Shown one piece after another: positions 1-64,000 of a DNA stretch of 64,000 nt. Source of the stretch: Botryllus schlosseri. Its lineage: Eukaryota. Numbering within the stretch: position 1 is the stretch's first letter; the number at the start of each line of letters is the position of its first letter. The notes beneath the pieces were generated by a model. It saw only the letters and a program-made list of their open reading frames with translations, did no database searches and was not told the origin of the DNA. The position numbers and the translations under genes were made by a program. The stretch is from contig CM119385.1 of NCBI GenBank assembly GCA_051294905.1, positions 20,894,001-20,958,000 of the forward strand, given 5' to 3'.

Positions 1-881
1 TAGAATGCGTAGAGTCAATACACAAATTCACTAGTGCCGAGTCAACAAAAAATTCTGACTCGAGTCGCTACAACCCTGCCTATAACAACAAAGGCATGTT
101 CAATTGCAAGTCGACAGGTCAAGTGTAATCAAGCAGATTGGAAAATTCAGAGGACAAATTTGTGTTGATTGAACTTCAACTTCAAAAGGGGCACTGCGCT
201 CTAAATGATAGGATCTCAAATTAAAGTTGAAGGCGGGAAAAACATTTTGGCAGCAGCCATTTTCCTCATAAAGTCACCGTTTCCGAACTGCAGGTGTATA
301 ATTTCCAATGCTGTCAAAAGATTTTCACGAAAGGTATCATTCCAATCCATTTATCTATCTGGTATTGACAGGGTTGTAATGACTCGACTCGAGTCGCGAT
401 TTTTGGGTGACTCGAGTCAATTTGTGTATTGACTCGATTTCTACTCGAGTCATTGCGCATGACTCGGACCAAGTCATGTGACTTGAGTCAAAACCATAAA
501 AGTGAGATTGACTTGTGACTCGGAACTTGTGCTAAGACAGGCATTTCATTGTAATTTCGAAGAATAGTGAAGTTATCACAGTATTATTATTTCGTCTATC
601 AGTACTGATACCTTTTATTACTGCTGAACTTTCAATACAGTTGAGAGGTTCAGAATGCTGTAAAAGGTTGGATATTCAACAACTCAAAAGTTGACTCGAA
701 AATTTGATTACGGGTCAGTTCATATTTCCTGTAACTTGAGTCCAAAATCAAATCATTTTAGGGTAGTGACCAGGTCAGGTTTTTTGAATGACTGACTCAA
801 TTTAGCACCCTAAAATGAATTGACTTGGAGTCAAAATAAGGGAATACTGTTGGCAAATAGCTGACCTATAACAAGCTCAAC

Positions 882-3800
882 CTGTTGTCACTGCTCGATG
901 CTTTTTTGGCGACACATTCACCGACGATCATTCCCAGCACCCTTGTTCTCAGATTGGTCGAGTTCAAATGATGACTCATGCCGACTGCCAACCAATTGTT
1001 AAGATCTGTCCAAAAATTGATTTTAAATTATGACATTAGCGCAAAAGATAACTTGATGCATCAATTTCCTGAAATATTCAAGTAGAATTACCGTTCTTGT
1101 GCGCTGCATCCAGATTTTTGTCTATATGACTAAGACATGTCAATATTGCTTGAGATATGTATTTGTGCTGGTCGTAAGATGTGTGCTTGAGAGCGCTTTC
1201 GTCCGACCAAACCGAAAATAATTTTCCCAATACCTGTTGATAATACATTCCCACGTATAATGCTTGAAGATACTCTTGGATGTACAGAGCTTTATACAAT
1301 TCAATAAAATATTCATATTGAAATGAACCCGAATATTTTCGACTGACATTTATCAGAGATAATAATCGTCAGCTAGTTGTTGACGTTTACCCCTGACGCC
1401 TATTTAGTCAAAAATATTTCAATATGAATATTATGCAAATATACTACCGGTACCGATGTTTATCTTGATGAAACGTTAGCCACATCACGTCACTGAAACA
1501 TCTGTCTCAGTGCATATATATTGTTGACTAAGTGAAAGATGTAGCTGAAAATACTTATTTTTACATTATTCTTACAGTGATACAAGCGGATTTTCATGTA
1601 AACTCCTTTTTGATCAAATCATACTGATCGTGTTTAGTAAAACCTGACCTGTAGGCCTATATCAGGAAAATATCTAGCTCTGTTGAAAAATCGAGCTATT
1701 CCAGTTGACATTTATCAGTCTGATCACTCAGTTCATCACTCATGCAACTGAGATTGGATTAATTTATGAGAACCATTGTAGTTGTGCGTTGTGCTTCCTT
1801 AACTAATTACGGTTGATGAACTGGAAGTCGCCTAATACTTTCTCACTTGGCTCAATTTTTATTGTAAATAAAGGAAGTGTTGCCTATATATGGGGGATAT
1901 TTTGCAAAGTAATGCATCTAATTAGAAGGTCTATGTCAGGAGTCAGCAACCTTTTTGGCCATGCGGACCTGTTTCAAAATGAAATTTTCTTCGCGCACCA
2001 GTGTTCAATAAACATAAACGTTCAAATTTGAAAATCTTTTATCAGTGATGTTGTGTATGAAATTTTCGTGGACCAGTAATGAATTTATCCTATGGCCTAT
2101 TAATATTTTTGACTTGACAAAAAAATTTTTAAATTATCGTGTTAGGTCAAAAATTATCAAGATTGTTTACAAATTACGAAAATATCAAAATCTTCAATTT
2201 TCAAGTCAAAATTGTTAAATTTTTAGGTCAAAAAATAATCGCTCTAATCACCAGGAATTGAGTCTGGACAAGTTGGGGCTCATGGGATTTTGACAAGTTG
2301 CAGAAAATATATGAAAATGATATATACGTCAACGTCATAACCAGTTCATATACGATACCTCGAAAAAAATGTCTTTCGCAACGCTCGCAATAGATCCGAT
2401 GACGTTTTTTAGAACATTTATATCGGTAAAATATCGTGAAAACAATAGCTTGTGTGTGAGAATGGATTTCAATTTTCTGTTGTGAAGAATCGAATCCCCG
2501 AATATCCAAGTCATACATCCATACCTGAAACAGACACAGGGATCAGTAACAGTGTCAATATCCTCAGTCAACATACGTACAGATAAATTCGTTCCCTAGT
2601 GCTCTAAGAATATTTGGCTTTATCAATGTCACAATTGACAATCAAAAAGCGATCGTAATGTCAGTTATTCTAACAGTGAGGTATTGAACAGAAATTGAAT
2701 AAAATTGCAGCCGTTAAAATATCAAGTTTGTGGCATTACGAAGACACTATTGCTCCAACTGCAGGCTCATTATGACCTCTATAGTAGGCAAAGTAATCTA
2801 TACTTACCAGGGAGAGGTCTTTGCAAAATGCAAAACTAACGATTCCAAATGCTTCCCATCCATTGTAATTACAATCTTTTTCGACAATCTTCGCCAAATA
2901 TAATCAGAGTGTGAATTGGCAATCATCAGAGGAAAAAATATCCCAAAAAAGGCATCTAGGAGCATTGAGTACAGTTTTAAGCGAGGTAACGCACTCTCAT
3001 ATCGTTAAAGACACCTCAGCCAAAAACGGTCGAAAATTTGACCATTCCATTCGAAGACATGGACTTATCAAACACATTATCCATGAAGGCATGAATTGCA
3101 CACTCTTCTATATTAATATGAATATAATAAAATAATATAAATATAATTATGTGTAGTGATGTCTGAATATATATATCGGCTTTCAATTAAATAAAAGGGC
3201 AAAAGAAAACAGGAAACAAAGGAGCATCAAGATATCAGTTTTGGGCCCTTATCAAGCGCCTCCAGCGTGGGCGGTCGTGGGCGTCTTCGAGCGATAGCCC
3301 GCGTTGCGCTAGCTCGGTCTCTATTGTTGAGCGCCATGTGGTTCTATTCCAGCCACCTCTGCGCCATGGCTCTGTCGGAATGTGGTTGATGATGGCGGCG
3401 GCTGGTTGATCGTCTTGATGCCGCACTAGATGACCGATTAAGCGTAAGCGTCGTTCAGCAGCCAGCAAACGGCATGGGACTGTTTTTGTGAGTTTGCGCA
3501 GAGCATTGGTGGATATGTGCTCCGGGTGTCTGAAGCAGTGGTATTTGACCCAAAATCCTATTGGGGAGACTTCCACTTTAAGTAACCGTGAGTCATTTCA
3601 TACTTCTCAAGTCAATTATTTTTAGGCAAGTGACTCGAGACAAGTAAAGCCATTCGAAAAACGTGACTCGATTTGTCTGACTACCAGTATCCACATTAGG
3701 GCTGTTCAAAAAACCTTTTTTTCCTGAATCTTGTTGGCTACGTGATTAAATCGTTAGGTTGCCTTAGAAAACGATGCACACGGAATTTGAATTCATTCCA

Positions 3801-6800
3801 ACCAGTATTCGCAGATCTTGTACAGTTTGAAAATTTTGAATTTACTTGAAAATGCAGAAAAAAAATTTTTTCCAATTTTTCTGTCAACCACATGAAATTG
3901 TTGAGCTGTCTTCAAAAATGATGCAAAACAAATTTGACTCAATTCCAACTCGCAGAAGCGGAGTTATCTCCGAGTTTTTCGATGATATTTCTTCGATTAT
4001 CTACCGATCAAGGATAATCCCAGAATTATCAAAGAAAAACTCAAATAACCCAGCCTCAACGGGTTGGAATTGAGTCAAATTTGTTTTTCATCGTTTTTGA
4101 CGGTGTTGGATAGGCCTGGTGTTGAATAAAACAGTTTTCGCCCCTACCATATTTTAGAAATTTTGTCACAAATAATGCAGAAACTAAAACAAATACCTGC
4201 TTTGCTACCCGAACAGAAAGATCCAATCATGCGAGATATAAATTTCAAGGAAACACTTTCACTTTTTCTCATCTTTGCGACCAAAGCATCAATGGCCTTT
4301 CCAGTATTGAGAGCCAGCATTTGAAAAAATACGATGTGATGGAATATCTCGCTGAAAATTAAAAATCAGTGATACGGGATCACGGGATACCGTTAGGGAA
4401 TAAAATTGGTTAATAACTCAGTTTGAGAAGTTGTGCAGCAATTTGTACTACGCCGCCTGATCCGTGGACGACTGAACGTGTGTCAGAGTTGTGTTTAGGG
4501 TTATAAACAAACATGCTCGACTATTGTTTTTCATTGTTTCCTAGGCTCAAATGTCGGGCAATTGTATTATAGCCATCAATACGTAGGCTACATGTATTAG
4601 ACTTAAACATATTGTGTTGCTGTAAGGCCACCTGTTATGCTGATGGATATGTTGCCATGATTCGGATTTCTTCGCCATTTGACAGCTGGTTTATAAAACT
4701 TTGTTGTTTTTGTACACCAGGTTGTGCTTTTAGTATATGTATGCAATAGGGCTGTTCAAAAATACCTTTTTCCTCCAAATGTTACTGGCTATTTGATAAA
4801 ATTGTTAGGTTGCTGAAAAACACTACACACCGAATTTGGCTAAATTCAAACCTATAGAAGCGAAACCGATAGAGTTAAACTTTTCAAAAATACCTTTTTC
4901 CTCCAAATGTTACTGGCTATTTGATAAAATTGTTAGGTTGCTGAAAAACACTACACACCGAATTTGGCTAAATTCAAACCTATAGAAGCGAAACCGATAG
5001 AGTTAAACTTTTTTGGATTTCTTCAAAAAAATTTTTTTTTCAAATTTTACTGGTCAAGTCATGAAATTACTAAGCTGTCTGAAAAAAAAACGATATATAG
5101 CAAATATGGCTCAATCGCAACAGGCAGAAGCGAAGTTATTGAAGTAGAAAGTTATGGATTTGAAGTTATAGTATTTACGGTGAGTGGGTATATAATTAAA
5201 GAATTTCCCGAAATCCAAAATTTTGTACTCCAATATTTTCGTTTCTACAGGTTAGAATAGAGACAAACCTGTTATGCATCATTTTTCAGACAAATGATTA
5301 ATTTCATGGCGTTTCCAGAAAAAAATTTGAAAAAAAACAACATTTTTTTATTGAATTTGAAATTTCCTAACTCAATAGCTTCGCTTCTTAAGGTCGAAAT
5401 TGAGTCAAATTTCGTGCTTAGTGTTTTTTATAGCCAACCTAACAATTTTAACAAATAGCCAGTAAAATGAGAAAAAAAGTTATTTGAACAGCCCTAGTTT
5501 GCAAATTTGGCTTGAGCCATTTTATTCAGCTAGTTATAACAGACTTGAGTTGATCTGTTTTATGTGTCAGGTAAAGCTTAAAATAATCTTGTAGCTTACC
5601 TGAATTTCCCCGAAGTATTATTAGCAACTGCATTCGGTAATGAATTCAAGGAGTTCACGAGACTTTCCATCATTCTATTTTCACTGATACTGTTCTCGCT
5701 GCACATCGTCGATTTAGCGACCAATAGAGAAGTAAATCGGCCGTCTCTGAAATACCGTGCAAGGCACATCAAGCAGAGCTCCTGTCGAGATCCAACACTG
5801 AAAAGTATCAAATGTAATGGGTTATCAGCTAGGGCAAGTTTTTGTCGCCGTCAAATTCCTGGATAGTTGCACTTATTTTTCACAAAAATTGCGGTAAAAA
5901 GTTGCATTTAATTTTTGCATAGGTCGCACTAAAAAGTTGCATTTATGGAAAAGTTCCTTCAAATTATTACGTTTTGAGATACTCGAATTGGTACGTATCC
6001 AAAGCACTCTAGCAAAACTCAATGTTGGCGAATTCAACAAAATCAATAGCCTGACAAAATTAATCCAGCGAAAATATAATTTTCGGCGGTCCAGCCTGAA
6101 TGTACGTCTAAACAGAAAAGACATCAAATTTAAACGGCAGTGAAATAAACAATCGGTGCATTTACATATAGTGCCACATGTTTCCAGTGAAAAGTTGCAT
6201 AAAAATCAAACAAACTTACAAAAAGCTGCATGAAAAATCGAAGAAGAGTTGCAAAAAGTAGCATGAAAAAATGAAGAAAAGTTGCAATGTAAGACTCCAT
6301 ACTACATAACTTCCGAGTAATTAGGTTGCAAAAACTTGCCCTTCAGTTGTCACGACTCATTAGGCATCAGAATTTTGGTGAAAAGCCACACAATGGATAT
6401 TAAATCAGCTGTATCTGTTAAATTGTTTACGAGCACTTTGCTATAAATGGGGGAAAATGCAAGTAATCATCCCTTTTGGAGTTGAGACGTATTATAGAGT
6501 TGGGCGACTACAAAATTTTCAGCTTTTGCAAATTAGATCAAAACTATACTAGAATTAGTACTACAATATTTTTTTTAAATTACATTAGAATTGCTGAATT
6601 CGCAGAATAAATACAAAAAAAATGAAGTTTTAGTTCATATCAATTCTGAGTCCACTCTCATTTAAGCATCATAGCGTGCGTTGTTTCGCACCATACAGTT
6701 CTCCCGTAATATTTTCAAGAAAATCAGAACTCAGATTATAATTAACATTAGAGCACAGTAAGATTTAATAAACTAGATTGGAATTAGATTACTGGCATTT

Positions 6801-7793
6801 TGCCCTAATTAGACGTCTAGAATTATCTAACTGGATAACTGTTAAATTATAAACATTATGGCATACTTCACTTGGTTGATCACAGAGATCAGTATCACGA
6901 GCGTGGCACAAGGATTACAGGTTGCTAATAATTTCATCAGTGCCGATTCTCTGTTCGATTTCCCTTCATCATTGTTCCAGATTATCCAGTCCATATCGGC
7001 CCTCACGAACAATAATTCCAGCAATCCTTCGAGATTTCCGCTGACGTTTGGCGATGTGCAATTCTGAAGAGACTGAAATAGAGAATGTAAAATATTTCGA
7101 GCGGGAGTTACAACAAAGATGATAATCACAGCCATTGCTATATCTTCTGAATAATACTTGAGTGTGGTACCTACCTTGCATGTTTGAAGATACCTTCGAT
7201 GAAATATGTATCAGGGTTGCAACCAAGTCACAAGTCAATTAAAATATCATGTTATGACTCGAGTCAATTTCAATTTACCACCGAGTCAAGTCCGACTCGA
7301 AGTCGGGGAGCAACAGGTCGAGTCCGAGTCATAGTGTTGTGACTCGAGTCCGAGTAATAGTGTTTACTGTTCAGTATCGAGTTAAGGTCAGGTTCAACTC
7401 ATTCATAATAGGGAAATGAACATTTTTCTCACTCTGAACATGTTTATTGAATCAGATATAAGACAGTTTATGGGCCGATATCTTCAATTAACAGTCCTGA
7501 TATACGAGATTTGAATAATTTATATAGAATGTGTCGAGTCATATGCCTTTGGTGTCATCATGCGCAATGACTTCAGTATAATTCGATTCAAAACAAAAAT
7601 TGACTCGAGTCAACGAAAAATTGAGACTCGAGTCGAGTCATGACTCGATTCATTACAACCCTGACCTGCTTTGTCTCAGATTTACCTTTGTAATGTCTTC
7701 GATTTTCTGATCCAAAATTTGTATGTCTATCTTGTTCTTGGAAGCGATGTAGCGGCATTCTCTCAGATTTGTTAGCAAATCAGAGGAATTCAT
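882..7793 (-). CDS. TELO2: Telomere length regulation protein TEL2 homolog (TTT complex), 5' part; remaining exons not resolved, probably left of window
   Basis: Phase-compatible GT-AG exons: 7793-7686, ~7156-6867 (acceptor uncertain, 7174 alternative), 5797-5600, 4351-4197, 2955-2808, 2524-2359, 1233-1092, 1005-~882. Peptides LARYFRDGRF, IWRRLSKKIV, HKLLFSRY, WSDESALKHTSYDQHKYISQAIL and HLNSTNLRTRVLGMIVGECV match TELO2 motifs in the expected order. Confidence 0.82.
3200..3576 (-). mobile_element. 5'-truncated RTE-clade LINE (TELO2 intron 4)
   Basis: RRLRLIGHLVR...RRGGWNRTTW...AHDRPRWR is the typical RTE ORF C-terminus. Confidence 0.8.
3697..4100. mobile_element. Family C MITE, right arm truncated
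   Basis: Left TIR TAGGGCTGTTCAAAAA, body similar to the 25754 copy, no right TIR. Confidence 0.8.
4747..5496. mobile_element. Foldback hAT-type MITE, family C, with internal 128-bp tandem duplication
   Basis: TAGGGCTGTTCAAAAA...TTTGAACAGCCCTA, TSD GTATGCAA/GTTTGCAA. Confidence 0.88.
5830..6343. mobile_element. MITE in TELO2 intron 2
   Basis: TIR AGGGCAAGTTTTTG / CAAAAACTTGCCCT, AAAAGTTGCA internal repeats. Confidence 0.75.
7212..7663. mobile_element. MITE family A (GACTCGAGTC-rich); other copies 1-78, 369-535, 21421-21990, 39802-40055, 61497-61635, 62300-62357
   Basis: CAGGGTTG...CAACCCTG termini, many GACTCGAGTC palindromes and a shared TCACAAGTCAATCTCACTTTTA block. Confidence 0.8.
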
Positions 7794-8089
7794 AATTTCA
7801 AATGTAGGCTGATTAAGTAACACCATATGCTAAAACATATAGGCCTATAGGCTATATTTATATAATAATTCAATTATTGTTGTACTATTGTCAGTTTTCA
7901 CCCTTCATGTACTATGAACCATATGCACCGTTATACTCATAGGCCTATGGTATCAGATCCAAGCATTTTATAAATGGTGTCAGACGTGAAAAATTGCTAT
8001 AATCCATATTAGATCTCTTTTCAGACATTCTCCTATGTTCTTGGCCTTTTAATGGCAGACAGGCTGAAGGAAACTTTTGTTATAGTATC

Positions 8090-9200
8090 GTAATTTTATA
8101 CTTAATGTCCGTCGCGTGAAACGCGAGCTGTATTTGGTCGATTTGAATAACATTGGTGTAATCCCACTTAAAATGCTATTTTATAGAATGTTCGTACAGT
8201 AATTTTTATCGTCGATCTGCCATAACCGTACAAAATGGTGTATGTGATCGCGCATGACGTTCGATCGTCGGCAACATCAGGAAATAGGTCTGCCAGTCTG
8301 CCAAGCACGCGCAAGACAAGCCATTACTACTATTTACATGAAATCCACAACACCGCGCTACCGTGTTCGAACTGAGCCGCACTTAGCTCCGTGTCCAAAA
8401 CATCGAGATAGGTACTAAGTAGGCTTATACCACACCACCCATTGAGCTTCACGAACACCCACTGATTCTACAGTCTGATATCTATTGATCGATTTGACAG
8501 TTCCAAGTAACTATACTAGCCAGTCTTCAGGATTACCGGACCACGACCTAACATCGACCTCGCCCTCCGCCACCCCATTTTGTCGCTTGCGTCTTATATT
8601 CTCTGCATTACTTCTCATTAAGTGTGCATGCCTCTTATTTACTTCGCCTAGGCTAAGGTGGGTGTCTGATCTTAATGGCTACTCCAAGTTGTTTCGACAC
8701 CCTCCTATCTTTTCATTGTATCGCAGTCTTGTGATGTTTTGAAACGATAAAAATATTAATAAACCTGACTGACTGACTGACTATATACAACTGCGTTCAA
8801 AATTCTAACATGCTCCGAGTAACTTACCGGACATCTGTGTTATTTGCGTATCTTAATAACTAACAAATATTCATAGGTTATATAATTTGCATCAGCTCAA
8901 GACGCACAATGTACAACGCGATGTATAATATAGCTCAGTGCACGAAACACATTGTACCGAAGACCGAATGGATAGAATGTCGAAACGAAGGCCTACTGCA
9001 CCGAAGTACGGTACAAAATTTACAAAACGATTTGAGCTCTGCTCCGATTGTGGGAAAAAATGAATTCAAAACGTGATATTTCGCGCTGTGCGCAGCGCAT
9101 TTATATTCCCCTCATTTACTTCCGCAGCTTCAGTCGTCTCGGGATCTGTCTCTCGTTTAGAGGAAGTTAACGTATTTAGACCGCGCTGACGCATTGTACC
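8090..9200. promoter_or_regulatory. Divergent promoter region TELO2/ANKRD10 (contains a LINE 3' fragment)
   Basis: Between head-to-head ATGs at 7793(-) and 9209(+); CpG-richer patches near 8250-8400 and 9080-9200. Confidence 0.4.
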
Positions 9201-9208
9201 TCCTGAAT

Positions 9209-10385
9209 ATGTGCAGTTATCAGTCGGATGCAATCGGTTTGTGGGGTGGCGAAGGCGAAGACATCATTAAAAGAGATTTCCCCATTCACAGGGCTTGCCG
9301 AGACGGCGATCTCGACTCCTTGCGTAGGCTGCGGGCAGTAGCCGCTCGCGAACAGCTTGTAGCGGAAGACAAGTTCTACGGGTGGACGCCGATACACTGG
9401 GCTGCATACTTCGGTAAAATCGACTGCCTCAATGAAATACTGTCGTACGGAGTTCCATCAAATATATGCACTACTAAATTCAAGCAGACACCGTGTCATA
9501 TCGCGTCTTTTGGCGGCCATCCTAAATGCCTAGTGAGGCTATTAAAAGCAGGAGCCAACTTTCATGCTCAGGATTATTTAGGAGAAACTCCTATTCATAA
9601 AGCAGCAAGGGTTGGAAACATTGAATCAATCAGAATATTGCTCTCGACTGGCTCCAGAGTAAATTTGTGTAATAACAACGGGCACACGCCGAGTGATTTA
9701 GCGAGGATGCAAGGCTACCTCGAGTGCGCAAAATCGATGGAATCGCCGGGCTACGCGTCTCAACAATGCGTCAGTCTGAGCACGGGTAATTCTGGAATTT
9801 TCATGAACGGTAATCATTTTAACGGCGCTGGCGCCAATGGAAAAGATGTTTCTCGCAAACGATTATACTCAGATGAAAGCATGCCCGTTCATAAACGGAG
9901 CAAACTTGAGATTACTGCGGTGCATCATCAGAATGGTCATATCAACGGCAACGGACTGTCAGCCCAGGTTGGAATCCCGGTACGCTTAGCGCAATATCTT
10001 TGGTGTGCCAAGGCGGTTCTCGGCGTCACACCTGTGTGCATTCAGTAGAATCTTTGGTGTGCACGAGACACCGATTCCATATTGGCTGTCAGCTAATGTG
10101 CGCGAAGACGTTGATGATTGTATGGACACAGAGGCCAGCATGAACGGCGTTACAGTCCAACAGACTGCTGAAAACCCTCACCAGGAAGACTACCACCGTG
10201 CACCTAGTCCAGGGATGGACATCAATTTAGATTGTGACTCCGACATGCAGTATTGGGGACATCAAAATGGTTATGGGGATACTGCGGAAACAATGCCTTC
10301 TCCAAAATGTAAACAAAATGTGAATGGATACGGCCGGTCTTCGTGTGTTGCATTCAGAGGTGTACAGTCAAGGGGATGGAATTGA
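9209..10385 (+). CDS. ANKRD10: Ankyrin repeat domain protein 10; main ORF 9209-10048, conserved C-terminal motif in +1 frame (9990-10385)
   Basis: ATG at 9209. FPIHRACRDGDL, DKFYGWTPIHWAAYFGK and QTPCHIASFGGHPKCL match the ANKRD10 N-terminus; YWGHQNGYGDTAETMP in ORF 10005-10385 matches human YYGHYHGFGDTAESIP. Confidence 0.85.
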
Positions 10386-10972
10386 TCTCAATCCATCATT
10401 TTCTAAATCTTTGTTATCTACCAAAGATGCAATCGATTCATAGCGCATCCAGGCTATATTAGCTGCCTTTTTAAGGAACTTTTCACAGGGAAAAGTTACG
10501 GGCGCTCCAGGAGTGTGTGTATTAGTTCTTTATTTGTTTTATACCCTTTGCTTACTTCTGATTTGGTGATTTGCTGCTTCTGTGCTATTTTCAGCATATT
10601 TTGTGATTATAAAGACTGAACTTTTTGCAATATGCTGTTGTTTTGTTTCATCCAAGTACTTGCTGGTATCATAAGATCATGATGAGCAGTATTACGAGAG
10701 TTGTTGACCTGGCACCTGCAAAACTAGTTTTAGAAGGGTCCATGAAAGGCCAATGCTGATATCACTATAACCAATAAAACTAACACTATAACCAATAATA
10801 CTAACTATGTTGTCCTTATTTATAAGATGCGCAGTTTATAAGGCGTCTATACTTTGTCTTATTTCTGGTGCTCACCACAGATCACACTAGCCACACCGAT
10901 CCAAACACAGATATATGTACTCTAGTAAAGGGTTAGGGCAGTGGTTCTCACACTTTTTTAGATACGCCACCG

Positions 10973-11066
10973 TTTATGATAGTGAAAAATTTTGCGCACC
11001 CCTTTATGATAGTGAAAAATTTTGCGCACCCCTTTATGATAGTGAAAAATTTTGCGCACCCCTTAT
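10973..11066. repeat. 30-bp tandem repeat x3 next to a CAGTGGTTCTCA hAT-like end (10939)
   Basis: TTTATGATAGTGAAAAATTTTGCGCACCCC x3. Confidence 0.9.
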
Positions 11067-11728
11067 CACAAGATGCAACCAGAATGCTAGCATTCCTAAC
11101 GCTTGTAGCATGATGGCACGGAAGATTTTGAATGTTGATGAGAGAATTCACAAATCTGAAATTCAGACTATACGAAGAGCAATAACTATGAATTGGAGGT
11201 AAATCACACAGGGCACAAAAATTTTTTTGCAGTTGACCGCAGCTTCGCGCCCCTCTTCAGATGCTTTCACGTCCCCCAGTTTGAGAACCACTAGGCTAGG
11301 GGAAAGTTATGAGCCGTTTCCGTTCAGCTTGTTAGGTCAGATGGTAATTAGGTTTGGATCGGACGAAATTGATGCCGAAACTTCACTTTTATTCTACTCA
11401 GTATTCAATTTAACCCTGGCTGCGCAAGGGCGCAGTTTGAAAAATGATCTGTAAAGAAGTGACTACAGACGGTCCACTCAAACATCCAAAAGAGGGTAAA
11501 GAACCCCTGCGGTATGATAGTTGAAATTAACCAGGACCTGCCTGGATACAAGATATAGGACTATATTAGTCTTCGCCTTCCACATAGTGGACAAATATGA
11601 TATATTCAATATAGCAAATAGTGGACAAATATGATATATTCAATATAGCAAAGGTGAAACCGAAACATGACCAATAAAATTAGGTGCAACATGGTATGGT
11701 TAAACATGACCAATGAAAATAGGTAATT

Positions 11729-12487
11729 TCAGGCAATACTAACGTAAAGCTCTAAAGCTGATCCAGAAAACACAATATTAGCATCTACGGCGGCTTTTAT
11801 ATTCATACCCGGGTCCAGATCAGCGTCAGAGTTCTTGCATCTTAACATGATTTTTTTCGAAAAAGATTCATTGTTTGCGTTGGTGATGCCGCTGATGTTA
11901 GCCGCTTTATCCAGCAGCTGGCCAAATGTCCATCTTTCTGAGACAAAAATATTCAGGTCTTTATCATTTTTCGGTCGCTTTACGGAGAAGAAGACTCTGC
12001 GTTCGTCTGGTATATTTTTATCCCCTATCGCAACTTGTTTCAACTTCATCAACGCGATCTTCGCAGCCAAGCGTTGCTGCTTTGGGTTTAAAACTTTCTT
12101 TCTATGCTTTGCCACCGAATTGTTGTCCTTTTTCAAAACAACCGAAGATGTATGGGACGAAGTAGAATTTGCTTTTTGATGCAGAGAAGGACACTGATGG
12201 TCTTCGGGAAGGCGATGATGAACACAAAACTTCTTCTCGCAGCTACTGCACAATATTTCCAACAGTTCAGCTTTCTCACATATATCCAATGAGCATTTAT
12301 ATGATATTTTCTTAGAGCCCGTCCCAGGAATTTCAACAGTTTTATTTGCTGTAGCGCAGCTGTGTGCAGTTATACTTCGGTGATTCAAGCAATATACCTT
12401 GCCACAATAATCACATTGGAAGGGTAAAAAGTCTAGCTGATTGCAATTTGAAAAACTGCAGTGTAAACCTAGATCTAGCTCTGCCAT
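11729..12487 (-). CDS. ZFAND1: AN1-type zinc finger protein 1, intronless CDS
   Basis: First ATG at 12487 (MAELDLGLHC...DFLPFQC). Two AN1 zinc fingers, KIALMKLK..A.GDK motif and a C-terminal ubiquitin-like region. Confidence 0.9.
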   Translation of the reverse strand: MAELDLGLHCSFSNCNQLDFLPFQCDYCGKVYCLNHRSITAHSCATANKTVEIPGTGSKKISYKCSLDICEKAELLEILCSSCEKKFCVHHRLPEDHQCPSLHQKANSTSSHTSSVVLKKDNNSVAKHRKKVLNPKQQRLAAKIALMKLKQVAIGDKNIPDERRVFFSVKRPKNDKDLNIFVSERWTFGQLLDKAANISGITNANNESFSKKIMLRCKNSDADLDPGMNIKAAVDANIVFSGSALELYVSIA

Positions 12488-12605
12488 AAGAGCAGGTCTT
12501 ATAACTAGAATATAAAATGTATTGAGTGATAACTGTTGCACGAATAATAAAAGACATACAAATGAACCACGCAATTCAATAATGGCTTAGATATTGGCTT
12601 AGTAG

Positions 12606-13286
12606 CTATGAATTCATGTTATCATCGCAATAGTAATAAGCATTTGCAGACTGCGAAAGCACCCACTGATTCGCACGAAGTTCAATTACTTCGAGCAGCA
12701 TCAAACGTGAAAGCTGATCAGTTTCAGCACGTAAAAACAATTCTCGAATACTACAAAACAATTCTGCCATTTTACTTTCATTCAATCTCTCAAGTGCTTT
12801 TCCGTGCAGCTGCAGTTGCCTCACAATGCACTGCACACATTCTTGGTTACCTGAACTATAACGGGCTGACGCCAGTACAACCAGGCTGTCAATGAGCGGA
12901 ACGACAAGTGCATGTAGTGGCTCCTCCTTGATACGAATGTGGTGAAATATGCTGCCTAGCAACGATACGAAATTCACCCAGTCGAGTTCGCATTCGTGAC
13001 CATCAGTAGACCTAATCTGGGTGTACTCTCGGTGCAATGTATTCAAGATATGTTTCCGAAATTCTAATTCCTTGGCAGATTCTTTTTCATACTTGATGAA
13101 AAGAGCGCATAGCTTGGCGGTGTCGCTGCTATACCTGTGATTTGATATGCCGCGTCGTATGATAACATCCATCAGTCGGTTTAAATCTGGCTGCCTGTCG
13201 CCCGACCGAATTCCGTCCAAGGCCTGGCAGACGAAGGTTTTATCCTTTGCATCGAATCCGAGTCGATCCAACAAACTGCTCTCCAT
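12606..13286 (-). CDS. MIF4GD: MIF4G domain-containing protein (SLIP1-like), intronless CDS
   Basis: 226-aa ORF. FRKHILNTLHREY, QLQLHGKALERLN..M.ELF and LLLEVIELRANQW...AYYY match MIF4GD. Confidence 0.85.
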   Translation of the reverse strand: MESSLLDRLGFDAKDKTFVCQALDGIRSGDRQPDLNRLMDVIIRRGISNHRYSSDTAKLCALFIKYEKESAKELEFRKHILNTLHREYTQIRSTDGHECELDWVNFVSLLGSIFHHIRIKEEPLHALVVPLIDSLVVLASARYSSGNQECVQCIVRQLQLHGKALERLNESKMAELFCSIRELFLRAETDQLSRLMLLEVIELRANQWVLSQSANAYYYCDDNMNS

Positions 13287-13379
13287 AACGGCGTGTTAGT
13301 TTATGATGAAACAAGCGGCATCGAAATCCTGCATGAAACTGGAGCGATACTTATATTTTGCGCATGAACAAGAGACAGC

Positions 13380-13520
13380 CAGTCCGACCGAAAGACCCAG
13401 CTTGGTATAGGCAAAAGTCCAGCTTCACAGACTGATCGACCAGTTTGAACCCTGCGTTGCGGTTACGTCACGCAGTGTGCCCATGCGCAAACGTATCAAC
13501 ATAAATTGTTGACAGCAATT
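13380..13520. promoter_or_regulatory. Probable bidirectional promoter MIF4GD/METTL22
   Basis: Lies between divergent genes; CpG-rich, with TGACGT (CRE-like) and TGCGCATG (NRF1-like) motifs. Confidence 0.4.
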
Positions 13521-14002
13521 TATACGTATATTCATAATCAGTGATTATGGATTTTATCCCCGGCAGACATATAAATCTTGATTGAAGGTTCCACGGTTAA
13601 ATCCAACGCTAGAACCAGTCAACAAGCGCGTATTTGCCGACAGATTCTCGGGCCTCTGTTGTTTGTGAACATTACCTTTTCGTCTCAGAAATCGCACGCT
13701 CGTTTGATTTGGAACGGAGCTATATATGCGTACGGATTTCATTGTATCAAATTTGCTGTTGATGGTCAAGCGATACTTCTGGAATAGTGGCATTTGGTGG
13801 ATACCTATTTCGACCATTTGGCAAAAGCAATATAGCTTATAAAACAGCTGTCTAGCGACTTGAAATTGTAACATTGCAGTCTGTAAGGAAGTCTCACGAA
13901 TTAGCGATCAGTCCTTGCCAAACTAGTGTTGGAAGTGGCTATGATCTATCGACACGTTCGTTCACATATATCTTGTTACTGCTAACCTTCGAGAGTCTAC
14001 AT

Positions 14003-14594
14003 TAGGGGTGTTCAAAAATGACCTTATTTCTCAAATTTTGCTGGTGACTTGATAAAATTGTTAGGTTACCTAATTGAAACGTACACACCAAATTTGGTTC
14101 AATTCCAAGAAAGTTTTTCATTTATTATATAAAAATTGTTTTTGAATTTCTGTTCCCTCCATGAAATTGTTATGTTCTCTATAGGAATGATGCTCACCAA
14201 ATTTGGCTCAATTCCAACCACTGGATGCCGAGTTATTGCCGTCGAAAAATTTTGGATTTGAATAAAATAGTAGTTACGGCGACCAATTGTTATTATATTT
14301 TATTCAATTCCAAATTTTTCAACATCAATAACTCTGCTTCCACAGATTGGAATTGAACCAAATTTGGCGAACATCGCTTCTATAGACAACCAAACAATTT
14401 CATGGGGTGAACAGAAAATTCTGAAATTTTTTCATTGATTTTTATATAATAAATAAAAAACTCTCTTCTCCTGTAGCAACGCGGCTACCGGTTGGAATTG
14501 AACCAAAGTTGGTGTACAGGCTTCAATTAGGTAACCTAACAATTTTATCAAGTAGCCAGTAGAATTTTAAAAAAATCATTTTTGAACACCTCTA
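14003..14594. mobile_element. Foldback hAT-type MITE, family C
   Basis: TAGGGGTGTTCAAAAA...TTTTTGAACACCTCTA, long inverted arms, perfect TSD GTCTACAT. Confidence 0.92.
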
Positions 14595-14627
14595 GTCTAC
14601 ATAGCATACGCTTTGTCTGTAGGATTA

Positions 14628-15560
14628 ATGTCATCATTCTCAAGGTCCGAGGATCCAGTATTGTCCGATGTGCATTTGACGGAAGTCAAGGAACAGCTGA
14701 TTGATGTGGGATATCTAGATGGCAATCAAATCTACTTATCAGAGTTCGAGATAACATGTCCTAAAGAACTGCTGAACAAATTAATGGCTGTCAGCGAAAT
14801 TTCACCACCCAAGAGTGACATTCACATTGACAATGATGGAGACATGGTCTTGTCAAGAAAACCAGTCCAACCCAGATCCGTAGACCTGACGCGAGGTATC
14901 ATAAAACTGCAAATACATCATTCCATGGAAACACAACTGCGCGACGTAGGCTTGCAGATTTGGACAGGCTCACTTGTAATGGTTGATTTCATCCTGGATA
15001 AACCTGATTACTTTCTGAATAAACACATCCTTGAACTTGGCAGTGGGGCTGGCATTCCAAGCATTGTTGCGGGGATGATTGCGAAACGTATGACAGTGAC
15101 TGATACCGGAGAATCCATTTTGCGATTGTGTGAGATGAATTATCAATCTAATCGAGATTTTATTCAATGTCCTGAAGAATCGTTTGCCATACAAGAGCTG
15201 GATTGGTCCGCGGATGAAATCGCAACAATTCATCAGCCGCTCGATTGCATTATTGCCTGTGATGTCGTTTATGACAATGATATCACTGATGCGTTTTTTC
15301 GAACTGTGCACAAAATAATGAGTAAAAGCAAACCTGTACCTACATTGTACATGTCTTTGGAAAAACGATTAAATTTCACTGTCACAGAACTTGATATTAC
15401 GTGTAAAGAGTACAATCATTTCCAATCATGCTTAAAACAATTACAAACGATACTCGGATCTGTAAAAGTACATCAGTTTGACATCAACAGTTTATCAAAT
15501 CGCTGTGACTATAACAGAACACCCCAGCTGGAACTGTGGGTCATATCTGAGATACCATAA
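14628..15560 (+). CDS. METTL22: Methyltransferase-like protein 22 (seven-beta-strand lysine methyltransferase), intronless CDS
   Basis: ATG at 14628. VLSDVHL, DNDGDMVLSR, HSMET.L.DVGLQIW.G, LELGSGAG, EKRLNFT and QLELW motifs. Confidence 0.9.
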   Translation: MSSFSRSEDPVLSDVHLTEVKEQLIDVGYLDGNQIYLSEFEITCPKELLNKLMAVSEISPPKSDIHIDNDGDMVLSRKPVQPRSVDLTRGIIKLQIHHSMETQLRDVGLQIWTGSLVMVDFILDKPDYFLNKHILELGSGAGIPSIVAGMIAKRMTVTDTGESILRLCEMNYQSNRDFIQCPEESFAIQELDWSADEIATIHQPLDCIIACDVVYDNDITDAFFRTVHKIMSKSKPVPTLYMSLEKRLNFTVTELDITCKEYNHFQSCLKQLQTILGSVKVHQFDINSLSNRCDYNRTPQLELWVISEIP

Positions 15561-15987
15561 CAAAGATTGTGGATCAAGTACAAAATTAGTAATTGATTTC
15601 AAAGATTTGCATACACCTCACTGGCTGTATGCACTATGAATACAGAAATTACGTGATGATATTGCATGCTTCTCAGATCATTGCCAGTCATTTGTACGTA
15701 GACTTCAGACTTCGTTTCTAAAATACTGCTTTGACTGTATAGCATTAGTAACAACGCATGTCTTTTGATCGGCAGATGTGAATATACATGCGTACGACTC
15801 GCATGCAAGTCCGAAGAAGTGGTGCGGTGATGCGACAGAATTTCGAACAATGTCAAAATCCTTTTGGTCAACGGTTCATAGCAGACTAGTTGACATTGTG
15901 GGTTGCAAGTCAATCCACGACTGTAGTCCGATAATGCACCGCATATTATCGTCGAACATATGATCTGTGGGTGCTCCATAGTGTTGT

Positions 15988-19369
<3,382 letters not shown>

Positions 19370-20023
19370 ACCTGTGACCGTTCATTCAGAAATAATAACC
19401 GGGGTCTCCGTGTGTAGTAGTGTACTGTAGATTACTAACCTCTCTACTTCTCTGTGCAAGCGACGTCAACGTAACCACCGACGCTCACGGGGACAATGGA
19501 AAAACGAAGACGACGTTAGGATGCAGGTAATATCATAAGAGAGAGAGAGATATGGTATTCTTTTTCGCCTGCACCATCGAGATGCTTTGACGACGGAGTT
19601 GCGATACGGCCCCATGAGGTCATCTAGTCTGCGCCCCCGTTTTTTTTCTCCTCCATGCTATCCGTGATTGCTGAGCGCCTAGCAGGATAGCTGCGGATAC
19701 CAATGATAATCATCATCACCCTGTGCCCAAAATACAGTTTTTACCTTCACGTTATCGGGTGGTTGACTAAAAAAATAAAAAATATAATTAAAAAAGTCAA
19801 CTTTCCACTCGGCTCCCAAAATACCCGCCGGAGCGTCACTTCGGTGTTAATTTACGGCATCCCAGTCGAATTTTGCTATAGATATGACCAAAATTCTCAA
19901 AAAAGAGGAGAAAATCTCAAAAAAGAAGACAAGGGGGCGTCCTCCGACGACACATTCACAAAAGTAAAAAAATAAACGACAAATCCTCCTAAAAGAGGAC
20001 GTATGGTAACCCTATTCTTACGC

Positions 20024-21324
20024 CAGAGGTGGTCAGTAACGAAGCACTTCTACTTTTTCGAAGTACTCAAGTAGTTTTCCTCTACTTCTGGTACTTACTC
20101 AAGTAGATCTGAATTTCACTACTTCTACTTCTGCTTCATGATATTTTGTGATCTAGTTACTTACTTTTCGCTATTTTCAGTTTGTCAAGTAGAAGTAGTT
20201 TAATCTTCCAATCAGGAAGAAAGCCTGAGAAATTTCGGGGCTGTTTTCACGGAGTATCGACATTTAATTTTCATAAAAGTTGAGTTAAGCCCAGAATTTT
20301 CGTCGCGCTTCGCGCGCAGTGAATGCGGAGAATCTAGTATGATTTCACAAAAGTATCGGAGAATATAATTTACGTAGCGGGTTGGCGTGGTTCCGTTCTC
20401 ACCGCATTGTCGCTCTTCGCCATATCAAATATTTCATCACAGTATATATGGCTTATCATAACGTTTGAAACTGATGATGTTTCGCAATCTAGCATTTACT
20501 TATCATACCGTAATCTAGCTGTCCATGGCGTGTCCTAATCTGGAAAAGTGGACTCTGACTTTACACTTTTCGTTTAGTTTTATAGCTGTTTTAGCATACC
20601 AACCTTCGAAACCTTCTGGACTAAAGACATTAAATACATGTTCCGTTTTTAGATTTATATTTCACTTTCAATTCCCAGTACCATATATTTTGATTTCTAA
20701 TTAATATCAGTTCTTTTGTCTGGATAACGTACATCTTGAAGTATATAACAAGAGTAGCAATTGCCTTCAATTTCCAGAAATAAAGCCACACAATATAGCA
20801 TTTTACGGTCCGCCATATTTTTTATTAACGTTTACTAATCGCACAAAGTGTTTACACCGCATCCAACACATTATATCTCCGTATTGCTCTTCAACTAAAC
20901 TACAGGCCTTATAATATGGGGGAGTGCGCAATACCATGATATTTTCTAAAACCTGCTGTTTGAGTAAACAGAAGATTAGTATCGCATTACCATATCAATA
21001 CTATCATTTTCATCCCATGATGTGGACGAATGATTATGCTATTGAAAAAAGGATATCTGCTGGTATGCATCAATATGAATCAAGCTCGTCACTTTTCGCA
21101 TAGCTCAATTTGCACCTTTTTATAATCCATGTGAACGAATTAGTATCGTTTTCACAACTACTTACTTACTTGAGTACTTTTAAAGTCATTCAATTCTACT
21201 TCTACTTCAAGTAGTTTTAGGTTGCTCATGGAAGAAGTACTTCTACTCGTACTTCAGTAGATTTTTTTCGTCGCTACTTCTACTTCTACTTGAGTAGCTT
21301 TCTTGACTACTTTGACCACCTCTG
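20024..21324. mobile_element. Non-autonomous hAT-like element, family D; related copies 50900-51429 and ~52240-52366 (inverted)
   Basis: Termini CAGAGGTGGTCA / TGACCACCTCTG with TACTTCTACTT subterminal repeats; no clean TSD. Confidence 0.75.
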
Positions 21325-21514
21325 TATCTTACCCCATAACCCGATACCAAGCTAACCTGATTTTATACCATCAGTTAAGTTTCACAAAAGCTAAGCAAAT
21401 AATAACCAAAGCCGTTATGCCAGGGTTGCAACCAAGTCACCAGGCTCCGAGTCACAAGTCAATCTCACTTTTATAGTTTTGACTCGAGGCAAGTCGAGTT
21501 ATTTGCAATTTATC

Positions 21515-21868
21515 TCGGGTTACCATACGTCCTCTTTTAAGAGGATCTGTCCTCTTTTTTGACTTTTTTGAAAGTGTCCTCGGAGGACGCCCTTTTGTCC
21601 TCTTTTTTGAGATTATGTCCTCTTTTTTGAGAATTTTGGTCATATTTATATCAAAATCCGACTGAGATGCGTAAAGCAGCACCGAAGTGACGCTCCGGCG
21701 GGAATTTGCTGGGGAGCTGAGCGGGAAGTTGACCTTTTTATTTATTAGTCAACGGACCATGAAGTGGGTAAAATTTACCATTTTTCGAGAATTCTCCTCC
21801 GGTTTTGCAATTCTGAAAATTCTGAAAATGTGTCCTCTTTTTTAGATTTCCAAAATATGGTAACCCTA
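21515..21868. mobile_element. hAT-type MITE family B nested in a family A element; other copies 19740-20014 (truncated) and 53013-53088 (76 bp)
   Basis: (T)AGGGTTACCATA...TATGGTAACCCTA termini, TSD AATTTATC/AATTTACC. Confidence 0.85.
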
Positions 21869-22734
21869 AATTTACCAACGAGTCGCCAAGTCGCCAAGTC
21901 AACGAGCAGAGGGTCGAGTCCGAGTCATGGTATTATGACTCACAAGTCCCAGTTCAAGTCGTTGTGTTGTCTGCTCAGTTTCCAGTTAAAGGCTTGTTAA
22001 ACCCACTTTTTATAACTCTGTTTGGTGATATCGAATAGTTCGCATTTGGTCTTTCTCCATTCCTTGTGAGTGCGCTCTTTCATCGGGTGTTATCCGGGCT
22101 TTTTTGTCTCCGTAAGAACGGCGACACGGGGGAAGAGGAGCCCAGCCGAAAGCTATTGTTGCCCCGATTCCGGAAATACAATTTAAAAGCTGGTCAGGTC
22201 AACGGATCTACCCGGAAATGGCGATCAAAGTCTGAAAATCGGCATTGTTCCGAATAATCGCTCGATATAATTTCCATTACCATGGCCGAGGTCATCGTGG
22301 TGCGGCTCAATATAATTTCCATTACCATGGTCAATTGGTCATTTGTGCGGCGCTCCGATTGTTCGGAACATTCGACCTTGACGGTTATTTCGTAGTAGTT
22401 CCATTGCCATGTTCACATTTTAATTTGTGTTTTCAGATACAGTGCGAAACTAGCTTTCAATTGAGACCTGTTTGATTAAATTTTAGTTCTCCAGATATAG
22501 GACTACCAATTACGCTGCTTTTAGCCGGCTGTGTACACTGTGCAGCTTCAATTTGCCGCCCCTGCCGCAGAGCCATAACCACCAAGTAGCTGCAACGCCA
22601 CTGCTAAGAAGTCCTACTCTATGCTAAAATATGAGTGTCTGATGAAATGCATGACTACGTCCAGTCGTTTCGAAACCTTCGTATATTTTTTAATTATATA
22701 TATATATCACCATCTTAAGGTTCAATTGTGAACA

Positions 22735-23410
22735 TAGGAGCGTAACGTCCGCACCCCACCCCACCCCCAACTGAGTGAATTAACATAAATTAAAGAGTAT
22801 ATTTTTGAAAACTTATGCAACGCTTTTTAATATTACCAAATATCTTGAATATTCGGTACCCTTACCCCATGGAAAATGCAGGATTTACAGAAATAATGGG
22901 CATTTCAGCGTCGGCCATTACCGCGCCACGACGCACCAAGACATATGAAGTTTTAGGCCATGTAACATGCGACTCTGAGAAGTGTGCCAGCCAGAACGAT
23001 CGGCAGCGGGAAAACCTTAGCCGAAAAGGAATGAAAAGAATTGCTGATAAACCGAACCGAGATATGTAAGGTAGCCGCAGATGATCGGTATCCGCATTAT
23101 AGTTAGACGGAAGATCTCATAAGGTGGCGCCCTATGCTCGTGTCAAATTCACTCAAAGAATGGCGAGACTCGGTGCCATTCGTTTCAAGATTTGTCATTT
23201 CAAGCACGACCGCAACGCGTGATCAATGTGTGTTCGTTTTGGCTCTGTTATGGGCTATGGCATGATATTTAGAAATAATGTGGATATTGTGAAATCACCA
23301 GAAGCATGAAGGATCCGTGATGCAGCCCATGCCCGAGGCAACGCACGTAAAACTTATAAGATGTGCCATCATTTCAAGGCCCCCGAGATACCGTCATTCG
23401 TTAAATCCCA
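22735..23410. mobile_element. Dispersed repeat, probably hAT-related; internal part shared with 37790-37940 (inverted)
   Basis: GGCCATTACCGCGCCACGAC...AACATGCGACTC...GAAAACCTT.GCCGAAAAGG occurs in both places. Confidence 0.55.
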
Positions 23411-25753
23411 TGTGGCAGACACGGATCAACCAAGAATAGACAGCAGACATTGTTTCGAAAAGTAAGGAAGACCCCACTATATGAACGAATGATCAACAAG
23501 TTGAGTGCAGTCGTTAAATAAGGTCGTTTGCGAGAGAGCAGCGTTGTATGGTAATGATGAGTCGTCACTGATGGACTGGGTCTTTCCAAGGCGCAACACA
23601 AATACGATGGCATTCTATCAAATTATTTCTATGGAATTTCGTCATAATTTTGTTTTGTTGCACCAAATCACTTCTATCGGTTCTATCATTGACTGTCCGG
23701 CATCCCGTTCATATTTAAATACACCCAGGGGTAATCGCCAGCAACTAGTATGGATAATTAAAAATAACAGTATATCATTTTGATCTAGCTAGAATGGTCT
23801 TCTGGATTCTCTACTAGTTGCTGACATCACCCCAGGCAAGTGTCAGCCGAAAATATTCGGGTATATTTCAATATGAACATATTATTCAATTGTTTGCTGA
23901 TTTCCCGAGAGAGCATAATATATGCTACCTGGGGTTGACGAGCATTTTAGTGATTTTGTTCAATACATTTTCTAGAATTGGGGATAGGTTCGGAAAACTA
24001 GTTAAAAGGAGATCTAATTCCGCATCTTTGAATCATGACTCCAGTGAACAAGGAGTCTTTCATTGCATCCGTAATTGTGAATATGAATTTATTACTCAAT
24101 TGTGTACTGGAGTACAATAGTCTGTTCTATTTGTGAAGAGCAGAGCGTACTCACTACTCATATTGACTAGATTGGTTCAATCTACGCTGGTCTACTGAAA
24201 ATGCAAACGAAAAAACTACATCGGGATACTAAAGAGGGGCGTGAAATTTATCTTCCGTCACAAAAATCACTTGTAAAAGTTGTTAATAGTCCTTTCGAAT
24301 ATCTACGAAAAACATGGCAATGATCATCGATCAGTTGTATTAAACTGGTTGAATTAACGTTGCTAGAATGATGATCGTGCGGCCACATAGCTGCCGTATC
24401 TAGATGTTCACCGTAAAGTATGCATGGCGCGTGTGCGATAAACGGACATATGTACTTTACGGAGCAAATGCGTTCAACAACAGCAATGTCTGAGCAAACG
24501 ATTCTTCGTAACCGTCTCTCAAATTCTTGTAGCTATAAATGTAGCGGAACGCTCGTTCTCTCGTATTAGAACTTATTTTCTTTCTTTACGTTCACATTAT
24601 ATAACGTCTGACACGAGAGAAATCGTTTCCTTCGAGTGTTTTAGTGCACCTGATGTAGGAGTGCTAATTCCGTTGCATGCTCGTGATTATGTTCCAACAT
24701 TGCAGTAGGCTATATTTCAGACAAGGACTGGAACGTATGATCAGCGAGCATTCAGCACTGCTGTATTATATATAATCATATATTTACTGTACTATCATGT
24801 TGATATTTCTCTTTGTTTGAACGTGAGCGATTTATGAATCATATGTAATCGCAGTTTCAACTAACTTTCGCTAAGCATTGTAAACTGCTTGTCACGAGTT
24901 TTTAAGGACACGGATCCGTTTGAGCCAAGTCTTGTGCAATATAGATTACGTAAGGCGCCGGTCAGCTGATGGTTAAACCAGCTGTTGCAGCAGTGCGGCA
25001 TTCGTCTGTATCACGTAGCACGCACGAAGCTAGCGCGTGCTCCTTTGAATAAAAACAACTCGCTCACTTCTTTTCCCAAGCTTGAGGACTTGTCTCTTTC
25101 ATTCTCCAATAAACCTAGCTCGGGCAGACAGCTATCGAAGCTGATCTGTTTACCTCAATGGCCTCTCTTTGTGAAGTTGAGGCCCGCGAGGTAAGCAGTG
25201 TGCCTTTAAGTAAGGCTGCCCGCTACGCGCAGAAAACAGTGTAAGCAGTGTTAATGTATAGCACACCAGTCCAGAGATCATTCTTCTGCAGTAAGGAGGA
25301 CAGATGTAGCCGGCATTCTCCCACATGTTGCTGTACACGCCATTAAATTACAGCGATAGTCTCATTCACAAAGTATCATCCGGTGATAAAATGTCTGCAG
25401 CTGATAAACCGTAATCATGAATTCTTCCGAATTGTTTGTTTAATAATGAAATAAGAATTAGTACTTGATATTGGTATGGAATTTAAATCCTATTTATTTA
25501 CAATCCGATGTTTTGGTCTCGTTGATAACGTGATGGTAGTAAAATGGCGTTTATTTAAACTAGAGGGTGCGCTAGACCAGACAAATGATAAAAGGTGCAG
25601 TTATTTCGACATAGGTACACAGTGGCAGTTACATAACAAAATTTTAGGAGACTCTTGGAGGCGCAGAACTTCGTTTTAAAATATATAAATATGTTCATAT
25701 TGCGATAAACGTGAGTATTTTCGACTGACACTCGTCAGGGTAATAATCAGCAG

Positions 25754-26373
25754 TAGGGTGGTTAAAAAATAACCCTTTTTCCTGAATCTTGCAGGTTACT
25801 TGATTAAATCGTTAGGTTGCCTTAAAAAACGACGCACACCAAATTTGAATTCATTCCAAACAATATTCGCGGATTTCGTAGAGTTTGAAAATTTTGAATT
25901 TGCCTAAAAATGCAAAAAAAAAAATTTTTTCAAATTTTTCTTCCAACCTTATGAAATTGTTGCGCTGTCTTCAAAAACGATGGAAAACAAATTTGACTCA
26001 ATTCGAAGCCGTAGAAGTGGAGTTATTTCAGTTTTTCTTTGATAATTCTGGGATTATCCTTGATTGGTGGATCATCTCAGAATTATCATCAAAAAACTTG
26101 AATAACTCCGCTTCTGCAGCTTGGAATTGAGTCAAATTTGTTTTCCATCGTTTTTGAAGAGAGCGCAACAATTTCATAAGGTTGGAAGGAAAATTTGAAA
26201 AATTTTTTTTTTTGCATTTTTAGGCATATTCAAAATTTTCAAACTCTACGAAATCCGCGAATATTGGTTGGAATGAATTCAAATTTGGTGTGCGTCGTTT
26301 TTTAAGGCAACCTAACGAATTAATCAAGTAACCTGCAAGATTCAGGAAAATAGGTTATTTTTGAACCACCCTA
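25754..26373. mobile_element. Foldback hAT-type MITE, family C
   Basis: TAGGGTGGTTAAAAAA...TTTTGAACCACCCTA, near-perfect palindrome, perfect TSD ATCAGCAG. Confidence 0.92.
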
Positions 26374-26716
26374 ATCAGCAGCCAGTACAGAATTGAACAG
26401 AACATTGCAATTGTTGCATTGCAACATGTTTATCAGTTTGTTGATACGATTGTTGCTATACAATATTATTTTCAATTCTCTAGGCCTACTAGTTGCTGAC
26501 GATGATTAAGCCTGCCCCAGGCGAGTAGCAGTCGAAAATATTCGGGTTTATTTCAATATGAATATATTATTCAATCGTAAACAGCATTTTAGTTATCGGT
26601 AATTACATAAACAACAGATGTTATACACGTCAATACCTTGCTCATAATTCCATGTTCCTAACGCGACATTCCTATTTTTCATGGCTATGCTAAGAAATAA
26701 CAATTTCTAATAAAGA

Positions 26717-28777
26717 ATGGAAGGGAGCAGCCTTCAGAAACACAAAGACAAAATCGAATACCTTTCCAGCATGACCGGGCTCGGAAACCAAGACCACAGT
26801 TTTGTGGTTTTCGATCGTCTGCGGGAGTTCGTGAAGGAAGGGCTACTTTGCGACGTCACTGTGCGAAAGGGGCCGACGCGTCAGAACGTCAGAGCCCATC
26901 GTGTGGTTTTGTTGAGCGCTAAATCGTTCGACAGCGATTATAACTCCGAATCGGAAACGACCAGTGAGAGTGATTCTGAAGAAAAATCGGCACCAGTTCT
27001 TCCCTGTATGGAAGATTCCGTTTTCGAAGAAGCATACGGCCCGGATGATTACTGTTCTAACGCAAAAGACCACATGACGGCTATCAACGACATGCGGCTA
27101 CAGGGGGAGTGTTGTGACGTCACACTCGAAACGTCAGATTGCGAATATAAAGCTCACAAGTGCGTCTTGGCTGCAGCGTCCGATTATTTCAAAGCCATGT
27201 TCACCTCGCAGATGCGAGAAAACCGCATGAACTCTGTCTCTCTCACTGAAATTTCAGATGATGAAGTTCACGCAAGCGATATATTAGACTTTATATACAC
27301 GGGTCAAATGGGATTAACAGACGATAACGTTTGGCCAATCCTACGCTTGTCGACGTATTACCAAATTTCGACTTTAACCGAACACTGCCAACATTACCTT
27401 CTCGCGCGGTTGAACAAGTCCAACTGCTGCGAGAATTATTACAACGCCAATCAATTGGCGTTGACATGCGTGAGGTCCGAATCGCAGCATATCATTCACG
27501 ATTACTTCCCCGAACTGGACGGTAACGCAGACACGATTTTAATAGAGAAAAATGATCTTGAAACCCTCTTATCAAGTGATACATTGGGGCGGAAATCCGC
27601 GCCTTTTATGAGAAACGAGAGTAGGGTTTTGCGCAACGTGATGCAATGGCTGCAACACGACGGTTACCGGTACGCCGCTGAAGTATTACGGCATATTAGA
27701 AGCGCTCTTGTTCCAAAAAGCGACTTTGTGCATTACAGTCGCGAGATATCAAAATATCGCAACAGCCGGGATGCGAAATTAGCTGAGCTGCGCCGCTTTA
27801 TCGACGACTCTTTGAACTATCACGAGCGAATCTCTGAACAGCCGTTGTTGCAGACTAAAAATTCGGAGCTTCGCGTGGAAAAAGAGGTGTGGATATGCGT
27901 GGATGGTGTGCTAGCCCCGTCTCCTGTGAAATTACCAGGGGCTTGTAATTGTGCTAAATCCCCGACATCAGAACAACAGCGGGACAAACTCTCTCAAAAA
28001 ATACGCGATCCATTTCACAGCGTCGTAGTTCTTAACGGTTTCGTGTACGCTATCGGCGGTACCAGACAAGTATCAGTTGGTTACAGCAATTCCGTGATTC
28101 GATACGACTCTAGGCTCGATACCTGGACCACGGTGGCTCCGATGAATGTTGCGCGCGGTGATTTTTACGCGTGCACAATCGGCGACTATCTGTACGTTTT
28201 CGGAGGGAAAAACAGAAGCGGAGCGTTGCAATCTTGCGAAAAATACGACCCCAGGACTGACACTTGGGAAGAAATCAGTGACTTGCCAGACGAAGGGGTT
28301 TATATGATGGCCGGTGTGGTTCACGAAGGCGCAGTCTACATCAGCGGAGGCTTTAACGATTATGACGCCCTTGGAAAGACCTTGAAATACACTCCCGACA
28401 CTAATACGTGGGATGTGCTACCTGCTTTTTTGTTTAAAGATCGCGGCTACCATGTCATGTTGGACGATAAGCAAGGATACATATGGGCTATCGGGGGAAT
28501 TGATAACCCGTTTTCTGGCCGAAACGTGTGGGAAGTTGAGCGATTCAACGTTGAATACGAAATGTGGGAGTATTGCGGACAGGTTTTAGCGGTGCAGCCT
28601 TTCCTGTCTGTACAGAGGCTGAATGTGTTTTTGGACAACGACGGGAACGTTTGCGTTTTCGCCGTGACCAACATCGACCAATCGCCCACGTTGCGGTACA
28701 ATATTTCTTCTAACGTTTGGGAAAGGTTGAACAGTCCCGTCGACTATTTAGAAATCGAATATAACCAGCCTGAATAA
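26717..28777 (+). CDS. Kelch-like protein (partial BTB + BTB-BACK-kelch repeats), intronless
   Basis: 686-aa ORF with two CDVT...AH.VVL/AHKCVLAAASDYFKAMFT BTB starts, a BACK-like region, and kelch repeats with YAIGG/YVFGG and YD....W motifs. Confidence 0.95.
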   Translation: MEGSSLQKHKDKIEYLSSMTGLGNQDHSFVVFDRLREFVKEGLLCDVTVRKGPTRQNVRAHRVVLLSAKSFDSDYNSESETTSESDSEEKSAPVLPCMEDSVFEEAYGPDDYCSNAKDHMTAINDMRLQGECCDVTLETSDCEYKAHKCVLAAASDYFKAMFTSQMRENRMNSVSLTEISDDEVHASDILDFIYTGQMGLTDDNVWPILRLSTYYQISTLTEHCQHYLLARLNKSNCCENYYNANQLALTCVRSESQHIIHDYFPELDGNADTILIEKNDLETLLSSDTLGRKSAPFMRNESRVLRNVMQWLQHDGYRYAAEVLRHIRSALVPKSDFVHYSREISKYRNSRDAKLAELRRFIDDSLNYHERISEQPLLQTKNSELRVEKEVWICVDGVLAPSPVKLPGACNCAKSPTSEQQRDKLSQKIRDPFHSVVVLNGFVYAIGGTRQVSVGYSNSVIRYDSRLDTWTTVAPMNVARGDFYACTIGDYLYVFGGKNRSGALQSCEKYDPRTDTWEEISDLPDEGVYMMAGVVHEGAVYISGGFNDYDALGKTLKYTPDTNTWDVLPAFLFKDRGYHVMLDDKQGYIWAIGGIDNPFSGRNVWEVERFNVEYEMWEYCGQVLAVQPFLSVQRLNVFLDNDGNVCVFAVTNIDQSPTLRYNISSNVWERLNSPVDYLEIEYNQPE

Positions 28778-30691
28778 ATGTGTAATCAGGGCTTGGCACT
28801 AAATTCGTTTCTGAATCGAGTAATATGATTTGAGTTGAGTGTCACTAATTATGACGTCGTAATAGTATGAACGATGTGGAAATTTCACATGTGCATGTGC
28901 AGTGCACCTTTTTAGCGACCATAAAGAAATTATGCCTGGTGGCAGGTATATATATCACATAAAAGATAATGTGTCGTATTTCGACCTTACCTATTGCACT
29001 TCGTGACAATGCTGTGAGTCAATCATGACTTCACAGAAATGTCATTTTCACTAATGTGGGTAGCCTTCTGTGTCTTCGGTGTAGTGATAATCGAAGTTTC
29101 ATAGCCTCCAAGTTGGGGATATAATATCGCAATTACAATTATCGTTATGAATCAGCCCAAGGGATGTATAATTTCAGAACTCGAAAATATCATGTCACAT
29201 GGCGCGACTCGAACCATTACTCGATTCAGATTCGAATACTCCAATCATTATGCCCAACCCTGTAATGTGTAATGTAGGTGCTTACGCTGTTTATTATTCG
29301 CCTGTATCGAGTCCGTTTTACGATTTAATGCACACGAAGTATCTGTTCTTTTAACCTCGCTTCCCTCGATAGCTATTCCGCGTGATAGCTAAAGCACTGT
29401 ACTCGCGCGAGGTCGCATTTAGGAATGTCGCCAGCCACCATTTTGAATCTGTTCTCTGCAACGCGCAGGAGAGTGTAATCGGTCCAATCGATTTCGCGGC
29501 GTTGACAGAATGTTCTCGCGATCTGTAGCGCAACGAGCGTCACTGCCTGCTATGAGTTCCCGAGCCTTGTTCGCGTGTTTTGTTTTGTCGAATTTTCGTC
29601 ACTTTTTACACATCTGTGCAATTCTTTATTTTGAGCCGGTATTACAACCGTCGCTTTTTGTCATATTTCAATACAAAATCGAATAATGTGAACACTGCGT
29701 GCGAATATGAAAGTAAATACAGAAAGAGCAGCGTATGGTTGGATTATGGCAGGGGTAGGGAACCTCAGGTTTGCGAGAACCTGTATACGTTTGCACGCAA
29801 TCAAGCAGAGTTGGACAAAAATATTATTTTCAGCTTTCAGAATTTAGATCAAAATTTGAATTATAGCTATACAGAGTTTTTTCTGGAAATTAGACTAGAA
29901 TTAGAATTATAGCTTCAGTCTTGCTTTGTACGATCGTTTCGTTCAGACTTCGTAAAACGATGCTGACCAAGTTACAAAGTAATTGTTGGAGGTGTATATC
30001 TAGGCTCCTCGCTGAGTAATTCGCGCGGAATCGATGTCATGCAAAGTCTGGCTAGAACCAATATGGGCCGTGCTGCAGTGCAGATCGGAAAACATAATAA
30101 GGTATATCGGCTTGGTGCAAATGACCAGACCATAGTAGGCTACTCCAAATAACAATCTCTCCAGCTACGCAATCCGGCCCGCTACGCAATTTTGGTATTG
30201 CTTTTGACAGTCGTTCCGCTGAAGCCATCAAGTCATAACACTTCGTTTTATGACAGTGCGGCGAATCGTTGATACTAACATAATTACGAAATGGTATCAC
30301 GGTCGCCAAGGCAAGTGACGAGTATAGCGCAGCGGCTTGTTTGATTTTCAGGTTAGGATCCGACTGCGGTCGATTCCAGAGTCATCGCTATCAGCGTCGG
30401 TTCCCAGGCTCCCCATAGTTTTAAAAAAGCATATGTTCTTTTCAATCATCTGCTAGTTGCTGACGAATATCAGTCGAAAATATTCGGATTTTTTCAACAT
30501 GAATGTAATGAACACGACATACATTCGATATGATTGCGAATTGTAGATATTGGTTTGCTTATATCTGGTCGCCCTACATTTCGTATTTTCCCATCCGGCC
30601 GAGGTTTCCGAGCCGTGGATTATGGTAACGTTTTTTTCGACATATGCAAAAGTTTGGTGTACTGTATACTTGCAACAACACTAGCGATGGT

Positions 30692-30810
30692 GGTGGGATA
30701 GCGTAGTGCTACGCTTCGCAGCTGCGACACCATTGGGTTGCGGGTTCGAGTCCGACCGAGGTCGACTCCAGAATTCCGGCCTAAATGTTGTGAGGTTTAT
30801 CTAGGCTCCT
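30692..30810 (+). mobile_element. Second tRNA-derived SINE family G; related pieces ~50385-50545(-), 29985-30150, 32817-32910, 40525-40680
   Basis: A-box-like GATAGCGTAGTG, B-box GGGTTCGAGTCC, followed by the GAGGTTTATCT(A/G)GGCTCC block. Confidence 0.65.
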
Positions 30811-31504
30811 TCTAGCCACACGTTACGCGTATAAGCGGTATGTTCAAAAAGTCTGGAAGTGTGCCGTGGTACAAGTCGGTAAATACGGAATCAGGTCGAT
30901 ATGTTTCAGGATGACCATGACCATTGAGGCTGCATACCAAGTACTCGGAAAACCTGGTCGTTGTATACACACTTCGTGCAGCATTTGAGATACACTGCAT
31001 ATTATCTATAAATAGCCTATTACCTACAAAACAATACGTCGACAACCTTCTGGTCCGTGAGGAGTTCGCATGTATTTTTGCAAGTTAAGTGGGCAAGATA
31101 TCTGATAAAAATTTAAAAATAATCCAAGTAATCTCTTTAATCGAAGCATGCGTGTTCCTGCCTTACTGTGATAAATTTAGTGACCTTTCAATGTTGAACA
31201 TTTGTGTTTCTGAAGACCGCTACGAGAAAAAAAAAATCATTTCGAAACCGGTCCTCAGAACAACAAAAAATTCCGACATCTGAATAGATGTATGGGGCTG
31301 TTCAACAATTTAGCCACAGGTTTCAGCAGTTGAAACTTATCGGTGTTCGAAGTAGCAGCTTTATTACAATTGCTCTTTTTTCAACGTAAAGTTTGCCGTA
31401 TATACTCATTGCGATTAATTTTATGCTTATAAACGGTTTAACGGTCTGCTAATAATCGATAACGTACTTACACAATACACGGAATCGAAATGTACACTCG
31501 GCGT

Positions 31505-31951
31505 TAGGGTTGCATTTAAAACAAATTGTGTTTTGAAACACTTTGTTTAAAACATGTTTCAAACAGAGTTTTAAACAAAGGCCTTTTTACAAAAAAATAT
31601 TTTTTCAAGTTGTAAAATTATGCCATAATTGTGTAAATACTTTCCAAGATACATGTTGTATGGGCCTATACAAACAATTACCACCAGATATTGCCGAGGC
31701 ATATCGATATGGGATGGTTGGAAGCCTCAAAATGGTCGATTCAACAGCAATAGTACAGATATTTCGTGAAAGGAGCCATATTTACCCTATATTTTCGATT
31801 GGCAATTTCAATCCACTATGACGTCACAGTTGAATATTCGTAACGTCATGGCTTAAAAAAATCAATAAAACAATAAAAAACATGTTTTAAACGAGGGACT
31901 AGTTTTAAACATGTTTGTTTTAAATTCATTTTTGTTTCAAATGCAACCCTA
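31505..31951. mobile_element. MITE; right-end copy at ~44750-44910
   Basis: TIR TAGGGTTGCATTT / AAATGCAACCCTA; no TSD match. Confidence 0.75.
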
Positions 31952-34900
31952 CTATAGTCTTTAACTGTGCAACCTGCAGACCTTGATTTGATTGCGAAAT
32001 ATGCTTGTTGCAGAAGTTATCCAGTCGGACTTACTGCACTCTGTACACAACTAAGCATGTTTAACTAGGCTATTTTAGTTTATGACCTCCTGTGACTCTT
32101 GTTACGGTCAATTTTGTTGCAGATCCGTAATATCAATTATTGACTAAGATAGATAAACACATATGACCATAGTTTTAATCGCATCCCAGGTTGCTTTTTA
32201 CGATTATGGTGATACGTCAATGATTTAGTTTCCCTCAGTTGCAAACGCATTGACTCCGTAGCAATCTATAAGTTTACTTTTGGAATGATCCGACATTTTT
32301 CGATTTCAACGTGGTCAAACACTATTCGTTGTAATTGTTTTGGAAAAAATCTATTAGATAAGCAAATTCAGAAAGTGACATTTAATCCGATTGCTGTATA
32401 TATAAGTTAAGCATAGACTCGTGATACGTGCAGCGCGTGATCTGCCCTCCAGGCTGGTGAGTGATTTGTGCTGTTTATCACGTTCCAAATTGTGGCTTAA
32501 ACAATATAACTAGGATTGTAAAATATAATCGGCAATGCTGCAAATGACGGTTTCAAACGATTTTGCGCAAAAAAATTGGCAATGAATGATTATGTAATGA
32601 TGCGTATTTCCGTGTCTCATTGCCGAGGTGGAAGTGACATAAGTGCCGATAGAGAGATTATTTCTCTGAAGAAAAAAGGTTTTGCAATGAATTCGCCAGT
32701 TTCATTTGCATAAAAAGCATCAGTTAACACTTTCCTGACGCTGCATTTTTTTACATAAATTTAGGCACAATGATGCTGTCTATTCTTTTATTATAAGAAA
32801 ATTCCTTCCTAAGTGTTGGAGGTTTATCTATAGGATCCTCCTCGCCACCTGATCTGCGTATGCGGTGTCTTAAAAGCCTAGAAGTGGGCCGTGCTATAAG
32901 TCGGCAGACACGGATCGATTATATACTAGAGTTATCATATTTTGGAATCGGGAAAGGACCACACTTTTACCAAATCAGAAAAATTAGTTGATCAATACTG
33001 GAAACAGTCGATTTTTCTATTTGTTGAGTTGACTAAAAAAAGGTCATCACTTTTACTCGACTTCCGATTTACCCGTACTTTTTACTTGGATTACGTAGTG
33101 TTGACTAAAATTGACTGCAATTTAAAAATATTGTTGTTCTTGTTCAAATTAAGCTATTCTCTTGTACCCAACACTCAGTAGCTGATACGGCTTCGGCGAT
33201 GATATTAGCATTCCATAGCTGATGTGAATGGGCAATTGGGCATATTGCCTTGACGTGCAATGGCCCAGATACTGCCAAGACCTAGACGCCTAGAAAACGA
33301 CTTTGGGCTTCCACAAAAGATCAAGCTATACGAGAGTTTCCCACCAAAGTACCGTGTTGAGCTAACCCCAATATCAATGGTTTAGTTCAGTCCCTCAGAA
33401 GTCAGGTATCGTGCGCAACTCATAGTTCAAATAGAATGAAGGTGATGATCATGATATGTTTTGTTGTATTTGTATTTCTTTATTAAATTATTATTATTTC
33501 TTTTGTGGTAACTATATGTCCGTCACCCATGTTAGAGACCACAGCGTTGTACTAACGTAAAGTTTTAAAAGTGTATTTGTTGAACGATGTGGCCTATTAT
33601 ATATCGATATTATATTCATACGGCCCGTGGCCTCTATACCAAATTTGAAAGTAGCCTGTGACCCGTTTTGAGTTGGTGACCCCTGACATATAGTCATGAG
33701 TTGACAACATGCATATGCCAATAACCTCTATACTTGAAAATCGATATATCCGAGAACATGATGTCTGAGCGATATCGTTATCTATGACGTAATCGCGGTG
33801 TGAAAAACGTCATAGATGCGATTAGATATTCGGGTGGTTTCGGAATTTATGTTGACAACAATAACAATATGTGGTCCGAGTAAGACTGGGATTTTTAGAC
33901 CCACGGCACAGGGTTATTCTGAGGTCAATCTATTTCGTTGACAGAATAGGTTACTATCCAATATCTTATGTCTCTAATGTACGCAGGGCGTTAGCGGACC
34001 ATGTGACACAGGTATTTCGAGGCCAACCCCTTCCCGACGGAACACATGGAGGTATGGAGTTTTAACCATCAGACAGCTGGGTAAAGTGCGGTGCCAACAA
34101 GATCTGCGGCGATAAAACCGTGGCTAAGAGGACCGTCGCTGGTTGACCAAGAATGCCGTACAAATGCGACCCGCAGAGGAAAATAATGCACCATGATTTG
34201 AAAACGTGCGACAGAAATGTTTCATGGCGCTGTGCTGCGTACGACTGTCGTCCGCGCTTTCTATATGTAATACATTTACCATATACATCGTTGCGGTAGT
34301 ATTAAAGTAGCTTATGTCCATTTTTACAAATTTCGGGATCTATTTTTAAAATTGTTAGAAAAACAAGTTTTTGTTTAATTTTCATAGTTTTTACCCTTAT
34401 CCTGGTCAGGACATGTTTAATGTTTATGTTTGTCTCACTGTTTCAAGGTTAATCACGGCAAAGCTGTGTCCGAACCGCCGCGACATATCCGTAAAAACGT
34501 AGCATACAAATATTAAAAATGCATTCTTTGTGATGTGCGAGGCTCGATTCGCGAGATGGCACCAAACTCAGATTTGGGTCGCGGCCATACAGTTTGATAA
34601 CCACTGGTCTATATTGTATATTGAAAAATACTCTTTATGAACATTGACCTTAAAATAATATATTTGCTATTGCGACGCGTTTCTGAGGCGTGAAACTTCA
34701 GGAGTGGTTTACATCATACTGGAAACGCTATGAAATCGTTAATGACAAATTTGAATGGTACCGTAATGAAAACAAAAGCACCCTCCCTGCGCAGCCGCGA
34801 GTCAACATTTTTCACAAAGAGATTGTCGAGTAACACGAATTACTTAACCCGACGGGTGGCTGCCGTCGTCAGCAGCTATAGTCTGCCGCGAAGCTTGGCT

Positions 34901-36731
34901 CTGACTCAGGAAGTCGTTGTGGGCAAACGTATCGATTCGCTGGTTCGCACAAGCAGTCGGCACAAAGAAACGCATTTCTTTATGCACCACCAAGATGATG
35001 TGACCGAGATCCAGCATACATATATTCCAATGGCATTACCGACATCCAATATCAGACAAGGAACACACACTATAGCTACGTACGTATATAACTATTTATA
35101 CTTACACAGTCGTAAACAGTTGAGCTGTGAGCGACATTCAAAGGTAGCCGTGACAAGGCCTAGGCATTTCTAGAGAACAGCAACTATCGGTATGGAGACA
35201 TAGTAAATATTATTGTCTCAGGAAGATCATCGACCGATGTAACATACTGATCATGTTATAAAATCACTATCTTCGAAACGAATAGAAATTCGCTAAAATG
35301 CATATCAGCGTCAAGGTCACCAAGCTGTCTGTTCGCGGGCCGTAATGATATATATGTTGAAGTAGTTGGACGATTGATATGATGAAGCTATGGATAACTA
35401 GCCTCTGTACAATAAGTTCTATTTTGTGAAACATGATGAACCCCGAGGATAGCATTATGCCACCTCTGCCGCACGACTATTCTTGTTTATCACCGCATTG
35501 CGACACCCGAGAGAACGTAAAGAGAAAAGCCTCAGTGAATCAGCATCAGCATTTGCAGCGGCTCAACCAAGATAACACAAGAGAATAAGACCGGCACAGC
35601 TACCGGTAGAAGCAAGAAACACACTCGCTTTCATTTTGGATTAAAATAGCAATCCTCTCCCGGAATTGAATAGTGCATATTTTCTCGCCTGTCATACATA
35701 TACGATTGCGTAATAATGCTTGGGAAATGATTCTTTGTTATTACTTTGAAATCGAATACATAAACGATAAAGTGTCGGGCCTTGTTATCTTCTGTAACGT
35801 GACCCAGCGCTTTGTAAAGCACGGAGACATGCTCCCATGGTCTCTTAAATAGCCTAAGCACAACTGCATCATCCGCGCCATAATTGGTATAAGTTTTAAG
35901 ATGTTCTATATGAGTACTTTGCCCTCTTGCGAAATCGTATGCTTTGTTTTCACTGTACATCTCTATATCCGAATCACAGTTGTTTAGGATACTGTTTTAG
36001 CTGTCGCGCTCGGTTCAAGCTGATAAGTGAGACGGGTACATGCTTTTGTGTGCTATATCTGTGACCACACGAGAGGTCAGTTGTGCATGATCTTTGGTGA
36101 CATTCTGCAACGCTTTTGATCAAGCGATTCCTTTGATGAAATGCTCTTTCAGCAATGGTTCGCTACAGCAATTCATTCGCCAATCGGCAATGCCTGTGCA
36201 ACAGGCTGTGAGCAATGAGCGTCGGTATTCCCGTCAGCCATTAAGTGATTGCAATACCACATGGTGTTCCGCCTTGCGACAGGAAATTGTGCAATTTTGT
36301 TCGATTAATGCCACGCTTCACACAATTAGAAACCTTTTCCAAAATACGGGCTTCTTCCGCCGAATTGATATCTTCCATCGTACTGCCGTAGTTGCAAACT
36401 GCAAATGTGATAATCGAAATGCGGGTCCAACGATATATTCAGCTCATGTCTCTTTAAATACAAAATGTGAACAGCTGTCGCGTTGATATCTATGTATTCT
36501 TGTGTGGTCGTGCCTGCAACGCAAAAGGCTGTGCTACCTGCGACAAATCAAAGCAACATAATCTATGAAAACACGTGCCGGACTGCCGGTGTGATAGTCG
36601 GTGCGTAGGTCGCACGTTCCAGCGCTTGCAGCCAGCATGTCCCACGGAAAATTAGAATAACGAATGTTTCTTCTACTCCATCATCGCAGTCTATTGACAC
36701 ACTGCGTGATTATGATCAAGTTACTGCTTGT

Positions 36732-38252
36732 AATTCGGCTATTGGACAGCATCTCTTATTCCATCCTGAATGTGCTAATCATTACAATGACAGTCAATTT
36801 TCTATAGTTGCTCGTGGCCAGGGCCGTAACAGCACTTCGCCAGGCCCCCCCAAAAAACTTTGGTCGTGGGCCCACCATAGGGTTATAGACCGAACTTCTG
36901 GGGGGCTTCGCCCCTCAGACCCCCCTCCGGCGATACCCTGTTTACCGCTATTTATGATATGCGTTGGGAGTTTGTTTAGTGAATTGCCCTAAACGCGCGA
37001 AGCGCGGGAAATTTCTAGAATTCATGACTGAATCGGTCAATATGATCGGGAATTGCATATATCTTGTTATCAATTTTTATCTTCTCTCTGCTCACGTAAT
37101 CAGATTTGCCGGTAGAGCTGAGTGAGGTGTGTTTGAAAAGGTAGGACCACTCAATAATAATTAAACATCATCGGGCGTATGCCCGTTGGTAGGAACGAAA
37201 CAGCACCTCGTCAGGCCCCCAAAAACGTGGGTCTTGGGCTCCCATAGGGTGATGAAACGACCCCTCCATCACGTTGTTCGCGTTTGTCACGAAATCATCT
37301 GTACTGTATTGTGAGCCAGCGCGAAGCGCGAAAATTTTCAATAATTTGTGATAAAATCGGTCAATCAGATCAGCGATTGCATATATATTATGCTATCAAT
37401 TTATTGTCCTCTCTACTCACGTAATTAGATTTACCGGTAGAGCTGAGTGAAGTGTCTTGAAAACGGGAGGGCCCGTAAATAATAATTGAATATCTTCGGG
37501 CGGGCGGACCCGTTGATATGACTTAGTTACATGATGTTATTTCGTGACTTTCAGTCTGCTATATCAAAAAATATAGAATCGCCCAAACGTAGGCTTCTAA
37601 ACAAAGAGTCGCACACGATTTCAAATTGGTATCTCTTCACTGGCATAAAATTTTTCCCAGCGGGATGGTATTTGTCTTGTGAGGTTCAGATTGCAAAGAC
37701 AGGAACATTCGGCGCCAGTCATTTAGGCGCCAATGGACAATTAAACCTATATGTATTTTGTATATATAACAAAGTCTTTGGTCAGCATAAGGGCATAGAC
37801 CTTTTCGGCCAAGGTTTTCTCGCTGTCGATCGTTCTGGCACACTTCCTGGAGTCGCATGTTATATGGCCTAAAACTTGATTGTATGTCTTGGTGGGTCGT
37901 GGCGCGGTAATGGCCCAATGCCCAATAATAAAGATACATGGCTACTTGAATTCGCGCGCAGCGCGAAAAATGTTTTAAAAAGTTGCATAAATTTTCAAAA
38001 AATACTCTATGATTTATGCTAATTCACGAAATAATTTTGGGCCCCCTTCGAGCTCGCCCCCCCCCCCAATTGGGGGGTTTGGGGTTCGGCAGTTACGGTG
38101 CTGCTCGTGGCCGCTCTCTTTTTCATTTGAAGGTCCTGGAGTCGACGATCATAAAGCCGCGAAAGCCGATTCCCTGTCGCCAGAAGGAACGCCTCTACAC
38201 CCTTGGAGAATTTCATCGATGTTCTGTGTTGTTGTCTCCAGTTAGTTATTGA
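36732..38252 (+). mobile_element. Penelope-like element remnant (GIY-YIG endonuclease C-terminus), split by a hAT insertion
   Basis: Removing 36819-38111 joins in frame NSAIGQHLLFHPECANHYNDSQFSIVARG and RSLFHLKVLESTIIKPRKPIPCRQKERLYTL, a typical PLE C-terminus. Confidence 0.85.
36819..38103. mobile_element. Non-autonomous hAT-type DNA transposon (1285 bp)
   Basis: TIRs CAGGGCCGTAAC / GTTACGGTGCTG, perfect 8-bp TSD CTCGTGGC (36811-36818, 38104-38111); internal ~365-bp tandem duplication. Confidence 0.9.
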
Positions 38253-38401
38253 CCGAATATGTAGGCCTACCCGTTAACGTTTATTTTGTATCGCTACTAC
38301 CGTATCTTGCCTGTCCCCTAGTTTTTTGTTATTGTTATTATTACGTCATACATACAAAATAGTTCCTACATTTCTAATTTGATTCACCCTATTACTGACG
38401 T

Positions 38402-38439
38402 TCGCTACTGATGAGAGTCAGTCGAAAAGCTTTTAACGA
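38402..38439 (+). ncRNA. Minimal type I hammerhead ribozyme motif
   Basis: TCGCTA-CTGATGA-G(AGTCAGT)C-GAAA-AGCTT-T-TAACGA. Intact CUGAUGA and GAAA core, G10.1-C11.1 pair, palindromic AAGCTT stem III, UUU triplet, stem I 5/6 pairs. Confidence 0.75.
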
Positions 38440-38865
38440 TAACAATATGAAGTTATTGTTTCGCGTTATTCTAAAGTTCTGTACCCCTAATAGTGTACAC
38501 TGTGCAGTACATTGTGCAATGTTCGTACATATAATGCTGCGACGCCAGAAACTGTTGTAAACTATCTGTAACCTCTGGTCATCACACAGCTCTTGAGAGA
38601 GTGAGAGTTTATTTGGGAATCACAATTAAGCATCGTTATGGATTCGTTTCAAACGTTTATCGATTTTCCGGATAAGTTGGCCTGCTTTACTACACTACAA
38701 CTTACTCCTTATTTTACGCCCTCATCTCCGGACACTCCGTTTTAACTCCATACCAAATAAGTTAACAAAATCATATTCTTGAAATAATTTTCGCTTTCTT
38801 GAAGCTAAGCGAGACATTCACTAATAGCGATTTGGACTATTATCAAAACTTGTACTGTTATGTCA

Positions 38866-39214
38866 GGGGAGATAGTGTAGTGGTTACGATAAGCGCCCAG
38901 CACGCAGACGAACCGCGTTCGATTCCCGTCGGAGGTTTATCTGGGCTCCTCTTCCCCTGCCGTTGCCGTTCTTACGGCGACAAAAAAGCCCAGAAAAAGA
39001 CCCGACGAAAGAAAGCACTCACAATGAATGGAAAAGAACTAGCAGAAAGGGCCGCGGTTTCAAAGAGATCAACATCGAAAAGGAACTGTGACATCGGGCA
39101 CTCTGGGCCGAGGTGGATGTTATGTTCCTATTTGTTCATGACATCGCATTGTGTCTTATCGCATTATACATTGTGTGTGACTTGTTCGGATCAAAAATAC
39201 AACCCAACCATGTT
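38866..39214 (+). mobile_element. tRNA-derived SINE family F, full length; other copies 54519-54892(-), 55700-57908(-, interrupted), 57682-57884(+), 61727-62093(-), ~22030-22140(-)
   Basis: A-box TAGTGTAGTGG (38873), B-box GTTCGATTCCC (38917), then a ~290-bp non-tRNA body shared among copies. Confidence 0.85.
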
Positions 39215-42200
39215 GTGTTATGTTATGTCCTGACTTCAACGTAGGCAACTCATTTGGACATTGCTTAATAATACTACTTCGGGGCGGATCGTAGTTCGTA
39301 GATACTTGAAAGTCTGGCCTGGTGTACGTATAGTGACTCCGATGAAGTAAAAATATACACTATATATGTTAATACGTATTAATGCTTGATCTAAACTAGT
39401 GCCGACAAAATTATTCAATTGTATATTAAAGTTCTATACCCCAGGAGTCAGTTCTATAGACCTCAACTTTCATGACAGACTAATAAATGAAATGCGAGCA
39501 AATGTAGGAAAATTCCGGTTGAGCTGGATGACTGCGGCAATGGAAATCCCGGAGTTGATCATGATCATAATGGCAAACGCGCACCATGTCACCGGCACCA
39601 TACCAACGTTTGAGTGCAAGCTGAGTGATCACTGATCAGTGATCACACAAGCAACACGAAATGGACGCGGCGCTGCCATCTTGCGGTTACTAATCTGAAC
39701 ACTTATCAAAAATACTCGTCAGCTCTTTACAAATATGGCAAAAATGACATGCGAGTTCACTGACTAGATTTCATACTTGTTTCAATTTTAATCTCTTGAA
39801 CCAGGGTTGGAATGACTTGAGTTATGATTCGACTTGAGTCCGACTCGGGACGCAATTTTTTACTCGATTTGACTCGAGTCATTATCTCAAAATACGGAAA
39901 AAAGACTCGACTGGATTGGGGTCAATCTGTGTATTGACTCGACTTGTACTCGACTCATTGCGCATGACTCGGTCCAAGACATATGGCTCGAGTCAAAACC
40001 ATAAAAGTGAGATTGACTTGTGACTCGGAACCTTGCCATTTATGGCTACAACCCTCTAGATTCCCATCACTGATTAAAATCGGTAGGGCGATCATGCTTG
40101 TAGCAGAGGAAAAAGCAAATCAATGCGGCTCAGCCGCGTTCCTGTATTTGCGTGGACTGCACCAAAAGACTTACTTAGCAATAGGATTTAGGCAGCTATG
40201 GAATCAAAAATAGGGAATATCGGCCTGGTGTAAATTACCATAGTAGTCGACAAACACCATGAATACCACAAAACAACAACAACAAACAACAAAGTAAGAA
40301 CAAAACTAGATTGTAATAATAATCACGACTGAATGTGAGTTCTGATTATTATATTACCTAATATATATCTCCGATTTCAGAACTCGTTTCTACCTACACA
40401 TACATGTTTATGCATTGTACATCAGATCGTTCACAGGCATGAAGCCCGGTCCATCGAGGAAGAATATGCAATGGAATACACATCCAATCACGCGGAACCT
40501 CCTGGAATTTCTACTTAAGTGATTGAGGCTTCTCTATCTAGGCTCCTCCTCGTCATGTGACTCGCTTGAGCGGTGTATTGCGAAAGCCGAGAATGAATTA
40601 AAGGTATGGGCCATGCTACACGAAGGCATATCTACGGAATATCGGTCTGGTGTAAATGATCACAGTAGTAGAAATACCATGAATACAACAAAAGCCCAAC
40701 CTACTGGAGTTACACCGCAGGAAGAAGATAGTAGATTACGAATTCTGTTCCGTGGTCCGCATATACCTGTTCCAGATGATAAGCACGGATGTTGTCGTTG
40801 TTATCATAACAATAAGAAGAAAGATAACAACAAGAACATACAGTCGGTCCCGCTTAATTCGGACACTTTGGTTCCACCCACTTTTGACCGAGTTGAGCGG
40901 AAAATCAATGTGTCGTTTCATGGTCATGCGTAAAGGCAGACAACGAATTCACAATACTGTACTGTTTCGCAATAAATGAATTGCAACTGCGACATACTGC
41001 AGTAATTGGCACTGATCGCATAAAACGAGCATTTGTATTGCACAGTATTTCGATAGCAAAGGATTCAACAAATACTGTATTAAAATAGTACAAGAATTGT
41101 TAACCATGTATCAAGAGCTGAAACAATATTTTCTGTACCATTGTGTTCTACAAGATGGTCGCAATTGTACCGAAGTAAAAGCGACTTAAGACACGGTCAC
41201 TGCCTTTTATACGAGTTCATTGTCGATTGTTACTGCATGGGTCGTTATTATAATAATAACTTACCTTGTTTTAAAACGAACGGAGAACTGTTTATTCTGT
41301 CCTAATATAACCGATAGGAATTGCGAACCTGGGTCCGAATTATTTTTTACTTTTGTTCCGTTCCCAAACATCTTGCTCGGATGAATTATTATTGAGCTCC
41401 TGACATTTTCCGCGTGTATTGCATGGTTTTGGCATATAGTTGACTTTTCTGCGTGAAACACACTTTCTGCCTGAGAATTGTATATACGATTCCGTCTTGT
41501 TATTATTGGAAATTCTTGTGGTTTGGCTTAAGCTATTCGCTCGTCTCCTAAATGTGCAGTGAGTATAAACGAAGAAAGCATCAACGGGAAGAACCCATGA
41601 AGAAACAAAGGTGTGGTCGAACTTGTTTTTGCAAACTATTACAGAGTGTATAATCACATTTATATCATATCATGCAACTGGACAAAAATGCGAAATTGCT
41701 CATGGATCATGTCACTCACCAGTTTGCATAGTTCAAACATATCTGTTCAACGATCGCGCATCGTTTTAAACATTTTTTCAGCACGAGATTTAGTTGAAAC
41801 CATCGCTATTGTGCTCAGTAACGCATAGTTGAGTTCAGGTATAGATGTATGGGAATACGGTCGCATACGGTCTGGATACTCGTCATCCTTTATACATAGC
41901 CGATATGAGTTAAAAATCTATAGTGCAGAATTTCAATCCAATGACAGCAGAGAATGACCCTATTCGTCATGAAATAATACCTGATATACATATTTTGTAC
42001 GATGAACCGTACCTTCAAAACACTCTCTCGTAAATACGATTCCTTTTGTGGCTTCGAAGACTTTGCGTTTCTTCTCTGAAAGCGTAAAGCGGGCAGCATT
42101 TCAACATGAGATTTCTGCTGTAGACTGTCATACTCTCACCGATAGTATGGTATAGTAATGTGTTTGCAGGGGCAGACATTTTACGACAGGTGTTGAGTCT

Positions 42201-42568
42201 GTTGGCTATTGTTATTTAAAACAGCTTTATTCATTTTTCAGGGTTCAGTTCAACTTCTTTATTGCAAAGTGTTTGCGAAGCGACGAATATTTCTAGGCTC
42301 AGTTTCAGTCCGCATAACAAAGAACTCAGCATTGAATTTCGTACGTAGGCTTGGCATTATAGTTAAAGAGTGGGGCATTGACTACTGTTGCAGGAATCAG
42401 AGGTGAAATATGTTAAAATTGAGATGCGCGTTGGGTGTCGGAAATGAGTAGCGAGTAACGCGTTGACGTACTTTTCCATGAATGTATGTAAATTATTGTT
42501 TTTGTCAATGCATAAATCTTTGCTTTTCTTAACACGTTAGCAAAGTCCACATAAAACCCTAAAATACT

Positions 42569-45500
42569 ATGACAATACATCCGTTTCTTCGGTTTCTGTG
42601 GATTTATAAGAAGATTCTAATAGTGCTGCTGACTCCGATTCTGATTTTACCATTACCTCTCACAGCGGGAACAAAGGTTAGTCGATTGTTAGCGACTAAA
42701 ATTGAGGTCATGTACTTCACAATATGCACACTTGCACAGTACATGTATTGGTTGTACGGTATCGCGATCGCAATAGTCTGTAAGGGTAACTATAACCACT
42801 GAATAGAAAGACAATGGAAAGGGTTTTGATTGATTATATCATGTCATAAAGTGATGACGCATCCAATGTAGATTGCACCGTTGGCATATTGACTAAATCA
42901 GGAAAAGGAAAGTCTGTCGCATATAGACTCTCTTTATACTTACTGTGAAATTGATTTGATAAAGGAGTCATCATGCGGATACGTTATAATTTTGATGGCC
43001 GTCTACTGGATCACAGAAGCCCTCCCTCTGGCTGTGACATCACTTGTTCCGCTCATACTATTTCCATTGCTGGGGATATTGAAAGCCAGTGAAGTGGCGG
43101 TACTTTACTTCAAAGATACGAATTGGCTCATGTTCGGTGGATTAATGATTGCTGTGGCGGTCGAAACCTCCGGGCTGCATAAAAGAATAGCCCTTCGAGT
43201 CTTACTGATTGTGGGAGTCAGGCCGAGGTGGTGAGTAAACAACCAAACATATTGTTTTGATTAATGGCGAACGACATATGATTCAATGTGAACTCTATCC
43301 GAAAATATCAGGTTTATAAATTTTTGATTGATAAATCAAATCAACTTGCGGTGTGCTACCGACTAAATCGCTGACTATATGAAACACTCGGCGCCAATTT
43401 CCCTAAGAGAACCTTGTTGCAACTTGCAAGGCAGGAATTTACGTCGGATTATTTTACCAGAGACATTATTCGGCTCGACACTCTCTGAATTACTGTATGC
43501 AGTAGTACAGGGTATCACTGAACCCTACTTAAGGTTGGTGATACATCATGCTGTTCCATGACAGTGTTCACTGTATGCTCATTGCTCATTTGCTCTTCCA
43601 TCAAACGGAAATGACATGCATGTTATATCATTATATAACAAGTAACAACCAGTACGGTTAGGGCTACAAATCTGTTCACAATCATAGATATTTAAAAGGA
43701 GGGAAATATAGATAGACTAATGATGCTACCATGGACTGCAGAATCAACGATATTCTGAGACTTCGTTATAGGTTATTATAACTACTAGGTAGGGTTGCAC
43801 TATCACCTGCAATACGGAATCGTAGTATGGGGAAATGCAATATGCATGCACAACATTTTTTTGCAGAAATAGAACCCTGCAAAATCGTGCGATACGGTCC
43901 GTAAGCATCGAATTTTGCGAGTTGACGAACTATATCGCTTCGAAGTATCAAAAGTTGTTCACAAATATTTTTCCAATAGGTTGCCTCCTGTGTTTGATGA
44001 CTTTTTCATACCTGCTAAAAATGTCCACTCACATTACACGTGATCCTCGTCGAAGGGAAATACTTACCCCTACCCAATAGCAACCTGACCAACAGATCTA
44101 TCGACTACTCGGGACCTATCATCTGGAATGCATTACCACCACATATCCGTGAATTGCCCTATATAAATTCAAAAAATACCAACTTAATCACCTCATGTCG
44201 TTGTATTAACACTGTTGCCCTCACCGAGCTATTTAAACTACCTCGCCCAGACATTGCTTCATTGATCACTTGCTACCATCGTTTACTTTTACTTTTTCTT
44301 TTCCTTTTTTTAAATAACATTTTTTTACAGCCTGACTGTCATGTGTAACTGTTCAATGCGGGTATGTTTATATAGCTCAGTGGTGTGATCAGACTGGTTG
44401 ACCCTCAAGGTCGTATCGATCATTCCTATCTAATACCGAATACTGCCCATGCATATATTCTCTGTACCACCATCATTGCCGTCTGTTGTAATGTATTTTG
44501 GTAGGATGAAAATAAAGACTCTCTCTCTCTCTCTCTCTCTCTCTCTTGAAACATTTTTATTATAATCAATAGTTCAGCAAGTAGATGAACTAGATATAGA
44601 TCATTGGTACGGATTGGATATTTTGATGATGATGACCGCCGATCGTAAAAATGCTGCATAACGATGTATACTATAGTCCTGGTTAAAGATTTTTTTGATC
44701 CGTTTCATGACGGGGGCGGAAGCCTTTTTTCGTCAAAGGAGCCATATTCCCTTATATATTCAATTGCCAATGTCAATCCAATATGACGTCACCATTAAAG
44801 ATTCATAACGCCATGGATTAACAAATACAAAAAAACAACAACAACAATAAAAACATGTTTTAAACAAGACCCAATTTTTAAATTGATTTTCATTTTAAAT
44901 GCAACCCTATACTCTATGTATAACCCCGTCAGCACTCACCACTTATTGTGAAGTTTTCGGTTAGGGCTGTCGAACTTGTAAATGACTCTGATGATTTTTT
45001 GACAGAGCTCATATGATATTATATAATAAATTATCACAGTCAAATTATATAATTCGAGAGATAGGCTGGTGAGATTTTCTTCTCAACCGCAAAATATATA
45101 CAGAATCTATGTAGGCATTGTTTGATAACCATCGCAGAAAGAGAAGATTCTATGAGAAAACACTCGCAATCTGCAGGTTCATGCAATGTATCATGTTACA
45201 TATATTATAGTGACGTCGTAGAAAAAATACGGGCCGAAAAAATCAGTTCGACGTTCTTGCCTTTAACATTGGCTTCAGTGGTCTGATCATATTGAGATTT
45301 TGTTGCGTACTCCCAATATTTTCATATTCTGCAAATACAGGTTGATGTTTGGCTTCATGTCAGTGACATTCTTTTTATCGATGTGGATAAGCAACACCGC
45401 CACCACAGCCATGTTAATTCCAATTGTGGAGGCAATTGTGAAGGAGCTTTACGAGCCAGAGCGTCAAAAGGTAGCCTATGTGAGTAATCAAATTAGCCAA

Positions 45501-48500
45501 GTAGATATACATAACCAGACGTAGCCAAAAAAATTCGAAAGAGTGGAGAATCAGCCGCTATAATCACTATTGATTATGCGAATTGGGTGGCTGGAATAGG
45601 CTCTTTTACTTTTATGGCTTCGCCCGTAACTATAGGAAGCCACAATGCACGACCACGTTCATCCAGCCGAGAATTATATGAAGAGCTGCTTCAGCTTGGG
45701 GTATACATAATTTTATTCAGAACATTATTTTACCACCACCCAGTGTAGGCAGGCCTATTTACTAAGGCTCTAAAATTAAAATATACGTCTAGGCTACTGT
45801 ACAAGTATACAGTTGTATGTTGAATCGGAACGCCTGCAAATAAGTTTGGTGGTCATTTAGGGGCTTGCGACCAGTAAATATTAGTGAGCTTAAAACTGAA
45901 AGTATACCGATGCGATCTTATGGGGGTAAAAATTCATCCACCAATCGCGATTTGACGTCTTTAATAGATTGGAAGCCGTGAGACATCATTGAATGCAAAC
46001 GATGGACATGATAATCCAGCATTCGACAGTGCTAGGGAGAATACAGAAGAGAGCGGTGATGTAAGTAAATTAGCCATTTACACTGCTAATCAATCGGCTC
46101 AATGATGGTTAACTGCCAGTAACTGATCGAGATATAGTCCTGTTTCATTCATACTGGTATCAAGTACTAATAATTTTATGTACCTAAACAGAACAGCATC
46201 CAACCAATCCGAGAAATGAAAGCAGCCACGGAGGAAGATAGAGACAACAATATTATTGAATTGGTATGTAGCATACTATGAATGTTACGCGAAATTTCTC
46301 TTATAAAGTTTAATCACAAATGCAGGAAAGTACGGAAAATACGGACAATGACATGAGCTTCAATCAGAAAAACTCTATCATCAAAGGAATGACGATATGT
46401 ATACCATACGCTGCGAGCATAGGAGGCACAGCAAGTCTCACTGGAACAGTTCCAAACCTCGTGCTCTCGGGACAATTCGAAGAGTAAGTATCTTAGATAT
46501 GGTCAAATTTGTCACTTATATATAGGTCTAATATTATATCGGCCAATAGGCCTAATATAGGCCCATCAAAATTCGCCCGCATCACGCTTGGAGAACAGGT
46601 CACCCTTGACTCATCCACTGAAGCTTGAATCAGAACAGGCAAGGGTCATGACTCTGCCATTGGCACACATTTAATGGATGATTTGTGTGAAGAATTATCG
46701 GCAGAAGCTTTTCATTCGTTCCTTTATGTGCCTCGGAGTCGACTTTGATCAACATCCAACAAACCAGGTCGTGCCGACAGAAGGAGTTCGTGTAGAATCT
46801 CAAAATTATTCAAATTTTACAAGCCTTGACGTCATATTTGGTGAAGCGACTGCTGATTAGGGGTATTCAAAAATGACTTCTTTTCTCAAATTGTGCTGGC
46901 TACTTGATAAAATTGTTAGGTTACCTAATTTAAGCCTGCACACCAAATGTGGTTCAATTCCAACCAGCAGCCGCATTGCTACAGGACAAGAAAGTTTCTA
47001 TTTATTATATAAAAATAAATGAACAAAAATTTCAAAAGTTTCTGTTCACCCTATAAAAGTGTTAAATTGTCTATAGAAACGATGTTCACTAAATTTGGTT
47101 TAATTCCAACCAATGAATCGGAGTTATTGCCGTCGAGAAATTTGGATTATCAATAAAATAGTATTTACGGTGACCAATTATTTATTATAAGTGTGCCCAC
47201 CGTAAATACTATTTTACTCAAATCCAAATTTTTCAATGGCAATAACTCCGCTTCCACTGGTTGGAATTGAGCCAAATTGTGTGAACATCGATTTTATAGA
47301 CAACCAAACCCTTTCATGGGGTAAACAGAGAATTTTGAAATTTTTGTTTATTTATTTTTAAACTATAAATAGAAACTTTCTTCTCCTGTAGCAATGCGGC
47401 TACTGGCTGGAATTGAACCAAATTTGGTGTGTAGGCTTAAATTAGGTAACCTGACAATTTTATCAAGTAGCCAGTACAATTTGAGAAAAATAGTCATTTT
47501 TGAACACCCCTACTGTTGATGTACGAGTTCTAGTTGTTGGCGATTGTGCCAGTGCCCTGACGAGTGTCAGTATAAAATATTTAGGTTTATTTCAACATGA
47601 ATACATTTTATCAATCAAAATTCCGTAATTCATTATGCTCTGTAGATTTAGTACCTGGAATACTTTGACAGTCACTGTTACAGGTATACATATATATATG
47701 TCAGGGGATTGAATGTAGCGATGTTAGCGATGTAAATTTTTGGAAAACCGCTTTTCAAAGAAAATTTGTTTAATAAACTGTTTTCACCGAAAATGTGACA
47801 TTTTAGGATATTCCCCGATGCCACACCGAAGCTTTCCTTTGGAATATGGATTTCTTACTGCCTCCCACAAGCGATCATTACCATGCTTCTAGCCTATTGC
47901 TGGCTCTCACTTTGGTTTATAGGCGTTGGGTAAGTCAAGAAATTCCGTTATCACGAGAAATAATTTATGTACAGGGATGGTCGCATTTTAGAGATTGCAT
48001 GAAATGTCGCAAAAGGAATGATGAAGATGAAGCTTCAGAGACCCGAGGAAAAGGTGTTATAAAAAGAGAATATGCAAAGCTCGGAAAAATGACGTATGTT
48101 GTCCATCACACTTGTAGGGGAGACCGGGGACAAATGTAACTAGGGGCAAATGTAACAATCGACCTCACCGCTAGTAGGATGGAGAAATCAGCTTGATATT
48201 TTAAGTGCGCATGCAGTAGTTATCTCTTCTATTATACCTTGAGTTACGTTGAGCTACGATGCGAAACCCCGGAATAATTTGCAAAAAACGGAATTTTTGA
48301 CCCTCGAGTAAAGTTTTTCTGGTCTGGAATAATTTGTCTAGACGAATAGTGCCTCAAGTAGTTACAACATAATATGTGTAGCTGGAACAATGTTACTATA
48401 GTCTACCGTGGTGATAGGAAGAATAGGACTTTCATCGCCGGGAAGGTACCATACTGAGACGCTAATCATGGTCGAGCGTGTCAGGGGCAATCGTAACACT

Positions 48501-51500
48501 CTGTTACTTTTGCCCCGTTACAATATGTTATCAATTCTGAATGTCTTTGTTCATATGTTGGTATTACCATTCATCTACTGCAGAATAATCTTGCAACAGC
48601 CAGAAGTTCACCAGAACAGATACTGCCTTGCGATACCAATTCTAACATGATCATCTGTCGAAACGGCCATGCAATAGTGGTGATGTGAATCTGACGGTTT
48701 GGTTATTTCCGTGATTCAACCACCCTTTCACACGTTGATCGACTTTTGGTGTGTCGAACTTCAATAGTCATGGCTTAATTCTCGTCCTCTGACTTTGATC
48801 ATGGCCCACTTACATTTTGATATTTGATGTGAACAATTTATGTTAATTTTCTACAGCACAGATAAATGTCATTATAGCTTTGACGCCGCACAATGTTGCG
48901 TCCTCGTTTTACTATACTATCATCGGTCCATTCAACCAAGATATGTTAGCCAGGTCGGTTTCGCACCTTCGCAGGTGACCGAATGACCAACCCATTACGC
49001 CCGCTAAACAACAGAACCTTGGTAGAAGAGGCCGAATATGTGTAGGGAGATGATGGAATGAATTTGTCTCTTGTACACTTTAAGCTTGAACAAGACACGA
49101 ACGGTGATATTGCATTCAGGTGCCATAAATGCGATGGGGCGTAGCCTGGAAGCGTTTAAAAGTCTCTTCCTTTAGTTTCATGCAATAATACAATTTGTGC
49201 TTCCGTTTTCGTTGTTCATTTAGTTTGTGTTTAGTTATAAATAACACTGTTACAATTGCCCCGCAAGGGTGTTACAATTGCCCCTGGGTACGGGGCGATT
49301 GTAACATTTGAGCAGCGATTTTTGCGACCCAAAATTTCCATGATTGATTGTTGATTGAGTTCCAATTTAGTTTTCATATCAACTATCGAGTTGTTGGCTT
49401 CTTTATATAAAACTTTGAAAGTGAAATTTCCACGAGAAAAACACGTAATGTTGGAAAATACGAAAAGTGTTACAATTGTCCCCGGTCTCCCCTACCTTAC
49501 CGATAACAATGTAGCCTACCCACCCCACACACGCGTGCATTGCATACACAGGCGGTTGCATGAATTCAGATAATAAAATTTCGACTCATCCCTTCGAGCT
49601 ATGCAATAATATTTCGGAATTAGAATCAACTACTGGCCTACGTGGGCTAATTGTAGCGTATAATTATAATGAACGTACGTAACACATCTCTGCACAAAAT
49701 TCTTTGCCGGCCACTGATCTTTATCTTTTGACGATCGCGCGCTATGGTGAGTGATTCGACCTTGCGCAGAGCCTTGAGGGCACTTAGCGCAAGACCATAT
49801 ATTACATTCCAATTCAAGACTTGTTGACTGCATGACTTCATTGCTGGCTTAGTATCTATTGCGATGTTCCATTGGAACAGCGAGGTCTAGGATTCGTTTA
49901 TTGTCTTCACATTCGTTCCCGGTATACTGGAAAATCAAACATTCTTTATCTTATATCTATAGTCAGGCAAAAAGATTGCAGTAGACCCAATTTGGTAGTA
50001 AGAATACACTTCTTTCTGGAATAAAATAACGAAAATAGAGAGCGCAGCAGCCAATACTAAACTTTTCAATTTTACTTTCAATCCAAGCTTTCCTGGTAGC
50101 TCTGGGGCCACCACAAAACATTCCTGTGATCCCTCCACTCCTGTGAGCTTAGACAAAAGACGAGTTTGTTTGTTTGTTTTATTCGCACAGCATTGGCGCT
50201 TATCGCCTATAAGGTCATTTGCGCCCAGTACATCAATTTCAGTAATGTCAACGGTCTTTTACGGTCTTTTTCGTCAGATTACGGACGACTTTCATGCACG
50301 CGCTCTTCAACCATCAGTCTCTCTCGATTTTCATGCGCCCGCAACTTAGTCTTTTTGATGCCATCTTTCAGGAGTTCGGCTCTCTCTTCCTCTGGGCTGT
50401 CAAGGCGCTGTATTTACAGCGGGATCGGCGATGAAGAGCCCAGATAAACCTCCGACACATAGAAACATAGCCGAGCCGAGACTCGAATCAGCAACCATTG
50501 GTGTCGTGACTGCAGTGTTTAACCAACTGCGCCACTCGCTTCCCCACAAAAGACGAGTGTGTATTTTCCACGCGTGTACCACCCTGATATACGAGTGTGA
50601 ATAGGCAGTTTTAGGCACCCATATGGCACACGAAATCAGAACCGACCTCTGACTTAAAGTCGTATAGGAACGTAGGAAGGTATGCATGCACGTAGCGTAG
50701 GATGAATGACCGCGATATAATTCTGGGTTAAGCTCTGTTATCGTGTACCACCTTTTGCCAGTTTGGGTGTGGACTAACGCGCTCTTTTCGGTAACATTGC
50801 GTAGGGTTAAGAACAAGTGGCGTATGTAATATCGAGAAGAGAGCCTATCCAAGGGAAAGAGAATTATCTGAACGGCACGTCTGACCCAATGTTTATCTGC
50901 AGAGGTGGTCAGTAACGAAGTACTTCAAATTTTTCGAAGTACTCAAGTAGGTTTTGCCTATACTCACACCATACTTACTCGTGTGGTTATGTTTTTTACT
51001 ACTTCTACATCTATAGAAGTATAGAAGTATTGGCCTGTATATTTGACTGATCCTGGATTAGCCTATATTAGGTAGAAAGAACTTTGTGGATATCTCTCCA
51101 TCTTCTTTGTCTGTGAAATCTTTATACCAACTAATGTGTCATTTGTTGCAAAGATGCGTCTTGCAAGTACGAAAGTAGCCACCTTTGATCGACTGCTAAC
51201 AGTATGCGACGCATTGACAAAATTTACTTATACTTATTTGAGTACTTTTAGTGCTTTATGTTCCGTTTCCACTATAGGAGTAGTTTTGAAAAACCATGTT
51301 TGCATATGCTCAATAGGCAATATGCAGGTAGACAAACGAGACTACTTCTACTTGCAATTGAGTAGAAATTTTTGGCGACACTTCAACTTCCATTTGAGTA
51401 CCAGCGATGGCTACCTCGACACAAGTCTGAGACTCAGAATCCATTCACCAATCAGTCAACGCGCCACTCAATTTTGCGCTGTTTTTATTTTCACCAGGTG

Positions 51501-53761
51501 GGCAGAAGTCACTGTGCTATCGGTCTTCGCGTTAACTGCGTTGCTGTGGTTTTTCCGGAATCCTGGCTATATGACAGGATGGTCGATCCTCTTTGAGGAA
51601 TCATACGTATCGGATGGTACCGTCGCTGTATCCATGGCGTTTTTATTGTTCTTTCTACCGCGAGTCAAGCCTGAGTTCATAAATTACTTCAAGAGCGGGC
51701 TGAAAGGCGAGTTGGTCAAAGTATTCAGTTTGAGAGTCATAACCAGCAGTATTTGACTTTAAAATACATATTTCAGATGGACGATATCAGTCTGTGCCTG
51801 GAGTTTTAGATTGGCGAACTGCTCAGAAAATGTTTCCGTGGGATGTAACGCTTTTACTAGGAGCCGGCTTTGGAATAGCCGGGGCCGCAACGGTAAGACG
51901 CAATCTCAGAACATATTGGAAACAAATGTTTCATCACAGCAAGGTCTTCGTTTCAATATTTTATAACGAGTGTTTTTATGTCTTTCTTTCGAACGCTGCC
52001 TATAGAGCCGCACTGTATGGTTCTTTGTGCGTATTTTACAGTTTCAGCAAACCCTGTTACTCCTCAGATTTGTCTTCCAAATTGTACGAATGTAAGAGGG
52101 GTAATAAAAACATGAAATTAGCAACACACTCAATATATATTGACATTCCCTCATAATTTCTTTCCTGTCAATATTTAAATATTTTGCGTGTATAATTTTC
52201 ATAATTGTGAATATCATGAAAAGTAAAATATAGGACTTGTTTTAAAAGGTGCTATATGAAAACTAGAACTAGTGCAGTAAAAGTAGTCTAAACTCGTAAC
52301 CACTTGAGTAATTATAGTGCACGTATTCAAAACCTACTTGAGTACTTCGTTTGCTGACGAACTCTGCTTGCATGTGTCCAGTTGCATTCTTTCTATTCTA
52401 TTTCACGTCCAAGCACAGCAACGGCTGTAAAGGTGTTCTGATAAATGCTCCGTGATGTTTTGAAAATGGTCCTTAAGCTACACTTTGGCGTGTATTCACA
52501 CCCTTGAACCACCCGTGATGTATGGGTTTCACGAAACCAGAACCAATCTCTGACTTATACCAAGGTAAAAATCAAATGCAACATTTTAATCCAAACGTAG
52601 GGATTTTATAACATCGGCATAATTTTGTTAGGGTTAGGATAAGGTTCTGTTCTCGTGTTCCGCCCTTCGTAACTACTTGGTTTTCGTTCAGAAATCTGGC
52701 CTTTCCGCCTGGTTCGGAGAACAACTCAGCGGGCTTAAAGGAATCGATGACTGGATAGTTTGCCTAACAATGACGACGTTCATTTGTCTCATGACCGAAA
52801 CAACAAGTAACACAGCAACGTCTTCACTCTTCGTGCCGATCTTGGCAGAACTGGTGAGATCCTTGTCGTGCAATCGTTTTCCTTACTACACTCTGAACAT
52901 TGTGAAAAAATCTCGAATTGAGATGGTATAGCTCTTCGTAAAAATACATAAAAATGATATACTAGCAGTAGCCTACCCTTCTAACCTTTTATGATGTACT
53001 GTATACTAAATCTAGGATCACCATATGTCCTTCTTTTTGATCTGAAAAAAGTGTCCTCCTTTCCCGATTCCAAAATATGGTAACCCTATTAATCGCATTA
53101 CTATACTAGTGTATATAATTGAGAGATTAATGCTTAGAAAATATCAGCAACTCCACGAGGACCTAATCGTGGCGTTCACCTGCAGGATATAAACCGCTGC
53201 TTTAATGTGTCAAGTTTGTCATGCACCCTTGCATACCCTTTCGTAGTGATGATAGCATGTAGTATATTTGGTGCACCGTGTACACCGGTTGAAGAGCACT
53301 GGCCTATATGGAGGCACACAAATTTTACACATGCTCCTGCAGATATATTGGTTTAACTTCGCTTCTATCTGGTATCACTTTTTAGGCAAAGACTTTAGAG
53401 GTGCACCCTCTATATCTGCTATTACCGCCTATTATCGCTGCCTCATTCGCCTTCATGTTGCCAGTTGCAACTCCGCCGAATGCTATCGCGTTTTCGTACG
53501 GTCGAATAACTGTGTGGGATTTGGTATGAATGCGCAAAATTCATTAACCACCTCGTCAAAGTACTTTAACCTTGCTTATCATTATAGGTTAAAGCTGGTT
53601 GGATGGTTAATATCATTGGAATTCTAGTAATCACGCTTTCCATCAATACCTTCGGGGTGGCGTTTTTCAACCTGCGAGAATTTCCTGATTGGGCGAATTC
53701 CACCATGAATGAAGTGGCTACAAACGGTACAGGTATGGAAATTAAATCGGTCGACCCATAG
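42569..53761 (+). CDS. SLC13/DASS family Na+-dicarboxylate/citrate cotransporter (SLC13A2/3/5, Indy-like), 13 exons
   Basis: Exons 42569-42676, 42965-43230, 45341-45470, 45968-46060, 46192-46263, 46326-46483, 47807-47929, 47992-48093, 51498-51706, 51777-51892, 52692-52853, 53386-53523, 53588-53761. [21 protein letters not shown], two SNTAT motifs, [13 protein letters not shown] and [13 protein letters not shown]. Exons 4-5 encode a poorly conserved loop and are less certain. Confidence 0.95.
43770..44546 (+). mobile_element. Decayed CR1/L2-group LINE 3' end with (CT)n tail; 3'UTR copies ~54345-54510(-), ~56360-56490(-)
   Basis: [19 protein letters not shown] and [18 protein letters not shown] motifs with frameshifts. 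Confidence 0.75.
46630..47600 (+). mobile_element. Second Penelope-like remnant with degenerate hammerhead module, split by a MITE (SLC13 intron 6)
   Basis: DSAIGTHL (~46650) and [19 protein letters not shown] (~46735-46790), frameshifted; CTGACGA-GTGTCAGT-ATAAAATATT at 47557-47581. Confidence 0.75.
46858..47512. mobile_element. Foldback hAT-type MITE, family C
   Basis: TAGGGGTATTCAAAAA...TTTTTGAACACCCCTA, TSD CTGCTGAT/CTGTTGAT. Confidence 0.9.
48117..49492. mobile_element. Tc1/mariner-pogo-like non-autonomous element (SLC13 intron 8)
   Basis: TIR GGGGAGACCGGGGAC / GTCCCCGGTCTCCCC flanked by TA on both sides, GGGGCAA(A/T)TGTAAC subterminal repeats. Confidence 0.8.
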
Positions 53762-54330
53762 TGAGCGACTGAGCGTGTTACAATCTGTTACATCGCCAGC
53801 AAAAAATACACCGCTACCTGCTCTAATATTCTGCGCTATGTATAAAATAAAGATTATTAATAAAGCTATAAAACCTAAATCTTGTATATTTATTACAGGG
53901 TTGTGTTAGTATCCGTTGAAAATCTGTCAACACCTTGCGATGAATGAGGACACTGTACGCTAACAAACGTTGCAGAAACGTGGGATGCTCTGCAAGATGT
54001 GTTTCTGTACATGCCTTATTGGTTTGGATAAAGACTATATATAGCTTATAATAATCGTTTATTAATTAGCACACACGCACACCATACATTAGCCTAATGC
54101 ATTGTATACATATGATACAAGCAAACACACACACACGCGGAGAGAACTATTTTGAATGATTTTGATAGAACTGTTCATCCGTTACTTTGTTGTTTTGCCA
54201 GAGGTTATCAAGATCCCCCTCGGAGGGACATGGCACGGATTTCATCGACATTCTAGCGCAGCTGGACTGTTGTGGACCGATATAAATTGAATCACGATCG
54301 CGTTATTTCGCAACTGCATTCTTGTGTGTG

Positions 54331-54369
<39 letters not shown>

Positions 54370-54890
54370 TCTTTATTTTCATCCAATCAAAATGCAAAAC
54401 ACACGGAAGTGATGCATGCACATTGCACAATGCACATGCACAGTATTTGGTATTAGATAGGAATGATCGATAAGACCGTGAAGGTCATCTAGTCTGATCA
54501 CACCAGCATCAAACAGGTAACATGGTTGGGTTATATTTTTGATCCGAACAAGTCACACATCATGTACAATGCGATAAGACACAATGCGATGTCATGAACA
54601 AATAGGAGGATGTAGAACGACACGCATCAGTAGCGATCCTTTACTCTAACATCCACCTCGGCCGAGAGTGCCCGATGTCACAGTTCCTTTTCGATGTTGA
54701 TCTCTTTGAGACCGCGGCCCTTTCTACTAGTTCTTTTCCATTCATTGTGAGTGCTTTCTTTCGTCGGGTCTTTTTCTGGGCTTTTTTTTTTGTCGCCGTA
54801 AGAACGGCAACGGCAGGGGAAGAGGAGCCCAGATAAACCTCCGACGGGAATCGAACGCGGTTCGTCTGCGTGCTGGGCGCTTATCGTAAC

Positions 54891-55500
54891 CAGTCAGTCA
54901 GTCAGTCAGTCAGGTTTATTAATATTTTCATCGTTTCAAATCATCACAAGACTGCGATACAATGAAAAGATAGGAAGGTGTCGAAACAACTTGGAGTAGC
55001 CATTAAGATCAGACACCCACCTTAGCCTAGGCGAAGTAAATAAGAGGCATGCACACTGAATGAAAAGTAATGCAGAGAATATAAGACGCAAGCGACAAAA
55101 TGGGGTGGCATGTGGCGGAGGGCGAGGTTGATGTTAGGTCGTGGTCCGGTAATCCTGAAGACTGGCTAGTATTGATTTAGAAGAAATTGCTTGTATTTCG
55201 ACTGGAATGCGGACATGCTCGACGACTGTCGGATAGCCGGCGAGATGCTGTTCCACAATTGGGGTCCGGCATACTTGATAGAGCAATGCGTTTTCTTGTA
55301 TTGAGTCCTGATCATATGGTAGTTGTTCTTCGTTGACGCGCGCGTGCTGTACTTGTGCGCTTTTGTCTCCAAGGTGAAGTAGTCCTTGAAATTTGAGGGA
55401 CATTGACCGCAATGGAACTGATACATAAACTTGGCAATTTCTAGCTTCCTCATATCTTCTAAGTTTAGAACACCAAATCTTTTGAGAAGCGATTTATCAG
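54891..55500 (-). mobile_element. 5'-truncated CR1/L2-group LINE with (CTGA)n tail; 3'UTR copies 8490-8782(+), ~62190-62290, ~63650-63960
   Basis: ORF2 C-terminus FKDYF...HKYSTR...SIKYAGPQLWNSI...FQSKYKQFLL* followed by a 3'UTR nearly identical to 8510-8782. Confidence 0.85.
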
Positions 55501-55837
55501 TTGCACATCCAAGCCCCCGTGGGGCTTTGGCAATGATACGGATGATCCGATGTTGAAGTTTTTACACTTGACTCTAAACAGTTTGGCTGTGAAAATGTTA
55601 GTTAAAAAAGTAAAATAGAAGAAAAATTAAACGATGGTAGCAAATGATCAATGAAGCAATGTCTGGGCGAGGTAGGGCAACAGTGTTAATATCAACAACA
55701 ACAATCATTGGGTTATAATTTTTTCATCTGAACAAGTTACACACAATGTACAATGCGATGTAATGAACAGATAGGAGGATGCCGAACGACACGCATCAGT
55801 AGCGATCCTTTACTCTAACATCCACCTCGGCCTAGAG

Positions 55838-57466
55838 CAGTGGTTCTCAACCGGGGGTCCGCGGACCCCTAGGGGTCCGCGAAGCAATTTCAGGGGGTCC
55901 GCGAGACCACTAAATTTTTAAAATGGTTGATAGCCTAACTTTTATTTTATTTTCTAATTGGAGAAAGCATGTGGCAGTTTCGCACCACAACTGCTAAAAC
56001 CTCATGGCTCATATCATCATCATAATTGTCTGACATGAACTATCGTAGTGTGGAAATTCAGTTTCATTGCCAATTTTCCAATAACCCGGTGATAAAAACA
56101 TATTGCTGTTTAAAGACGTTATGTTGGGATCCGTGAAAAAAAAATATGGAGATAGTAACGTCAATCAGGGTGACGTCGTAATGTCTGCGAAACCTTTTCG
56201 ATTCGAAGTTGTCAGTCTCATCAAATTAGTGAACAGTAGTTTGAAATGAAAATTTCCGAAGTGTTTCACTAATTTGTCCCAATGCAGGGATTGAAACCTC
56301 GCCACGCGAAATCCATTTTATCCTGTGATATACATAACCACTATTTGAGCAGTTTCTTGGAAAGAGAGAAAGAGAGATAGTCTTTATTTTCATGAACCAA
56401 AATACATAACAAACGGCAGTGATGGTGGTACAGAAAATGTGCGTGCACAGTATTCGGTATTAGATAGGAATGATCGATAAGACCGTGAAGGTAGAGAACT
56501 TCAATATGCAATTGAATACTATATATTCATATTGAAATGAACCAGACTGTTGTCGGCTGACACTCGTCATAAATCGGACAATGATATACCTGCTCTTAAA
56601 GCTCGGCTATCAATCAGATTTGGCACATTCTTATTGCGGATGCCCTATCGACAAGGCTGTTTTTTATGAACAAGGAGTGTTTCGTTGCTATCAAAGCATT
56701 ACGCTCCAACCCTGCAATTCATATCACCAGTTATATTGGTATGCAGACTTGTCTTGTTAATGTTCTTGGTCAATTGTTCATGGTCGAAAATGTTTGCTCG
56801 TCAATATATATGTAAACCGGAACAGAAGCTTCGTTTCATAACAGTCTTTCTAAGGTTGGAAAACTTGCGTCCATTCTTTGGCGAATAAAATTTGTCTATA
56901 CTTTATGATTAGGATTTCACTTTGACGGTAGAAACTCTCGGCGGGCCGCTCAAAATTTTGTCGCGGGCCGAATCTGGCCAAATGTCCGTATGTTGCCCAC
57001 CCCTGCGCGCTAGATGTTGGGCGGGATATCTTCATAAAATATATGTTTCCTCATTTTGGTGCCATAAATGTTGTGATCACACCAAAACTATCGTCGGAAG
57101 CATATGCGTTAATATTGAATTAGCCTCCATCTATATTTGCGGAAATAGTTTTCGGCACTCCTCGTTCATATCAAAACGAAGACGCGGATTTCCAAGACAC
57201 AACCACGTACTTCAATAAATACAGCAGCAAAATCAGCTTCGAGATATTAAAAGTATACCAATCTCTAAATAAATAGTAGGATGTTATTTTCAAGAAAAAT
57301 CGTTTATTTTGCTGTTTATCACAAGCCTCCAGTTCATATTTGCTCAAAACAGATGAAGGTTGCACCATAATAGAGCTAAAATTGAACTAACACTTGGGGG
57401 GGGGGTCCGCGAGGGTCCATGACGGTCAAAAGGGGTCCGCGAAGCCAAAAAGGTTGAGAAACACTG
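55838..57466. mobile_element. Non-autonomous hAT (Charlie-like) element inserted in a SINE
   Basis: TIRs CAGTGGTTCTCAACC / GGTTGAGAAACACTG, GGGGTCCGCG subterminal repeats, perfect TSD GCCTAGAG. Confidence 0.92.
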
Positions 57467-58063
57467 GCCTAGAGTGTCCGTTGTCACAGTTCTTTTCGAC
57501 GTTGATCTTTTTTTGAAGCCGCGGTCCTTTCTATTAGTTCTTTCCATTCCTTGTGTGCTTTCATTCTTCGGTTTTTTTTTCTGTTTTTTTTTTTGTCGCC
57601 GTAAGAACGGCGACAGCGGGGAAGAGGAGCCCAGATGAACCTCCGATGGGAATCGAAATAATAAACCCGGTCCACCGGCTTAGTAGGCCGCGGCTTCAAA
57701 GAGATCAACATCGAAAAAGAACTGTGACATCGGGCACTCTAGGCCGAGGTGGATGTTAGAGTAAAGGATCGCTACTGATGCGTGTCGTTCTACATCCTCC
57801 TATCTGTTCATGACATCGCATTGTGTCTTATCGCATTGTACATTGTGTGTGACTTGTTCAGATAAAAAATATAACCCAACCATGTTATCGTTACCACGCT
57901 ATCTCCCCCGACGACAAGAGGTGATCAAGTAGGACTTTTTTGAATCTATTATAAGGCAATTCACGGATATGTGGTGGCAATGCATTCCAGATGATATGTC
58001 CCGAGTAGTCGATTGATCTCATATAGTTACGTTGCTATTGGGTGGGGGCAATGATATATATAT

Positions 58064-58485
58064 CAGAGATGAGCATGGATTAGGATTAGGTTTTGAAAAA
58101 ACAGGATTTGTGAAATTTTTTCGGATTTGGATTGGATTTGGATTAGACATTTATTCCGGGACGTATTTGGATTGGATTTACCTATTTTCTGGGAAATTGA
58201 AATGTCGTGTGGCGAATGGCGACAAACTTTATTCAGATCAGTTATTAATGTACTTATGGTTACTAAGTTATCTTGAATCAAGTGAATCGTTGGCTGTGAA
58301 AGAAAATTTTCGAATCCCGCCATTGCATAAATTAGTATTTTTTCTGAATTTCCAGTTGGAATCGGATTAGGATTGGACATGGACTTGAATATGAAAAAAG
58401 TTATGGATTGGGATTTGGATTTGAATTTGAAGGTTCGGATTTGGATTGGATTAGGACATAGAAATTTCAAATCCGCTCATCTCTG
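58064..58485. mobile_element. hAT-type MITE with GGATT(T/A) internal repeats
   Basis: TIR CAGAGATGAGC / GCTCATCTCTG, TSD ATATATAT. Confidence 0.88.
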
Positions 58486-59032
58486 ATATATATATCATTG
58501 GGTCACCCAATTTGGGTGGGGGTAAGTAGATATTTCCTTTAGACGAGGATCTCGTGCAATGGGAGTGGACATTTTTAGAAGGCATGAAAAAGTCATCAAA
58601 CACAGGAGGCAAGCTATTGGAAAATATTTGTGAATGACTTTTGATACTTCGAAGCGATGTTTTTCTTAATCTAAGATGTGACTGATGTGAGAGTCAGGAT
58701 TTTCATCATTAGCCACTATTACAAGAGTGTGCAACTAAAAGTTGTTCAGACTCCTTCATATCCGATCACTGTATCGCATTTGCAATCTTGTGTTGTTTTG
58801 AAATGATGAAATTACTGTATTACTGCACTGAACTGAATGAGTGAGTGTGATGCCGATATGGATATAGCTCAGTGGATGCCAAGCGAGCAATGCAATCTAA
58901 TCTTCACGGATGATTGCTCGACAGGGTTGGATAGGTAAAGCCATAGCAACAAAGCCCAGAGGTTCTGAAATTGCACAGAGCCTGCCAATCGTCAATACGC
59001 GCAGAGTTAGATAAAGAACAGAGCACAGAAGA

Positions 59033-61160
59033 ATGAAATCTGGCACAGAATACACTAGTAAGACACAAATTCCCGGAAATGCAATGAATCAAGAAACGGA
59101 GTTTTCGATTTCGGTAATCTTCAGGGACACAAATGAGATCTTTGCTGTTCACAACGTCACTATTAAAATGACGATCGACGAATTGAAAGTCAAACTGGAA
59201 TTAATAGCGGGGATTCCTAAACGACTGCAAAGACTTATGTACCTTGATGAAGGTAAAAATGTTTTCGATTTTAGTTTTTATACACCGCACCGCTGAGTTA
59301 AAAAAAGAAATTCATTGTACATCCGCACTTCGATCAAAATATTGGCCTGATCTTTGGAGATATTACACTCCCTGGCGCCATTGATGTGGTATTTGTCAGT
59401 AGCAGTCAACTCAATTGCTTAGCAGCCTGCATTTAGCATACATGAAATTTTTTCTGTGTGTCCATGTTGAATTGCCATAAGATCCATAACATTTTTGTGT
59501 TGTTTGGATTTGGATGAAACGCCTGATTGGAGAATGAAACTCTGTGCTTACCATTGGATTTCCGGCAGGCAATAACATTCAAACCATGATTCTGTAATAC
59601 ACACATAATCTATATAATTTGGATGTGGCCATAATGCAGTATTGGTACATGGTAGCTGTGCTGTATTTCAAAGACCCTTTACTCATCCTTTTAGATTACC
59701 TAAACAAACTTTGAAGTAATATTTCTGCTCATTGAATTTGTTTTCTTGTTGTAGTTTTGATCTAGGCTATTCGGTAAGCTGTACTGCTTGAACTCTGGAG
59801 TGGCCTGTCCAGTTGACCACTTATATCTCAACTGCATCACTAGTTTCTGTATTCAGAACTGAATATCCATTTTCGTTGAATTAATACATTATGACTAGAA
59901 TTATGAGTATTCATTCATTCATCTAGGTGACATGGAAGATGTGAGTACACTGCAGCACCATGATATTGTATCAGATGCGAGGATCACAATGACAATATGG
60001 CGAGCTTGGAAAGAATTGATAAAAGCCTGTGTGAAGGGCGAGATCGTGCAGGTCAAATCCAATACTACACATAAAATGTTACAATGTAGCAAGATTCCAT
60101 CCTTTTGATATTATTAGGTTATGAAATTAGGCGTTACGCAAGATAGCAATTACCAAGATCCCAACGCTGATTTTATGAGTCCGGAGAAGAGAAAAGAGTG
60201 GTTTTTGGAGAGGCAATCCGTGGTGATTTTTGTGGCGGCACATCGAGGTCACGTAAATATAATGAAAAGACTGCTATTATCAGGTAGGAATATTGGAAAT
60301 ATTTTCAGTAATCGGAATAGATTATGCGGATTGGTATATGGTATATTGAACATACAATGTTATTTTTTGTTCTCTACTTGTTGCTGACGATTGACCCAAG
60401 TGTCAGCTGAAAATATTCAGGTTTATTTCGATATGAAAATACCAATCAATTGTATATTGAAGCTCTGTACCTCCAAGAGTTACTTTGTATATTGGATTAC
60501 CTGATGTCATACCGGTATTCATCTTAAGGTGGAAATATTTCAAAAGCTACAAAATGTGGCAGAACACCATTACACGTTGCAGCAGCTGCAGGTCAAGTCG
60601 CTTGTATAGATTTGCTTCTTTCTACTGGGGCTGGTAAGATTGGAAATCCATCTCATTGTACAGTACAACCTTTCAATATTATAACTGGATTATCACAGGA
60701 GATCTGATTAAATTAGAAGATAAATTTGGTAAAACACCGTTACAAATGGCAGCAGAACACGGTCACAAATCCAGCGAACGTAGATTGTTCTTATTCCAAT
60801 GGCAAGTGCGGGCCTCAAAAATGAAAACACAGCATATCCTTACGGAAAAGGATCTCATGGCGCATCAAATGCACGACTCAGCCTTGAAAACATGGATGGT
60901 TGGTTCTCACTCTCAGATGTATAACTCTACAATTTTGCCCCCTCAGGTATGTCGCCTGTGCTGTATTCAAGTTTGTGATTCTTGCAATTATCCTACGGAC
61001 TTGATGAAATGTACATTTCTAGCAATATGAAGCAACAGCACTGGAAGCCAAACCAAGCAAACATTACTACAGAGCTAAAAACAATTTTCGATCCGAGAAA
61101 GGAAGCGAGGAGTCTTCATATCGAGTCCCAAAAAGAACTAAAATATCCAATTCATCATGA
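59033..61160 (+). CDS. ANKRD60: Ankyrin repeat domain protein 60-like (N-terminal ubiquitin-like fold + ankyrins), 6 exons
   Basis: Exons 59033-59252, 59927-60051, 60118-60283, 60529-60633, 60699-60946, 61023-61160. ELIAGIPKRLQRLMYLDEG, FVAAHRGH and GRTPLHVAAAAG match ANKRD60. Confidence 0.82.
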
Positions 61161-62872
61161 GATTATATTCAGTCTTGCAAGCCTGCTTGGCAATCATGTG
61201 GATTATTTCGAACGCCTGAATCTTTTACTGCCCAATGTTACGTCAATATCCTGCACCAATGGATATTTGTTTCCTTAGAATTCAAGATTACATATGAAAT
61301 GTATGTTATGTGCAGCATATGTTGTGTGCATGCAATGCGACCTGGTATTTCACTCATGTTGCCTATTCAGTATTTTAAATGAGATGTTCAATGTCAACTG
61401 CGGTTTTACGGAAAAGAAATTGGTATCTGAAATTTGGCTGCGCTTCAGTTGTGGCGAAGATATAACCTGACTTGTTCTGATCTAGATAACTGGCTCCAGG
61501 GTTGTAACCAAGCCACAAGTCAATCTCACTTTTATAGTTTTGACTCAAGTCGAGTCATTTTCAATTCACCACCTAGTCAAGTCCAAGTTGTGATTCGAGT
61601 CATTGTGGTCACAGTTCAGGTCATGTGTTGAACCCACGAATTTCAACAATGCTCGGGTAGGGATATACCCATATACTATTCCTAGGATTTGTAATAGTAA
61701 TTTTCCTCACTCTTGATAGTTTAATCGTTGGGTTATATTTTTCATCTGAACAAGTCACACACAATGTGCAATGCGATAAGACACGATGCGATGTAATGAA
61801 CAGCTAGGACGATGTCGAACGACACGCAGTTGCGATCTTTTTAGACTGACATCCACCTCGGCATAGAGTGCCCGATGTCATAGTTCTTTTCGATGTCGAT
61901 CTTTTTGAAGTCGCCCAGTTCTTTCCATTTCTGGTGAGTGCTTTTCTTTCGTCGGGTCTTTTTTCTGGGCTTTTTTTATAGCCGTAAGAACGGTGACGGC
62001 GAGGGAAGAGGAGCCCAGATAAACCCCCGACGGGAATCGGACCGAGTTCGCCCGATTTGTATGCGCTTATCGTCAACACTACGCTATTTGCCCCGTTTCT
62101 TGTCCTATTTTTCTAGTAGGCTACCAGTACTGATAGACCATATGCCAATAATGTAATAACTTTACTATTCTTCGAAGTTCCAATGAAAGACCTGTCTTGG
62201 CTACTCCTAGTCGTTTCGGCATCTTCCTATCATCGTATTACAGTCTTGTGATGTTTTGAAGTGATGAAATTTTATGAATAAACTTGAACTTGGCCGTCCT
62301 AGTCTCGAGTCATATTATGACTTGGGTCGAGTCATGTCGAGTTATTATGAAACCCTGACTGGCTACACGACGATCTATAATACTTGGGGAGTGAGACGCG
62401 CAGCGTAATTCTGTCAATCTATATCTTATGTATGGAATCGGAGTCGTATTATCAGCTGCAAAGAGCTCGAGTTACGATTTTAAATTTGGTGTTGCCGTCC
62501 ATTGCCTATAAAAATCTAACGCCTAATGATCTAATTCTTGAAACTATACTCGAAAACTTTTCAAACCTTCATTTTTCTACATGAAGTAGACTTTGTACGT
62601 CTTAGGAATCGGTACGTGTGCTCGATATTTTGAAATTCACTACATTGGCATGACTTCAACCAACTCCCAAGTAGATGCGTCAGGGAGGGATTTCAATCCG
62701 AAATCCTGAATGCCAAGGTATGCACGATTCTCATTTTTTCTAACACCGGCAATGCCTGCATTAGAAGAGCGGCGGTTGTCGCGCTGTGGTCTCTCCATTA
62801 TTTTATTTATTCGTGGAATAATTCCATCATATTATAACATCAGACGATTACTACGCTAGCGTGCCATACCTG

Positions 62873-63464
62873 CGGAAAGACGGGAATCTGCTGAAACGCA
62901 ACAACGCCTCGCGATTCCATCCGGATCTGACGCGATCAATAAAGCTGCATTTATTTTGACTAATCGATTTCGCCTGTATCCGCCCATGCTCTTCATTTTC
63001 ATTGCTTGCTCATTTCTATGCCATCCTTCCGAATATCTCATTCAGTACGTACGTGGCGATATGTCATAGCTACGGAAAGACGGGAATCTGCTGAAACGCA
63101 ACAACGCCTCGCGATTCCATCCGGATCTGACGCGATCAATAAATAGCTGCATTTATTTTGACTAATCGATTTCGCCTGTATCCGCCCATGCTCTTCATTT
63201 TCATTGCTTGCTCATTTCTATGCCATCCTTCCGAATATCTCATTCAGTACGTACGTGGCGATATGTCATAGCTACGGAAAGAGGGGAATCTGCTGAAACG
63301 CAACAACGCCTCGCGATTCCATCCGGATCTGACGCGATCAATAAATAGCTGCATTTATTTTGACTAATCGATTTCGCCTGTATCCGCCCATGCTCTTCTT
63401 TTTCATTGCTTGCTCATTTCTATGCCATCCTTCCGAATATCTCATTCAGTACGTGCGTGGCGAT
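62873..63464. repeat. Tandem repeat, three ~200-bp units
   Basis: Unit starts CGGAAAGA at 62873, 63073 and 63275; units nearly identical. Confidence 0.95.
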
Positions 63465-64000
63465 GTGACTCACTTAACAACATTTTGTGTTTGTTTATTG
63501 ATATCACTGGGCGAAGTTGGGTGTTGGATTGACAACATAAATCAAGTCGTTTTGTATCCTTCCTATCTTTTCGCGATATCGCAATGTCGTAAGTACTCGT
63601 ACTTTGAATTCATGAAAATGATAACAAATGATGATTCTAATCAAATTTCGAGAAAAGTCTATCCTTTCGTGGTATCGCATTCTTGTGATGTTTTGAAACG
63701 ATGAAAATATTAATACAATCCATCCTCAAGATTACCGGAGCACGACTGACCTATCGATCTCGCTTCCCATGACATGCCGGCCATTTCTTGTCGCTTTCTT
63801 TTCTATACTATCTTCTTGACTTTTATTCAGTGTGCAACTGTGCAATGTGCATGCCTCCTCTTTACATAGCCTAGGCCAAGGTGGGTGTCTGATTCCATAG
63901 ACTACTCCAAGTGGCTTCGACATCTTCCTGTCTTTTCATTGTATCGCATTATTGTGGTGTATTGAACTGATATGAATTGCTAATAAGCCAATGATGATGG

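What the first reader, a model, noticed from the sequence alone, without database searches (positions are those of the whole stretch)
38402..38439. Apparently intact minimal hammerhead ribozyme behind a Penelope ORF end
Seen: every catalytic-core nucleotide is present (CUGAUGA 38408-14, G10.1-C11.1, GAAA 38424-27). Stem III is the self-complementary AAGCUU, and stem I pairs 5/6 across the predicted cleavage site after 38433. The motif lies 150 nt after the stop of a reconstructed GIY-YIG C-terminus. Established: Penelope-like element terminal repeats carry minimal type I hammerheads with palindromic stem III that act as dimers. Inference: this copy may still self-cleave, though a UUU triplet is weaker than GUC.
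Basis: partly seen in the sequence, partly recalled or inferred. Interest (0 to 1): 0.8.

Follow-up and report, generated by a model that had tools for sequence, protein, structure and literature searches.

The report
Dead Penelope retroelement tail with hammerhead
The motif is a real small self-cutting "hammerhead" RNA signature, but it sits in a broken, truncated copy of a Penelope-type jumping gene, which is a known pairing; the less ordinary point is that this family builds the ribozyme's second helix by pairing with a box just upstream instead of with a hairpin.

Summary
Window 38394-38439 carries every hammerhead core nucleotide, G10.1-C11.1, the AAGCUU palindrome and a 5/6 stem I.

It is the 3' end of a Penelope-like element (PLE). 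Intact relatives are 2778-bp tandem units with an 850-aa RT + GIY-YIG ORF. The genome holds 1235 exact matches to the motif pattern, against 5 for the reversed control.

The window copy is a relic:
- 5'-truncated, keeping only ORF residues 711-850;
- carrying a stop, a frameshift and a lost stop codon;
- split by a 1285-bp hAT-like insertion;
- weakened in stem I by a G-to-A change (38436) and a 6-nt deletion (-2.1 vs -7.5 kcal/mol).

It has no intact partner copy in the 64 kb. Self-cleavage of this copy is unlikely and is untested.

Helix II is not a hairpin. The strand 38417-38422 pairs with an upstream box at 38394-38399. This pseudoknot covaries at 5 of 6 pairs among genomic families. It recurs with different sequences in seven PLE relatives from other samples.

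RNA-seq showed no read ends piling up at the family's cleavage site.

The scan had already noted this pseudoknotted hammerhead on other DNA of this genome (s1-231978, s1-229058, s1-286518). That lead was re-tested here and extended beyond the genome.

The parts
36511..36818 (+). PLE ORF remnant covering the GIY-YIG region (residues ~711-816 of the 850-aa protein), with an in-frame stop and a frameshift. The 5' truncation point of the insertion is at about 36511.
   Evidence: blastn to L031:4232-4543 at 87.5%; tblastn to P0001 711-816 at 74.5%, with a stop and a second frame
36819..38103 (.). Later insertion of a 1285-bp hAT-like non-autonomous DNA transposon. Terminal inverted repeats are CAGGGCCGTAAC and CAGCACCGTAAC. 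The 8-bp target duplication CTCGTGGC lies at 36811-36818 and 38104-38111. Not part of the PLE.
   Evidence: sequence at both junctions and the overlap of the PLE alignment; internal ~325-bp direct repeat
38104..38219 (+). End of the PLE ORF (residues 813-850). The ancestral stop codon position 38217-38219 now reads CGA.
   Evidence: BLASTP 35/38 identical to P0001 813-850; L031 stop TAA at 4648-4650
38220..38393 (+). Inter-ORF (pLTR) sequence upstream of the ribozyme. In intact copies the transcript 5' ends map to the equivalent of its first ~30 nt.
   Evidence: alignment A1; template-switch-oligo-tagged read ends at L031 4664 and 4678
38394..38399 (+). Upstream pseudoknot box ACUGAC, which supplies the 10.x side of helix II.
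   Evidence: 6/6 complementary to 38417-38422; covaries in 5 of 6 pairs across 69 genomic copies and in seven PLEs from other samples
38401..38407 (+). Stem I 5' strand UUCGCUA (38400 G is the 1-nt linker to the box).
38408..38414 (+). Core C3-A9, CUGAUGA.
38415..38423 (+). G10.1 (38415), 1-nt linker A (38416), pseudoknot strand GUCAGU (38417-38422), C11.1 (38423).
38424..38433 (+). G12 A13 A14, palindromic stem III AAGCUU (38427-38432), and H17 = U (38433). The predicted scissile bond is 38433/38434.
   Evidence: palindromes of different sequence in other PLEs
38434..38439 (+). Stem I 3' strand UAACGA. The A at 38436 replaces the family's G, and 6 nt are deleted just after 38439.
   Evidence: alignment A1; duplex energies
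38440..38491 (+). Start of the next unit's ORF (ATG 38447-38449, inside the hairpin ACAAUA/UAUUGU), running to the 3' end of the insertion (the long, 'tail'-bearing form).
   Evidence: homology to L031 ends at 4920 = window 38491; read junctions at L031 4897-4899 and 4925-4928

Best explanation
Window 36511-38491 is a dead, 5'-truncated insertion of a Penelope-like retrotransposon. A hAT-like transposon later split it.

Why the ribozyme is there. In this family reverse transcription starts about 40-70 nt downstream of the hammerhead, so even short insertions carry the motif. That accounts for more than 1200 motifs in the genome.

Architecture. The ribozyme is a type-I minimal hammerhead:
- a 7-bp open stem I;
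- the canonical core;
- a stem III that is only the palindrome AAGCUU, so two copies must pair to form one 6-bp helix III (the dimer mode known for PLE hammerheads);
- a helix II made of the single G10.1-C11.1 pair extended by a 6-bp pseudoknot. The six nucleotides before C11.1 pair with a box that lies 1-3 nt upstream of stem I.

Inferred geometry. One nucleotide (A38416) crosses the groove of this 6-bp helix. The short linker between the box and stem I ties the far ends of helices I and II together, taking the place of the usual loop-loop contact.

Inferred function in active tandem copies. Transcripts start in the upstream unit's pLTR. Cleavage would remove the ~190-nt leader and leave a 5'-OH RNA that begins 19 nt before the ORF's ATG.

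This copy. The box, core, pseudoknot strand and palindrome are intact. Stem I is crippled, the element is dead, and no intact partner lies nearby. It is most likely a non-functional fossil.

What is shown and what is inferred. Shown: identity, anatomy, covariation, the decay of this copy, and transcript 5' ends. Inferred: the 3D arrangement, the dimer requirement (from the literature and from the palindromes), and the biological role of cleavage.
For: Element identity:
- Tandem units of 2778 bp with intact 850-aa ORFs.
- Pfam RVT_1 at residues 367-548, plus a weak GIY-YIG match at 728-756.
- 614 homologues carrying the same three Pfam families (RVT_1, DUF8422, HTH_animal).
- The window fragments align to the unit at 86-87% and to protein residues 711-850.

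The motif is not chance: 1235 genomic matches against 5 for the control, and 0 in shuffles.

Structure, counted on 69 distinct genomic copies:
- The pseudoknot is paired in 88% of cells, with double changes at 5 of 6 pairs.
- Pair types include A-U/G-C/U-A, U-A/C-G, G-C/A-U, A-U/G-C and C-G/U-A.
- Stem I is paired in 75-91% of cells.
- Slid controls are paired in 23-39%.
- The covariation score is 0.424 against 0.214 in shuffles (0 of 500 reach it).

Box/loop sequences differ by family: ACUGAC/GUCAGU, ACUAAC/GUUAGU, GCUGAC/GUCAGC, GCCGAC/GUUGGC, ACUGGC/GCCAGU, UCUGGC/GCCAGA and ACUGGU/ACCAGU.

The same layout is found in seven PLEs from other samples, at 40-60% protein identity:
- The boxes include UCUGAC, GGCUAG, GGCAAU, CGUGC, CUCCAU and UCCUAU, each complementary to its own loop.
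- The stem III palindromes include AAAAUUUU, AACGUU, AAACGUUU, AAAGCUUU and AGGCCU.
- Two of the seven have the U3-A8 core variant reported in PMC4209133.

Hairpin alternative: the 10.2-11.2 pair forms in only 70% of copies, against 91% for the pseudoknot pair that uses the same nucleotide.

Decay of the window copy.

Transcript 5' ends lie at L031 4664 and 4678, and insertion ends at 4897-4899 and 4925-4928. The two insertion ends match the two adjacent RT start sites and the 'tail' described for a PLE in PMC11167929.
Against: - No self-cleavage was measured.
- In three RNA-seq runs, no pile-up of read starts or ends was reported at the family's predicted site (L031 4856/4857), at a depth of roughly 30-70 reads. 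Most of those reads come from solitary truncated copies inside other transcripts.
- Metazoan PLE minimal hammerheads cleave poorly in vitro even as dimers (PMC4209133). The Anolis PLE hammerhead needed the element's protein and was dispensable for insertion in vitro (PMC11167929).
- The pseudoknot is supported by covariation only. Its role as helix II, rather than as an alternative fold, is a geometric inference.
- With H17 = U and U1.1 the palindrome extends to AAAAGCUUUU. In cofold predictions the dimer zips through A13-A14 and the cleavage site, which would be an inactive pairing.
- Transcription of the window locus itself was not tested.
Confidence: 0.85

Rival explanations
1. The window copy is still a working ribozyme. 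When transcribed, it dimerises through AAGCUU with another PLE transcript and cuts after 38433.
For: The core, G10.1-C11.1, pseudoknot (6/6) and palindrome are all intact. All families sampled in this genome share AAGCUU, although the search pattern required it, so heterodimers with abundant PLE-derived RNAs are conceivable. The 5' strand of its stem I is unchanged, so it could still pair with an intact partner's 3' strand.
Against: Stem I is reduced to 2+3 bp around a C.A mismatch, and its outer pairs are lost (-2.1 vs -7.5 kcal/mol). No intact partner lies on either strand within 64 kb; the only other relic, 25714-25738 on the minus strand, has lost its palindrome. Even intact PLE min-hammerheads are weak in vitro (PMC4209133). 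No read ends pile up at the family's site. Transcription of this locus is not shown (one search is inconclusive).
Confidence: 0.1
2. The conserved hammerhead-like fold is kept mainly as a structured recognition element for the PLE ribonucleoprotein, not for cleavage. It sits just upstream of the reverse-transcription start sites and the start codon. Cleavage would be incidental or absent in vivo.
For: The motif lies 41-72 nt upstream of the two insertion end points. PMC11167929 found hammerhead mutants still insert in vitro and saw no RNA-seq ends at the site. PMC4209133 allows for functions other than cleavage. PMC8557442 notes that PLE clades without canonical hammerheads proliferate well. 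Here too, no read-end pile-up was seen.
Against: Every catalytic nucleotide is conserved across families and across 40-60% diverged PLEs. C3-G8 changes only to the compensating U3-A8. That points to selection on the catalytic fold itself. The palindromic stem III is kept while its sequence changes, which fits a dimeric active form.
Confidence: 0.15
3. Helix II is just the 2-bp hairpin (G-C, A-U) with a 5-nt loop. The upstream complementarity forms a competing hairpin that sequesters the core (an off-state), not part of the active ribozyme.
For: ViennaRNA folds the window monomer with the box paired to 38417-38422 as an ordinary hairpin enclosing the stem I 5' strand and the core. The 10.2-11.2 pair can form in 70% of copies.
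Against: A hammerhead with a 1-2 bp helix II and nothing else would be very poor (from my own knowledge of minizyme work, not checked here). In several families 10.2-11.2 cannot pair at all, for example GUGUUGGCUC and GAGCCAGAC, while the pseudoknot pair is kept. Box length (5-7 bp), a 1-nt linker after G10.1, a 0-1 nt linker before C11.1 and a 1-3 nt linker to stem I are constant across very different sequences. This fits a stacked helix compatible with stem I.
Confidence: 0.1
4. The motif is a chance match to the short hammerhead consensus.
For: The core consensus is short, and Rfam gives no hit.
Against: 0 matches in 100 shuffles; 1235 genomic matches against 5 for the control; fixed position in a PLE unit; covariation.
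Confidence: 0.01

Closest known systems
Minimal type-I hammerheads of metazoan Penelope-like elements (Cervera & de la Pena 2014, PMC4209133; Lunse, Weinberg & Breaker 2017, cited in PMC6765202)
   Same: Located in the pLTR of an RT + GIY-YIG element. Type-I topology with the canonical core and G10.1-C11.1. Stem III is reduced to a palindrome that implies a dimer. Thousands of mostly solitary copies derive from truncated insertions. The U3-A8 core variant also occurs.
   Different: The published min-HHR consensus has a long hairpin helix II (7-8 bp) with an extra unpaired nucleotide, and a short helix I (4-5 bp). Here helix II has no hairpin: a single closing pair is extended by a 6-bp pseudoknot with a box 5' of a 7-bp stem I. 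PMC4209133 does not mention a pseudoknot. The Lunse paper could not be read here.
Poseidon PAc hammerhead of Anolis carolinensis (PMC11167929)
   Same: The hammerhead overlaps or abuts the ORF start. There are two adjacent reverse-transcription start sites downstream, giving an optional 'tail'. No RNA-seq ends are seen at the cut site.
   Different: PAc is described with a canonical stem II and loop II, and its ORF starts inside stem II. In the window's family the ATG lies 19 nt after the cut. One relative, L108, does start its ORF inside the pseudoknot strand.
Hammerheads whose stem I/stem II tertiary contact is a Watson-Crick helix (Perreault et al. 2011, as cited in PMC10085705 and PMC7936874), and type-SGC permuted hammerheads (PMC10085705)
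   Same: A base-paired link holds helices I and II side by side. In type SGC one side of stem I is joined to one side of stem II by a ~3-nt linker, as the box is joined to stem I here.
   Different: Those ribozymes keep a full hairpin or two-strand stem II and add the pseudoknot on top of it. Here the pseudoknot is helix II. The order of the core blocks here is the ordinary type-I order (CUGANGA, GAAA, cut site), so it is not one of the SGC/CSG/GCS permutations.
HDV-like ribozymes at the 5' ends of R2, RTE and L1Tc retrotransposons (reviewed in PMC6765202)
   Same: A self-cleaving RNA placed just upstream of the retroelement ORF that could trim a longer co-transcript. Cleavage would leave an uncapped RNA starting close to the start codon.
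   Different: A different ribozyme class and a different retroelement class. 5' processing is shown for R2 but only inferred here.

Membership tests
Hammerhead ribozyme (type I) | Core CUGANGA ... GAAA with U16.1-H17 at the cut site, in type-I order | tested here: met
   38408-38414, 38424-38427, and U38432-U38433; the pattern is unique in the window and absent from shuffles
Hammerhead ribozyme (type I) | G10.1-C11.1 pair closing helix II | tested here: met
   G38415-C38423; G-C in 60 of 69 genomic copies
Hammerhead ribozyme (type I) | Stem I supported by covariation | tested here: met
   All 7 pairs show changes on both sides across the families. In the window copy itself it pairs only 5/6, with an internal C.A mismatch.
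Hammerhead ribozyme (type I) | Helix II as a hairpin of 3 bp or more next to the core | tested here: not met
   At most 2 bp are possible. It is replaced by a 6-bp pseudoknot with 38394-38399, supported by covariation.
Hammerhead ribozyme (type I) | Match to a curated Rfam hammerhead model | tested here: not met
   No hit for the window at gathering score or at E<=10. An intact copy scores 22.6 bits against 56.3 for RF03152.
Hammerhead ribozyme (type I) | Site-specific self-cleavage | tested here: inconclusive
   No read-end pile-up at the family's site in three RNA-seq runs. This is not a biochemical test, and most of the reads come from solitary copies.
PLE minimal hammerhead acting as a dimer | Stem III reduced to a short self-complementary sequence | tested here: met
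   AAGCUU at 38427-38432. Relatives carry AAAAUUUU, AACGUU, AAACGUUU, AAAGCUUU and AGGCCU, so palindromy is kept while the sequence changes.
PLE minimal hammerhead acting as a dimer | A second copy available (tandem units) | tested here: not met
   True for intact arrays, which repeat at 2778-bp spacing. The window has no second intact motif.
Penelope-like element | Single ORF with RT followed by a C-terminal GIY-YIG endonuclease | tested here: met
   RVT_1 at residues 367-548 (E = 7e-10). GIY-YIG at 728-756 is weak (16.9 bits, below the cut-off). Homologues carry PF01541 or the same three families. The window keeps residues 711-850.
Penelope-like element | Partial tandem or inverted arrays forming pLTRs, 5'-truncated copies, and an optional 3' 'tail' | tested here: met
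   Direct and inverted 2778-bp arrays. The window copy is truncated at unit position 4232. Two classes of 3' ends lie about 28 nt apart.
Non-LTR retrozyme (small non-autonomous tandem repeats with hammerheads) | Short non-coding tandem unit bounded by hammerheads | tested here: not met
   The unit is 2778 bp and coding. The window copy is a truncated autonomous element with an ORF remnant.
Non-circularly permuted hammerheads (types SGC, CSG, GCS; PMC10085705) | Core blocks in an order other than a circular permutation of C-G-S | tested here: not met
   The order here is CUGAUGA, then GAAA, then the cut site. Only the 10.x strand of helix II is displaced.

The most novel reading that the evidence does not exclude
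The pseudoknot-for-helix-II hammerhead may be a so-far undescribed topological variant that is the norm for a whole clade of C-terminal-endonuclease Penelope-like elements, in this animal and in several unidentified marine eukaryotes. Hairpin-based descriptors and Rfam models cannot see it. PLE hammerheads would then be under-counted. Some 'HHR_core' motifs reported as not fitting any stem/loop descriptor (PMC8557442) might be explained the same way.
Probability: 0.4. Interest if true: 0.65.

Novelty: new variant of a known kind. Interest (0 to 1): 0.45.

Why it matters
For this locus it matters little: it is one more dead Penelope tail among more than a thousand in the genome.

At family level the result is more useful. 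It gives a covariation-backed structure for a hammerhead that lacks a helix II hairpin, and the structure makes the distal ends of helices I and II covalently close.

It shows why standard descriptors and Rfam miss these motifs.

It places the cut 19 nt before the ORF start, downstream of mapped transcript 5' ends. The idea that cleavage trims a capped leader from tandem PLE transcripts therefore becomes directly testable.

Tried and rejected
- **Rfam.** Scans at gathering score and at E<=10 gave no hammerhead hit for the window. An intact copy gave only a weak RF03152 hit.
- **Inverted repeats.** None were found around the motif by the repeat finder.
- **Reads for in-vivo cleavage.** No pile-up of ends was seen at the site. 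This is a negative result with caveats: depth was low and most reads come from solitary copies in host transcripts.
- **Transcription of the window copy.** It could not be settled.
- **Lunse et al. 2017 (PMC5785218).** It is not held, so I cannot exclude that the pseudoknot was drawn there.
- **Supplements of PMC8557442.** They are not held, so the Naiad 'HHR_core' idea is untested.
- **Per-locus shuffle test of the box-loop complementarity in the seven outside PLEs.** Each test is weak on its own (p = 0.01-0.28, with composition preserved in a 14-nt window). The case rests on all seven agreeing in position and on the in-genome covariation.
- **Conservation of the hammerhead block.** It is only modestly more conserved than the upstream pLTR among eight copies (93% vs 86%) and no more than the downstream ORF start (94%).
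- **Rejected readings.** Retrozyme, permuted hammerhead and chance match were all rejected (see the membership tests).

Full report
**1. The observation**

The sequence at 38394-38439 reads as follows:
- box ACUGAC, then linker G;
- stem I 5' strand UUCGCUA;
- core CUGAUGA;
- G, A, GUCAGU, C;
- GAA, then AAGCUU, then U;
- predicted cut;
- stem I 3' strand UAACGA.

The motif is unique in the window and was absent from 100 dinucleotide-preserving shuffles. In the 495-Mb genome the pattern CTGANGA-N(7-11)-GAAAAGCTT occurs 1235 times, against 5 for the reversed control.

Rfam finds nothing in the window, either at gathering score or at E<=10. An intact relative gets only a sub-threshold hit to RF03152.

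**2. What it belongs to**

A search of the genome with 38250-38600 gave more than 1200 candidate places. Many lie in direct or inverted arrays with a 2778-bp period.

One array (L031) holds two intact 850-aa ORFs 2778 bp apart. They carry Pfam RVT_1 and a weak C-terminal GIY-YIG match. The protein has 614 homologues with the same families: RVT_1, DUF8422 and HTH_animal. This is a canonical Penelope-like element (PLE) with the endonuclease at the C-terminus.

In intact units the layout is as follows:
- the ORF stops at L031 4650;
- the hammerhead core starts at 4831;
- the predicted cut is at 4856/4857;
- the next ORF's ATG is at 4876.

**3. The window copy is a relic**

Only unit positions 4232-4920 are present. 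They correspond to window 36511-36818 plus 38104-38491, at 86-87% identity.

- The protein remnant covers residues 711-850, with an in-frame stop and a frameshift.
- Its last 38 residues are 92% identical to the intact protein.
- The ancestral stop codon position now reads CGA, so the frame runs on to 38252.
- The fragment is split by a 1285-bp element (36819-38103). That element has hAT-like terminal inverted repeats and an 8-bp target duplication, CTCGTGGC.

Against other copies, the ribozyme region differs by G-to-A at 38436 (stem I position 1.3) and by a 6-nt deletion just after stem I. The stem I duplex energy falls from -7.5 to -2.1 kcal/mol.

The only other hammerhead-like relic in the window is at 25714-25738 on the minus strand. 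It has lost its palindrome and its stem I.

**4. Helix II is a pseudoknot**

I tested that claim.

Between A9 and G12 there are only 9 nt, which allow at most a 2-bp hairpin. The six nucleotides before C11.1 are complementary to a box 1-3 nt upstream of stem I. The two sides change together between families of the genome:
- ACUGAC/GUCAGU
- ACUAAC/GUUAGU
- GCUGAC/GUCAGC
- GCCGAC/GUUGGC
- ACUGGC/GCCAGU
- UCUGGC/GCCAGA
- ACUGGU/ACCAGU

The sample of 69 distinct copies was chosen only by core and palindrome. On it:
- the pseudoknot is paired in 88% of cells, with changes on both sides at 5 of 6 pairs;
- stem I is paired in 75-91% of cells;
- slid controls are paired in 23-39%;
- no shuffle out of 500 reaches the observed covariation score.

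The competing hairpin pair 10.2-11.2 forms in 70% of copies. The pseudoknot pair that uses the same nucleotide forms in 91%.

**5. The same layout outside this genome**

I examined seven contigs that encode homologues of the ORF at 40-60% identity. They come from marine metagenomes and one public run, and the organisms are not known. All seven show box, short linker, stem I, core, closing pair, 1 nt, box complement, GAAA, palindrome. The sequences are unrelated to one another.

| Locus | Box / loop complement | Stem III palindrome | Core note |
|---|---|---|---|
| L103 | UCUGAC/GUCAGA | AAGCUU | U3-A8 variant |
| L104 | UCUGAC/GUCAGA | AAAAUUUU | |
| L105 | GGCUAG/CUAGCC | AACGUU | |
| L106 | GGCAAU/AUUGCC | AAACGUUU | |
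| L107 | CGUGC/GCACG | AAAGCUUU | |
| L108 | CUCCAU/AUGGAG | AGGCCU | U3-A8 variant |
| L109 | UCCUAU/AUAGGA | AAGCUU | C where A13 is expected |

The U3-A8 core variant was described for PLE hammerheads in PMC4209133. The single-locus shuffle tests are individually weak. What carries weight is that all seven agree in position.

**6. How it most likely works**

Shown: the pairings above.

Inferred:
- The pseudoknot strand stacks directly on C11.1, because the linker there is 0-1 nt.
- The single nucleotide after G10.1 crosses the groove of the 6-bp helix. This is the same geometry as loop 1 of classical pseudoknots, where one nucleotide can span 6-7 bp of deep groove. That rule is my recollection of the pseudoknot rules and was not checked here.
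- The 1-3 nt linker from the box to stem I ties the far ends of helices I and II together, replacing the loop-loop contact of ordinary hammerheads.
- Stem III cannot form in one molecule. The palindrome implies a shared 6-bp helix between two copies, as proposed and shown for PLE hammerheads (PMC4209133, PMC6765202).

**7. RNA evidence**

Three raw RNA-seq runs and one contig set were laid on L031:3900-5700.

- Coverage is concentrated on 4570-4936. Most reads run on into unrelated sequence (91% in X24), so they come from dispersed truncated copies inside other transcripts.
- Reads carrying the template-switch oligo mark RNA 5' ends at 4664 and 4678. These lie just after the ORF stop and about 180 nt upstream of the ribozyme. 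This fits the known promoter activity of pLTRs (PMC6765202).
- Junctions to flanking sequence cluster at 4897-4899 and 4925-4928. These match the two adjacent reverse-transcription start sites and the optional 'tail' reported for a PLE in PMC11167929. The window copy ends at the long form.
- No pile-up of read starts or ends was reported at 4856/4857.

Cleavage in vivo is therefore not shown. PMC11167929 likewise detected no reads beginning or ending at the Anolis PAc hammerhead's predicted cut site.

**8. Comparison with what is known, and novelty**

The PLE-hammerhead link, the palindromic stem III, the dimer mode and the mass of solitary truncated copies are all published. The window copy adds nothing to them, and it is probably inactive.

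The pseudoknotted helix II is not mentioned in the PLE hammerhead papers I could read. The published metazoan consensus has a long hairpin helix II. PMC8557442 reports hammerhead cores with a 7-17 nt spacer that fit no stem/loop descriptor. Whether those are the same variant is untested.

Lunse et al. 2017 could not be read, so prior description cannot be excluded.

I therefore rate the finding as a new variant of a known kind, of moderate interest. The scan had already flagged the variant elsewhere in this genome.

Noticed in passing
window 36819-38103: A 1285-bp non-autonomous DNA transposon with hAT-like terminal inverted repeats (CAGGGCCGTAAC / CAGCACCGTAAC) and an 8-bp target duplication, CTCGTGGC. 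It contains an internal ~325-bp direct repeat (36995-37177 vs 37319-37502, ~79-81% identical). Part of it (about 37800-37915, query positions 981-1096 of the insertion) also matches 22913-23029 on the opposite strand.
   Followed up: partly
window 25714-25738, minus strand: A second, degraded hammerhead relic of another PLE family (CTGACGA GTGTCAGTC GAAAATACT). Its upstream box GCTGAT is still partly complementary, but the stem III palindrome and stem I are lost.
   Followed up: partly
L031:4664 and 4678: RNA-seq reads carrying the SMART template-switch oligo start here, in two independent libraries. This marks transcript 5' ends 14-28 nt after the PLE stop codon and ~180 nt upstream of the ribozyme.
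   Followed up: no
L031:4897-4899 and 4925-4928: There are two classes of junction between PLE sequence and unrelated flanks, in both reads and genomic copies (L008 has the short form, the window copy the long form). They are ~28 nt apart, like the two reverse-transcription start sites and the 'tail' reported for the Anolis PLE.
   Followed up: partly
L031:4872-4889 (window 38442-38459): The ORF start codon sits in the loop-side of a small conserved hairpin (ACAAUA ... UAUUGU) directly after the ribozyme. Its function is unknown.
   Followed up: no
L103:1-100 and L108:464-490: PLE relatives from other samples carry the U3-A8 variant of the hammerhead core (TTGATAA, TTGAAAA). In L108 the ORF's ATG lies inside the pseudoknot strand.
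   Followed up: partly
L031:4856: In two single-cell RNA runs, 15-25% of reads have A instead of U at the cleavage-site nucleotide H17. This is still an allowed H, so expressed copies differ at this position.
   Followed up: no
window 38425-38434: With H17 = U and U1.1 the stem III palindrome extends to AAAAGCUUUU. Predicted dimers zip through A13-A14 and the cut site, which is a possible inactive pairing peculiar to this family.
   Followed up: no
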